A DNA stretch of 64,000 nt, taken from NCBI GenBank assembly GCA_013115145.1, contig JAAPAO010000042.1, positions 44,082 to 108,081 on the forward strand, read 5' to 3'. This document shows positions 1-64,000 of this stretch, in pieces (positions within the stretch are counted from its first letter, which is position 1; every line of letters starts with the position of its first letter). The notes below the pieces were generated by a model, which saw only the letters and a list, made by a program, of their open reading frames with translations, was not told the DNA's origin and did not search any database. The DNA is from Perkinsus chesapeaki ATCC PRA-425 (Eukaryota; Protista; Perkinsozoa). Made by a program: the position numbers and the translations under genes.

Positions 1-647
1 GCCAACTGAGTTGTTCCAGGCAAGACCGAGCCATTCATTTATTAGCTGTTACCGTGCCGCCAAATCCTGCCTCAAACTCATCAGATGATGGGCTCTCGTT
101 TACCCGCCATCAGACACTTAAGCGATATAAGTGTGTAACAGCAAAACCTCAACAGTGCCATCGATTTTGCACACACTACCGAATTCCTCCGTCACCGCCG
201 CCTCCTATGCCCCAAATATAGCTCACCCAGGTGTGCGAAGCAGCAGCCTTACCGCGAAAAACCAGCAATGAATCTTTACAATGCCAAGCTTGCCAAGCCG
301 GTAATTACTTAGGACACATTGCTCTGCGCAAATTAGAGCCCACGAATCGGCATTGAGATCATGTGCCCCGGCCACACACCGCCAAGCTAAGACATTTTAG
401 CATTATTACAGTGTACCCTGTGCTACACTGCACGCATCAATAAGTGTGAGGTTTCCACAATAGATTGATGAGACTAACATTCCAATCTTTATCGGGGATC
501 GAATGGTTAATGGAGGCTAGGGTGGCGAGCACCCGACAAACAAATATCCCTCAGAGGTATCCAACTCTACATTGGGAAAACGTTCGATTTGGGCCAACTC
601 GGGGGGCCGGTGCAGCAATGATGTAATTCCTGCGTAGCTCCCCTTGC

Positions 648-1700
648 TTACCGAGTTAGAGGAATGGTAACCGAGGAGTTCTGAGATAACCATAAGTTGG
701 AAAAGTGTGTTGCATGAAGGCCAGCTGCATTTATAAGAACATCACATGACATGGTGTCCTCTCCATCATTTAGTGTTAATGTAAATGGAGGCTCACCGGA
801 TGAGGCAGCTTCCTCAGAATACGATACACCTGAGCAAATGCGACATAAAAAGTGAAAAGACAAAACATAACTCTGTAATTGTCTATCCTGCCTCCAGCTT
901 ACGGATAAATTCCAGCGTAGGCCCCCCCACAGTGTCAACGAAAGCGACTGCTAAGAGAGTCCCAAACCACCAAAACATCAATTGTGCCCGATATAGCGAC
1001 TTGGGGCACGAACGGCCCCTAGATTTGGCTTGGGTCACTCGCTGCTTTGACATGGATACCCAAACCGAAACCTCTTCCCGCTCAACTTTCGGAGGAAAAG
1101 AATACCTCGTCCAAGATTAACAATTCGGGCAATGAAAGCCACAAAGATATCTCAGTCAAACATATGTATCATTTAATTCTTACCAGTAACTTTATTGTCA
1201 GTTGCAATAATTGCTCCATGCTCCTCAGCATCATCCCTCAACGCTTCCATCACAGCATGGGAATCAAACACGGCTGTATGTGGGCTCCATAATGCTGAGA
1301 AATCCGAGGGTACCTAGTTGATCATTTCAAACGAACGAGCGGTATGAGACTGTACTCCATCGGGAAGGTCCTTCGACCAGTTCACATCCTTGGCGCCGTT
1401 CTCCTGTGCTTTATGAAGGAGTTCTTCAAGCTGAGTTTTGTCACGCGCCACGATATATTTGCCGCACTTGAGTGAAGTAATGCCGTGCTGTTCGATGAAT
1501 CTTTCCATGAGTTGAGCTCCTCTCACACATGTCTTGGCTTTGACGGAATCTTTCTTATAATAAATACCTAGGTTGACCTGTAAAATGCACGCTTGACATA
1601 AAGATACGACTACCTTGGTGAAGCACTTCGCTATTTCTGCTACTTGTTTCCTCGCCTATTCGTGAGTTTTTCTCAATGCATATAACCTAGAGAAAATCGA
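648..1700 (-). CDS. L2HGDH: L-2-hydroxyglutarate dehydrogenase-like FAD oxidoreductase (multi-exon; N- and C-terminal exons unresolved)
   Basis: Spliced minus-strand exons give VICIEKNSRIGEETSSRNSEVLHQ-GIYYKKDSVKAKTCVRGAQLMERF...KCGKYIVA, LWSPHTAVFDSHAVMEALRDDAEEHGA and CDVLINAAGLHA, all L2HGDH/LhgO family motifs. Confidence 0.85.
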
Positions 1701-1959
1701 CGTGAGCGCGCAGGACAATACCATGTCCAATTGTCCGACAACGTCTTGATCGTTTTTTTAATTCTGGAAAATTTTCTCGGGAAAAATACATTCACTGAAA
1801 TTCGACTTGATGATGGCGGCTGAATAACACCCGAGATGTGGTCAACACCACGGTGTTGATTCTGCTCGTTCTTATTCCTGAAACTTCGTACGAAACATTA
1901 CTGAAAACCAGTTTCTTCATAAACGGAGTAACACTATCACAGATAACCTTCATATAGCA

Positions 1960-2700
1960 ACTCTACTCGGAAAAAGTTTTCGTTGGAAAATCGATGAGAC
2001 ATGACCGACGGTCATGTCTCATTTCCACTCGGTGTACGGGGCGAGACGTTGCGCGTTCGGCCCCCACCCCCACAGTTCGCGCCGTGCGGGTAGGGGCCCG
2101 CCGGGCGCGCCACAATTGAGCAGGGTGCTGGCACCGATAGACCTTAACTACCAAAATGCGTTATCTGGCCTATTTTCGCAACTAACCGTTACATTTTCTT
2201 CAAACTTGGCACATCTATACATCTCCGAAAACGACCCGGATTCGCGCAAACGTGGTCCCCAGGAATACCCTACTTCACAAGTTATTCAAGCATTTACCAC
2301 CGGTGACGGCGTCACACCGCTCCGCCGGGAGACAGCTTCAGATTTCCACTTTTGGGCCCTGCGTCGCTCCGTCTCTCGCGCAGTTCAGGTTTCACGGCTT
2401 TTCCCCCGCGTCGCTCCGCCGACTGCGCATATCACATCTGCCATTTCCCGTCACCGACACGCCCGCGGCTCGGAGAGGGGCCCCCATTGTGGGGTCTCTG
2501 CGAGCCGCGGCACTGGACGACCGTCCGCAGTAGTTTATGTGGTAGTTCTTGTGGTTGTTGATGAGTTTTGCCGTCTGTCTCCTGCAGTGGGCGCATATGC
2601 CCAACAAACCCTCCGATTTTGCCTCTAGCGGCCTCAGGACGATCGGCTGCTAGGTCATTGACCGAGAGGAGTCGGCGAATTGCCACAGTACGAAAGCACT
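1960..2700. promoter_or_regulatory. GC/CpG-rich divergent intergenic region (putative bidirectional promoter)
   Basis: GC/CpG-rich island between the 5' end of the minus-strand oxidoreductase and the start of the plus-strand block; overlapping ORFs show no recognisable protein. Confidence 0.3.
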
Positions 2701-2738
2701 TGTTAGAAGGAAGGTCACAAACCTAGGCGTCGAAAATT

Positions 2739-5700
2739 TTGACAGTACTTTCCTGTAGAATTTCGTCACCAAAAAAGTCGACAGGAATTCCACGAAAATT
2801 TCCCACATTTTTCGGGGATATGTGGAGTTCCAAGGTTAGCCGAACACACCTCAGTAGCACTGCAACGAGCAAGAGCTCTGGTGATGGCCAATCCAACCAC
2901 TCCGGCACCAACAACAACACAGGTCTTATCGGCCATGATAAATCTGATAGAAAAATAGGAAAAAACTTATCTGCCATTCGATGATGTTGAGCAAATGAGA
3001 GGAATAGAGATTACTATTTCAGAGAAAGTATGCGGGCAAACAATTCAACGCTAGAAACGTATTCCGAAGTGAAAGTGCCAAAAAATGTATTTTCCAGCAG
3101 AAAAAAGCCGCAGGCAGGGATCGAACCTGCGGCCGATTTGGACGCAGTTTTAAAACATTTGGGAGACTTGGAAAATTTTGACATGAGTGAGCGAATGCCT
3201 CTCCCGTCTAATGCATTCAAGGTACCGGCTTTATTTTCGCAGTGTTTTCTGTAAAACGGTGCAGGAATGCCTATAAAGGAGGATCTGATGGAATATACAG
3301 ATTGAATGAGACTTAGGAATTATTAGTTTTACTATTTTTCAATCAGAAATGTCTCATCCATTTGGCTGGTCAACTAATGATGATAGTACTTCGGATGGAG
3401 AGGATAATGAAGAGGTCATAAAGAGGTGGATAGGTTGAATTATTATGATATTATTGAAATTCTCAAGATTATTAGTGATCGAGTATAGGGTACCAAATCG
3501 ATATTATTTTGTTTAATATGAGTTACGATACGATAATTATAAGGTAGTATTTACTATCAATAATATTGTTAATCCTAGCGGTTCTATGGGAGCATATAAC
3601 GATCTTCTCCCTTCAGCATTTCCAGCAATCACTTTCCCTGCAGTAGATGGAGGAAAATCTTGTGAGCTCACGAATGCCGTACGGGTCACTACGATACTGT
3701 CATCGGGGAAAACGGTTATTTTTATGGAATCACGCGATTGGATAATTCATAAGATATCTTTGGGTACAACTTTCGAGCTTATGTTTAGATTGACTGTTGT
3801 GACGACGCTATTATTGTTGGTAGAAAGACAGTTAATGGCGCTACGAAAAAGATGGGAGATCTAGCATGGAAGGTGAGAAGAATCTTCAGGTTAAACGCGC
3901 AAGAGGTAAAATAGGTTGGCTGCGTGTTTTCAGTTGGAGATTCTTGCTCGTAAGTGTGAACCAAAGCCGTGGTATCGTATATTAGCGGATGACCCAGGTG
4001 AGACCTATCTCCTCATTTATTAAATCAATACTGAATAAGTAAATGGTCTAATATGTGTATGCATTTCCTGGCACGTCACAAATGAATTATTAAAATATTT
4101 CGGGACGTTTCCCAAATTTTTGGACTCAATCTCGGAGGCTGTTGATGCCAGATTGTCATACTGATTAGTTTTATCGATAGTGGATACCACTCACTGATTA
4201 ATGTATATAAGAGGAGAAGTGCATATTGCTATACGTATGTCGTAATAGTGTAAAGTATACGTTTGCCTTTTTACACTTGTTACGATGTTACTGCTGTATT
4301 TTTACTTTTCCTTCAGATAGGCCTAAGACGCTGTATTGGTTGGAAAAAAGAGTTGTTATATTAGAAAAGGAATTGAGAGAAGTAAAACGATTGGGGGCCG
4401 GGGAGGTTGGAAACTTTAATATTGTTTATTCCGAGCAATCCTTATATAAAGAGGAATAAATATGAGCACGTAAAGACATTAGTGCGCAGCATGCTCAGGC
4501 GATGGTGGATGATTCTTTCAGGCATTGCTGACTCTTGAACGTACTTCACTTGAGAGTGGCGATTATCATGCGGAGTGTCTTCGTTATATAGCAAGGCTTG
4601 AAGATATGACTAACAAATACGAAGCTGCAATGAGAAAGGTGAGGTGGGCAAAATCTCTCGCGTTCATTTCCTATCGGCCTGTTTCGGCTGTTCTATGGCT
4701 GGTGAATTGTGCCCTATCTCGCTGGTGAGTCATACATAGCAACGGAACTAGCATTGATTGGGCTCATAGTTAAGAAGGATGAGTAATGGGTGAAATGTGA
4801 CAAGTTAAGGAGCCTTGGAGTACGTCGGTGAAGGCTGGTGATAGTAGACTACTCGATACCGTAAGGTCGATAAGTGCACTCCTATCTCCACATAATAGAT
4901 CATCTGTAAAAGATCTCATCTGGTATATTATCAAGATAGTAATAGTAACTTTCGCTGCCTAATTCTAGTAGCATATATGACTATTGTGCAATTTAATAAT
5001 ATATTTTATTACTTATATATTTCCATGGTATTTATAATATAGAGTTCTTTATATATATTAATTATGGGTATTTTACCTATTATAAATAAATAGTGATATC
5101 TAAATGCATATAAATAAGGATAAGGTCACGTGGCAGCTGTTCACTGGCTGAGGGATCGGTCAAGATGACGAAGGTGTGAACTATTTAGTCACTGTTCATA
5201 CAGTGGGTTTTGTTGCAAGTTATGAAAGAGATTTTTGAGCAAATAATAATGTGTGAATTAAAACGGATCTCCCTATATTCGAACCAGCGACCTTTCGGTT
5301 ACCTCAGGTGGCCTTCCTAGAAAATGCGTTGAAAGAATCCGAAGAACGTGGTCATCTGACTGAGGCGGAGCTGGCGTCACGGCGTCACGAAACTCGCGTT
5401 GCTGTCGAGACCCTCCAATTGGAAGTGCAACATCTCAGGTGATTAGTTGAGGAATTTTTGTCGGAAAATTTAGGAATTTTCAGGATTCATCGGGACAAAT
5501 TGGAAAAGTCACTTTACGAGTGTCGACAAATGATAAAGGAAATGAAGGAGGAAGCAGAAAGGATGATGGAGGTGGGAATTTTGTGGCGCGTGACGGTTTG
5601 TTAGGGCTGAATGGGACGTGGTGTTGATGTGGTACCGAGGCACAGAATTTTATGACTGTTCTTGAAATCTTCCCGGAATTTCGGAAATTTTGTAGATCTC

Positions 5701-8373
5701 TAGCGGCTCGTTTCTGAAACTATCTGATGAGTTTCCAGGAGCTTCGAGCGCCCCTTGAGTTCTGCTTTTCACAATCTGGCCGAATTGTGAAGGATGTGTC
5801 GGTATGGCTAGGTGATGGAAAATGATAGACTTGAAGGTGAAGCGCGAGAAGATCAATTAAAGCGTCATCTGAAGGCTACCACGGAGAGGCTGGCTCAGGT
5901 GAATGGGGAACTAGGACGCAGTTGGTGGGGCTTGAAGATGAGACATCTATCTTGAGGAGAATACATTAGGAATTCGGAGGTCTGGAGAAGGACGAAACGG
6001 TTGATCGATTTTGACTGTCATACGACAGTTATTATCATTTCACTCATGGCCATCTGTGTTATATTACTTGGTCGCCATCCATGAGTGTACATAGGATCGG
6101 CAAGCTAGTAGTGAAGAATTATGGATTGTCGGGAAGACGGTTGTGGTACAGCTGTTGGATACAAGTGGATAAAATATAGTGATTACTTAATTGTTGCTAT
6201 ATGTGGTAAATTGATCGATTTATCGCTGGCTGGCGGCCGCTGTTTGCAAAGATTCCGAGCTTTGCCGTGTGTGTACGACTTGATAATGCTACTAGTTGTG
6301 CGTGCATTAGGCATATTAAAGGGAGAAGATGATATCTGATGGTGGAGACCCGTATCTAAAGACGGCGCTTGCTGAACTTGGCATAGTTAAACGTGCCTCG
6401 TGATTTCAATTTTTACAGTTTTCGCGTGAAACTTCTGATGTATAGGATTTTACGTGATGACAATGCTTTAGTGGCATTAATAAAACCGTTTCTCGGAAAA
6501 ACGGACGAGCGAGATTTTTGTACCATATATGGCAACACTAGGGATATGTATATCTATTCATAATATTACTAGTATATCTAATATAATAAAGGATATCCGT
6601 ACTAATTATATATTTAATAATCAATAGACTATAAATAATATAAATCTATATTATAAATATAATTAAGGATATAGTAATTATGGTACAGGAATTAGAATTA
6701 ATAATCTCATAGAGACGAAGCTGCCGAGCATTCAAGAATTGTCGTATCAGGTTCGGGTTGAGAATAGGAAGTTGTTGGAATATATCAAGACCACTACAGA
6801 ACAGTAAAGCTGCTTGAGCGAGGAAGCTGAGAGAATCGGGGAAGTGTCGTCTTTTAGGTATATTAAAGATGGAAAGGAATGGAAGAAGATGCTGGGAAAG
6901 TTAAATCTGCAAGCGAAAGATTTCAAGTGCGTTGAGGAAATGCAAGTGAGGATAAGATTGCAAGTTTTTGCTATGGTAGTTCTGGTCGAGCAAAGACGGC
7001 GGAGTTAGTTAGGGAGTTGGAGATTGGCATTGAGAGACGGATGGAGGAATGGGTAAGAATGGCTAGAGGTGTCAGAATAATTATTATTACAGCGTGTGTA
7101 TTGGGGACATCTTCAAATGATCAAAACAACGTGTATGTATTTTTCCTGTCGGGAATTCCCCCATTTTTCCACCTCGTGGAGGTCGGTAAATTTGGCAGCA
7201 CTAGGGGAATCGACTGGGACATCCTACGTGATCGGAGAAATGTTAATTACACAGCGTAAAATCAAGTACTTACCTTTGATTACCGCGTATCTTAGGAGTA
7301 ACTGCGATTGGCTTTAGTTCCGTATTTAACCGTCTTACCTTTTTTGAGATGGCTACGATTACCATACGATATTGCTTCTCATTAGACTTGATTCAAGTCT
7401 AATAATTAATGCAATTTAAAAATCTATTTATTCAAGCAAATATCAAGTCACTTGATATCGGCAGTGTTATGGGCAATCAAAGATTTTCTAATAATGTTAC
7501 AGCACCCGCCATCTAAAGACCGTTGAACATTACACGAGCCTCATGCGTTCCATCTTCACAGTTTTCAATTGGCGTTTTAAATACATGGTTTTGCGTATGG
7601 TGAACGCATTAGCGGGGTGCATGGAACCGTTTCTGGAATAAACGGGCGAGCGAAAATTTTTTACTGCGAGGAAAATTTCATGAAAATTTCGCGAAATTTT
7701 TGACCTTGTATTTAGAGGGGAACTGAAGAAAGATTCCAAAGAGAGATCGAAGCGTCATATAGTGCACGTGATGAGATGATTGCCGAGGCAGCTGGGTGCA
7801 GAGTTAAGATGGAGGAAGTTGAGAAGGAAAGGAGAGATACTGGTGAGAAGTTGACCGACGATGGGCAAAGTGTTCGAGGAATTCTGGTATGAAAATCTAG
7901 CATCTCTGAGCGGTCTTTTTGAAGCATTTGTTAGCGGAGCTCGATTACATATCGTGAAAGGAAAATACTGTGTTAAATTGCTTCACTTCAAGCCTAGCAG
8001 ACACTCTATTATTCGATGAGAAGATGGAGTTCTTACCAGAACTTATTATCAAATTTCTGAATGCCGAAAATCTCCTCTTAAAATTCAAGTATATGCGGTT
8101 TTCGGTAGTAGAATTGACGTAGCTTCACTGCCGTACCAGTTGCGTTGGGAGTAGAGATAAACGGGCAGGAGCAACTCCGAATTATTTTGCGGATTTTTTC
8201 CGCGTTGCCGAAATTTCTCATTTCGCTGACAGAAATGGAGTCATATTCTCATAGAAATGGATTTGGCATCTATCAAGCTCGAGTTCGGTCGGCGAGAGCG
8301 GGAACTACTCGATGAACTTTCGACAGTCACCACTCAACTTGCTGACACTAAAGAGGAGCTGGCCCAAGCGTAA
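2739..8373 (+). CDS. Multi-exon coiled-coil protein (one or two genes, function unknown)
   Basis: AG/GT-bounded heptad-rich exons: LEKRVVILEKELREVKRL, VAFLENALKESEERGHLTEAELASRRHETRVAVETLQLEVQHL, EERFQREIEASYSARDEMIAEAAG, final MDLASIKLEFGRRERELLDELSTVTTQLADTKEELAQA-TAA (8371-8373). Confidence 0.55.
4960..5120. repeat. TA-rich low-complexity intronic tract
   Basis: Almost only A/T with TATA/ATAT runs. Confidence 0.7.
5265..5302 (-). pseudogene. tRNA 3'-half-like relic (B-box) in an intron
   Basis: Minus strand reads GTAACCGAAAGGTCGCTGGTTCGAATATAGGGAG then a T run; no 5' half. Confidence 0.3.
6348..6520 (+). repeat. Dispersed ~200-bp repeat, copy A
   Basis: Aligns by eye with 7504-7660: acccg-atctaaagac ... 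gcctc.tg..ttc.at.tt.acagttttc ... aaccgtttct..gaa.aaacgg.cgagcga. Confidence 0.65.
6530..6710. repeat. TA-rich low-complexity tract following repeat copy A
   Basis: Extremely A/T-rich TATA/AATA runs. Confidence 0.7.
7504..7703 (+). repeat. Dispersed ~200-bp repeat, copy B (longest)
   Basis: 5' part matches 6348-6520; 7663-7703 matches the reverse complement of 9218-9258 at 37/41 nt; internal hairpin CCGTTT-N7-AAACGG. Confidence 0.7.
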
Positions 8374-9134
8374 TCTTGAAATCTTGCCAAATCTTGCATT
8401 TCCTCAACGTTCAGTTTGGATACACTCAATTGTGTTGATGATAATGTTGAAGATGATTGTAACTATAATCTCGAATTTGGTGTGCCTGTGATTGGTCCAC
8501 GGAAGTTGCGAGGAGAAGTTCTGTGTGTCGGATGCAGGTGAGGAAAAATGTGAAAGAAGTGGAATTTGGAGGAGTATCTTTTGAATTTTCAACTCCTATT
8601 AGGATTTCTGGTCCGGCCATTTTTTATTTCATCACCTTTGTTTCTACAGTGCTCCAAATTAATCTGGCATAGCTGGCACGGGCGAATAACTCGCTTGCCT
8701 ATGTTGTCAATAGCTGCCATGAAACGGTCGAGAAATTCTGTGACAGAGGATGTAATATAGCTAAGCATGACATTATCCGATTTCATGGTTAAACTCGCTC
8801 TAGTCATTTCAAGGTTATACTCCGAATTAATTTGGAGCGATATATTCCCCTTGCATCCATCCCGTCTTATTGATGAGCTCAACGGCTTGCATCGCAATTC
8901 ATATTTTTGGGACCAAGTTGTTTTGAAATTCTGCAATCGCTCAAGACGTCCTTAGGTAGTATTGGCCTATCGCCGGGCGATAATCGCCCTGAGCCTGTGA
9001 AGCTCGCTTGCTGGTCACAAATGAGCCACTATCCCGTGTCGTCATTGCTCCGGTGTTGCCGTACTCGTTCAATCCTTACCCCCGACTGCGGCCCGTTGAG
9101 GTTCACTCCAATCGATGCCGAACGAAGAGTAAAA

Positions 9135-9215
9135 ATGCAGCTCCCTAGAATCGAACCGGCGTGGTCTTATCTTGAGCCTCGGATTGCACTCGGCAAAGAC
9201 AACTGATGCTTCAGG
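9135..9215 (-). pseudogene. Degenerate tRNA-like sequence with B-box and T-run
   Basis: Minus strand GCCGAGTG...GGCTCAAG...CGCCGGTTCGATTCTAGGGAGCTGCA-TTTTT; 9141-9161 matches 5269-5289 at 18/21. Confidence 0.3.
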
Positions 9216-9217
9216 GG

Positions 9218-9258
9218 TGAAAAATTTCGCAAACTTTTCATGAAATTTTACTCGCAGT
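9218..9258 (-). repeat. Inverted partial copy of the 3' end of repeat B
   Basis: Reverse complement ACTGCGAGTAAAATTTCATGAAAAGTTTGCGAAATTTTTCA versus 7663-7703, 37/41 identical. Confidence 0.75.
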
Positions 9259-9296
9259 GGGAAAAAGTAGTAGAAGTTTCGAAATAACATTTCTTC

Positions 9297-11560
9297 TTGA
9301 CAGGCTTTCTACGTGTTCCAATTTTCAGGAACCGTGTTGTGTTTGCTGGTTATGGTCCAAAGACGGGCGCGTTAAAAGTATCGTCTGCATTACCGCCACC
9401 GAAGCTCGATGAAGTTGTGGATGATTTTATGGCCGATTATACCGATGCAAAGAGAAGGGTTAAATTGAGGAGGAATATCGAAAGGGTTGGTTGTTATCGA
9501 TCAATCGGGCGCGCGCTTTTTACACCAAATCCGAATAGGCACACCGGGAAGCGGAGGGGAAGATAGGATCTCGAGGTGGCTCTGATGGGGAAAGAACGAG
9601 ACCGTCTACGAGGTGAGAGGGAAGGATTCGATAAGGCTTGGGTGATTGTATTTGTGTTAGGGAGACAGGTACCCCACAGAATTGCAGACGATTACAGAAG
9701 AGAGCGGTATGGGAATTAATGCATGCTGGAAGACCTTCGTCGAATTCTTCACGGTGTGAATTGCCCGTCTTATGGCGGAAATAATTTGCCTTATGTATCG
9801 AGTTGAGTAATTTCAATTGAAGATTTCCGTAGCGCGTGACTTTTGATGCCGCCTACGCCTTCGGGAGGGGAAGTTGGCAGCGGCGGGGGGCAACAGAAGG
9901 GTCAGCGATCGGGTCAGGTCTCTGGCGATCAGGTGCGAATGGGACACGACACAAAAAATCTGCACGCATACACAGGTACTTTCTTTCGACGTCATTGTAT
10001 CGAAATCAGTGACGGAAGCCGCGGAGTTCCTACGAACGGCCCAGATGGGAATAGACCGTCAGAAGGTTAGCGGAGCGAATCGATTCATGTTTACCGTTTT
10101 TGTTTTCTAGGAATATTTGGCGCAGCGCGAGGCTGAGCTTAAAAGGGGTGAGACTAGATTGTTGAGAGGACAGAGAAGATTGAAAATGCAAAAGAAAAAA
10201 CTACGGCGAATAATAAGAGGAATTGTAAGTGGATAGGAAAATCTACATAGTGCGAAAGATACGCGGATTTGTTCAAGTGCCGGATTTCGTACGGCATTTC
10301 GAGAAAATGAGAAAGACCTCTGAATGCGCGTGAGTGTTATTTTCTCACTCGTCACGAAATTGCATACAGTACGCGACATCTAGAGATGCGTGGTCTTTCA
10401 GCAATCGATTGGCATATCTCTCGATTCAAGTGGCTCTGAAAGGAGCGATTCATCAACAAGCAGCTCAGAGTCCACCGACGAGTTTGCTCGTAAACAGCAG
10501 AAGAAGCGCCCAGCTGGTCGGTCACGAACACCTGTGATGAACCGACGACCAACTAAGAAACGGAAAACGACAAACGAAACGACGGGAACAACAACTGACT
10601 CTAGGAAAACTGATAGCTCAGTTACAGCACCGGTGAGATGAATATATTGGTAATTCCGTGGCGCAGTGACGGTTTTAGGGACCATGCGAAGGTGAGGGGT
10701 CTCCGGGTGTGGTGGATCCGGCAGTGCAACAGGAAGAAAAAGAAGCGAAAGCGGCTGGCTCGTTCAACAGTGAAAATGGGAAGGTTTTTTGGAATAGGAG
10801 AAGTCGAGCCTGGATTGCAAGGTGAGGCAGTTAAGTGCACGCATGCACAAGAAGAGCATTACCAAGTCTACTCAGAAGGGTCTGATTCAATGTTGTCGAG
10901 GGTTTGTTGCCTCCTTCCGGTCCAGGAAAATATCTTCCTAGATCGGTTTGTGTTTTATAGTGGTATTTTTTGGTCCGGATATGTGAGGCTGAAAGAGTCC
11001 CATGGCCAGCGAGTCGTAGGGCAACACCAATGCTCCGAGAGGGAAGGCTTCCAATTCTTTATGGGAAAACAAATTCATGCAGAAAAATTAAGTACATCTT
11101 CGCATTGGGAACCTCTCGACGCTTGAAGAGCTGTTGATCAGTTGGAAGGATGAGGAAAGTGGCGGTTGGAGGACGAAGTCGTTTAATCCCCGAACAAAGT
11201 ATGACGGAAATGTCCAGTCGGCTCGAGACGATGCGATAGGTAGGTCCTTCTGAGATGGCGAGTTGCTGATTTAAGCGAGTAGTGTTCCTTACCGCGCGAC
11301 CGAAAGTGAAATCGCCGGCGTCGAGCGATCCGACAAAGAAGGAGGCATCCTCTGGTGGAGAGGACGACGAAGAACACGAGGGGGAAATTCAAACCGAGGT
11401 ATAATTATGTGGCGCAGTGACTATTGGCATGGTATCTTGCTCAGATGCTTAATGGCGAAGATGCCGAGGAAGGAGGTAAGATTACACTTGGTGGCATTTT
11501 TAGAATAATCGCTAGTGGTGGAATGAAGATTGCATCCGGGGAGGCGTTTTCTGGGTTCAC
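9297..11560 (+). CDS. ApiAP2-type transcription factor (single AP2 domain, Ser/Lys/acidic low-complexity flanks)
   Basis: Joining AG|GTGAG (intron start 10822) to CAG|T (11141) gives GKVFWNRRSRAWIASWKDEESGGWRTKSFNPRTKYDGNVQSARDDAI(VFLTAR), a complete AP2 three-strand-plus-helix pattern; NLS-like RRPTKKRK upstream; gene ends approximate. Confidence 0.75.
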
Positions 11561-11789
11561 AGATGAAGAATGGGCACATTAAACAAATACATAGGAAAGG
11601 CCCATTTAAACGGGACTTGAAGGGAAACTAACATTTCAAAGTATTTCCGATTTTACGATAGGAAATCAGAACTCGGTTGGCATTAAGCATGTACTCCAAT
11701 ACTGAAAAAAATTATTGTTGAGGGCCCACTCGAGCGTGCTTTGCAAGTTCTCGAAAATTTCTAATATTTCGTTCTGCATGCCGTTGCAG

Positions 11790-12508
11790 CGATCGGCTGC
11801 ATGCTCGCAGAAATGGCCGAGAATTCCCCTTGAATGTTCGAGACGTGGATTTTTACACCTTGTTGAGCTTCATGGCAGGTTCTCGTAAACATGATAATGA
11901 AGCGGAAGTGATTGATGCGACATGGGTTGATCCCAGCAAACCATTGGTGAGCTTTTAATGGCAATTCATAATGGAGAGATGTCGAACCCGTAGAATCTTT
12001 ATTGCGTTTTCTGCGTGATCGGCGTTATCTCGACTTCTGTGGGTGATCGTGTAACACTTAACAATTCTTAACAAGGTCTTAACCGTCAATTCGAATACCT
12101 CTCTGAGAGATCGTCCGAACGGTATTATATAAAATTATTGTCTTTGGAAATCTTTTGTAGCAACTCCAATTAACGGCTCAAGACTGCCGCATCACTTCTG
12201 CCGCATTCAGGCGGAATTGGGCCTCGCTCGGGCCTTGGGGGGTTTGCTCACGCGATGTATGCCCTTTGTTCGAAAGCTGGCAAATGTGTTATGACCGCGC
12301 GCCGCGAAATGCCTGCTTCAAAAATTATTGACAAATGTACAGATAGTAATTATCATAGGCGTAATAATGTACGCATTTATATTCCTATCCTGCAAATACT
12401 CCATGGTGTTAGGCAGCCACGAACGATGGACGAGTTGAAGTTGTCGAGTGCAGCCTCGTGTCGTCCTCATCTTCATCTGATGAATCACCGAATCGTCGCC
12501 GAGCCTGA
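11790..12508 (+). CDS. Hypothetical multi-exon protein
   Basis: Splice-bounded open segments (REFPLNVRDVDFYTLLSFMAGS..., WRDVEPVESLLRFLRDRRYLDF, ...SSSSSDESPNRRRA-TGA). Confidence 0.4.
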
Positions 12509-12738
12509 TTACTGTTTATAACATTGATAGTGTATCATTATTCTTGTCAAGTGCAGAGTTGGTCAATGAGCTACCGAATTGAAAGAGTTCACCGCGCGCA
12601 ACGCCTTTATCCGTGAAGAATGATCATTATCCTCACCAAGACATATTCAGACTGCACTTGTTGTATTTTCCAAATCATGTACGTTGGTGAGCAACCTGAC
12701 ACGCTTGATTCATCTTGTTATATTTCGGATCATTCTTT

Positions 12739-15263
12739 ATGCCGATATTTTTCCTCGCATTATTCTCAACACTTGTTGGTTCGATTTGGTCCGCCGACAT
12801 CTTGGTCGATGAATACGCAAGATACGCGGTGAGCTTCCCACGGACAATCATTCCCCAGGAAGGGGTATTTCGTAACCTTCGTGACCTTGAGAAATACGAA
12901 CGCAACTTGTCGATTTGCAAAGGAGTCCAAAGGAAGTGAACTTACAAGTGCAATCCTTGCGATTTGCCATCTCAATCCAACCCGTTTTATTCGTTCCCCA
13001 GGAGGCTTAATGGGGCCAATTAAGGTTATGGCTAAATAACGCTTACTTGAATAACCTCAGATCATTCTTGAAACATAACCACGAGCTTTATCAAAATTAG
13101 AGCGGCGGCTTGCACCACAATGAGTAACAACTACTCCTTTACGCAAAGCTTCGACAAATTATCTGCCGAATGCGAACTTTTATTAGAGTAGTTTTCCCAT
13201 CTGTTCCGTCGAGTTGGTTGAACAGCTACCCGGTGGCGGTATAATAGATAGGGTAAAAGACGTGAACTTGTTAGTATCCAAACCAATTCAGAGGTATGAG
13301 AGTTGACTTAAGGCGAGCTAAATAGCTCTGCAGAGGATCGCCTTTGGCCATCTGAAATTCAACGATTGAATTGGTTCGTATTGGCCTGTGATTACCGTTC
13401 TTGCTACAGCAGCGGAGAGCTGCCACGCATTCCGACTCCCAGTACTCTTACTGAGCACGAATCGTAGGCAAGGTAGGGATCGACTTAGGTAGGGCTTTAG
13501 GAGCAACCAGATATCGATGCAATATCGGACTCCTGACGAAATAGATCCGTATGTCTCATCGAACTGTATGAAATATAGTCGCTCTCGGATTGGGGTTCTG
13601 ATCAGGAGCCGGACTCCTTCATCAACATTACACCCTCCCATCGTGCTTGGTGGTACAATGATCTTGATAGTCTCATCACCTCTCGATCTGGCTCACATAC
13701 GATTATCGTTATGTGGCTGACAGAAGCCGAGGAGCTGGAAGCTGCCAAGTTGGGCATAACCAAGATGATAGTCTCAACGAGTTTCGTAGGTATATTACCG
13801 ACCGGCATAAGGTGCAGATCTTTGCACTGCTACCTCCGTTGGCTCGGCCGGAACAGACTTATCTTATTAGCTCTCCCTTGGGCTCTATGAAAAGGTTGTT
13901 TATCGCAGAGTATCCTACAGCGGAAGGTCCGAAAGCGACCTCGTTTGGAATCTTTAGCAGGCTGCTGTTCAGCCGACCTTCTCCGTTTTTTACGTCGAAT
14001 TCGCTCGGCATGTGGCGCCCAGATTCTTCCCAGTGTACTTGAAGAATTCTCTCAGTTCATCACCGACGCATGTAAGCGGCCAGTGCCGCCGTCACGCGCC
14101 ACAAAATGTTATCAGGTTACGAGACTATCATAGAGAAACCCAAAGGAATCTCCCGAGCCAGAAATCGAAGTATCCCTTCACTCGTGCCCGTCGCGTGAAG
14201 GTCACTACAGATGTGGAAGCACCGCCCGCACCGTATGGCATGCCTCTCGCCGCGCTGTTGGCACTGCCGTCGGGGATATGGCCAACATCTGCGGCTATGG
14301 GGCTTGCTCAGGTTCGGCAAGGATTGCTGGGCGGAATGAGCGGGTTGGTCAGGTTTATGCTGTTTTATTTGATAGTCCTTTGGGAAGGGAATGCAGTAAA
14401 AGTGAAGATGTGTGGCGATGTACGAGGGACGTAACAGAAGCTACTTAATATTTTAAAATTATCGAATTGAATTATAATTGCATTGTAAATCTTCAGGTTT
14501 GGCCCCGATAGTCGATCAAGCTGGAATAGAAATCCTAGATGATATTGCACTCATAGGGCATCAGTGTGAGATGCACGCTGCGACCTCAGATACCAACAGT
14601 TGTTAGGTACGCTCTCGGAGGACTGGTGTAGCTTTCAGGGCTACACTTTGCCCGGCGCAATCCAAGAATTCGAGCCCGAGTAGGTTCATTTTGGGTGTGC
14701 CGAAATGACGCGTCTGTTAGGTCGACATCCTCCCGATCGTCGAGGCAAGCTGATAAGATCGTCTGTGCTGTGGAGGAGTCGCTGGGCCTCGGTAGGCCAT
14801 GTGATTCGCTTTCAACGAGATCACGTGAGTAGGTCCTCAGACAGCTCGACGAAGGCTCCGGCAGGAATTTGGCGTCGATGAGGAATTGGATGGTCTCATG
14901 GAACTGCTCAAGGACGGCGCGTCATTAGACAATGACGGTTACGGTATTGTGTAGTTGAAGAACCCACTTAGTTAACATTATCGCAGATGAACCCTCCGGT
15001 GCCATTGACTGGGGTTCCGAGTTCGGGATTAATGTCGAGCCTCGTGGTGACGATGATATTTATGATGATTTAGCGATCGATGATGGCAACGAACATGAAG
15101 AAAGTCCGTTGAGGAGTTTGTGGATAGTATTATGCGCTCATTGATTGGGTGTGTGTCAGGTAGAGAAGAGAGCACGCCAAAGTTCGGCGCCAAAGAGCTG
15201 GAGCAGTTTAAATCAGACTTTGAGAGCGCCACTCAGAAGTTCTTGAAAAGTCCGTTTAACTAG
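12739..15263 (+). CDS. Hypothetical multi-exon protein(s); first exon has a signal peptide
   Basis: MPIFFLALFSTLVGSIWSA start, many short GT-AG introns, acidic late exon and final KELEQFKSDFESATQKFLKSPFN-TAG; may be two genes. Confidence 0.4.
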
Positions 15264-15365
15264 TTCCGCTGTGGGAATAACTAGGCAGTCGTCTGATAAA
15301 TCAACATTATCGGGGTATGGTATTATTAAATACTGAAAACCAACAAGCATTGAGATTGAAATATT

Positions 15366-15438
15366 TTCCGATACCGGGACTCGAACCCGGGTCGCCTGGG
15401 TGAAAGCCAGGTATCCTAACCAGCTAGACTATATCGGA
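15366..15438 (-). tRNA. tRNA-Glu (anticodon TTC)
   Basis: 73-nt TCCGATATAGTCTAGCTGGTTAGGATACCTGGCTTTCACCCAGGCGACCCGGGTTCGAGTCCCGGTATCGGAA with perfect acceptor, anticodon and T stems. Confidence 0.97.
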
Positions 15439-15639
15439 AGATGCTGAAAAATTCGACAGGTCAGGGTGCCTCACTACCCATGCTTCAGGACGAAGCGATA
15501 CCCGGCTTGTCGCTCTTGTATCGCCGGATACCAGTGCAGCTACGTCGGCAATTGCCGATAAGCTCTCTGAATCAGCAAATAAGGTAGACACTTCTTCACT
15601 CCAATTAATGTAAGGAGGTGTATTTCCCAGAGCACTATT

Positions 15640-18600
15640 CAGGCCACCATCCTACTGTCATCAGCTGAGCCCACTGAAGTCCCCCGAGGCAACGATAACA
15701 TCTCAATTCTGCGTGTTAAACAAACTGCAAATTGGTTGGGTGAGACTCACTACTGGATGACTTGGTTTGGTCCTACTTCAGACTTGCTCACTATGCCTTG
15801 GAAAAAGGCAAGGTTCAACAGCATCTTCGTCGGTTTCAAAGATGTGTTCAGTATTTGGTCGAATGCGGTGATTCAATTGCCCTCTAGTCTTTCTCCCTCT
15901 GACACCTGTAATTGTCCGATTCGTGAAAGTGAGTGAGTAAACCAGTCAGGCGTGGAAGCCTCAAAAGTCCTCGGAAGGATATCAGTCTCCATCTCGAAGT
16001 CCACAGACGAGCTAGTCATTGAAGCACCTACATCGCCAGCACTGGTGATGCGATACTAACAGAACCTGCTGGAGTCACCCTATCAGATCAGCCTGCTAGA
16101 GCGCACTTTCCGTTCAAGTCATCTGCCTTGTATCCGCAACGTTTGGCTCAATGCAACACGAACGCTCACTGTTCAAGGAAGGTCATCGGAAGCGTGCGAT
16201 CAAAGGTGCCTAATTCTCTCTACGTTCATCTATGAATTCTTGTCTGTTAGGGGAGACCTTACAACACTCATCCGTTTCACACAAAAGCCGGCCGACCGTA
16301 TGGAAGGGTTTCTACCGATCAGGTTTCTCCCTCACTTAGTAGGTTCCACCATTTCCTATCGTCCACACTAGTTGTCCTGAATCAGGACGTTTTTTCCTCT
16401 GAACGCATTGTTAACGCTTTGAAGGCCTTGGCGGGGAGCATCGGGGAATCCGAGGTTCTCGATAATGGGTCAATATCATCGGCCCATGCAGTACGTCATG
16501 CGCGTGCGTGCAGATACATTGTGTGGGTGACAGAATCAGAATCCAAGTCTTTCATAGAAGAAATCGGTATGAGACTCGAGGACAAGGATTACGATTTCTC
16601 CAAACCAGCTCGGAAGAAGTAGACACTCTCCTTACCACCACATGTGAAGCCTCTCGTATAGGGCGACTAGTTGGTGGGCAAAAGGCTCTTCCCAAGATGA
16701 CGGGAAGGCGGCTTCGGTTGCAACACGTCAACACGGCTTGGGTCTGATTGTTATTATCGGCAAGGGTGTGTGAGCTCTCATTGTGTCTCGAACAGTATGC
16801 AGTTGCTGTCAAAGCGAGAGGAATAGTCGGTCACACGATAGCAGAATACCGAGTGAATCAAATAACGAAAACGAACGAAGCTGCTGCGGTGCTACGGCAC
16901 TTCCAAGCTCTGACGGCCGGCGTAACTGACAATGGCAGATTCTCCTTTGTCGAGTGGGGCTCAGGAGAAGGTGAGCTGGCTGCTACTTCTGTAACGGTTA
17001 GATGACGTTGTGGTCAGGGCACTTGTCGATGGCCATGTCACAAGCCTTTCCCGAGGCGACGATCATCTCTGTGGAATCTGATAAACGATCTTCGGTAACT
17101 TGAATCAAAGGAGGTGCTTCTTAATGAGTTACCAGGAGAGACATAGGGCAGCTGGAGCCTCCTTCGTCAAGTCGACGGGCCTGACCAACAATATAGTGTG
17201 TAACGGCGACACCACCGAGGACACAGCTCAGGACCTAGCTGACTGGTCACTAAAACGCCACGTTCTCTTTCCATCTTCGCCCGTTCAGCCCTGAACTGTT
17301 CCGATTCCAATGGATTGGCCAGAAGGTTAGTAGTCCTCGATTAGCGGGGGCATTTGCGAGCAGTGCCTTGACGACGCTCATACCGTTGAGAGCAGGGTCA
17401 GCGGTGAGGCCTTCTGTCCAGTGCAGAACACTCTCTACCAATCCTCAGACATCGTTCCTTCTGACTCTCGTCACTGGGCGTAACATAGGACCGGCTGAGC
17501 TCGTGACATCTCGGTTCATCGATCGCTACACTACTAGGTTCATAGGTAGCAGAGGTATAGGAGCTACTTGTCATCGCTTACCAGAACCGCACATAACTTC
17601 CGATACTGTTCTAAACTGCAGTTGGTTTGGTGGTGGCCCGCAGTTGGGTATCATTCAATGCGACCTGATAAGATCGTCCCGACAAGTAGGATGCTATTGG
17701 AAGTGACAATAGATGCCAAAACCTGTCAAGGTGCATCACCATTTTAAGTGGTATAAAGATGGCCACAAGCGAACATACACGATGAAGATAATACCGGTGC
17801 GGCAAAGTCTTACTAAGCAACTTGGCGCCACGTCCGCGGTTGGAGGAGTAAGAGTATGCAATTGTTGAAGGCATATTACGATTTGTTTTGAAGGACTGGC
17901 GCCAATCGCTGACTCGCCGGTCTAAAGTCGATGTCGATAACTTGTATGTGGTTGGAGACAACGTACTCAATGTCACCCTGTATCGGGACAAGGACAAATC
18001 GCCAATTCCCTACAGTGGGAGAGAATATCTGTTGTCCATGCGAAATGCTTCTGCTAGTTGCCCCTCTTCGCGCGGTGACGTTGATACTAATAATGCGGCT
18101 TGGTCTGTCGTCCGTTGCCAAGGAAATGCTGTACAAGGAGTTCCTCAGTTTACCACTGTAACCACCGAAGGATTGACAGCAATCGTTAGTCTTCTTAAAG
18201 ATATGAAGATATGGCACCCTGGAATATCGTAGCGGTCGGCAATAGATTGGATTATATCGATTATGATAGTCGAGGGAAGACATTCACAAAGGCAGTCCAG
18301 CAAGCGTATATGGCATTGACTATTCTTGCCAACTATAAAGTACGTTCTCATTCTGCTGAGCAAAGATAGGCTCCCTTTAGCGTACTATCGAGGACTTTGG
18401 CCACTGCGATCGAAGCAAGGCTAAGGTGACTGCCGGCTATGACTTCTTCCCCTATATTCACGAATGTGTTGGAAACTCAAAGTTTAAGGGACCATGCAAG
18501 TCTCCAGAACTACCAGTGCCATGTGCCGACGGCAAGTGAGTTGACTGTCTTTCCATTATTGTCTGAAGTGCGTTGCCGCCAATGCCATTAGCGACCCGCC

Positions 18601-18760
18601 ATTCCTGTCTGTAATTGGCTCGTTGGATGTTCGGAAAGGCGAAGTGAATTGTTTTTCAGGTGCCACCCCGATATGATTAGCTGTCTTCGGGCGCGAGCTG
18701 GAGTGACCGAAAAGCTTCCTGCAGACTAACCTCGCGCGCCCCACAAATGCTGCCTTTCGC
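15640..18760 (+). CDS. Large multi-exon protein with a class I SAM-dependent methyltransferase-like domain
   Basis: Splicing across ~16971-17018 gives FSFVEWGSGEGHLSMAMSQAFPEATIISVESD (motif I ExGxGxG plus acidic end of strand 2); gene ends approximate. Confidence 0.65.
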
Positions 18761-19117
18761 TCACTTTCCAGACTAACATGTCTTTTGCGTTACCTGGTAA
18801 CAGAGAATCGAAAATTCTGCATGGGAGAGATTCTGCGTGCAAAACGGAGACTTCCATCCGAATGAAAGGGGGCATAAAAGCGAGACGTATAATATCTTAT
18901 CTCTGAAGAGTGCTAGCGAACCCAAGAGGCATCCGCTCTCAATCACCTGTGAGTCTTGACCTATCGAAAACAGAACCAAGAGCCCAGATGCTGTAGTGAG
19001 CATCTGGCCCGAGCGCAGTAAACACCGAAGTCCTCGCTTGGAGGAGACGGCACGCCATCTGCCGTTTCATCTGGCGTCTCCTTCAACAAATTAGCTTGTT
19101 CATTAACGTCTCCAAAA

Positions 19118-20071
19118 ATGCCAAATACAAACTCTATTTATTTTTTAATAATAGTATCCCTCTCGACTATCACCCTATCATCTGGTCTTCCTGTAATGAT
19201 AACTTGCACCGGTGGGCCAGAGAGCATTTTGGAAGTACTCAGCGGACAGACCACAAGCATAGAGATGCTGTTCGACTGTGGGCAACCTGTTCAAGGCATC
19301 AGCCGATCATCTTACATTGTTGACTCTACCAGAAGATGGCTACCAATAAGATGGGAACTACAGTCCAACATTTCGGACGTGAAAATCAATGGTTCGCAAA
19401 TCCGGCTAGGTGTTCAATTGAAAGCCAAAATGGGCAGCTTTGGCTACTACGAGATGCTGGCCATGTTATTTAGCGAGGAGGACGATAACACCGACTACTA
19501 CGCTCGGTTCAATGTCAGTGTAGTTCCAGAAAAAGGAGTGGGAGAAGCCAAGTTTGACGATGGGCTGTGGTCGCAATGGTTTTATAACCCTGTCTCTGGT
19601 GATCGTACTTTCAACTTTAACGCCTCTGCAGCCAGCGCGCCTGACAGACTGCTGTCTAAGCCGATGAATTTGAAATTAGCTTGCCAGGATATTTTGCTGA
19701 CTGACCGATTCGGTGCTACCATACCAGACACACATTGCCGATGGTTGCAGTCAAGGTTCACTCAAAAGAGCTTTTATAATGGCACTCACCATGTCACCAC
19801 GGGAACGATAACTTTGAAGCCCGAAGACGTGGCACCGGGGTCACCATTAGACCAGATCAATCCTTGCTTTGCCCTAACAGACGACTTTCACGAGTACGAG
19901 TATAGTCCACAGTGGAATATTGGTGGTGATAGTCGCTCAGGTAGCAATGAGCAGACATTTTGCTTTGGGCTCATCTTGGAGAACCCTGGTGGTCCGATAC
20001 CTTCGTTCTCGGCTACCTTCGCGCTACCCCTTATGGCTTTCCTCGTCTCTGCGCTCAGTTTACTGCTCTGA
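19118..20071 (+). CDS. Intronless secreted/GPI-type six-cysteine surface protein, paralog 1
   Basis: 317 aa, N-terminal signal peptide, C-terminal hydrophobic tail, six Cys. Confidence 0.85.
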   Translation: MPNTNSIYFLIIVSLSTITLSSGLPVMITCTGGPESILEVLSGQTTSIEMLFDCGQPVQGISRSSYIVDSTRRWLPIRWELQSNISDVKINGSQIRLGVQLKAKMGSFGYYEMLAMLFSEEDDNTDYYARFNVSVVPEKGVGEAKFDDGLWSQWFYNPVSGDRTFNFNASAASAPDRLLSKPMNLKLACQDILLTDRFGATIPDTHCRWLQSRFTQKSFYNGTHHVTTGTITLKPEDVAPGSPLDQINPCFALTDDFHEYEYSPQWNIGGDSRSGSNEQTFCFGLILENPGGPIPSFSATFALPLMAFLVSALSLLL

Positions 20072-20261
20072 TCGCTCGTCTGAGTCGAATTATCTGACCG
20101 TGTTGTCTCTGTGCTTTTCGAACGTAATGTAAGCCTCTTTAATGAGCCCATCGATAAGTCAACTATTGGCTCGACTCATTTCTGTCTGAGCGCACTTTTT
20201 AGAAATCTCATTGGCGTTGAGTTTCAGGAACAAACAACGGGAACCGTGTAGCGCTTTCCAT

Positions 20262-21167
20262 ATGCTTTTCCGGTTAATCATCTCTATCGTAGTCACGCTG
20301 AAGTCATCAGCAGCCGCACCTCCCCCGATGTACAAGATATGCACTGCTAGCATCCGAAGCGATGCAGTCATCCAGGGTCCTCAAAAATGGATGTTTCAAC
20401 GGCTTTTTCGCTGTCCCGGCTTGGCATCCCAATTGCACATTACGAATGTGATCAGCTCTCGCTCACTCGCTCTGAAAGTCCGAGAGATCCGAGCTGTCGG
20501 CGAATCGGTTGCCATTGCGTTCACGGCTCGAGGATTTCTCGATCAAGCTGGTTATCACAGTGTAACACTTCTGTTAGTAGGCAAACACGGAGATCGCTAC
20601 AGCATGAGCTTGCGCCTGCGGGTGCTGAACTATCCGTATGTGTCAGACTCGAAGTTTGTTAACTTGGATGCAGAAGAGCATCTTACTCCAGGTGGAGTGA
20701 TGGTTGTGAATCTTGACGCTGAGAATATTAAGGATAGTCGATCGGTGTTGCCTGTGCCACTTGTGATGTCTATCAAGTGTGGTGATTCCTACCTGGTCAA
20801 CGATAAAGGCGAGAAGATTATTGATGATCATTGCGAGTGGATCAATTCGGTAACTATGTACTCGCATTATGCTATCTCTTTCCTTCGCAAAGCTACTGCC
20901 TCCTTGACTTTGAACTATGACGAACTTCGCTCTCAGTCTATTGCATCGATTCATCCATGCTTCCTCCTGAGAGATAACTACCATAATTACTCCTTATCGT
21001 ATCTACCCTCTAGAGGCTCTCTTTACGATAGGGTTGGTGCCAATGAGCAGACATACTGTTTGAACATCGCAACAGAGTCGCTCCAGCCTATATCAGCCGC
21101 GGATAGCTTATATGTTCCTTTTGCGACTCTATTTGCAACTTTGTTCATCGCATTTGCCGCGCAATAG
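20262..21167 (+). CDS. Intronless secreted/GPI-type six-cysteine surface protein, paralog 2
   Basis: Likely start MLFRLIISIVVTLKSSA at 20262; same Cys spacing and shared D.HC.W, I.PCF.L.D..H.Y, NEQT(F/Y)C motifs as paralog 1; hydrophobic C-terminus. Confidence 0.85.
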   Translation: MLFRLIISIVVTLKSSAAAPPPMYKICTASIRSDAVIQGPQKWMFQRLFRCPGLASQLHITNVISSRSLALKVREIRAVGESVAIAFTARGFLDQAGYHSVTLLLVGKHGDRYSMSLRLRVLNYPYVSDSKFVNLDAEEHLTPGGVMVVNLDAENIKDSRSVLPVPLVMSIKCGDSYLVNDKGEKIIDDHCEWINSVTMYSHYAISFLRKATASLTLNYDELRSQSIASIHPCFLLRDNYHNYSLSYLPSRGSLYDRVGANEQTYCLNIATESLQPISAADSLYVPFATLFATLFIAFAAQ

Positions 21168-22074
21168 GTGTCGTTCTGAATTCCAATGTTGAGTTTTGTT
21201 ACTGTGCATGCTATATACTCGACGGTAGCGTGATTCTTGGCTATTCGACTATATCGGAAGATATGAATGTCGGCCAAATGTCCAAGTCAAAGATGCGATC
21301 GCGTACCCCAACCTGAATGATCACGTGGTCACATGAAGTGTTAAAGCATCATACATCATTTCGGTGCTTTCACTCTTATACTGTCTACCCGAGATCGCCT
21401 TCCTGTTGGGACTGCCGTCGATACAGACTATTCAAGGATCTTTGCCGAGCGGCTTCGCCACGCTCTGTAGCACGTGACCATCACTCCACTGAGTGAGTAT
21501 CGCGAGTGTCGGGCCTTGTCGGGTCCACGGTGAACGGTCCAGCTTAGTTTGATGTCTCTCGCGTATAGGCCGAGACCATAACAATAATAGAGCCACAACC
21601 AACACAATACGGATCTGTCTCGTTAAACATAACGGATGCAATTGCAGCAGTCATGCGGTTGTCATGAACGTGAAAGTCAGCGGCGTCTTCTCCTGCCCAT
21701 GAACCTCCAAAATCGGAAGGAGCATCGCTGGGACGTTATTCCAATGTCGATACTATTGGCCAGAGTACGGAGCAAACTGCCTATCAGATACAACTAAGGA
21801 GTAGAGTGGTGGGTGAGTCACCTGAGAATAGTATTATCATCTCGGATCAAGTTGTCGAAGACAGAGTCTGGATATCAGCGTCTGTTCGGCGTTATGTTAA
21901 TAGCGAGCTCCCGTTTGCGAGTATCACTCATTCATGATGCTCCCTTACGCAAAAGAACTAACAAGATTCGTCAATTCTGTAGAAGGGAACATCTCTGAGA
22001 GCATCAACAATATTACACGGGGATGATATGTCAGACCCGACCTAGCCAGATCTGGCCAGTAGATTACGGGACAA

Positions 22075-22579
22075 TGCCCAAAGCTGATAATGCCAGACAT
22101 CTCGGCAAGGGACTGCGGTGCTTATTCTGGCTCCACAACGCCGGTATCCATCGTCCCTTTTCGGGAGGGCCTTACGCGCCATAGTTCGCTATTTCTACCT
22201 CCTCTACATCTTTCCACCAAGCAAAAATAGATAAAAAGCGTTGTTTTGAAGGCAAGGATGTCCTAGGTATAAAGTCATACATGTATATACAACTATAATA
22301 TGCAACTCTCCCTGGGGACAGCGCCGTTAGAACAAAATATGTGTATGCGTCCAGAACGGCTGTGAGCAAACGTCATCAAGCAAATTGTGGCTCTTCTCGC
22401 AAAAATTGAGGTTCCCGTCTACTCCTGTGGTCTTAGCAAACCCAAGGTCTCATCAGTGTTAAAGCCCAAATCCTGGGAGATACCACTATGCTGAGGTAGA
22501 TGGGTATAGTCTCATCATCGATACCTCCAATCGTAAAACTATGGTTGTCGTCTTCACAACCCAAACCCGCCATTTCATT
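22075..22579 (+). repeat. Local duplication, copy 1
   Basis: Matches 24585-24850 plus 25060-25300 (aaagctgataatgccagacatct...gggagggcctta...acagcgccgtta...ctgtgagca...cacaacccaaacc.gccatttcatt). Confidence 0.85.
22406..22579 (+). pseudogene. Truncated pseudogenic copy of the 5' end of the secreted protein at 25128-25871
   Basis: ATG changed to TTG, compensated local frameshift with in-frame TAA, then PGRYHYAEVDGYSLIIDTSNRKTMVVVFTTQTRHFI colinear with the paralog. Confidence 0.8.
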
Positions 22580-22766
22580 TTCACTCGCTAGTGGCAACTT
22601 ACTTATTTTCGGAACCTGGTCTTTCGCGATTAGATTTTTATGCCTCATTTCATACGAACCTGCTTGCGCACCTTCAGGCTATTCTGTTAGTCTCAAACTC
22701 CTGGCACGTTTATCTATTCGATGATCCGCACTGAACATTTCCAAGGACTTACCCCTTTTCAGCACC

Positions 22767-23888
22767 ATGATCACCCGTCATCTAGCTGCTCCTATATTAT
22801 TTTACCTGCAACATACTGTTCTGCCTATGAACTTTTGCTCAGCTGCTCTGCCGCCATGGACGGTGGACTTTCCCATCAAGTTGATTGGAAACATTTGCTG
22901 GGTCGAGTTGGTGTTCGATGGTCAGACTGTCCGAGTTTTGCCCGATACCGGCGGAAAAAGGACATATGTTCTCTATGAAAATGCATTTGGTCCACAGGAA
23001 TGCAAGACCTTCACCGCTGGTTGTTATTCTTGTCCTGGTGATTCGTGCGCGGAGAGCAGTAAAGAGAACGACACTACTCGTTTCCAAGACGGGTCGACTC
23101 TTACCTTCTTCCCTCATACTGCATCTCTTGCTGTGAAGCTCCCGAACGGAACGACGGTTAATGTTTCGGACTATCGTCTTGGTGTAGTGAAGCAGTATAC
23201 TCCGGATTACATCCCTCCAGTTCCGGTTTTATCACTGAAGAAGACACCGGACTTTTCTCGTGGCCTCTACTCCTTCATCCATCAGCTGGTTCGAGGCTTG
23301 GATGGAGCCATACGCAGATTGGCCTTCTCGATAACCTATCCAAGGACATCCGCTGATATCGGGCATTTGACGGTTGGGGGAGATCCTGATCCTAGTTGGC
23401 ATTCACCATTTGTCACACTCCATCAAAGGGATGATCAAGGCTGGATTCTGAATCTTGATGAGGCTGGTTATCGTTCTGGAGCGGAGTCAGAAGCCCTGCA
23501 CATCGAGAAGGCCCGCGTTCTTTTCGATTCGGGGTCTAGCGGCATTTGGGGACCCGTCAAAGAAGTCAAGAGGTTGTTGGAGTATATAAGCAAGTTCGTT
23601 CATATTGATGGAGCGAGAAGAATGAACTGCTCGAACATCAGCAAGCTGCCAGAGCTCTGGTTCGACATTAAAGCCGATGATGAAGAAGGACTTACTACAA
23701 GGCTATTCATTGAAGGGAAGGACTACATAAAAGCTTTAAAGCTTCCAGGGATCTGTAGACTTCGTATCGAAGGGATGGACTATCCCCCAACTTTCGGTTG
23801 GATCATCGGTGATCCACTATTCAAAGGCCATTTCGTCCAATACACCTATGATATTGGATCTATCGGATTCGCCAAGAAGAAAATCTAG
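22767..23888 (+). CDS. Pepsin-family (A1) aspartyl protease, intronless
   Basis: Catalytic motifs VLPDTGG and VLFDSGSS, psi-loops LTVGG and WIIGDPLF, C-terminal IGFA. Confidence 0.92.
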   Translation: MITRHLAAPILFYLQHTVLPMNFCSAALPPWTVDFPIKLIGNICWVELVFDGQTVRVLPDTGGKRTYVLYENAFGPQECKTFTAGCYSCPGDSCAESSKENDTTRFQDGSTLTFFPHTASLAVKLPNGTTVNVSDYRLGVVKQYTPDYIPPVPVLSLKKTPDFSRGLYSFIHQLVRGLDGAIRRLAFSITYPRTSADIGHLTVGGDPDPSWHSPFVTLHQRDDQGWILNLDEAGYRSGAESEALHIEKARVLFDSGSSGIWGPVKEVKRLLEYISKFVHIDGARRMNCSNISKLPELWFDIKADDEEGLTTRLFIEGKDYIKALKLPGICRLRIEGMDYPPTFGWIIGDPLFKGHFVQYTYDIGSIGFAKKKI

Positions 23889-24340
23889 CACGCATCGTCG
23901 ACCATTATCATGCTGCTTCGCCAATGAGTTTTTTACTTCTTGTAGTAGCCTACTACTACTAGTAGGGCGATGCATCCCCATTATTAATCTGTGGTCCACT
24001 TCATTGTCCCGCAGTGAAGCGTCCCCTTTATTTTTCCGTAATTGACCCTATCGCGTTACTGAGGATAAGAGTTCTAATAACTCGGAAATCTGTGCACCGG
24101 ATGGGTATCCATTTCACCAGTCATTGCTTGATAATAACAGAAAAAGAGTCTTTTAAAAAGACCTTGATAAATTCGGAAATGATTCGTCCACTTACTCATA
24201 GTATGATACATTCTGGATCTACACCCATGCTCACCCCAACTTGGGGCAATTCGATGAACGATGCTCTTTTGGGGTACAGGAGTATGGAGGGGAATGTGGG
24301 GCTAGGTGGTGTGTCCACAAGTGTTATAAGATGTCCAACT

Positions 24341-24781
24341 TTATGGAATGTAGCTATATATCAGACACGAAAACTCGAATAACTTCCAGATACCTCCGTA
24401 AGTGCGGAGTTCGGTCTGATTAGAAGCAGTCCGCAGAAGCTGCCGGCCTAGCTTTCCTCGAGCATAGCTTTGTGGTGAAAACCCCGAACCAGCTGAACTG
24501 AAGTAATACTTTGAGATTACGAGTCTAGATAGCAGCGAGTCGCTGCCAGCGACTGTCATGCCTAAACCCGAATTGGAAAGCTGATAATGCCAGACATCTG
24601 GGCAAGGGACTGCGATCCTTACTCTGGCTCCACAACATCGATATCCATTCTCCCTCTTCGGGAGGGCCTTATGTGCCATAGTCCAATAGCTGTTAGTCCT
24701 ATACACCTCCCCGCTAAGCTGCAAAAGATGAGGAACAACAGTTTGAAGACATTTATATAGTTGCTGCAGGTTCATAGTCAT
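24341..24781 (-). CDS. Hypothetical ORF inside the duplicated segment
   Basis: 146-aa ORF; MAHKALPKRENGYRCCGARVRIAVPCPDVWHYQL also stays open in copy 1 (MARKALPKRDDGYRRCGARISTAVPCRDVWHYQL); may be non-coding. Confidence 0.25.
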   Translation of the reverse strand: MTMNLQQLYKCLQTVVPHLLQLSGEVYRTNSYWTMAHKALPKRENGYRCCGARVRIAVPCPDVWHYQLSNSGLGMTVAGSDSLLSRLVISKYYFSSAGSGFSPQSYARGKLGRQLLRTASNQTELRTYGGIWKLFEFSCLIYSYIP

Positions 24782-25300
24782 ACTTTATAGAAGACTATAC
24801 TATACAACCATCCCTATGCACAGCGCCGTTAAAACAAATATATATATGCTCGCACAGTTGCCGCACGATACCAAACTATCTCTTTATGTTAACTTGTCAA
24901 AGGTTACACAAGGAAACGTGACTGAAAAGGGTCGGTTCTACGGCGATAGATGCAAGCAGGCCGATTTTGTATCAACGGTTGATGCGTAACAATAGTGCCG
25001 TTACAAAGAACTCATCACATGGTGTTCGTTCCATAACCCTGTTTCAGCTTAGGAAGTAACGTGTGCGTTCAAAACAGCTGTGAGCAGACATTATTAATAA
25101 AGCAGATTGTGGTTCTTCTCTCGAAACATGAGGCTCTCGTCTACTCTTCTGGTCTTTGCTACCCAGGCTGTTCTCAGTGTCATGGCCCAGATACCTGGGA
25201 GATACCAGTATTCTGAGGGAGATGAGTATATTCTCGCCATCGATATTTCTGATCGTAAGACTATGGCGGTGACCTTCACAACCCAAACCAGCCATTTCAT
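24585..25300 (+). repeat. Local duplication, copy 2 (with ~210 bp of extra sequence near 24850-25060)
   Basis: Colinear with 22075-22579 apart from the internal indel. Confidence 0.8.
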
Positions 25301-25871
25301 TGATGGTCGGTACCCACTTACCTCTCTAGATGGACACAGTTACGAACTCAACTTCGATGGTACCTTCGATGGAGTACATCGCTTGTATATTGGGATTCAA
25401 TCTATCTACCCGGGTATTAAGTTCCAAGATGGAGATCTGACGACTGTGACTTTCATCACCGCGGATAGGTTGTATGTCATGTTCGGTGGAAAAAAGGTGG
25501 AACTCAGCAGAGTAGCTTATGACTTACAAGTTGGAAAGTTTGTGTACATGGAGGGTGAGCTCCCATTTCCAAACTTTCGTATAAGCTACAACGTTCACTC
25601 CGACGGCGGCCTGGAAGTAACTTTTGTATGTGCCGATATTGCTACGCCGACGGGGATATTCACTATCGTTGAAAACGACCTGTCAAAGTACAAGTACAAG
25701 TCCTATGACCTCATTCCTTTTGGTAACATTGACAAACTGAAGAGAGATATCAGGCATGCTTGTCCGGGGCTTCCGTTGTACCCAGAGGATCTTAAAGATA
25801 TTATCTTCGTAAATAGCTATACCATTTTTATTGGCCTAGGCAACACTCGTTATACGTTGACCAAAGCCTGA
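25128..25871 (+). CDS. Intronless secreted hypothetical protein (lineage-specific family)
   Basis: MRLSSTLLVFATQAVLSVMA signal peptide; beta-rich body with two Cys in the C-terminal half (VCAD, ACPGL). Confidence 0.85.
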   Translation: MRLSSTLLVFATQAVLSVMAQIPGRYQYSEGDEYILAIDISDRKTMAVTFTTQTSHFIDGRYPLTSLDGHSYELNFDGTFDGVHRLYIGIQSIYPGIKFQDGDLTTVTFITADRLYVMFGGKKVELSRVAYDLQVGKFVYMEGELPFPNFRISYNVHSDGGLEVTFVCADIATPTGIFTIVENDLSKYKYKSYDLIPFGNIDKLKRDIRHACPGLPLYPEDLKDIIFVNSYTIFIGLGNTRYTLTKA

Positions 25872-26492
25872 TATTCATTTTCGCACAGTAGAACAGATGT
25901 GATGAAAGCTTCTACTGTGTTCCTTGCTTACTAAACCCAAGCACTGGGAACTCGTATTTTACCCATTTTTTCTTCGATGTTTATGACTTAAGGGGACTCC
26001 GCACTCTTGCGCGAGAAGTCCTTATCACGAATAGACATCTTAGTCGACGACGGATGATGACATCATCATGACGATGTATCGATAACACTATACGCTACTG
26101 CTCTATGAGATCTTATTGGCTCAAGTTGATGCAGAGTATTAAGGACTCTTATACAGAGTTATTATAGTTGCATGCAAGTGTAGTGCTGTCAATAATGCCC
26201 TTCTAGTTTTATTTCTCGACAGACTCTCAGAAGTCATTGCAATCGCTTACTGTAATCCTATCCGGAATGAGAAGCTCTCATCGACTGCCTACTAGGTAGT
26301 ACCTACCTAGTTTTATTGATACGAATATGAACGAGAGATTGATGTATGCCCCGTGTCTCGAAGTCGTGTTAGGGGACATAGTAACCATGGTGGCGGCGGG
26401 TGCGGAGCTACCTTCCAGCGAGCCATGGTTTGCGTAGCGCTAGTATCATACTACTAGTATGCTCAAATCACTCGCTAGCTCAATACTAGCGC

Positions 26493-29400
26493 TCAAATTT
26501 TGTAGTTCTGTAGACGTTGAATCTTCTGCCAGAGTTCGTCGACTGCCTCTGCCTTGTCAGAATAGGCTTTTATTGAGATATAGCAAATAAAGTCTATGAA
26601 TAGTTCCTTGCACTATGAAGCCGCTCTCTGATCCTGACTCTGGTGAATCTTCGCGAGTCTGCCGCTCACTGAGCGTCAAAGAGCACTAGGGGCTCTTCCT
26701 ATTCCAGGCAAGGGTTAGAGTTTGTGACTGCGACACTATGTGAAGAGAAGATGAAGTCACCTGCTCACTAGGCTGCTGGATATGCTCACATCACATAGCA
26801 GAGGTCACATGAGCTCAGGTATTAGATATTAAGTATGTATTAGTCTTCCTTCCGTATTGTTGTTTACTTAGCTTTGGTATGCGTCATTTGTACTGAATTT
26901 GACATCCAAAATATCTGGGAGTGCTGGGTTAACAACAGTAACTGCTACTTTTGCTGAACGTGCAACGACCAATCGCTGTAGCCATATTTGCCAAATATTA
27001 TTTGGCACCGGTTATGGCGAGGGGGTGTTCCGCTGTTGGAGCTCAGCGCCAACATCTCAGGAGCTGAGAGTTTTTTGGACTGCACGGGATGCTGTAGCGT
27101 CTGACTACTAGATAGGGCCGATTTAGCCCGGCTGAAGTAAGTTTGGTGACTAACCTATAGTCGAGCCCCATTTGCGACATTCCTGCTTCAGTATGAGATG
27201 TATCCACTATTCTTCACCTATCGGGCATGAGATAAACATGAAACTAGCTCACCAGGGTGCACCAGTACACCTTTAAAACATTCAAAGGCAGTCGCCGACG
27301 AGACGGCAATTTTAAAAGCTGCTGGGTTGAGTATAAGCAAGTCTGGTGAATAACTACTGTCAATTAAAAACTATAAGATCGCTGTTCCGTCTTGAAGACT
27401 CTCGAAACGCCATGCATTGGTGCACGGGAAGCAGAGACAGGCACAGGCAGCACAAGAAATAAACCTCATATACTCTTTGACAATATCCGGGGGTGAGTTA
27501 CTGCTCAAACCTGCCATACACAGCGAGTAAGAGTCATCAATGCTGCTCATAGAGCCTACCGTTCCACTCTGTGCCCATCAACTATGGGCCATAGTGCCTG
27601 TCTCTGCTATCTATTAGAGGCTACTAGCTGAGGGGCGGACATTTACCTTATCTGGTGTGGTTGGGATCCTGTTGACAACAGCCTGCTGTCATGGTCAAAG
27701 GATCGAAAAGATGAAATTCTCAATCTCAGGATGCTGGATTTTCGACATGCCAAACTCAAGTTATTCATGGCGATCAAAAGAGACATCCAGCATGGGAATC
27801 CCATCTGGTGAGTTAACGTATCTTTGCTTGCTTTGATGAAACGAATGACTGAGACAATCATAAGATCTCCCACGAGGCCGCGGCTCTTACCTGCTCTTGT
27901 CGATGCTTGGCAAGCCGGACAGTTTCTTTCTTCAACTCGTCCAGTACACTTCGCATGCGCTCGATCTCATTGGACTTCAGAGTCACCTGAACACCACAGC
28001 GAGCACCGGATACCAATCCATAGAATCACTTGTCGCCGCAGCAACTTTATTTGCTTATCAGGTGAGATTGCTTCCTTCCGATGGTTGAAAGCCTCGCTCA
28101 TTGCCTGACCGTGATGACAGAAGAGAACTCGTCTTGGGGGTAATAGCGATGATTCAGACGAACCTGAAGCCGCTGCCTCTCGCTCTCTGACACTTCTAGC
28201 TTCTTTTCGGCGACCGAAAGGTCCTCCTGCAGTCTCTGCATCGCTTCACTATTCTTCTGAAATCCTCAAATAAAAGCCGCGCATCATTTAAAATTGTCAA
28301 GGACGCCTCTTAGAGTGCTCACATCATCGAGTGATGGACACGGTATAGGTGATGTAGAAGAGTCTCTCTTCGGGCACTCAAATGGCGCATGCTTCTTGGG
28401 AAGAGTGTCCTGAAAGCTACCCCGTGTGAACACTGCTCTGAGACGGTTCAGAATTCTGCTGAGTCAGCATTCTCCCACGGCTAATAGGAATCTATAGTAT
28501 AGATTCTATACCGTTGGGGCTCGCTTGTGAATGAGTTGTTGACGCATAAGGTTGTTGTCAGTTTGTAGTTGATGTACCCTTGCCTTGTAGTCCTGCAAGA
28601 GTATTTGCTTCTCAATCACGCGATTCAGAGGTGAGTACTTTAATCTCTCTTTGCATGATATCAATTATTCGGCCCGCCCCATGGCGTAGGTCGTTCATCT
28701 CAACGCTAGTGAGGTCCTCAGGCTCGCCTACACAGTGAACCACTAGAGTGGTTATATGCAATGAACCCACTTGTAGGAGGCAAGCTTTCCATCGCTGCTC
28801 TGCTCTTAAGACGTCTGTTCTCAGATCTGAAGTTCAACAGATTGCCACAGTCGATCTCAGCCAACGAACTCCAATTGTCGGATCTTCCTCCAAAGTTCGT
28901 CCATTTCCTCAGCCTCCTCGGAATCTATTTCGCGCTCTTCTACGGGCTCTACTTTTGCGGCTTCCTATATCAAGAATCCTAGTATTAAATATCAGCGTAA
29001 AGTACTTTCCGCGGTTCTGGCATTTGGGATTGTTCACTATAGAAAATTTCCATGTTAGCATCGTTGTGGGCTCGGAGGCGCAAGACCTACACACAAAAGC
29101 TTTTAACCTCGAGGCATTCGCGAACATGTAGACTTGTAAACTTTCATAATAGAGTTATGAATAACCCAGTATGCACTTCACGAGACAGGTTCGACCTGCC
29201 TCACTTCATTTCGTAGCCTTTTAACCTCGTCATTCAAGCTCGCTATTCTGTATTCTTTATCAGTCTCCCAGACCCAGCTCACGAGACGCTGCTGTATTTG
29301 CCTGATATGGGTCACCTACAGTGCAATGCAGAACTTAACAAGCATCATGCTTCAAGTAGGGCTAAGTGGCCACCTGCTCCTCGGGGGTTCGAATAAAATC

Positions 29401-32400
29401 ACAGATTGTGTTAAGGGCTTCTCTGAGGACCTTCAGCTCAGTAACATGCTTGAACGATGCTGCTCTTGCTTCTGAGGCTTGGCGACGAGCCACTGATAGG
29501 ACCTGCCAAACGTAACTCAGAACCGCTACTGCTGAAGGGTGTACATCTCGTGCTTGATCAAGCTCGAGTGATTTCTCTGTTGTCTGTGCTATTGCTTCCT
29601 CCGCAGCCATCAAACGACGCTCCATCTATCGTAGCAACTCAAGTTCTTCCCTCCAAAGATCCTCACCTCTACTGAACTGATGGTTGCGCCGCTTGCCGGC
29701 TCTCCACCATTCAGCTCTATTTGCCGTCGTTGACTTCGTTCCTTGACTAGACTTGTCTCTGCTGTTGCGAGGCATTCCTCAACATACCGGATCTAGGCGA
29801 GATCTCTCACTCAAATGTCTAACCCCACCTACCTGCGACTTCAGCTCCTTGATGATGTCTTCATCAGCTTCTACTTGCTTACGTAACACAATTAGCTCTC
29901 GGCCTGTGACGGTATCCCCTTGGGTAATCTGCTGCTGTCCTTCCCTCGTCTCGCAGTCCGTAACTTGCGGGAGCAGCTCCCTAATCCTACTTCGCGCGTG
30001 CTCGGCCTGCCGAAAAGCACTCGGAAAATGCAATGACCAAAGCATCCAATGCTTAACCCTCAGCCTGAATGATCGAGTGACTCATATAGAATCGTCCTAT
30101 GCAAATCACTCACTCTATTCTGTTAAAACATACAGTAAAAATTAAGGTGTTGAATACTTACTGTGGATTCACTTTCAGACACTCTTGCTTGGAGACCACT
30201 GAGGTAAACTTCAATGTCGCTGTTACGTTCCTTTACTGCAATAAGCTCGGACTTTATCGACTCGTATTCGTGAATTGGTACACCTATAAAGATTAAATGG
30301 AGGTAATCTACTTGCTTTGAAAGCAATGCTTTCATGGTGCATGAATAATCATGTCAGTTCAAGCTTGAGAATCAGTTAGTAACCTCAACAGATTGGAATA
30401 TGTCTCTTACTGGCTGACAGTCTTTCCATAGTGACCTTCACAGCCTGATGAGCTTTGTTGTTCAGCCGCAGTAAATGAAAGATCCAATCTCTCAAGAATA
30501 GCTCTCGAGAGGAGTACTCGGCCGATATGCCCTCTAGCGCATCCCTAAACCACCGCTGCTCTCGTCAACAGCACATCAGTCCTGCCTTAGAGTTGTTGAT
30601 TCTGTTCTGCTCGTCTGTAGGGCGCGAGTTAATGCGCTTTCTCGAGCTTCACTTTTACTCAACCTTTCCAACACTGCGAGGTACTTCTCTTTCACTTTAT
30701 CATCTGACACTAAATGCTACTCCAACTCCTCATGAACAGGCCTCACCTCCCTTCGTTGAGTCTGCCTGACTCTGAAGCCTCATACTCTGCTCCCGTAGCT
30801 CTTTAACCCGCTCAAGCTCTGGTCTTAGTGTTCTTATCTCATCCTCCTTCTCTCTTAGTCTTGTAAGGGTTTCTTTCTCGAATTCCGCGTGCTTCTGTAA
30901 CTGACCCGTATGTGATCATATTAGAGTTTTCAAGAGTGTACCAACCAGATTTGTATGCTCTTCAACCAGTACTCCATGGGCAGCGACTCGGCTCTGTAGT
31001 GCTTCGCCGACAACTCCCAAATCTTGGCTCAACCTGAGTCATAGAAATTCATAATTGTGCTTTTAATATAGAGTTTCAAGTAATCCAGCAAACTGAGATC
31101 CACATACCGTCGTAACCTAAGGCTCGGATTGTTTGGTGACTCTCCGTACCTTTGATCTTAGGGACCACGCTCTCATGGAAGGATGCTCATTAGCTATTGA
31201 AGGCATATAGTAGTTTGAATACCACTGAGGGTACCGCATCACACAGTGAGTATTTCGGTATCGCCAAAACCAACTCACTGGCTTGTAAATGTGTTTGTTA
31301 GGTACTTAACAGCTCAGCGGTTGACAGCACGGCGATAGCAGCGCATCCTCACTTTTTGTTAATGTTACGGAGTCGTTCATTCTCTTCAATCGTCTCCAGC
31401 AGCATGGTGTATAATATGGGCACAGCCTTCTCATGTTGTGATATATCTGTGACGAATTTCTAGTGAGAATTTTAGTCTTGTTTACTTTTCGGTGTCAATA
31501 CCGCTTGGTCCAGTACATGACTGTATGCTATCAGAGGAAGCCCCTTAATTCTTGGTAGTGCGGTTGGAGGCTGCATGACATCTTCCTTTTCATCCTGTAT
31601 TATTGACTGTTGAATCTCCGGCTGAATTTATACGGTGCGAAGGGACCCGTCTCCATTTGACGAAAACGTACCTTGGTGCTTCGTGCAGAAGTTACAATAC
31701 TGCCAGGTGCCATAGAGGAAGCATCCTTAAGGTTAAGACGATGAGGCCTATGAGGTGAGCTGTTAGTCTGGTGCTGGTTGAGAAGGGCTTCTAGCTTGGT
31801 TTCTACCTACCAAGGGTTGATCAAGACTAGGTGGCTCAGAAAGTTGATCCTCTTCATGCTTGTTTACGGATTATCGCATATACTGTATAAACCCTATTAT
31901 TAATGGATCGGGCATATCATCTACCAACTCACGATCCTATGTTCTATTTAAGACTAACTCCTAAGGACTTTTGTCCTCCGCTATTATATGACATCATCAT
32001 GTCGTCAACTTACCGCTGCTGATATCAAGTCGACCGCTGACGAGTCCCACTCTTGAGATTTTCGATCGACCAGGGCGGATCCGCCGCTTATTGTGTCTCT
32101 TAGGCGATGTTCAAGTCCTCGGATCTACTGCCAACCTTTTCATACTCCAAAAGTGGGGAGCATACCTCCGTCTTGAGTTTAGTGATTTCGCTTTTGTATA
32201 GAGCGATGTCATCAGAGCCGCATCTTGGCTGCTCCCTTGGAGGGACAATTGATCCTTCTCGGAGGGACTTCGCGAACTGGTAAGAGGTCTGGCTAGCTTT
32301 TGATTACATTCGCTACTTGCTGCAAATATATAAGTTTATCAGCATCAAGCCCTTGACACATTACTCCTTTCTCAGCGACCATCTGTGAGAGCTCTAAGAT

Positions 32401-34855
32401 CTAACAAACGGTAGTGCCTAGAAATGCCACCCAGGCGCGCACCTTCTTCCGTAGCTTGACCCGCTCATGGTCCCACTCGAGCTCGCGTTGCTCAAGAACT
32501 CTAAGTTGCGCGATCGCTCCGGAAGCACTCAGCCTTTCCGCGATTTTCATTTCTGTCTGAATTGCTGAAAGCGTTGCGCTACTATACCTACCGTTCAAGT
32601 CTAGCAGGCGATCTAGTGGTATTCTGCCCGCTTGACGGAGGTAGCGGTTCTCCAGTATTATATCCTCAGCTTCAGATAGGAACTCGCTCAGCTCCACCCT
32701 TGCAGCTGTAAGGTGTCTGCAGTAATTAAGTCGATGATAGCTCCCTCTAGAAGGCTTGCTCTAGTTTACTTGTCTTTTTGCCGAATAGTATTTTCAAGCT
32801 CGTTAATCTTCTTCAGAGCCTCTGGAGCGGAGAAACCTCGGGCGAACTCGTCGACCTTAATAAATAGGAGACAAGATGAACCTCGTATACCCAACCTTCT
32901 TTTGTAACCGCATGAGCTCATCGTCCTTGTCTTGGAGATTGTCCTGTAGTTTTCTAACAGCGCTGTGGACGTCTGAGAGTTCGTATTATTTTACGAAAAG
33001 TTGAGAAGGCTTTGACCTTCGAGACCTGCAGAGCCATTTACCCTCTCGCGCGCTTTCTGCTGGTCGGTCAATGCCACAGATTGAGTCGATCGAAGTTGTG
33101 CTTCTAATAAGATGTGGCCAAGTTGCCCGCTATCCTATGATTTCACCCAATGCTTCTATTTCGATTTCTCTTTCCCTCAATAGCATCTCGAAAGCCCTGC
33201 TGCTTCCACCACGACGCTCCTATTCTAGGAAATGAATGCAATACAGACATATTCGTACACTCTCTTCCAAAGATGTGAGCTTCCCTTTGAGGACTGTGTT
33301 TTCGAGCTCCAAGTCGGAGATCTTTTCATCTCGCTCGGCCAAATGCTCTCTAATTCTCGCGTCTACCCTAAGAAATGAAAATGGCCTACCACATAGACCG
33401 GGCTTGACGATTGAAAAGACACCACAGCGGGAGGAGTTGGCTTCGTGTCCCGAGATGCCCTTCATCACGGATGAGTCGATAAACGGCTCAGTGCGCCGGG
33501 CTTACTCCTTCTCGAATTTAGTAAGAGCTATGATCTGTACATTCTTTTCTTCTAGTACGTCCTCAAGCGCCTCTTTCGCGCGGCTCACCCTCGAGATCTG
33601 AGTGAAATGAGGTGCTCACAGTAAGGAGCAACGAGAAGAAAGTAATAAGCATAAGAGATGAGAATAGCTCCTTGAGTATGTTACCGTTCACCGCCGATCT
33701 AGGTAGCACCGCGTCCGCAGCCAAAAAGCATTTAAGAAAGACCTTAGTCACTGCTACTAAGCCGTTCACCTCGTCCTGAGCATCTTGTAGGGATTCTTCT
33801 AGCTCACTCAACTTCGCTTCGTATTCTTCCTCTAATAAAGGAGCGTCTGCCTTTTTATGACTCTCCCGGCTACTATCATCACCATCCACCTGAAGGTGAA
33901 AAGTTCTAGTAGACGGCAACGGAGTAATTTGAATATGATTTTTCTCAGTGTACACGAGGGCGTATATAATCGATAATACTGTCAGACCTTCGATCTGAGA
34001 TCGATGTTCTCGTCCACAAGCTCTTGCATCTCGGATTGAAGTTGATCTATTTCTCTTTGTCTCTCGCTGAATGTCCGCGACTCAACCACCGGGGACAATT
34101 TTGAAGCTACCGAGTCTCTTTCCGGAGCTCTTGAACTTCATCGTGGCTCGTTTTTTTATAGCTTTCAACTTGCTCCACTATTTGATCTCTCTCTCGTGCG
34201 AGTGTCCTCATCTCCATGTCGTGCCTCAACCTCAGATCCTGAAGCCTTAATAGAAGGGTCCCCGAACTTGCACCACGCACTTCTATATCTCTAAGTCTAT
34301 GGTTGTTCATTCTGGCAATCTCTTCCTCACACTCTTGTAAAAGTCTGTTAAGTCTCATGTTCTCCATCCTCAAACTCTCTGCCTCTCCTTGGTACCTTGA
34401 TAAATTAGACGCAGTTCCTCAACTTGAAACCCATCACCCCCGTAAAATATGTAAGCGAATAATTCCATTCCATTCTCATGTGATCTGTGGCCGTCGAAGG
34501 GTACTTCTATCCATGTGGGATCCTCTAGTACCCACATGGCGTAGTACAGGCTATTCCACGGATGCTTCATATCCTTAGACATAGATGCCCCAGGTAGGTT
34601 CAACAAAGATTCCACGAGCGACTATCTTTCATGGCTGGCTCGTAGAACTCCGGGACGTAGCACGTACTCAAAAACCGTAGTGTTTCGTCCAGGCTTGTTC
34701 GAATCCTTTTTTTTGTATATGTGTGATGGTTACAAAGTGATGATGACTCATTCTTACTGGTTCCCCCCAGTGAACCCTCCATGCGGTCCAAAGCCTAGGT
34801 TACCCCCGCCACTAGCTGAGCCCCTTGCATTGGATGAGAAGGATCTAGGAAACAT
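26493..34855 (-). CDS. CEP290: CEP290-like ciliary transition-zone coiled-coil protein (many exons)
   Basis: Exons VDEFARGFSAPEALKKINELENTIRQKDK and ELSEFLSEAEDIILENRYLRQAGRIPLDRLLDL...QLRVLEQRELEWDHERVKLRKKVR parallel the conserved CEP290 segment (DFLDENEALR...IDL...LEEERLDLKKKIR); ~8 kb of heptad exons; candidate ATG at 34855 and TGA at 26493. Confidence 0.7.
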
Positions 34856-35247
34856 GAGGCTGCTGAAGAGGTATCAGCAGTAACGCGAGTCTAGATACCG
34901 TTTAAACTTGATAGACTAGCACATAACAAAATCATTCGAGTGAAAACTTATACGACAGAGCATGGACACTCCTCACGAGCTCTGTTTCATGAGGGCTTCG
35001 CGACGAGGTGAACTGGAAGGAGTTCCTGTGCGGCCAGCTAGCAACGTCGCGTTGGTTGGTATTTACCTAGTGCTGGTCCATCGCGTGAACGGCTGCGACG
35101 AATACTGACGTTCCTGAGAGGAAATCCCATCCTTTCCTTCTATACTGTAGAAACCTCGAGCCCTTCTCAGCATGAAGTGGATTAGCTTCTTACCGCTGAC
35201 TTTTATCAGCTTTCGATTCTCCTCTCCTTGTCCCCTTCCCTGAAGTT

Positions 35248-38200
35248 TTATTGTCTTCTATTCTCGACCCTTGAGCTTTTAGTGACCGATAGGATCTATA
35301 GGCACAATAAAGGCTATATATCTGAACAATACAACGAGTTGTAGCTTGCGGAAAAAGGCAAACGATACACCTTCTTTATTCGACGGGAGTTTACTGCTGT
35401 TACAATGGAGAATGCCCGGAAGAGCTCGTCAGCAGTAAAGGACTTGCTGTCATCCTAGAAGAGGATCTGTGCTACATCGGTCTATTCACTTACCAATGCA
35501 TCCTCTTCCGATATTAGAGGGAGTACTATTAGCTCCCCGAGGGTTAGATCGGCTCGAACGTCGGGCATACCTTTGGTGACCTCTCCATCCTCGTCATCTC
35601 CATTCTCCTCGGTTATCGGAGATAAGGGCTCTCTGGAATCTAAGCCAGAAGGTTTTATTAGGAGGATACCATGCAGCGATCTACAGGAGTACCACACTGA
35701 AATAATGAATGTTTTAGAGATGAATTCCTTATGAGCACAATTCGGCGTTCTCGCGTTGAAGCTAAGTGGAGAATTTGTTACGGGAAGAATCTCGTTGAAG
35801 GGAGAGATCCTGTAAGTCCTTAGTGATACGTCGACCTTCGGGCCCGCCGGCGGTGATATCAGAGCTCCAGAGGCTTGGGTTAGTGTGATATCGAAGTCGC
35901 TGGGCGTAGCCAAAGAGAACCTAAACGTCAGCAGCTCAACAGTGATATACATTAGTTTAAGCTCTCTTAAAAATTATCGCCACGAAATGTCTACCAGGTA
36001 ACTCACTCGCATAGCAAAATCCCGAGCTCCCGTGTCTACAACACTTGACAGTTCAGCATCGTCTTCACTGTCATCAAGACACTTTGTGATGTAATCAACA
36101 GTGTTGCACTGTATGGTCCAAAAAAAGCCTATTATAGGCAGACCTTATCAGTAAGAATCCTCGCCGGACCCACTCCTATCGAATGATGTAACGACAATCT
36201 CCTGGGCCGGCCAAGGTCTTCCGAGCCACGCGAACGCAATCCTATCGAGCGCGCTCTTCGGGGTCCTGGAAATCGTAGAGAGCAGCAGTATGTAATTTGC
36301 TTTCTACTTTGGTATCAACACGACGTTAAGCAAAGGCATCTCGTCCGTCAAGGAACGACTATCCTCGGCTCCACTCGCGCTATTCTCTAGCTTGTCAACT
36401 TTGAGGGCAATTCTTGACTTCATCGCTTCGCTCCGCTCAACATGCCTCACAATTACGTCCCTAGAGGAAGACTGAGGTACTAATCACTAAGCGGAGGACC
36501 TACGGCAGATAGTATCTAGTCCAAAGCTTTTTCGCGTTAGCCACCAGTGACTCTGATGGTTTCACCTGTTCATTCACACGCTGTAGTGTTGCCCTATGGG
36601 TCATGTTGTTATCGATCCTACAAAGCTGGATGTCTCTAGCGGTAGAGCAGCTCACTGTACGCTGTATCCTCATTTTGAGTGCTCGATTCGTCTATCGATC
36701 CACCAAGTGATACGAATCTTTCGAGACGTTTCCTGGTAGCTCGGTGGTACCTTTTCATCTGCGAAGACGTTGCTGGACTTCAAGAAGCTCTGACAGAGCT
36801 TCACAGTGTGACGTTTACCGCTTTTTCTTCCTTTGCCTTTTCCAACTCCGCCTGTTGCTTCTTGCGCTTGCGAGCGTAATAAAGAGCATACTCTTTCAAA
36901 AGATGATATCTATTGGTACAATGTGCTTGCTCATGACTGCTGCTTGCAGCTTACATGGCTTGGATTATAAATATGCCGTTAATGACTCCACATAAAATTA
37001 TCATAAAGACAACCACCTCATCGGCGAGGTCAAACATGATGACTAATTGTATAGTGATATGAGTAATGAAAATCGCAAACCTACAAAAAGCCGTTTTGTA
37101 GCGTACGAACTTTACGCTATGTTAATGAGACCACGGCACCTCCCTTGAAAAGGCTCCGTGGTTTCATCGACGTGACAGACCTACAAGGCTTTGGCTTCTA
37201 AGGCGTCCAGAAGACCTCTTTGCCGATCGTCATAAGGCATGACCGAAACATGCAGCAAGCATGATACACCCGATAAAACAGCATAGCAAACCAACTTCGC
37301 TTTCATATCACCAAGGGAGATATTCCTGAGAGAACACCTTGCCGCAAGTCCCACGAGAAGGTCACTGCTACGTTATAAGGCCATATAGGAAAGCCTGCAG
37401 TCGCTTGACGCTCTCCCAGTACCAGCATCTTGTCTCAAAGCCGAGATAGAGAAAACCGTATTTCCTAAGGCAGTGATCTTCCATCAGAACTTTCCGCTTA
37501 TTGAACAGTAATAACATAGATACAAAGACAAAGCCGATGGTCCAGATTGCCAGGCCTGTTACAGCTATAAGTACCAGGGACGAATGAGGGTAACCGTCAA
37601 AGCATATTATATCGGGATCACTCAACCACCGAAGCCTTTTGACGTGCTCTCCGTTAACAGAGTCGCTGAACGTATTGCACTGTAAGAGAAGGAGCATTTT
37701 CTCGGTAACTGCCTGCCAGGAGTAAAACACAGCAACAAGATAAACTGGCGTGCAGTCAATGATAAACCCAGAGATGATACGTATACCCCGTCGTGTACGT
37801 GATTCTACTCTCACAGGATACTGAGTACGCCAGATGCCAAGGAGCCTGTCATCTCTAGGAGCAATACCACCAGTCGGTTGCTCTTCTTCTTTTATAGCGA
37901 GCTCTTGACTGCTCTCGCTATCGCTGCTGACCTCAATGTCCTCTGGGCTTAGAGGCATTACGCTGGCCAAAGAGGACCGTCGAGTGCTCAGTGTACTGCT
38001 GGAAGATCTTCTTCGAGTCAAGCTGCGGCGGACCTTTTTTGACACGATTTTTATGGTTCGATCTCGTTTGGCACGAAGCTGTCTTCCTACCAAAACCAAT
38101 TGCCAGAGGCGCTTTCGCATCAGCAATAATGCACCACAGACGACAGTGAGAAAGACTATCTTGAAAAGGGGAGATATCAACCAGAAATTGGCCTCGACGA

Positions 38201-41200
38201 AGTGATGGTCCGGCGCCTTATCAAAAATGCACATAATAGAACTCTCAATATTTATATCGGGTACGATGTCTTTAACAGCCAGTAGGTGACGAAAGAACGA
38301 GCGAGTCCAAGTTGGTATGTTAACTTCAACCGACATGCCGGGATTTCGGGAATATCGTTTAACGTTGGAGAAATCAAACTTCTCCAATGCCGCGATAGCA
38401 ATGAAATAATTGCTAAGTATCTTAATAATAACTGAATGGATGGGTCGACTTTGGTCATCAGCTGCATCGGCAATGAACTTAGCAATAATAACAGCTTGAG
38501 CGCTGTCAATTAGAAGGAACCAAGGGACGTTCAAATAGTATAGAGCTTGAGCCCACCAGGAGCCGTGGCATTCCTCGCAGCTCTTTTCGACATCATCACG
38601 CCAATAACCGCTTTCACAAGCTGCGCACATAAAGCCTCTCATTCCCTCCAGGCATTGGCCATGAGATTTGCACGTAGTCGGTGGTGAGAGAGACGGTATG
38701 TCGGAGTCCTCCTCAACTATGCAGGACTCTACTACTGGACTGCGAAACTGTTCGCTACTCCTCACATCAGTGATTCCATAGGGCTCGAATTTTTTGGCGC
38801 CGAAAACGCTTCCGGCTGCGACCCTCTGTGGAACAATGTAATAATCGGCATTTGCTATTGGAAGCTCTTTGCCGGGACATTCAGCTACTTTAGGTCTCCC
38901 AAGTACAAGAGTTGAGCAGGGCTTGCATATAATAGAAGATGTTTGCCCGTAGCCGGCAGTGATGCCGATTTCGGCAGCTATGTCGCGGAAGCTTCCCCGG
39001 GAGCAGTAGCAGTCCTGAGGAGATGTGCCCCCCGGATTGGACTCGCTATTGAGTGGGCATGCCATCGGACAGATGTTAGAGTTACCCACACTTGATTTCA
39101 TTTGTCCGCTCTCACATAACTCGCAGACTCTGGCTTCGCTTGTCACTTCGGTTACCTCTCGGATGCGCTCCTTGGATGAAATTGCTGTTGTATCTTCGGC
39201 AACCGTTAAAGAGTTTGTGATAAAATTGGACTCTGATTCATTACTGCTGTACAAAGGTGTATTGAGTGTAACTGGGAGCCTCAGCTCACTTGCCGATCTA
39301 GCTCCATCTAGGGCTTTCCTTATGCTGCCATACCGCCAAAAGCCAATGGTCGTCCAATTATAGAGACAGGGAGCAATTGATGTTGCACAATAATATGAAG
39401 ACCACCCGAGAAGCTCGACATATCCCAGAGCATGCCAAGGACTCGATATAGAACCGTCGGCTAGAGGGCCACCCAGCACTGCGCGACCTAGTCGCACGCA
39501 GCCCACAGAGACACCAGGCCCAGCAACTGCCCATACGACAGTTAAACTAATACTGTCAGAAAGCAGTTGCTTGCTTTCCACTTTAATAGACGGTGCGTCG
39601 AAGCTATCAGCATAGCTACACATGTCGGGTGAAAGGAGATCAATGTCTTCATTTCTTGCGTAGGCTGTTACCAGTTCTCCACTACCAGTGACGATCTGCA
39701 GAGTGAAAGGTGCAATGAGGCAAATAAAGATTATCCTACCCTCAGCTTGAAGTACTTTCTCAGAATGGGCCCCTGGTCTCCCATTATCGATACTTCACTT
39801 ATAGGGACGTGCTTTCGGCCTGGAGAACACTCGCAGGCATCTATGATGGAAGCGTCAGATACTGTGGCAGACATCCTCTGAAAATAACACTGAGAATGGA
39901 AAGAAGCTTAGACGGTACCTCGTAGCCTTCCAGCTCTTGTAGGGTTGCCATACCAAACGGACATGGGATCTTAGTGGGATGTCGTGAAATCTCACGATGC
40001 CATTCGTAGTTCAAGGTCAAGTCAGACCACCGAGCCAGAGCCCTCACAGCAAGCGGAGGAGGGTCGGCATTCAGCGGGTGTTCCCTAATATCTTGCTCAG
40101 CTGTGCGCCTTCAGATCGGCTCACGTGCAGATGCTTCCTTGCCCACAAGCGACACATCTCCTGTGAGCCCAGCGATGACCTGGGCGGCAGATGCAATACG
40201 CGGGCGAGGGAGCTGTATCGATTCTAGTAACCATATCGCGACTTATAGCACGGCAGGGCGAGCAAGGAACGCTGTTCGATGTCTCTGCCTTGTAGAAGCC
40301 GAAGCCGCACCGGTGGCAGATCGGGCCGCCTGTCGGACTTGGTTTGATCCAAAACCAACCCGGACCGCACATGCAATCCTGAATGAAGGAACTATCGGTT
40401 GCGGACGTGACATTGGAGGCTCCGGTCCGGAGTTGAGATGGGACAAAGAAGTTACTGTATCACATCATGTGATAACATAATAACATCATAATAGCATCAT
40501 GTGCGCATAAAAACATCGCATGTGATTTACATGCGATGTTTTTATGCGCAGAACAATCAAGAGGGGCATGCTGCGAGGTTTACCTCTATCGTTCGACCCA
40601 CCGTGCCCGGCGGGACTAGGCTTCCAATGGGGCAAGGCGACAAAGAGTTACTATCCCTGCCTGGGAACCATTGGAATAGCCTGGCCGACTCCTCCTGGAT
40701 GGAAACGTTCTGGGCGACGGAGAACGGGAGAGGCTGAGAGAAGACAATGAGTTTCCACAAAGAAGGAGGACTTACGGAGATCTTGCTTAATGAAGAAAAA
40801 ACCACCAAGTCATCATCAACAGAGCTCTTCAATTCCGCCTCAAACTGTTCGATTGTCTGCAAGAATGTTTCCTCAATTGTTGACACCACTGTGGATGACG
40901 CTACTATCTGAAAACCGACCTATCAGACGCTTAACGAATTTTCAAACTTTAATGGTGACATCAACAGCTGTTAGGCTCCGTTGGTCTTGCAAGCGGCGGC
41001 GATCGGTACCGTCCACTGGGCGCCTAGGAAAGCTAGTGGAGAGCCCTTCTATAAAACACGCCAGGTCTTCTTCTAACGCATCCTTGCACAGGAGATTGGA
41101 CACGACCGTCATGATTCTCTCAGCGACGAGAGTTGTCGAACCATCGCTGGTGTCACCGATGGTCTGAAATGTCCAACTATGCTAGTCGACTTCGATCGAA

Positions 41201-44200
41201 TTGCACACCTCGGGGTCATCGATCCCATCCAGCTCGTATCTCAGTACCATCGGAACCCTAGCTCTCGATGCTAGCCCTAGGGAGTATGAGATGCTGGCAA
41301 ATAATCGCTTTGACTTCCGTTTGGCCTACCGCTTTGACAAAGCATCCCTACTGGACACTTTATGCACCCCACAGGATCTCTAGGAGCGGTAGGATCACCA
41401 ACATAGCTAAGAATGTAGCCATCCAAGCACTTGCAATCTAGTAGTCCCCTCGCGCCCAAATCAGAGGTCGAGCCTACAGCAGGTACACTGCTTGAAGGGG
41501 GACTGAAGCACCCTCGAGGACACGTAGAGAGGTTTGCCACGGTATTCTTGTAGGTCCCTTCAGGACACTCGAGACACATACCAGTCGTCTGATTCAAATA
41601 CCGGCCAAGGTCACAAACGCAGTCTTCGGCCTTTGCTGCCCCCACGGCAGAGGTCGTCAAACCAGGACTGCACCGGAGGGGCTTCCTTCCACCAGGGCAA
41701 TAGTTACCGAGTGGACAGGGCTCGCAAAGCAGCTCCGCTACGTCTAATGCTACAGAAGCAGAGCCTGCGAGGGTTACAGTATAATAACCAGGAAGACAGA
41801 GGCAACCTCGTGAGCTACTGTCCCATGTACTGAACTGAGGGCAAACTGTGAACCTCTTCAACTCATGCGGAAGCGCCGAAATCATCTGTGCTTCGCTGCC
41901 ATAGGTCAAGTTAGGCTGACCCAGGAGACTTAGACGATTGTATTGGACGGTGAGCTCTACCAACGGATCATCGTAACTGCTCGGTGCTTGACATATTTTG
42001 TACACTCCTTTTGTGAGAGGAAATGAGTTGGAAGCTTCGATTAAAGCTAGGATATCAGTAAGTGTGAACGACAAGGTGTTGGAAGATTCCCAGACCGGCT
42101 CCATTCGATTCCGGGGAATAGTCGCAGCGATATCATCAGCATCGCCGAGCGTGAAGTCACCACACGGGGAGACCCTGATAAACCACACCATCATATGAAA
42201 ACGTATCGTGCTTTACTCAGATGTAAGCAACACCAACCCCCTCTCAGGGACCAGGGAGCTTGGGATGTTGAATATAGTGTCTGCGTATATTCCTTCGGTA
42301 GCAGGCTCAGTGCACCCCAAGGGTTCAGCAATGAGGAGCGTTCCAACGACCGCACCATAGTCGGTTAATGAACCGCATGCCGGGCGGTCGCTTGCGCTGT
42401 GAGGTACAGCCGAGCACCTGGAAAGTACTATGGGCTCTACTAGTGTAGAAAGGATTCGGGTAGCTAGCTAAGTAGAAACAGCGATCTTCTGTGGGATGCC
42501 TCAACCCACCAGCACATTATGTACTCGTCCACTTTCGACGTGAGGAAGTCCCCCTCTATGGTCGGGTTCCAACTGACTGACACTCCTCCGTTGTAGGCCG
42601 GACGAGATGATGCCGGTACGCCACTTATCGCAGACCACTCTCCTTTTGGCCCATAGAGAGCGCTTCCTGCAAGAGTGAATGCATTAGCTTCACTAAGCTA
42701 AGAAGTTTGCTACTCTCTGGATCGCCGGGGCACGCGCTGTCATGAGGTGTTAGCTCCGGGATGTAGCCGCCGATTTGTCCTCTTCGACTAACTACCCTTA
42801 TTCGATCGCCGTCCGTCGAAGATATGCCTGATTAACAGCCACATTACCACAAAAGAGAAAAGGATGTACCTCTGAGAGCCTCGATAGTACAAGAGCTGCT
42901 GCCGTAAAGGCATACTGCTACTTGGTTCGGGTACGGTCCACGAACTTGAAAGATGCCAGCTTCTGCATCAGACATGGCTTCCGTTAAGGTATAGTGAAGT
43001 CTACCTGCCCTATAGAGCGTGGAGATCAGCGCTTCCCTGGTTCGCGGGATTTGCTCAAAGCTCGCGGAGGTTGATTCTGTTGACCAACATATACGGTACG
43101 TGCCCGGTGATGTAGTGATGAGAGGGTGACTGAAGGTTACCTAAATCAGCTAGGGTCTGGTAGGCCGAGGTCCTCAGACGATGACCACAGGCTACTGTGA
43201 GGTGACGCTATTCAACAGACTAGAGACGGCTCACTTGGACATCTGCTAGCTGTCGTTGGTCTTCATGAGGATGGGAGACCAGTGTATATTGAGTACCGCT
43301 GAATGGCACAACTTCCGAATCTACCCCTGAAGAAACAGGAAGTCAGGTATTGAGTCACACGGCCCTGTCTACCATTATAGCAGTCTCTATATCCATTATC
43401 TAGTGGCCTCAGCAAGATACTGTCTTTGCCGACAGTAGACAGTCCTTGTCCTCTCAGCACAAGAGAAAGCTGTCGGCCGCGGTAACCGAAACCGTCCTCA
43501 TTGAGGCGCTCATTCGGCCCGTTGACGATGAGCCTCCCGACAATAGCGTGAAAGTCACCAGAGTTGATACAGGACACTTCAGATGATATTCGACACCAGC
43601 AGATAGCGTAGCTGCCAATATCAGTCGAAATAGGCGCTATCGACCCGAACGTGAAGGTGCTACCATCTTCAGATGCATCGACGGAACGGCCATTATTCGG
43701 GAGCCCTAGGAAGACGCCAGAATACGTCAAAGGGTTCAAATGTTCACCTGGAACTGCGTAGCCAGCATCTGACCCACAAGCGTCGCTAATTAAAATGTTG
43801 TCTGTGGTTCCCGAAAGTGCTCGCCCCTCGATCCCAGTCAATGAAAGGGCTGGCTGCCCTTTGACAACGTGCAGTCTATGGTCAGGGTCTGACAAGTTGA
43901 ACCAATAGGAGACAGCCTTGGCGGAAACCTATGCTACTCACACGGGCCGATCACATCAACTTTGGCAGTGACGGCAAGGTTACTCGAAACGTTCGGTGGT
44001 GCCCAGACCACAGGCAGGGTAAAGTGCTGGTGGTTATCGCACTGAGTTGCCGAATGTGAGGGAGAACAGTAACACTGAACAAATGAGTTTATGGGAGATC
44101 TTGTAGTGGGGGAAGTTACCAAGTTATAAGATCCAGGAAATGATTGTACTCTACCCGACCAGGAGTAGTGCTGTTCTTGCATGGCATCACCGTCGATGAG

Positions 44201-44611
44201 TGAGCCTCCCGTCCTAGGATGACCGATCGCCTCGGAGTCTGAGAAGCCCCATACACCGGCTCCAAGACCGCACTCATCGTCAACAACGATGATCTGAATC
44301 ACGTATGAATGTAAATGCTGCTGCCTGTACACAATGTTACTCGGTCACCCTGGGACAAGCCGTAGCCACGAACAGAGATCTCAAACGGTATTCCTCTGAT
44401 GGCGGTGAACACTGCCTTGTCTGTCTGAGGGCCCAGTCCAAGCACTACCACAACAATGGAAATTGTGTGGACTAGGAAGCAGCCCATGTGGAGAAGGGCT
44501 CCTCGGAAAGGTGGCTTGACGCTGAATGTATCTCGTTGAAGTACTAGAACTCAAAAACGATACTTCTGGTAATACCAGACTGGTATATAACACTTTTTGT
44601 AAATGATACAA
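35248..44611 (-). CDS. Giant cysteine-repeat multi-pass membrane protein (CRMP-like, GCC2/GCC3 ephrin-receptor-like repeats)
   Basis: GSYxxCxC...GxLxVxGP beta-sandwich modules (43263-44332); repeated C..CPxGxYK...C / DCxCxxGY modules (39000-42200); CLEGMRGFMCAACESGYW; multi-TM region with YGFLYLGFETRCWYWESV and PYDDRQRGLLDALE; long cytosolic tail; 5' end not located. Confidence 0.85.
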
Positions 44612-45164
44612 GTTATTGAAACTTCACTTGAGCCCTATCGGTCAGCGGTCCTAGCCAATTGCTGGGAAAGGGAAAGAAACTATACAGATTCCGGGGGGAT
44701 TGCGCACATGCTCAGTATCGCACTACGGGACTTGATCACGTCATCTCAGGGTTCCGCCGAGCTCTAATATTTCATAAACAAATGAAGACGCAAAAGTGAA
44801 TCTTCGTGAGATTGTCGCCTACAACATGGAGAACAGGGTCCTTGATTGTAAGCAGCTGGCAGTCATGGTGAATCATTATATTATTCACATGGGTGCAGAG
44901 GGTCGCGGAACAGAACTGTTTTTATGCAGTTCGTTTATATCAATTACTCTTATCTTTCATTGCTGGATATCTATCGCATTTTAATTGTAGAGCAGATAAT
45001 AGAGGGCTTCAAATTGATTGTTTACAAATGGCGCGGCAAGCTTACAACGATAGGGAGTGAATGATGGATATTGCCCAATGACAATTAGCGCCAAATTCAA
45101 ACTGTATAATATGAGCTCAAAACAAATAAGTAGATGTAGAAACCAAATAATTGATTCGTAAGAA

Positions 45165-47516
45165 CTACTCATCATGCAACACAACTTCGGTAGGCCATGA
45201 GCCATACTTGTTATTCCATTTTATATAGTCCTCGAGTTTGCCTTCACTTGGAGGGGTGTGGGCGAGGGCATCTTCAAGATCACCTTCGCAAAGTGGCCTG
45301 GGACTAACAGTAGCGCTGCCCTCATCTGCTGACAAACTAGCTAGGGCTTCTCGTATAGGCACCTGACTGCCACTGATCATGCTAAACCAGCTGGAATGGT
45401 ATCACCATCGCAGCGGTGCACATCAACTGTTTTATATCGCTACCAGAGTAACCTCGAGTACTTCCGGCAAGTCGATCGATCACACACTCATCGATTTGGG
45501 GTGCTTCAATTGACATACTGGAATGATGGAGGTGCAACAGTCGGTGAATTAGATATTTGCGTGCCTTCTGTCCAGGCAGAGGAGTGTAACTAACACTCCC
45601 TCAAACTCATCACCCGAACACGCCTTTTCGCCTCACAGTTTTTTTGGAAAACGTCTAAGTGCCGCAGCGTCTATCTGCCACGGCAAATTCGTGGCTCCAA
45701 GGAACAATATTCGCGACTCGGGCTTGCTGGTGATACCATCGAGAGCCGCAAGGAACTCATTCTTCAATCGCCGAGTTGATTCATGGTCACCCTCGGACCT
45801 GGCGCCAAGGACGCTATCAATCTGAAGGAAGCGATGGACAATCTGAGGACGCCGCGGAGAGTTGACCTCGTCTATGAAGATGACCGTGGGCTCGTAATGA
45901 TCCGCCACTTGAAAAAGTGTGTTAACCATTTTTTCGCTCTCGCCAATCCATTTGGAGAATAATGTGGAGGCAGACACGTTTATAAAGGTTGCATTTACTT
46001 TGGAGGCTATCCACCTCCCGAGCATTGTTTTACCGGTACCTTCAATACGGTGATAAAGGCGTAATTGGTATTCACTGTTGACCGCTGTCAGTTGTGTAAA
46101 GTCTTTAGTTGAGATTTCACGACCGAGGGCTTCTTTAAGGCCTTCAGAACAAGTTGAGAGAGACTCTAAACGGCCCGTCTAATAGACTCGAATTAAGTGA
46201 ACGGTTTATGAGTCATCATGGAGAATTGGAGAGTTGTTAAGTACAATGCCAAACAATTAACTAGCGCAGCAACGAACAGTGCATGCAAACAAGCAGCTCT
46301 TCATAGTTTAGTCATCGATGTGCAATCCGGTTCAATATATTATTAGATACTTGATGAGGTTGAATAACTAACCTGGTGGTCCGAAGAGTAGGATGCCTCG
46401 TGGCGGTCTTGTCAATGGTGATGCAAAAAGATGAGGAAACCGTTGAGGCATTATTAGAACCTCCGTTATCGTTTGCTTGGCGAACTTCAAACCTATAAGG
46501 TCGATCATGCATTTCACAGTATAAAAAGATACCAGCGATGTCCTCATCTCGAACCTTATTAGAGTCTGTCGGGCTTATTCGTAGTGCTTCTATGGCCTCT
46601 ACCATTTCTGGTTGCAAATGATCCAATGACGATGAGCCTGATACCACAGACTGGCGGAGATCAGTGGTTTGTCCCGCCACACTTCGTTTATTTTCATCAT
46701 CTTTCCTTGTCGACGATGCCCTGCAAGATACACCTTACTTTTCATGTACACTTCACAGACATACCCCTTCCTCAGTTGACCTCCGGAACCTGCTCTGGCG
46801 ATCCGTGACAGGAGACCATTAGCAGCATCATTAATAGTTGCCGACTCGGGTGAATTGCTTCGCTCATCTCGTCCTCGTTTGCTATGCATTCTACCATCTT
46901 CAAGGCCGAGCTCTGTTATTAGCGACTCGCCTAAGCTATCAGTATTGAACTCCTCAGTTGCTTCAAACTGCTGTTGCTGCTGGCCTGTTACCGACACCTG
47001 GCAAGATCTCCTTACTCCGTGGACCGGATTTAAAATGGCCGTGGGCGAGCGTACGCCTATAATAACATTACAAAGCATCCCCAGCTCAGTGAGATTCATC
47101 TCTATCTACTCTCAGCTACCAACTAAAGACATTACTGCTAGCGGCAGCGAAAACTCTATTCGTTGTGAACGGTAAAAGACCGAGGTGCTTACAATTTGCT
47201 GCCATAACAGCACGTCCTGTTTAACTCGGTCATTCGTGAAAACCCGAGGTCTTTCTTCCAACCATTTCCTCCCCAATAAACTAACAGTATATGCTTGGTC
47301 AGCTTTCGAGCTTGACTGCATGTCATCAGCCTCTATCAGGGCCATAGCTACCTGTTCACCAATAGCCAATGGGAAGAAGGATGGACCTCTCCTCACTTGA
47401 AGGCTCCTCATCAAATTTTTGTTACTGAGCTCATTGCACTGGTGCTGTGGATTTGTGCCATCCCGAATGTGCGCCAGCAAAGAGGGCAAAATGTCACCCT
47501 CAAACGGGGAGGACAT
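45165..47516 (-). CDS. FIGNL1: Fidgetin-like 1 AAA ATPase (spastin/katanin/fidgetin clade)
   Basis: [29 protein letters not shown]|TGKTMLG Walker [16 protein letters not shown]|IDS Walker [18 protein letters not shown], Vps4-C-type [10 protein letters not shown]. Confidence 0.88.
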
Positions 47517-47860
47517 ATTTCTGGAAAACTGCTACAGCAATCGTTTTTCACCGGAGAAATACATTTTCGAAAACTAATGGCTGCATTTAATGGGCCAAGC
47601 TAAGTATGATGTATCACTGAGACACGAACATCGTCACGCTCAAAGAAAGGTAGACTTCGCCAAGGGCGGGCGATGGCGCCATTCGCACCTTGTCGAGCGC
47701 TGCGTTATTTCCATCGTCCGACTGATGAGTTGATTTATGTTTGGAATCTGAGGTTGATGCTTGCACTTGCCATAGTCTTAGTTTTATAATGAAATGGCTC
47801 TCGGCAGCACTCCTCTCATCTTGGGTGATTATGACTATCCAATCGACCCTGAGTTGACCT

Positions 47861-48166
47861 ATGTTCCCAGTTTTCCACGTAATCGCTATCACTACTATTT
47901 TCAGTCACTTACTTTTTATCCCGACCACACAGTCTTCGGTTAGGAGAGATCACGAAGAAAATATCTATTATCAATGCCAATATGAGTTGCAGAGAGAGAG
48001 GAACTCTTTAACCGTGAAGTTATACGGTGGGCAGTGGGAACAGGCGGTGGAAGATTCGAAGGGTGTTCTTAAGGAGGGATCCCGTCGCATTCGTATGGCA
48101 GCGAACGGCCTTCACCTCACCTTTCATGCGGAGCGGAGGACACTAATCTACAAATTGAAGGAGTGA
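47861..48166 (+). CDS. Small intronless putative secreted protein
   Basis: 101-aa ORF with hydrophobic N-terminus MFPVFHVIAITTIFSHLLFIPTTQS. Confidence 0.45.
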   Translation: MFPVFHVIAITTIFSHLLFIPTTQSSVRRDHEENIYYQCQYELQRERNSLTVKLYGGQWEQAVEDSKGVLKEGSRRIRMAANGLHLTFHAERRTLIYKLKE

Positions 48167-48513
48167 CTAACATACATTATTTATTGTCCGACTAAATCGC
48201 TTTTTTGAGTTACCAAGTATGAATAAATTCGCCGACCGACACACACGGAAGTTGCTTCCAATGACTCAGGTGCCCGAGCGGTGGCGGCGATCGTGATTGA
48301 CTACCAACAAACTGCATAAGGATTGGAAACCATCATACTGACTGACTGCAATTATTCTTATTTGATATCTTAATCGTAATAGTCATTATTTTAACCAACA
48401 TCAGGTGTAGAGGGGCAACTAATTAGTAATCACACTCGAGAGGAACCCTCCTCCTCATTTTCCTTCATCAATCGACTGTCGCTAGCCGCGACTGCATAGG
48501 GGTCGTTTAAAAC

Positions 48514-51500
48514 CTACATATTGGATTCTGACACCTCTAGCTTCACAGTGTAAAACACTTACGTCTCCAAAGGCTTCAAATACAAGACCGGCCGGAAGAG
48601 AGAACAGGGCCACGCCGACCAGAGCCAAGATAACGCAGAGGCACTTACCCGGTGGAGTGAAGTCTACTAAGCCCCATTCACCTAAAACCGATGTGATGAC
48701 GATGGAGGCAGACGGTGAGCTTACCGCCGAGGAACACTGCAGTGTAATACATACTAGAAGGGATCGAATCGAATGGTTGACCGATCCACTTGGTGGAAAA
48801 ATCGCTTGTGTGTTCAAACTCGTAGAAGAGGCAAGATGCGAACAACCATATCTGAAGGTAAAAGATACTCTGGTGCGCAGCCGGAAGATTTTTACAATAG
48901 CAGCGAAGATACCGGTAGACAGAACAGACTCGCGGCACTCCGACCAAACCAATGACAGCCTCTGCCACGCAACCAGGAAGTGCTCTAATAGGAGAATCTA
49001 TACAGAAAGGAAGTCTGATGGAGAACAGAAAACTGTAAGCTTTGCGCACCCTGAAGATTCTGAAGACGCGGAAGATACTCGCGTCGAACTGCTGCGATGA
49101 GGGTTCGATGGCCAGAATGAAGCACTCTATCCAAAATGGTAGAATTGACATAAGGTCGACCAACCCCAGGAAAGATTTGAGATACTTTCCTCGTCGACAC
49201 CCGACCAGTGGATTCGCCGGGGAACTATACAGACGAGCAAGATAGTCAAACGTGAAGATGCTGACCTGATCGAGGCAAGTAGGAAAAACCGGCTGAGTCA
49301 GACTTACCGAGACAAGCTCGAAGTAGTTGAACATATCCTTGCCCATGATCGACAGAATCGCCGACTCGCTCTCCAGCAGAACAGCCACTATATTAAGTAA
49401 AATCAAAGCCACCATAAAAGCGCCATATAGCTTATTATGATTAACTAAGCAATGCGCCCGATAAACGAAGGTCCCTGAATAGAGATATGAATACAACCTT
49501 ACCAGCTACTTACTCTTGCGTCGCTCCGCTAGCTCTCTCATTTGAACTAAGCGAGTCTCCACGATGAGGCCTTCGAGTCTCTTCCTTACCATGTAGCGTC
49601 GTACGTGCTTTCCGATAACACCAGCGGCCTCTTTGCGTCGTTGCCTCTCACGAAGCCTCTCCCCTTTAAGCGCTGCAGTGAATGCTGCAGCCAGCAGACC
49701 AGCCGGCACTGCAGTGACGCCAACTGCAATGACGACCGTCAAAGCAAGGATAATCTTCCCACTAGGTGTGTAGTCGATGAGGGGGAAGTCGCCGGTGAGG
49801 TGGACCATGGCATACGGTACCATAGAAGATATAAGCGAGCTGTATCTCTCGGCCTGGGGAGTTCCAGGTGTACCGGCCAGCTCAGAATCATTGTGTTCAG
49901 CGAGCCACAACAGACCACCAAGGCACAGCCACATAGCCAGAACCACGTAAAGAGCGTTACTCAGGCACTTCCTCTGGGCCTTAACAACCCGAACGAAAAG
50001 TGCACAAGTCGACGAAAGGAACTCCAGGTTGATGATTCTCATCAACCTTAGTAGGCGGAATTCACCATCGTAGCGATCAGTCAAACTCCAACCGGTGAAG
50101 ACCGTCAACCACCAGGGGAGGATCGACAGGAGATCGGCGAGGGAGAGCAGTGTGCTGGCCTGGGCCCATCGCATCGATTGCGGACTGACAAATCCTCGAG
50201 GGCACCACTTCACATAATTTAGCGGCGCGCAGTAAATACGGAGAGAATAGTCCAGAGTGAAGGCCAGCACGACAAAGGTCTCAGCGATGCCGAAAGAGCA
50301 TCTAACCCACGCGGGCCAGGAGCTGTTGTAGGCCGGTAGGGTCTCGAGCACCGCCACTAGTGTGCTGATGACCAGACAGAATGCGAGCCATTTCTGGTAT
50401 CTTCGTGACCAATACTGCATGGTCGCACCTTTCACCCACTCGAGCCGCCAGCGGTTGTCAGACTCCTTGGGGTAGATCAATGTGAAGATGCGACGCTGAA
50501 ACGGCGACGGTGATGCATCACGGTGGGCAGCAGCAGCAGCAGCATCTGCTGGCGGGGCCGCGACCGCGAGTTGTTCCTGTCGAGGATCCTGTGACGGACT
50601 GTCGACTAGGAAAGGCTCCAACCTGAAGAGGAAATGAAGTTAATAGTAATAATAAAGTGGGATGATTTTGATAGTAAGTATCAATATATTATGTGCAATG
50701 TTGGAAATTTACCAACAGAGATTCAGCTATTATTGAGTAGGTGGTAGAACCATCCTTCAGTGTAATAATGCGTTTATCGTAATGACTTGTATCATATCAC
50801 TCAGCAGCACTGTGCTGTATAATAAACTCTCTGCAATGATCTGCGTGTTGGATCATGATCATGATTATTTATTATTATAAAATATACAACAGCGATACGG
50901 TTATAATATTTATATAACACTTCATAAAGTCGGGAAAAATGTCAGATATCGAAAGATACTAGCAAACTCACCTATCCTGCATCCCAGCCCCGAGGACACC
51001 CAGTGGGACAGCCACCACACCAACAGCGAACATGCCGAGGGCACCTGTAATGATCGAACCAGGAAGGGAATAGTCACCCAATGGAGATTCGCCAGATACA
51101 TTTAATAAAGTCAACCAAAGACTGCCATCTAATGTCGAGTAGTAGCGAGCAACCTGAGCTAAAAAATATCTTTACCAACTTCCCCGAAGCTGACCTTCAA
51201 GTCCGAGGCGTATCTTTCTGTGTAATACATAACCTCCGACATCAACAACCACAAACCCGCCGCCAGGCTCCCCATATAAATGAGCAGCGTTCTACTGTCA
51301 CTCAGAATCCTACGGAAGTACGCAAAACCGCAAAGATATCTTTCGAGCTTGAACACGCGCAGCAGCAAGAGAGCCCAAAGATACTCGTTATTCGGCATGA
51401 ACCAAAGCAACAGACCCGGCACCACCGCGATGACGTCAATCACACCATAAGGGCTGCCCAAGGCATACTCCCCCAGCCTGGCTTGAACCCTAGGGAACCT

Positions 51501-53230
51501 TGCGGCCCTGCTAGAATAGAATACAGTAGATGTGGCTGCGGAGTGGTTGTATTCTGGGAGTAGTGGGGCACAGTAGAGCCTTAGGAGGAGCTCGAGAGTG
51601 AAAAGAATTGTTATAACAACGCCTACTGGCGCCAGAAAGTAGCGATCAATTGGGGGTATCCAAGGTGATGGTAGACCACTTAAGAGGGTATGAATGATCG
51701 ATAATGGAACCATTATCCAACATATCAGAGACCTGATTAGAGTTCGTGGTTTGGAGGTTCGGAAAAGCTCAAGGAAGCCAGAATTTCACAAAATCTTCTT
51801 CCATTGGCGTATCTTTTCTGCCCATCAATAATTTTCAACAATTCCATAAAATGCAAAAAATACTGCTTTTTGAATAAATGCCATAAATTTTCCGAATACC
51901 CCCCGCTGAGGGTCGTGCTCAAAAAGGCGTTGAGAATCGCTCAAGCTCCTTCCACAATAGAAGTAAAACTGTGTTCTTGAAAACCTTATGGGCCCCGTAG
52001 TAAAGACTCTTTACAATACGATAATTTTCAAACATAAAACAGTAAGAGTTACAAGTGAGAACCAATGCCTAATAATAATTACTTCTTCGATGTCAACTCT
52101 CACGTTCACAGTGGTCAAGCTCTCGTTCGATTTAATATCCTGCTCCGAGCTCACCTCGCAAAGTCGCCAAGATCAACCTTCCATCCCACCCCAGACGCCC
52201 CAGAGGTCAATCTAACTATCATCTCCCCATGGTGCCCATCGATGGCCCGAACCATCCGATACAGTGCTTCGTGGTCCAAACCAATCCTGAGTACTCCACT
52301 CCCACTTGCACCGTTGGAATGGTCTCACCTTGCAGAGAGGAACTCCTGGAACTCCAAACGAGTGATGACCGGCAGCTGCTGTCGAGTGTATCCAGAGATC
52401 GGAGTGTGGCCGCCGGTGGAGAGGCATGCCTCGGGGGTGCTAGCCTCCAGTGAATCTTCAAGGTGAGTTTTTAAACCGGCACCGAGGAGACCTGTAAAAG
52501 GGTAGGGAGGGGAAATTAAGGAGCATAAGAAAGTGAGTTATGGATGAATGGTTGGAGACCGATATGCGGATATACCAGAAATCCAGCTGCCCACTTACCA
52601 GCTGGAATAGCGACTACTGCTGCCCCAAAGATGACAGCAAATACAGATATAACCTGGCCACCTGTAGAGTAGTCTAACAAATGCGGGAACTCTCCAAGGA
52701 GGACAATTACGGTGTGATACATCGACCGAGGTATAGATGAATATCTGCCAGAACGGTAAACTAGGATAAGTATTATTCATAGGATTATACCTGTTATAGC
52801 ACTGCTGCTGCTGCTCCTCGGGGGTGCCTTGGGGGCAATACACCATCAAAGGATTATCCTTCTCAAAGTAGTAGTACAGACTACTAAACACCAACCAACA
52901 GCTGAGGCCGACCGAACCTAAGATATGGATGATAATACTAATAACTGCACAGGAGATGATTGATGATCACCAGCAGTGAGGAACAGCATCTTCTGTTTGC
53001 GAAATGCTTCTATTAAATTCTCCACACGAGGACTTTCAGAGGCGATAAAGCTATCATCATCAAGAGGTATACCATATTGATCATAGTCATACTCAGTTTT
53101 CAAAGGAGTTGGAGAGAGGAGCGGTATGAGAATACATATCCATTGCGAGAATATAACATAACTCCAGCCCATCAACGGTACCAATATTGCCAAGCTAAGG
53201 TAGTATGGTCCAACTGCTAGCAGCAGTACC
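48514..53230 (-). CDS. Concatenated four-pore-domain cation channel built from Kv/KCNQ-like repeats with non-K+ acidic filters
   Basis: Four S5-P-S6 units with S6 VAIPAG, VAVPLG, TAVPAG, FSLPAG and pore loops LLGEFP, VSGESP, LTGDFP, LGGEWG; repeats II-IV have S1-S4 (LLLLRVFKLERY, FRLLRLMRII, FRVFRIFRIL); II-III and III-IV junctions join by phase-compatible GT-AG introns. Confidence 0.85.
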
Positions 53231-53445
53231 TAACAGACAGCCTTCCCCTCCCTATCGGTCCGCCAACAATGACTTTGGGAAATCCACAGTGGATTTGGTA
53301 GCACCAAATCTCTAGGTTAAGTAAAGCGTCACTCCACTCAATGGACACCTAATTCATTCCGGTTACTAAACGGGTTTGGGAGGAGCCAATTGGTGTCTTT
53401 ATTGTATTATTGTTAGTGTCATACACGTCATTGTTGTGTGAAGTA

Positions 53446-53700
53446 TCATACCGCTCCTTCCTCCCAAACTACCCAAATCTTCCTTTGCCGATGATGATGA
53501 TGATGCTCTTCTCCTTCTTCTTCCTCCCTATTACCATGCCACTCCTTTACTACTGCTACTCCCAACGCCGCAGTCAGCGCCAACGCCAAGGATAACTGAT
53601 AAGTTTGTAGTGTTATCCACATCCATAATGGTAATGATAGATTAATGGTATTGGTTATTATACCAAACACACCAAATGATACGATACCAAAAAATGATAA
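53446..53700 (-). other. Transmembrane-coding fragment paralogous to 56777-57043
   Basis: YQLSLALALTAALGVAVVKEWHGNREE versus FQSLSAILGFGVICGVAVVKEWHGDREE; ~75 nt of clear nucleotide similarity. Confidence 0.55.
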
Positions 53701-53761
53701 TATTAAATCAGACCTTAATAATGCAACAAGTCGGGCCTACAGGAATTAACAGCTAGAGGTG

Positions 53762-54031
53762 TCAGAAAAGGGTGTTGAGTATTACTCTATACGTAGACAT
53801 TCTTCCTTTATATAAACCATCATTGAGTACTGCGGGGGGCAGTTTATCATTACTGTTAATATTTGAATCGATACCGGCCTCCGTGGTGGCCAGCGGCGGC
53901 CTACCATCCCCTACAACTTGGTATTGACCTATTTTATCTAGATGGTGATGAGGACCGAGTAAAGGAGCATCGAGAGACAATGCGGAGGATGGGATATCAT
54001 CTTGAGGACGCTTTAATAATAGGGATGACAT
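53762..54031 (-). CDS. Probable N-terminal exon of a membrane protein (assignment to channel or neighbour unresolved)
   Basis: MSSLLLKRPQDDIPSSALSLDAPLLGP... low-complexity N-tail with a DxxLL motif. Confidence 0.3.
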   Translation of the reverse strand: MSSLLLKRPQDDIPSSALSLDAPLLGPHHHLDKIGQYQVVGDGRPPLATTEAGIDSNINSNDKLPPAVLNDGLYKGRMSTYRVILNTLF

Positions 54032-54243
54032 AAGCCTTAAATTATAAGATATAAGTTTCCAAGCCATAATACTTATTAACTTATACAACACAAGACGAGC
54101 CGAGCATCGTTATATTGGCCATAAGACCTCTCCGTGAAGAATAGAGCTGGTCAGGTATGTGCTGCTTTTGATAATATTCTGTCGACCGACTACGAGCAAA
54201 TGGTTCGTAACAGAACTCGTTTAAGTCTTCTTCAACCTCTTCT

Positions 54244-54780
54244 TTACCTCTTTCCATGATAGATTCCTGGTAGAGCACAAGCCAATCCTATGTAATAAAG
54301 AGATGAGACAGCAAATGCAGGATTAACTTCTGGGTAAAGTAGTATATCGCCCACCAATTCAGTTGATGGAAGGATACTACCAAGGTTGAAAGCTTCACCA
54401 TTAAGGCGGACCAAAGAAAATCTTTGTGGTGGGAAATGAGCAATGATATGCCTGGCCAATAGGAAGTTCATGAATCTCTCATAGACATCATTACGACTCG
54501 CCTGGTCCCACTGGAGACGCACGCCACCAGCTGGGCTTACAATATATGGCACCTCCACCTGTACGGTCTCCTCTGGGGAGGCAAGGACGAATACCGAGTT
54601 TTAAGCATCTAGTCAGAACATCATCCTAATATCAACTTGAGCATCAATACGACTATGATAAAGAGTTCCACTGTAGGGTGATGATGGGGGAGGTTGAGGC
54701 GTGGTGGTGGTGGCATTGGTTGTATCGCAAATGCATAGATGCAATACAACCGAAAAGAATACAACAAGTATGCGAAGCAT
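54244..54780 (-). pseudogene. Secreted-protein pseudogene, paralog of 62777-63331
   Basis: Signal peptide MLRILVVFFSVVLHLCIC, Thr/Pro linker, gap-free alignment to the paralog, but in-frame TGA (54613-54615) and TAA (54601-54603). Confidence 0.8.
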
Positions 54781-54984
54781 TTGTTACTGACAAGGGAAAT
54801 GTAAACTCCACCAAGACATTTCTGACACGACAACGCAGATGGTTAATCCTGATGGATTAATCATCAGAAAATGTCAGCTTAGTACTATAGAGAGATACAA
54901 CAACGGGCACGAGACATCAATCATAACACCTACTCGACTGAACTCATGAAAAGCCTCAAAAAGTAGTACTACTCAAGCGAAAAA

Positions 54985-56330
54985 TCATCCTGCGGGAGTT
55001 CCTTCATCCAAGGCGCGCGTTCCTGCAAGAACGACGCGGCGAGCAAGCGCTTCCCAGCACCGGCCAGTGTGAAGGAAAGCATCCACGTCGCAAGGAAACC
55101 AAAGGGGTCGGCGTCTCAAGCTCAGTTTGGACCGCGGGGGGTGCGAGCCAGCCAACCCTCTCTCGCAGCAATTATATGACCAGCTATCGATGCCAACCAC
55201 CTCCGCATGCATTCCCAATGAGCTATTGTTGCACCACGTGCTTAGAATAACAATAAAGCTTCGACGAGGCCTTTCTGACCTCGGACTCTTTGAGATGTTA
55301 CAAAGGAGAGGTCGCTGGAAGAGCGGCCCACATGTCATGATCTTCGCAGCTGATAGAGCTCAGCTTCACGTATACGCGGGATTGGATATTTTGCTGAGAT
55401 GGCTCATGCGAAATCCGTTAGCCTTATCACTTTCCTTTCCCTCAGCTGAGCTGAACATGAAGAGTTTTGGGAAAGAGAGGTCTCAAATAATAATAGTGAT
55501 GAAACAATTAATACACCACAGGGCACCGGACTTTCACCACTCGTACCGGGTAGTCCAGCACCGCATTAGCTGTCGAGATGTTACTCAGAGCTGAGCTTCC
55601 GGCCGTATCTTTGCTTGGAGTAGTGGCATTTTTGACACTCGTCTGTTTGACTGTTACGCTTCTGAATGGTTGAGGAGGCTAGTGCTTCTTTGCTCAATCC
55701 CCAGTCATCGGAATTCCTCGATTCGTTCAATTCATCATCATCTTCATCATCAGCCGGCTTAGCACATGAACGAAGAGTATACTATTGAGAAGGAAGAGGT
55801 CGCATATGGGCAAACCTCGATGAAGTTGCAAATAGACTACAAGTAGATTTGATGCCGTCATAACAGGTTTGGTGATGATGATCGAAGTAATCGAAGAATA
55901 TTAAACTTACCACCACCACCAGCAGCAGCAACAGATGGTGGTTCCGCTAATAGATACGCGGTGAATAGCTACGACGGAGTGTGATAGCGTTTTAATGCTA
56001 CTTCTATTATGACTAGTAATAGGTAGTTCTACCACCACTGCAGTGGAAGGAGGTAATAAATACCCTGAATAGAGGACCTTGAAGAAGTGGCAAACACTAC
56101 GGTAGGAGAGAAGGCGATTCGAGGATGAACAGGCGTTTGAACACCATCTAAATGCAACATCCAACAGCAGCTCAACAGGATCTCAGACCTACCTGCGTGC
56201 TACTTAAGTGAGTATCGATGCTGCCCAGCGTATACCTGAATTGGCGGCATATAATTTTGCCTGAATGCCAGGAATGTGGAGACAATTATCTTTGGGAATA
56301 GTCAACATATCATAACAATCATCCGACTGG
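54985..56330 (-). CDS. Hypothetical multi-exon protein
   Basis: Splice-bounded open segments including an acidic DDEDDDE exon and DVAFRWCSNAC...SVCHFFKVLYSGYLLPP. Confidence 0.3.
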
Positions 56331-56422
56331 CTTGGTGGGCCCACAGTTTCCTGGATCGCTATATTTATGGACGATGATAAGGCGGCTTTATATGAATAGT
56401 AATAACATGTACATGTGCGGCT

Positions 56423-56651
56423 GCTGCCACTGCTGCTGTTTTATCATTCTATCCTCCATCGCTGCCACTGCTGCTGTTTTATCATTCTATCCTCCATCGC
56501 TGCCACTGCTGCTGTTTTATCATTCTATCCTCCNNNNNNNNNNNNNNNNNNNNNNNNNNNNNNNNNNNNNNNNNNNNNNNNNNNNNNNNNNNNNNNNNNN
56601 NNNNNNNNNNNNNNNNNNNNNNNNNNNNNNNNCATCGCTGCCACTGCTGCT
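56423..56651. repeat. 38-bp minisatellite spanning an assembly gap
   Basis: gctgccactgctgctgttttatcattctatcctccatc at 56423 and 56461, near-complete at 56499, N run 56534-56632, partial unit after the gap. Confidence 0.95.
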
Positions 56652-56776
56652 GACCTCATTCGGTTGATTAAGCCAGTGTCCAATACGGCAAGTTATGAAA
56701 TATGTATTCTATAAGGATGATAGGCTTCGAGCAACTAAGACGAGGAGAAGTTAATCAACAAGGAAGAGTGTCTTAT

Positions 56777-57043
56777 CTATACCTCATCAGATCCTCCTTT
56801 CCGATGATGTTTCACCGAGTGTCTCGCTTTAGTACCCTGTTGTGGTCGCCAATCTCCTTGCAAGGATAACGGCCTCTGTGAATGCCTCCTTTGTTCTCCG
56901 CCTTCCTCCCTATCACCATGCCACTCCTTTACTACGGCTACACCGCAGATGACGCCAAAGCCAAGGATAGCTGATAGGCTTTGAAACTGATGGAACCATT
57001 TAGTGGTACCAAGAGGAGCATCCTCCAAGTCGAAGGTTTCCAT
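56777..57043 (-). CDS. Terminal exon of a membrane protein (TM helix plus charged tail)
   Basis: AG-preceded exon ending ...GFGVICGVAVVKEWHGDREEGG...GSDEV-stop; upstream exons not identified. Confidence 0.4.
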   Translation of the reverse strand: METFDLEDAPLGTTKWFHQFQSLSAILGFGVICGVAVVKEWHGDREEGGEQRRHSQRPLSLQGDWRPQQGTKARHSVKHHRKGGSDEV

Positions 57044-57283
57044 TGATGCGCCTGGTTAAGGCCAACATCTTCGTTTAAATATACAGATATTAATAGAAAT
57101 TTAATATATAGTATTTCTCAATCAACACAGAGCACATTTAAGGTGCGATTACCGAATGAGTTTTGCGTCAACTTGGAAGGAGAAATATTGAAAAAGACTG
57201 ACAAGATGATTGGCTCTCATTTTTCCATGTTGCGCCTTCACTGCAGACGCTGCAGCCCTGGGCCTAATTAAAGAATGACGAAA

Positions 57284-57356
57284 TGACCATAGGCGGCATA
57301 GAACCCACGACCTCGACGTGGAGAAACTGTTATTTTACCGCTACACTAAACTGACC
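57284..57356 (-). pseudogene. Degenerate tRNA-like sequence (possibly Trp-CCA-derived)
   Basis: 73 nt with A-box TAGTGTAGCGGT and B-box-like GGTTCTATGCC at tRNA spacing, but the stems pair poorly. Confidence 0.35.
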
Positions 57357-57679
57357 GATATTCCTCAGGTGCCTTTATGTATCGATGCTCAGTCTCGGCC
57401 ACAACTCACTTTCACACCTATCAATTCTACAATCCAGCGAGTCGTACATGCCTTTACAGTGTTGAATCCTTAATAAGTCATGACCCATGGCATATCCTGA
57501 GCCTCCTCCATCCGTGTCAGTATACGTATTAGTTACAGCAGTAGTAACAATAGTATCGGTTGGTATTACTATTATACCTATATACTGCCCACCAACCCCC
57601 AATCCATGGTATTCCCCAGTACTAGTAATAACCCTATCATATCAAACACCACCACCACCCTCAAGACTCATTCTCTCAG

Positions 57680-60519
57680 ATTGCTGGTCCCAGTGTAGCT
57701 CTTTCAACTGCCCTTAATATCCGTCTGTTCACCGTAATGGGTATTGTCGGCATTATCAGTGTTTGGATTGGCCTTGGCGTTGGTATGCTGGTCCATTACA
57801 TCTTCGATGTTGCCAATGGTGGTGTCTACAGCCGTATGTGGGCCTGCTTGCTTCTCTATCCCTACACCTTTGTATCGTCTCTCGGCATGCCTGCTGCCAA
57901 GTGCAAGCTCGGTGACTTCACCTTGGCGAATCTGGCCACAGCCCTCGCCTACATACCGGTTGGTTTCTACGTTGGTGATGCTTACTCCGAGGCATGGATT
58001 GCCGGCGTCAGTGTGACCTTCGGCACCATCGTTCCCTGGATTGTTATATTCCTATTTCAAGCTTTCCATCTCATCCCCTCCCCCGGGCTGCCCATCACAC
58101 AACAGCTGCCTTACTCCGCGGCAAACTTCTTTGACTTATTGACTGGCTACTTCATATGTGCCAGCGATCACAAAAATGCTATCAGTGCTGAGTCGGAGGA
58201 ATTCTCGCAGGTCTGCTTCGCTGCGGCCAAACAAAAACTGCCTGTCAAACTGAGTTCCGTCTTTTGGAATATTGCCGGTGAATTGTTTTCCCTAAAAGAC
58301 TGTCTATTAATTCAGGACCTCGAGCCTGGTATCATTGCTTATATTTGGAAGCCTCTGGCGACCGATTTCTCACTACTTCGTTCGGAGGTCGGTATAGTGC
58401 TGCGGAAGACCGCCCGTGGCGTTCCGGAGGAGGCGGATAGGAATCTGGACGGAAGGATCGTCCACTGTGGCGAGCTCATCATCGACGTCGTGTCCGATCT
58501 GAACCGGCGTGCTGTGGAAGGGTCGATCAAACGGCCCTCTACTACGGCTATTGTCCAGTTCTATTATGCACTTGGTTCGATGATGTATATTGCCGGATTG
58601 GCTGAGAAATATAGAGTAGCAAGTGTGGCACAGAAAAGGGAGGAACAACAGGCTAGGTTGGATAAGAAAAATAGGGTACTAATAGGGGTGCTGGAGACTG
58701 ATGGTAAATGGGCCTTGGCGTATCTTTCACAACTTTCCTCGAGCATTTAGACTCCCTCCCAATTGGTGATGATTTATTGTAAGGATTCCTACACTTGTTA
58801 ATGTTCTATGCTTTGTGAAATTGATGCTATAACACCCCAAAATTGATATCCTTATTTAGCGATCTCTGGAAAACATAGTAATGTGGTGTAGGCGTATCTT
58901 AGGTTGATGCTTACCCGCTTGCTACGACTGTCTAACAATGCATAAATTAAGTCTTCACTGAATTGCGAAGTTATTTACCCTCCCGCACTTGGCGAAAACT
59001 GTTCCTGTTTCGAAATCCAATTGTATATATTTCTCTATTTTGCCAAGTTCGCGTCTCTAGATCTTGCTGGATTCTCCGATGGATCCAGTCCACTTGTTAG
59101 ATACTTAATCGTCGTGCTTTGCTTAATATTCCTATATCCTTCTGGAAGGGTATTGTTGCCTGGTTTAAGAAACCGTTCTTCTACGACATTAAGGAGAAGT
59201 CCGATATTTGGCGTCGTCTGATCTTCCCTTTGCGGTTTAGTCTCACCTTATTCGCCTTGGCATTTTCAATGGTTGTGTGGGGCATGTACAGCGAGACAGT
59301 TGCTCTCCATGGCTTCTGGGCTGTCATTCCGGTATACGTTAGTTTCCTGCCCACAGCCGGTGCCACCCTCATCAAAGGCACGAGGCGAATCTGCGGCACT
59401 TTGCTGGGGGGTGCCGTTGCTGTTATTTGCATCCTGGCCAATCCTGGTGATCGTGCTGCATTCTTCTGCGAGATGATAATAATAGTATTTCTCGGCAGGC
59501 TTGCCCAGTTCGACAAGCGTATCGATTATGCTGGGTACGTGTTCTCCCTGACATGGCTAATGGTCGGCTTTGGTTCAATCCTGGTCGCTGAGACTAAAGG
59601 GGACATGCTCTACACAACGCTCTGGAGGTTCGTCTTCACCACCTCTGGCGTCGTTATCACCACAATATCAAGCTGCTTTATCTTTCCCGAGTTTGCATCT
59701 TCGAAGCTCGATCGTGCCTCGGCCAGGATGCTGGCAGGAGTCTCAGACAAGGTCGTGTCGGCACTAGATGATTTCTATTACCAAACGGAAGGCTTGGCTC
59801 GAAATGGCGTACATTCGGATGGAGATAGCACTACCGCCGATGAGGCAACACCCCCACCGGTGATCTCGGATGACCGAGAGCAGTTTGGTGCTGCCGGCTT
59901 CAAGTCCATGGCCGAACGCGCGGCGCTGTTAGATGACGCGAAGGTCGAGACTATAGTCTTCAAAAAGATACATCTGGTCCATGATGTCACCAAGCGTGTG
60001 TTGAAGAACCAGAAGTTAATGAACGAGGTGCTTCGTGATGGTTTGGTTCTGTACAGCTCCTTGGTGTTATCGGCGAAGCATCTCAACGATCCCTCTGTCT
60101 CACAGGCGTTGTTTCCCTTGGTAGGGAGCATTCGTGAGCTCGCTAAAGCAATAAAGACGTCCTCTGATAGAATGGTTAACTATCTCTATGACGCAGGTTC
60201 AACACCTGGTATGCTGGACCATTTGCCGAGTGATGTGCATGCCTTGGTCGAGGAATGCGCGGACAACTTCCAGAGCTTTCGGAAGGATGTTGTCGAAGAT
60301 GTTATGAATGGCGGAAATAAACTGCAAGCAATGCGAGGCATCAACGGCGTAAGTTTTTGTCATACTGTTTACGCCTTGACTATGTTTGCGGAGAGATGGA
60401 ACGCCTTGGAAGCTCAACTACACTCAGGCGGTCACAATGCCACTGTTGAACTGGCGACCCGGCCGCCTCCAGCCCAAATGGCTCTGATGGTCCTTCGATC
60501 GAGATCTAATATGGTCTGA
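57680..60519 (+). CDS. ALMT/FUSC (ArAE) family transporter, probably two membrane modules joined across an intron
   Basis: Second ORF: FWAVIPVYVSFLPTAGATLIKGTRRICGTLLGG...YAGYVFSLTW...RFVFTTSGVVI...IFPEFAS; first ORF is a second multi-TM block; phase-0 AGG|GT (~58673) to AG|GGT (~59149) join is possible; 5' exon unresolved. Confidence 0.8.
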
Positions 60520-60663
60520 TGCTGCTGTTTTAATACGTTCTTGTCATCATTATTACATTTCTCATTAAAAATCTTATTTAGTTTGTCAACTAATCTCGGT
60601 GGCTCCCACCGTGCTGCCAAGGTCGGAAAGGCGGAATTGTGGCAGATATTTCAATACTGTTAT

Positions 60664-62212
60664 ATGCCATTTTATTCCCGTCAGCTATCAAGAACTTTCG
60701 GTCGCCGATTTGTTGCCACAGTAGTCAGCTCGGCGGTGAAAGCCAAGAATGGTCCTAAAGTTCAATGGAAGAAGATTGCAGTTCTTGTCGGGGCTACAGG
60801 ATTGTGTAGGTGGTGGTATTTCCAACGACAGCACTTTACCGTCCTTCAGCGGTTGCCGTCGGTAATGTTATTTACGATTATGTTGTATTGAAGAATCTTG
60901 AAGAGATAGATTATGCAGTTAGGACAGGGTTAAAGTGGGATCCAGGTACGAAGCAACTCCAGCCTCACCAACAACTCAGAGCTGTTTACCTTGCGTTGTT
61001 TGCCAATCACCCTTCCTCATACCACCGCAGGGCGCCACTGTCTGCGTGATGCACCCACGGTATGGCTTCCCTTTAACTGCGCCGTACAAACAGCACCTGA
61101 ATCCAGCGGAAATAGGATTTGGCACGGGTCAATTCCATTTCATCACGAAAAAGATTTCGAGCATTCTTGGCTTCCTCGCCGAAATTGATACCAGTTATCG
61201 CTTCAGAATGGGACTTTTACGAGCTGCTAGATGATTCTGATATGCTAGTGCAGCCCACTGTTGATGAAGTTATCAAAAAAAGCAGGAAAAAGTATGCACT
61301 TCGTTGCTGACTTGAGAACATCAGTGAGGTGCTTTCAGATGGGAAAGTGACAACAACGTAAACCGACGATTGGTCATCATGGTTCGACATGGTAGCGTTG
61401 AAACCGAAAAGTGAGAGACTACATCTGTGCTAGGGTTGAGAGCTAGCTCCTATTCAGCGCCCATACGACACTGTCTGATGCTGGCATTAAGGAGATGGAG
61501 CTCACGGCTGAGAGGATATCATTGCTTCTTACCAAGACTGGTGGAGTTGTACGAGCGGTGGCACATGGGGGCTCTGAAGAGTCCAAGTACGAAGACACAC
61601 CGGCAATCCGATACTCTTCCAATCTCCAGAGCATCCGCTGCAATATTGTCAAATCGATTGAATGCTGAAATGGAAGCCACGCCACTACTTGATGAAGGAT
61701 TTCCGGAGATGCCGGTGAGATTGTGGCGAACTTTAATGACTTAAAATAGAGCCTTCCGACACTAGGTCACCTACACCGCAGCTCTGTACGATGCTTTGTG
61801 TTTTTATAGGATCCTCCAGTGGCAAGTCTAACCCCAGATATGATACAGCCCGAGGAAACTGCTCGTCTCGAGTCGGGGTAGATGAGGTGGTGTGAGCGGC
61901 GAAGGTCAGTGGTTTTGTGTTCAGTTATCGGACGTATTTTGACAGACCTTCTAAAGATAAGGCTGCGGAAGGAGGAAAGTTGGGAGTTGATATTATTGTT
62001 GGTCACGGTAACCAACTTAGATATCTTGTAAGGAGGTATCCAACTCTTGTGATTGATGTATTTTATATTAGCTTTGTCGAGCATTGCAACTGTCATCTAC
62101 TTATTGGTTGAGATTTTCACTGAGTCCAGCATCGATAACAATGATCGACATAACAAATGAAGGAAGAGTTCAAGCCTTGAGAATTGGTGACTCTGGACAT
62201 CTCTCGCCATGA
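60664..62212 (+). CDS. PGAM5: PGAM5-like mitochondrial histidine-phosphatase family protein
   Basis: Basic presequence plus TM, then spliced RRLVIMVRHG, TLSDAGIKEMELTAERI, LLDEGFPEMP|DPP, ETARLES.YRTYFDR, IIVGHGNQLRYL|LCRALQLSSTYWLRFSLSPASIT...GRVQALRIGDSGHL-TGA. Confidence 0.9.
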
Positions 62213-62776
62213 CCTTTGTTGTTTCTGACGTGGAACAGTTTCCGATTTAGCGTCATCTGATTTGTTTAGCAAGAGTAGTTTCGGAAACGCCTGTCGAGCA
62301 TTGCTCCTCTGAAGTCTAACAATCGCGTTCCCTTTTTTGAGCAAGATTAAACATGAAAAGGCACGGGAGTGTGGGTAGGACGCACTGTACATGTATAGCC
62401 TGTACAGCGTGTCAACGACTTGGGGGGTCTCGACTACCTGATGATGCCTACAACAATCGCGTGCGTTGTGTTATTGGGACACAGAGATGGCTGGGAACAC
62501 TCCCTTAGTCTATGTTATTTCACCTACACTCGCAGAGGCCTGCTACGTTAACGCATAATTAAGGCAGCCGCGGGATACCAATGTTCCCAACTGGTGAACT
62601 CAACGACGTAGAACTACATGTAGGACTTCTACAATAGGAGTAATGACAGAGTGGGGACGGACACTGACAATAACAACGTGCCTATAATATAGGCCCTATA
62701 TCCAATGGCACACAAAGCATGCCTACACGGAATGGGCAACTAAGAACTTCATTATAGCCTTTCATTTACCATACTC

Positions 62777-63331
62777 CTAAGAGATATCTTCTAGTGATCT
62801 CGGTCCAGGGCCCTTCCAATGGAAAATGGCAGGTAGAGCACATGACAATGCTGCATAGAAGAAGGGTGCGACACCATAAGTAGCTGGGTTGTACTGGAGG
62901 TAGAATGTACTCTGTTGCGGGTCTCCAATGAGAAAGATGGCCAATGGTTCGTTGGCATTATCCACCATGATGATTCTATTTAGTTGGTCCATTGGTGGTT
63001 GAGATAACAGATCGTTCCTTATGAGGAATGCAATAAGTCTATCATACCTATACTGAGGTTCAGCGTCTCTCCAGTGTAGAAGAACTTGACTCGGGTTATC
63101 AATACCGTACGGGACTCTGAACTCTTCCCTGTCGGTAGGCGAGTTGAATATTATCAGAACTTCTTGTGCCTCAACCGCGAACATAATAGATACATCCCAC
63201 GCTTGATTGGCTCGTGTACGATAGAACCTTCCACGGTAGGGAGAAGTAGGAGGCGGTGTCGTCGTCGTACCAATAGACAATGGTAATGTCATCATAACAT
63301 ATAGGAATGAATGAATATGTGGCGTAACCAT
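62777..63331 (-). CDS. Intronless secreted hypothetical protein (intact paralog of 54244-54780)
   Basis: 184 aa, hydrophobic N-terminus, TTTTPPPTSPY linker, C-terminal YAALSCALPAIFHWK. Confidence 0.8.
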   Translation of the reverse strand: MVTPHIHSFLYVMMTLPLSIGTTTTPPPTSPYRGRFYRTRANQAWDVSIMFAVEAQEVLIIFNSPTDREEFRVPYGIDNPSQVLLHWRDAEPQYRYDRLIAFLIRNDLLSQPPMDQLNRIIMVDNANEPLAIFLIGDPQQSTFYLQYNPATYGVAPFFYAALSCALPAIFHWKGPGPRSLEDIS

Positions 63332-63579
63332 GGCGGATTGTGATCAAGGTGACTAAGAGGATCTGAATAAACCCAAGCATATTGAAACACTGTAACGCGG
63401 CACAAGGTTCAATGATAAAGGTGATGACATGATGCTACTGACATCTATAGGATCCCAGGAGTATATATTATAATGCTTGTATTGTTCGAAGCTCATGCAC
63501 TTTCATGCCGTATGTATTGCCAAAACATTCACCTCAGTCAAAAAGCTATTCGAAAATGCACATTTGCACCCTCTAAGTT

Positions 63580-63879
63580 GTGGGACGATCGCAGTCCCTT
63601 CCAAAGAGGCATAGGGAGAAGACAACTAAGTTGAAAATGGCAGAGACAAGCACTAGGCTAGCAAGTCCTCGTTGCTTAAATGGTTTTCCAGATCTGCTTG
63701 GTTTGCGACGCATTACTGACAAGGAATATGAAGCCGAGGAAAAGCTGAGGAATGCGCGCGGCAAAGAATTTTCCACTCACGACAAGTCCTTGCCGGATTC
63801 CCGGAGAGCGCTGAAGAAAATAATGAAAGGCACATCACAACTCATACTGTGGCTCCGCGCCGATAACTATCTGTCATAA
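63580..63879 (+). CDS. Hypothetical protein, probable 5' exon of a gene continuing out of the window
   Basis: 99-aa charged ORF, no recognised domain. Confidence 0.35.
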   Translation: MGRSQSLPKRHREKTTKLKMAETSTRLASPRCLNGFPDLLGLRRITDKEYEAEEKLRNARGKEFSTHDKSLPDSRRALKKIMKGTSQLILWLRADNYLS

Positions 63880-64000
63880 GTATTAGTAGTATTACTAAAA
63901 TATCGTGACCATCATATTTCGAGGTTCGTGTGGTCAACTCGTTGGGCTGGTTTACTCGGCCGGGACGCCCCGTTGCACAAGATAAGAGGGACAGAAGCTG

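Follow-up and report, generated by a model that had tools for sequence, protein, structure and literature searches.

Fast Ca2+ and Na+ signalling through a channel of four linked domains is usually seen as the sole province of the Cav/Nav/NALCN design, with CNGK standing beside it as a K+-selective curiosity. Pores that carry an acidic residue at the filter position of CNG channels and NaK are non-selective and bind Ca2+. The CNG filter has been named as TIGE (PMC7576140), and independent concatenations of K-channel-superfamily subunits into a single chain are known (PMC7576140, PMC6259924). Here we describe a locus in a 64,000-nucleotide stretch of Perkinsus chesapeaki DNA (the window) in which an acidic residue directly follows the filter glycine of a K-channel-fold pore in all four repeats.

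Gene structure and repeats of the Perkinsus locus

The original prediction had placed four pore modules on the minus strand within 48514–53230. The modules do lie inside that extent, with the ring codons exact to the base, but the gene is longer: our comparative model comprises 16 exons on the minus strand (54031–48430) and encodes 1326 aa in 3981 coding bases, with no internal stop and a single terminal stop (Table 1). The positions of 14 of the 15 introns were set by comparison with L001, the locus of a second Perkinsus species; all 15 are GT–AG introns that preserve one frame throughout, and the exon junctions of the model also hold the frame in L001. The encoded protein runs colinear with the P. 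olseni orthologue (P0155, 1293 aa), and colinear proteins from three Perkinsus species show 64–67% identity; repeat II is 66% identical to L001 over 182 aa. The comparative model corrects the deposited 1209-aa annotation (P0004), to which it is 99.6–99.9% identical where both overlap. An end of exon 2 at 53551, giving 1300 aa, was dropped in favour of 53473, because both deposited annotations and L001 hold the extra stretch in frame. An origin of introns from tRNAs was rejected: ARAGORN, run on 47000–55500, found no tRNA.

A single polypeptide had been thought permissible from the splice phases, and the one frame in the window and in L001, together with the colinearity with P. olseni, bears this out; the filter of repeat IV is interrupted by an intron as proposed (43 nt, phase 1, 48724–48682), and the predicted (A/V/S)xPAG/PLG motifs of S6 are present in repeats I–IV. 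Among relatives, complete four-repeat ORFs occur in Trinity, MMETSP and TSA transcripts, and one relative has an intron-free genomic ORF of 1153 aa with four repeats. From P. chesapeaki itself, two same-species RNA runs gave nothing but a pair of stray fragments, 18 and 33 bases long. That the locus encodes one putative four-repeat polypeptide is supported, on the strength of sequence and without transcript evidence from P. chesapeaki.

Three single exons exceed the Pfam cut-off for Ion_trans (E 1.4e-6, 4.9e-6 and 3.5e-10), and the P. olseni orthologue matches it in four stretches (E 5.8e-40). S4 of repeats II–IV contains three Arg/Lys each. In repeat I, S4 reads QWICILI where the family motif is QWLRxLR; the sensor of Perkinsus repeat I is therefore without its arginines, and its gating may for that reason be unusual.

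Table 1 Features of the four-repeat gene (positions in the window)
Feature	Position	Strand	Remarks
Exons 1–4	54031-53786, 53736-53473, 53229-52971, 52917-52791	-	Comparative model vs L001
Exons 5–8	52744-52599, 52491-52329, 52286-52155, 51732-51195	-	Comparative model vs L001
Exons 9–12	51153-50972, 50622-49514, 49474-49308, 49265-49050	-	Comparative model vs L001
Exons 13–16	48997-48896, 48851-48725, 48681-48563, 48513-48430	-	Comparative model vs L001; stop included
Stop codon	48432-48430	-	
N-terminus and repeat I S1–S4	54031-53116	-	
Repeat I, whole	52475..53709	-	
Repeat I S1	53709-53653	-	
Repeat I S2	53628-53548	-	
Repeat I S3 and uncharged S4	53205-53116	-	
Repeat I S4–S5 linker and S5	53025-52865	-	
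Repeat I pore helix and filter	52740-52666	-	LLGEFP
Repeat I ring Glu	52690..52692	-	GAG, in GEFP; E in 65/69 four-repeat relatives
Repeat I S6	52662-52475	-	AIPAG
Repeat II, whole	50983..51732	-	Pfam Ion_trans E 4.9e-6
Repeat II S1–S5	51732-51195	-	One exon
Repeat II S4	51380-51333	-	LWALLLLRVFKLERYL
Repeat II filter	51120-51067	-	NVSGESPLGDYS
Repeat II ring Glu	51088..51090	-	GAA, in GESP; E in 68/69
Repeat II S6	51060-50983	-	AVPLG
Repeat III, whole	49514..50622	-	Single exon; Pfam match; AF2 model
Repeat III S4	50066-50019	-	GEFRLLRLMRIINLEF
Repeat III filter	49814-49767	-	HLTGDFPLIDYT
Repeat III ring Asp	49788..49790	-	GAC, in GDFP; D in 68/69, E in 0
Repeat III S6	49760-49680	-	AVPAG
IQ-like helix after repeat III	49628-49575	-	AAGVIGKHVRRYMVRKRL
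Repeat IV, whole	48563..49474	-	
Repeat IV S4	49082-48977	-	ASIFRVFRIFR / ILLLEHF, intron-split
Repeat IV filter	48752-48656	-	FLG / GEWGLVDFT, intron-split
Repeat IV ring Glu	48677..48679	-	GAA, in GEWG; E in 65/69, D in 3/69
Repeat IV S6	48649-48569	-	SLPAG

Acidic ring, family spread and repeat history

An exhaustive search recovered 1271 relatives at E ≤ 1e-3 (a word-index search with repeat III alone returned only 3 proteins, owing to its length window). Among the best 150 of the 1271, position-specific filters and a PxG motif in S6 were found in nearly all multi-repeat proteins. Members of the family come from Perkinsus, Symbiodinium, Biecheleria, Polykrikos, Protoceratium, Mesostigma and Thecamonas. 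Besides Perkinsus and dinoflagellates, the list thus takes in a green alga, Mesostigma, and an apusomonad, Thecamonas, whose compact member is XP_013759166.1. No description of an E/E/D/E four-repeat family was found in the literature searched. Verret et al. 2010 are said to mention 'EEDE' for canonical algal channels. Two published surveys left the family out: that of 2018 took Nav, Cav, NALCN and Cch1 as seeds and missed it, and the other was restricted to Kv-like channels with one or two repeats.

Homologues uphold the acidic ring that had been read from this gene alone. The four ring residues occupy the same HMM column in every repeat and are nearly invariant across the family: the filter quartet for which a homologue search had been suggested yields EEDE in 62 of 69 four-repeat proteins, the others being EEDD (3), KEDE (3) and AQNA (1). 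The G-D of repeat III is invariant in alignment A1. Family filters take the form (T/S/F/G)-G-[E/D]-x-P in repeats I–III and G-G-E-W in repeat IV, and GYG or GFG, as in the Kv filter T-V-G-Y/F-G, occurs in none of the four repeats. How these filters align with TVGYG is ambiguous, manual reading giving an ungapped and HMMER a gapped solution.

The four-repeat channel is an old, widespread protist family and not a Perkinsus oddity. In the tree, sequences of repeats I, II, III and IV from different taxa group by repeat, in clades that are complete or nearly so and that branch in parallel. A full-length alignment of the family comprised 32 sequences. The unconstrained tree sets repeats III and IV with Kv against repeats I and II, a weak grouping (support 83), and a forced grouping of repeats I and III was not rejected (p-AU 0.555), so that the order of duplication is unresolved. 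As an intermediate between Kv and the family, a four-repeat protein with GYGD filters (P0101) was rejected because its four repeats cluster with one another, as a recent clade next to single-unit Kv; it is a separate, recent concatenation, unlike the old, position-specific repeats of the E/E/D/E family.

In 10 of 62 proteins the III–IV linker contains the strict IQ pattern, which no other region shows in more than one, and Perkinsus, Symbiodinium and Mesostigma have IQ-like variants; in the nearest Atlas cluster, Pfam IQ is present in 35% of members, which we take as a lead only. The alignment of repeat III with KCNQ3 continues beyond S6, into what is presumably the calmodulin-binding helix A of KCNQ3. 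The conserved IQ-like helix after repeat III S6 may bind calmodulin, an inference for which there are no binding data. Pfam scans of P0155 and of all 32 members scanned returned Ion_trans, with IQ, Ion_trans_2 or RETICULATA-like matches in 1–2 members, and gave no match in any of these proteins for a C-linker or cyclic-nucleotide-binding domain after S6. An EF-hand pair in the I–II linker was rejected as a family trait because it is present in P0047 only and in none of the 32 members scanned.

Kv affinity, predicted fold and competing explanations

The Kv scaffold claimed in the original prediction stands. In PDB profile searches, the best matches of all four repeats were Kv4, Kv7, Kv2 and Kv1 over S1–S6 (1e-24 to 1e-30). 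Cav chains, which turned up in the searches with repeats II and IV through their voltage sensors, ranked below Kv, and their best stretch, ending near profile position 160–190, did not take in the pore loop and S6; the ranking thus did not place the repeats closest to Cav/Nav domains I–IV. No Nav, BacNav, TPC, CNG or HCN chain was among the profile matches listed, and no NaK chain was among the best of those listed. This observed affinity is a ranking by similarity, from PDB profiles and fold comparison, and not a tree that includes Cav/Nav. In the AF2 model of repeat III (pLDDT 83.3), the S4–S5 linker helix lies at 200–215 and the top 50 fold matches are all Kv. The full-length AlphaFold model (pTM 0.77) aligns over its whole length with Nav, Cav and NALCN chains (about 1370 columns, with TMq 0.51–0.59 to Nav1.7, Cav1.2, Cav3.3 and NALCN), in keeping with the pseudo-tetramer proposed earlier; the predicted fold of the chain as a whole is a pseudo-tetramer with 24 TM segments. 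In every repeat the model has one pore helix, from which about 10 residues of coil lead to S6, and a second pore helix (P2) is predicted in none.

We consider it probable that the gene encodes an independently concatenated, Kv-type four-repeat channel that is voltage-gated and either Ca2+-permeable or non-selective for cations. Kv-like subunits would have been joined, most likely independently of the Cav/Nav/NALCN lineage, an origin that is inferred because no tree with Cav/Nav repeats was built. The K+ filter TVGYG would have given way to an asymmetric E/E/D/E ring at the entrance to a pore shaped like that of K channels, and such a ring, by analogy with CNG TIGE and NaK TVGD, would be expected to abolish K+ selectivity and to form a divalent-cation site; with K+ selectivity lost and a divalent site gained, the channel would be Ca2+-permeable or non-selective for cations. 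Selectivity is argued here from analogy alone, and the geometry of the ring is taken from the predicted model alone. Voltage sensing, likewise inferred, would fall to S4 with three arginines per repeat (lost in Perkinsus repeat I), and the IQ-like helix past repeat III S6 could allow tuning by calmodulin.

A different history, which we judge unlikely, would make the family a divergent member or deep sister of Cav/Nav/NALCN, with only one fusion and with the Kv-like pore and S6 hinge as ancestral retentions; in the absence of a tree that includes repeats of Cav, Nav, BacNav, TPC and CNG, the Kv likeness could indeed be retained ancestry. Such a history would accommodate the superposition of the whole predicted chain on Nav, Cav and NALCN, the Cav voltage sensors matched by repeats II and IV, the unrejected grouping of repeats I and III, and a III–IV linker with a median of 55 aa, against 53–57 aa in canonical four-domain channels (PMC6259924). 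However, the Cav stretches miss the pore loop and S6 whereas Kv chains match more strongly and over the full length, the models show no second pore helix in any repeat, Perkinsus marinus and Thecamonas also own canonical four-domain channels whose S4 sequences are quite unlike those of the family, and a survey seeded with canonical channels missed the family.

It is also quite unlikely, in our view, that this is a Kv-kind four-repeat channel mainly for monovalents (K+ or Na+), or a non-conducting sensor of voltage or Ca2+, in which the ring serves block or regulation. The absence of GYG from every repeat argues against it, as do the near-invariance of Asp in repeat III and of Glu in repeats I, II and IV from Thecamonas to alveolates and, as general knowledge, the non-selective, Ca2+-binding behaviour of the acidic CNG and NaK filters; on the other side, scaffold, hinge and best matches are all Kv, one member is without the entire ring (AQNA), and the ring lysine of the KEDE variants is reminiscent of Na+-selective rings. 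Highly improbable, finally, is an artefact of the gene model, in which the locus would hold several genes of one repeat each, or a pseudogene in decay, in place of one channel. No listed RNA run covers the P. chesapeaki locus, and the deposited annotation and the comparative model disagree, but the uninterrupted frame, the frame-preserving junctions in L001, the colinear proteins of three Perkinsus species and the complete four-repeat ORFs of relatives, one of them genomic and intron-free, all run counter to it.

Our preferred reading, a Kv-type cation channel fused independently, has a bolder form on which we are evenly divided: that the 24-TM single-chain channel arose here for a third time, independently and long ago, a Kv tetramer being fused and its K+ filter turned into a fixed E/E/D/E ring before the apusomonad/green-algal/alveolate split, to give voltage-gated, calmodulin-tuned Ca2+ entry that converges on the Cav/Nav design from another pore architecture. 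On this bolder reading, the KEDE variants found in nature could be converging on selectivity for Na+. With a second widespread family of four-domain layout, the evolutionary experiment of Cav/Nav/NALCN would have a natural replicate, one built on a K-channel pore, and two questions would be open to direct test: how an acidic ring behaves in a K-type pore, and what keeps repeat III at aspartate. The family would also be a candidate for an unrecognised route of Ca2+ entry in dinoflagellates, including coral symbionts, in the shellfish parasites of the genus Perkinsus, and among green algae and apusomonads that branch deeply.

Comparison with known channel systems

Each repeat is Kv-like in its 6TM plan, helical S4–S5 linker, one pore helix, short loop to S6 and PxG in S6. 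The arginine-bearing S4 is common to Kv and the family repeats, but lost in Perkinsus repeat I, and PAG, the KCNQ form of the S6 hinge, is also seen in the family. Unlike Kv tetramers of separate subunits, the four units stand in one reading frame, fused in one chain and diverged by position, and an acidic residue follows the conserved glycine in place of TVGYG. With Cav/Nav/NALCN the family shares 4 x 6TM in one polypeptide, an asymmetric acidic ring from four repeats, a short III–IV linker and, in prediction, a superposable whole-chain fold; its pore loops differ in having neither a second pore helix (predicted) nor TxExW, and sequence likeness goes no further than the voltage sensors and S5. 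In TPC, chains of two 6TM repeats dimerize, whereas each chain of this family has four repeats.

Known K-channel concatenations retain GYG-type filters, whereas this family has an acidic ring; in CNGK the repeats are near-identical and each bears a cyclic-nucleotide-binding domain, whereas the E/E/D/E repeats are old and position-specific. Unlike CNG and HCN channels, the family has no cyclic-nucleotide-binding domain by Pfam, and its S4–S5 linker has the long helical form of Kv and not the short CNG/HCN form. In CNG TIGE and bacterial NaK TVGDG, Glu or Asp stands at the position of the GYG tyrosine in a K-channel-fold pore, and the family G-[E/D]-x-P resembles G-E-T-P. The closest analogue of the filter is the CNG/NaK type, with G-E/D after the pore helix, and not the TxExW loop of Cav/Nav.

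Gene model of the four-repeat channel

Stop-to-stop reading of the minus strand revealed four pore modules, and three single exons matched Pfam Ion_trans above cut-off, bearing out the original prediction that one minus-strand gene carries all four; the codon positions that it gave for the acidic filter residues are exact in the window sequence. For the exon model, conserved blocks were paired between the window and L001, a Logan contig of a second Perkinsus species, on which the orthologue has ~66% protein identity, and every GT-AG junction was scored jointly in both. This yielded a single best junction per gap, identical in position and phase in the two species. The model comprises 16 exons separated by 15 GT-AG introns, 11 of 39–53 nt and four of 107, 243, 349 and 422 nt. 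Its 3981 coding bases specify 1326 amino acids with no stop other than the terminal one, and the product is colinear end to end with the annotated P. olseni orthologue (P0155, 1293 aa; 64% identity), so the claim that the splice phases allow one polypeptide holds. Because no public RNA run was found that covers the locus, transcription in P. chesapeaki is only inferred.

Three of the introns (243–422 nt, two of them AT-rich) have counterparts of only 43–51 nt in L001; their extra DNA has no copy elsewhere in the window and contains no tRNA detectable with ARAGORN. The S2–S3 loop of repeat I contains a Glu- and His-rich insert, GNREEEEGEEHHHHHRQRK, which spans 26 aa in P. chesapeaki and 15 aa in P. 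olseni and L001.

In the overlap, our model is 99.6–99.9% identical to the protein deposited for P. chesapeaki (KAF4675814.1, P0004; 1209 aa), whose annotation reads 'hypothetical protein / Ion transport domain-containing protein'. The deposited model omits S1–S2 of repeat II, a block conserved in L001, and begins at an unrelated exon. A 40-aa stretch of this upstream ORF shares 52% identity with repeat I's S2-loop segment, and the ORF also holds a 31-nt match at 97% identity; it looks either like a duplicated portion of the channel gene or like an exon belonging to a different gene.

Coordinates of the features (window positions unless another sequence is named)
Feature	Position	Strand	Remark
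Four pore modules	48.4–54.1 kb	minus	
Channel gene model	54031–48430	minus	
Acidic codon, repeat I	52690–52692	minus	
Acidic codon, repeat II	51088–51090	minus	
Acidic codon, repeat III	49788–49790	minus	
Acidic codon, repeat IV	48677–48679	minus	
End of exon 2	53473 or 53551	minus	53473 preferred
Long introns	53472–53230, 52154–51733, 50971–50623	minus	
Glu/His-rich insert	53547–53473	minus	in frame
Upstream ORF	57043–56780	minus	start of deposited gene, ~3 kb upstream
31-nt match	56902–56932 and 53520–53550		
P0002 gene	6001–7683 of L002		contig GCA_013573015.1
P0002 extra half	residues 28–180		
P0047 EF-hand pair	residues 285–346		I–II linker

Filters and S6 endings by repeat (channel gene on the minus strand; S6 ~25 residues after the filter)
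Repeat	Filter, channel gene	S6 ending, channel gene	Filter, family
I	LLGEFP	AIPAG	N(L/F)FGE(F/Y)PL
II	VSGESP	AVPLG	NLSGE(A/S)PLxDY(T/S)
III	LTGDFP	AVPAG	HLTGD(Y/F)PLxDYT
IV	LG|GEWG (split by an intron)	SLPAG	FLGGEW(A/G)xxDFT

A family with an acidic ring

With repeat III as the query, phmmer searched exhaustively through 1.84 billion representative proteins and returned 1271 matches at E ≤ 1e-3, 65 of them at E ≤ 1e-30. Among the best 150 of the 1271, nearly all multi-repeat proteins share position-specific filter signatures, and each repeat has an S6 with the motif (I/V)PxG. Members include P. olseni, Symbiodinium species (proteins auto-named 'Shal'), the dinoflagellates Biecheleria, Polykrikos and Protoceratium (complete ORFs in transcript assemblies), the streptophyte alga Mesostigma viride and the apusomonad Thecamonas trahens (XP_013759166.1, 'ion transporter'). 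For one relative, a genomic contig contains a 1153-aa ORF without interruptions, and therefore the presence of four repeats per polypeptide is not a splicing assumption. One odd gene thereby grows into a conserved family. The member P0047 contains a canonical EF-hand pair (Pfam E 1e-13), which a Pfam scan detected in 0 of 32 other members.

Aligned to one repeat HMM, all four repeats have the acidic residue in a single shared column. The quartet is E/E/D/E in 62 of 69 four-repeat proteins, E/E/D/D in three (P. olseni and one other), K/E/D/E in three and A/Q/N/A, with all four acidic residues neutralised, in one. The ring variants were recorded as P0026, followed by P0120, P0136 and P0142; one is A/Q/N/A and three (P0120, P0136 and P0142) have the repeat I lysine. 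Glutamate never replaces the repeat III aspartate (0/69), and per-repeat alignments show no variation at the G-D of repeat III, the E of repeat II or the W of GEW. Because the sole member without acidic residues lost all four together, the data fit a ring that works as a unit.

In a tree of 125 repeats (28 family members and P0101 with four each, plus nine single-unit GYG channels), R4 and R3 each formed one clade (support 99 and 88), 25 of 28 R1 and 25 of 28 R2 sequences fell in well-supported clades, and the repeat clades branched in parallel. From these repeat-specific, parallel clades we infer that the four-repeat chain is older than the split of the sampled taxa; the duplication order remains unresolved. 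P0101, a 1493-aa protein from an ENA metagenome contig, has four repeats with intact K+ filters (GYGD/GYGN) and four matches each to Ion_trans and Ion_trans_2; no CNBD was found in it. Because its repeats are mutual closest relatives and make up a single recent clade that lies next to single-unit Kv channels, among them bacterial P0002, P0101 is, judged by sequence, a recent and separate concatenation of a Kv-like subunit. P0002 itself, a 560-aa GYGD channel with a PAG hinge, was the nearest single-unit relative in a word-index search and seems to have an extra voltage-sensor-like half ahead of the full 6TM unit.

Kv-like repeats in a 24-TM chain

Searched alone against the PDB (E ≤ 1), repeat III matched only Kv chains, bar one chance match near E = 0.9. 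Profiles of repeats III, IV, II and I best matched Kv4.2/4.3, Kv7.1–7.5, Kv2.1 and Kv1.x at E values of 1e-24 to 1e-30, spanning S1 through S6. Cav chains ranked lower, in the repeat II and IV searches, and their best stretches stopped near profile position 160–190, short of the pore loop and S6; Nav, BacNav, TPC, CNG and HCN chains were absent from the matches listed. As modelled by AlphaFold (pLDDT 83.3), repeat III of the channel gene has a helical S4–S5 linker and a pore helix (263–276), which nine coil residues (GDFPLIDYT) separate from S6, and every one of the model's 50 best matches in Foldseek is a Kv channel. When the P. olseni orthologue was modelled at full length (pLDDT 74.5, pTM 0.77), every repeat again showed a single pore helix followed by a short loop, and the whole chain aligned with Nav1.7, Cav1.2, Cav3.3 and NALCN at TMq 0.51–0.59 over ~1370 columns. 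Profile and fold matches thus uphold the proposed Kv scaffold, with Kv-like repeats assembled in the 24-TM manner, albeit without a formal phylogeny including Cav/Nav.

Published record and known channels

A 2018 survey of four-domain channels contains Perkinsus marinus and Thecamonas sequences, whose S4 segments are canonical, unlike those of the family; the family motifs were not found in its supplement. The 2020 survey of Kv-like channels (PMC7576140) describes one- and two-repeat forms only, with TVGYG, and TIGE as the sole clade-level departure from TVGY/FG. Its supplement did not yield the family motifs either, and XP_013759166.1 is not among the Thecamonas accessions listed from it. Full-text literature searches by accession, motif and descriptive phrase returned no relevant description of the family. 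Fux et al. 2018, with reference to Verret 2010, mention an 'EEDE' site for canonical algal channels; this poses a small risk to novelty. Overall, the analysis confirms the observation of a four-repeat channel with an acidic filter and supports its interpretation as possibly independently evolved, with the phylogeny including Cav/Nav, Perkinsus transcripts and function still open.

Gating would rely on S4 sensors with three arginines each; in Perkinsus, S4 of repeat I lacks charges (QWICILI in place of the family's QWLRxLR). Of 62 four-repeat proteins, 10 have a strict IQ motif in the III–IV linker, and at most one has it in any other region. IQ-like forms occur in Perkinsus proteins (AAGVIGKHVRRYMVRKRL), Symbiodinium and Mesostigma, and the HMMER alignment of repeat III to KCNQ3 extends past S6 into the IQ-like stretch. 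Control by calmodulin is a reasonable guess, inferred from sequence alone.

The CNG and NaK filters (TIGE and TVGDG) belong to K-channel-fold pores in which the filter glycine is directly followed by an acidic residue, which renders the pore non-selective and lets it bind Ca2+. G-[E/D]-x-P in the family agrees with this acidic-after-glycine pattern, and by that analogy a Ca2+-permeable or non-selective cation pore would be expected, its function being inferred. In the K/E/D/E variants, the repeat I lysine recalls the lysine-bearing rings of Na+-selective channels.
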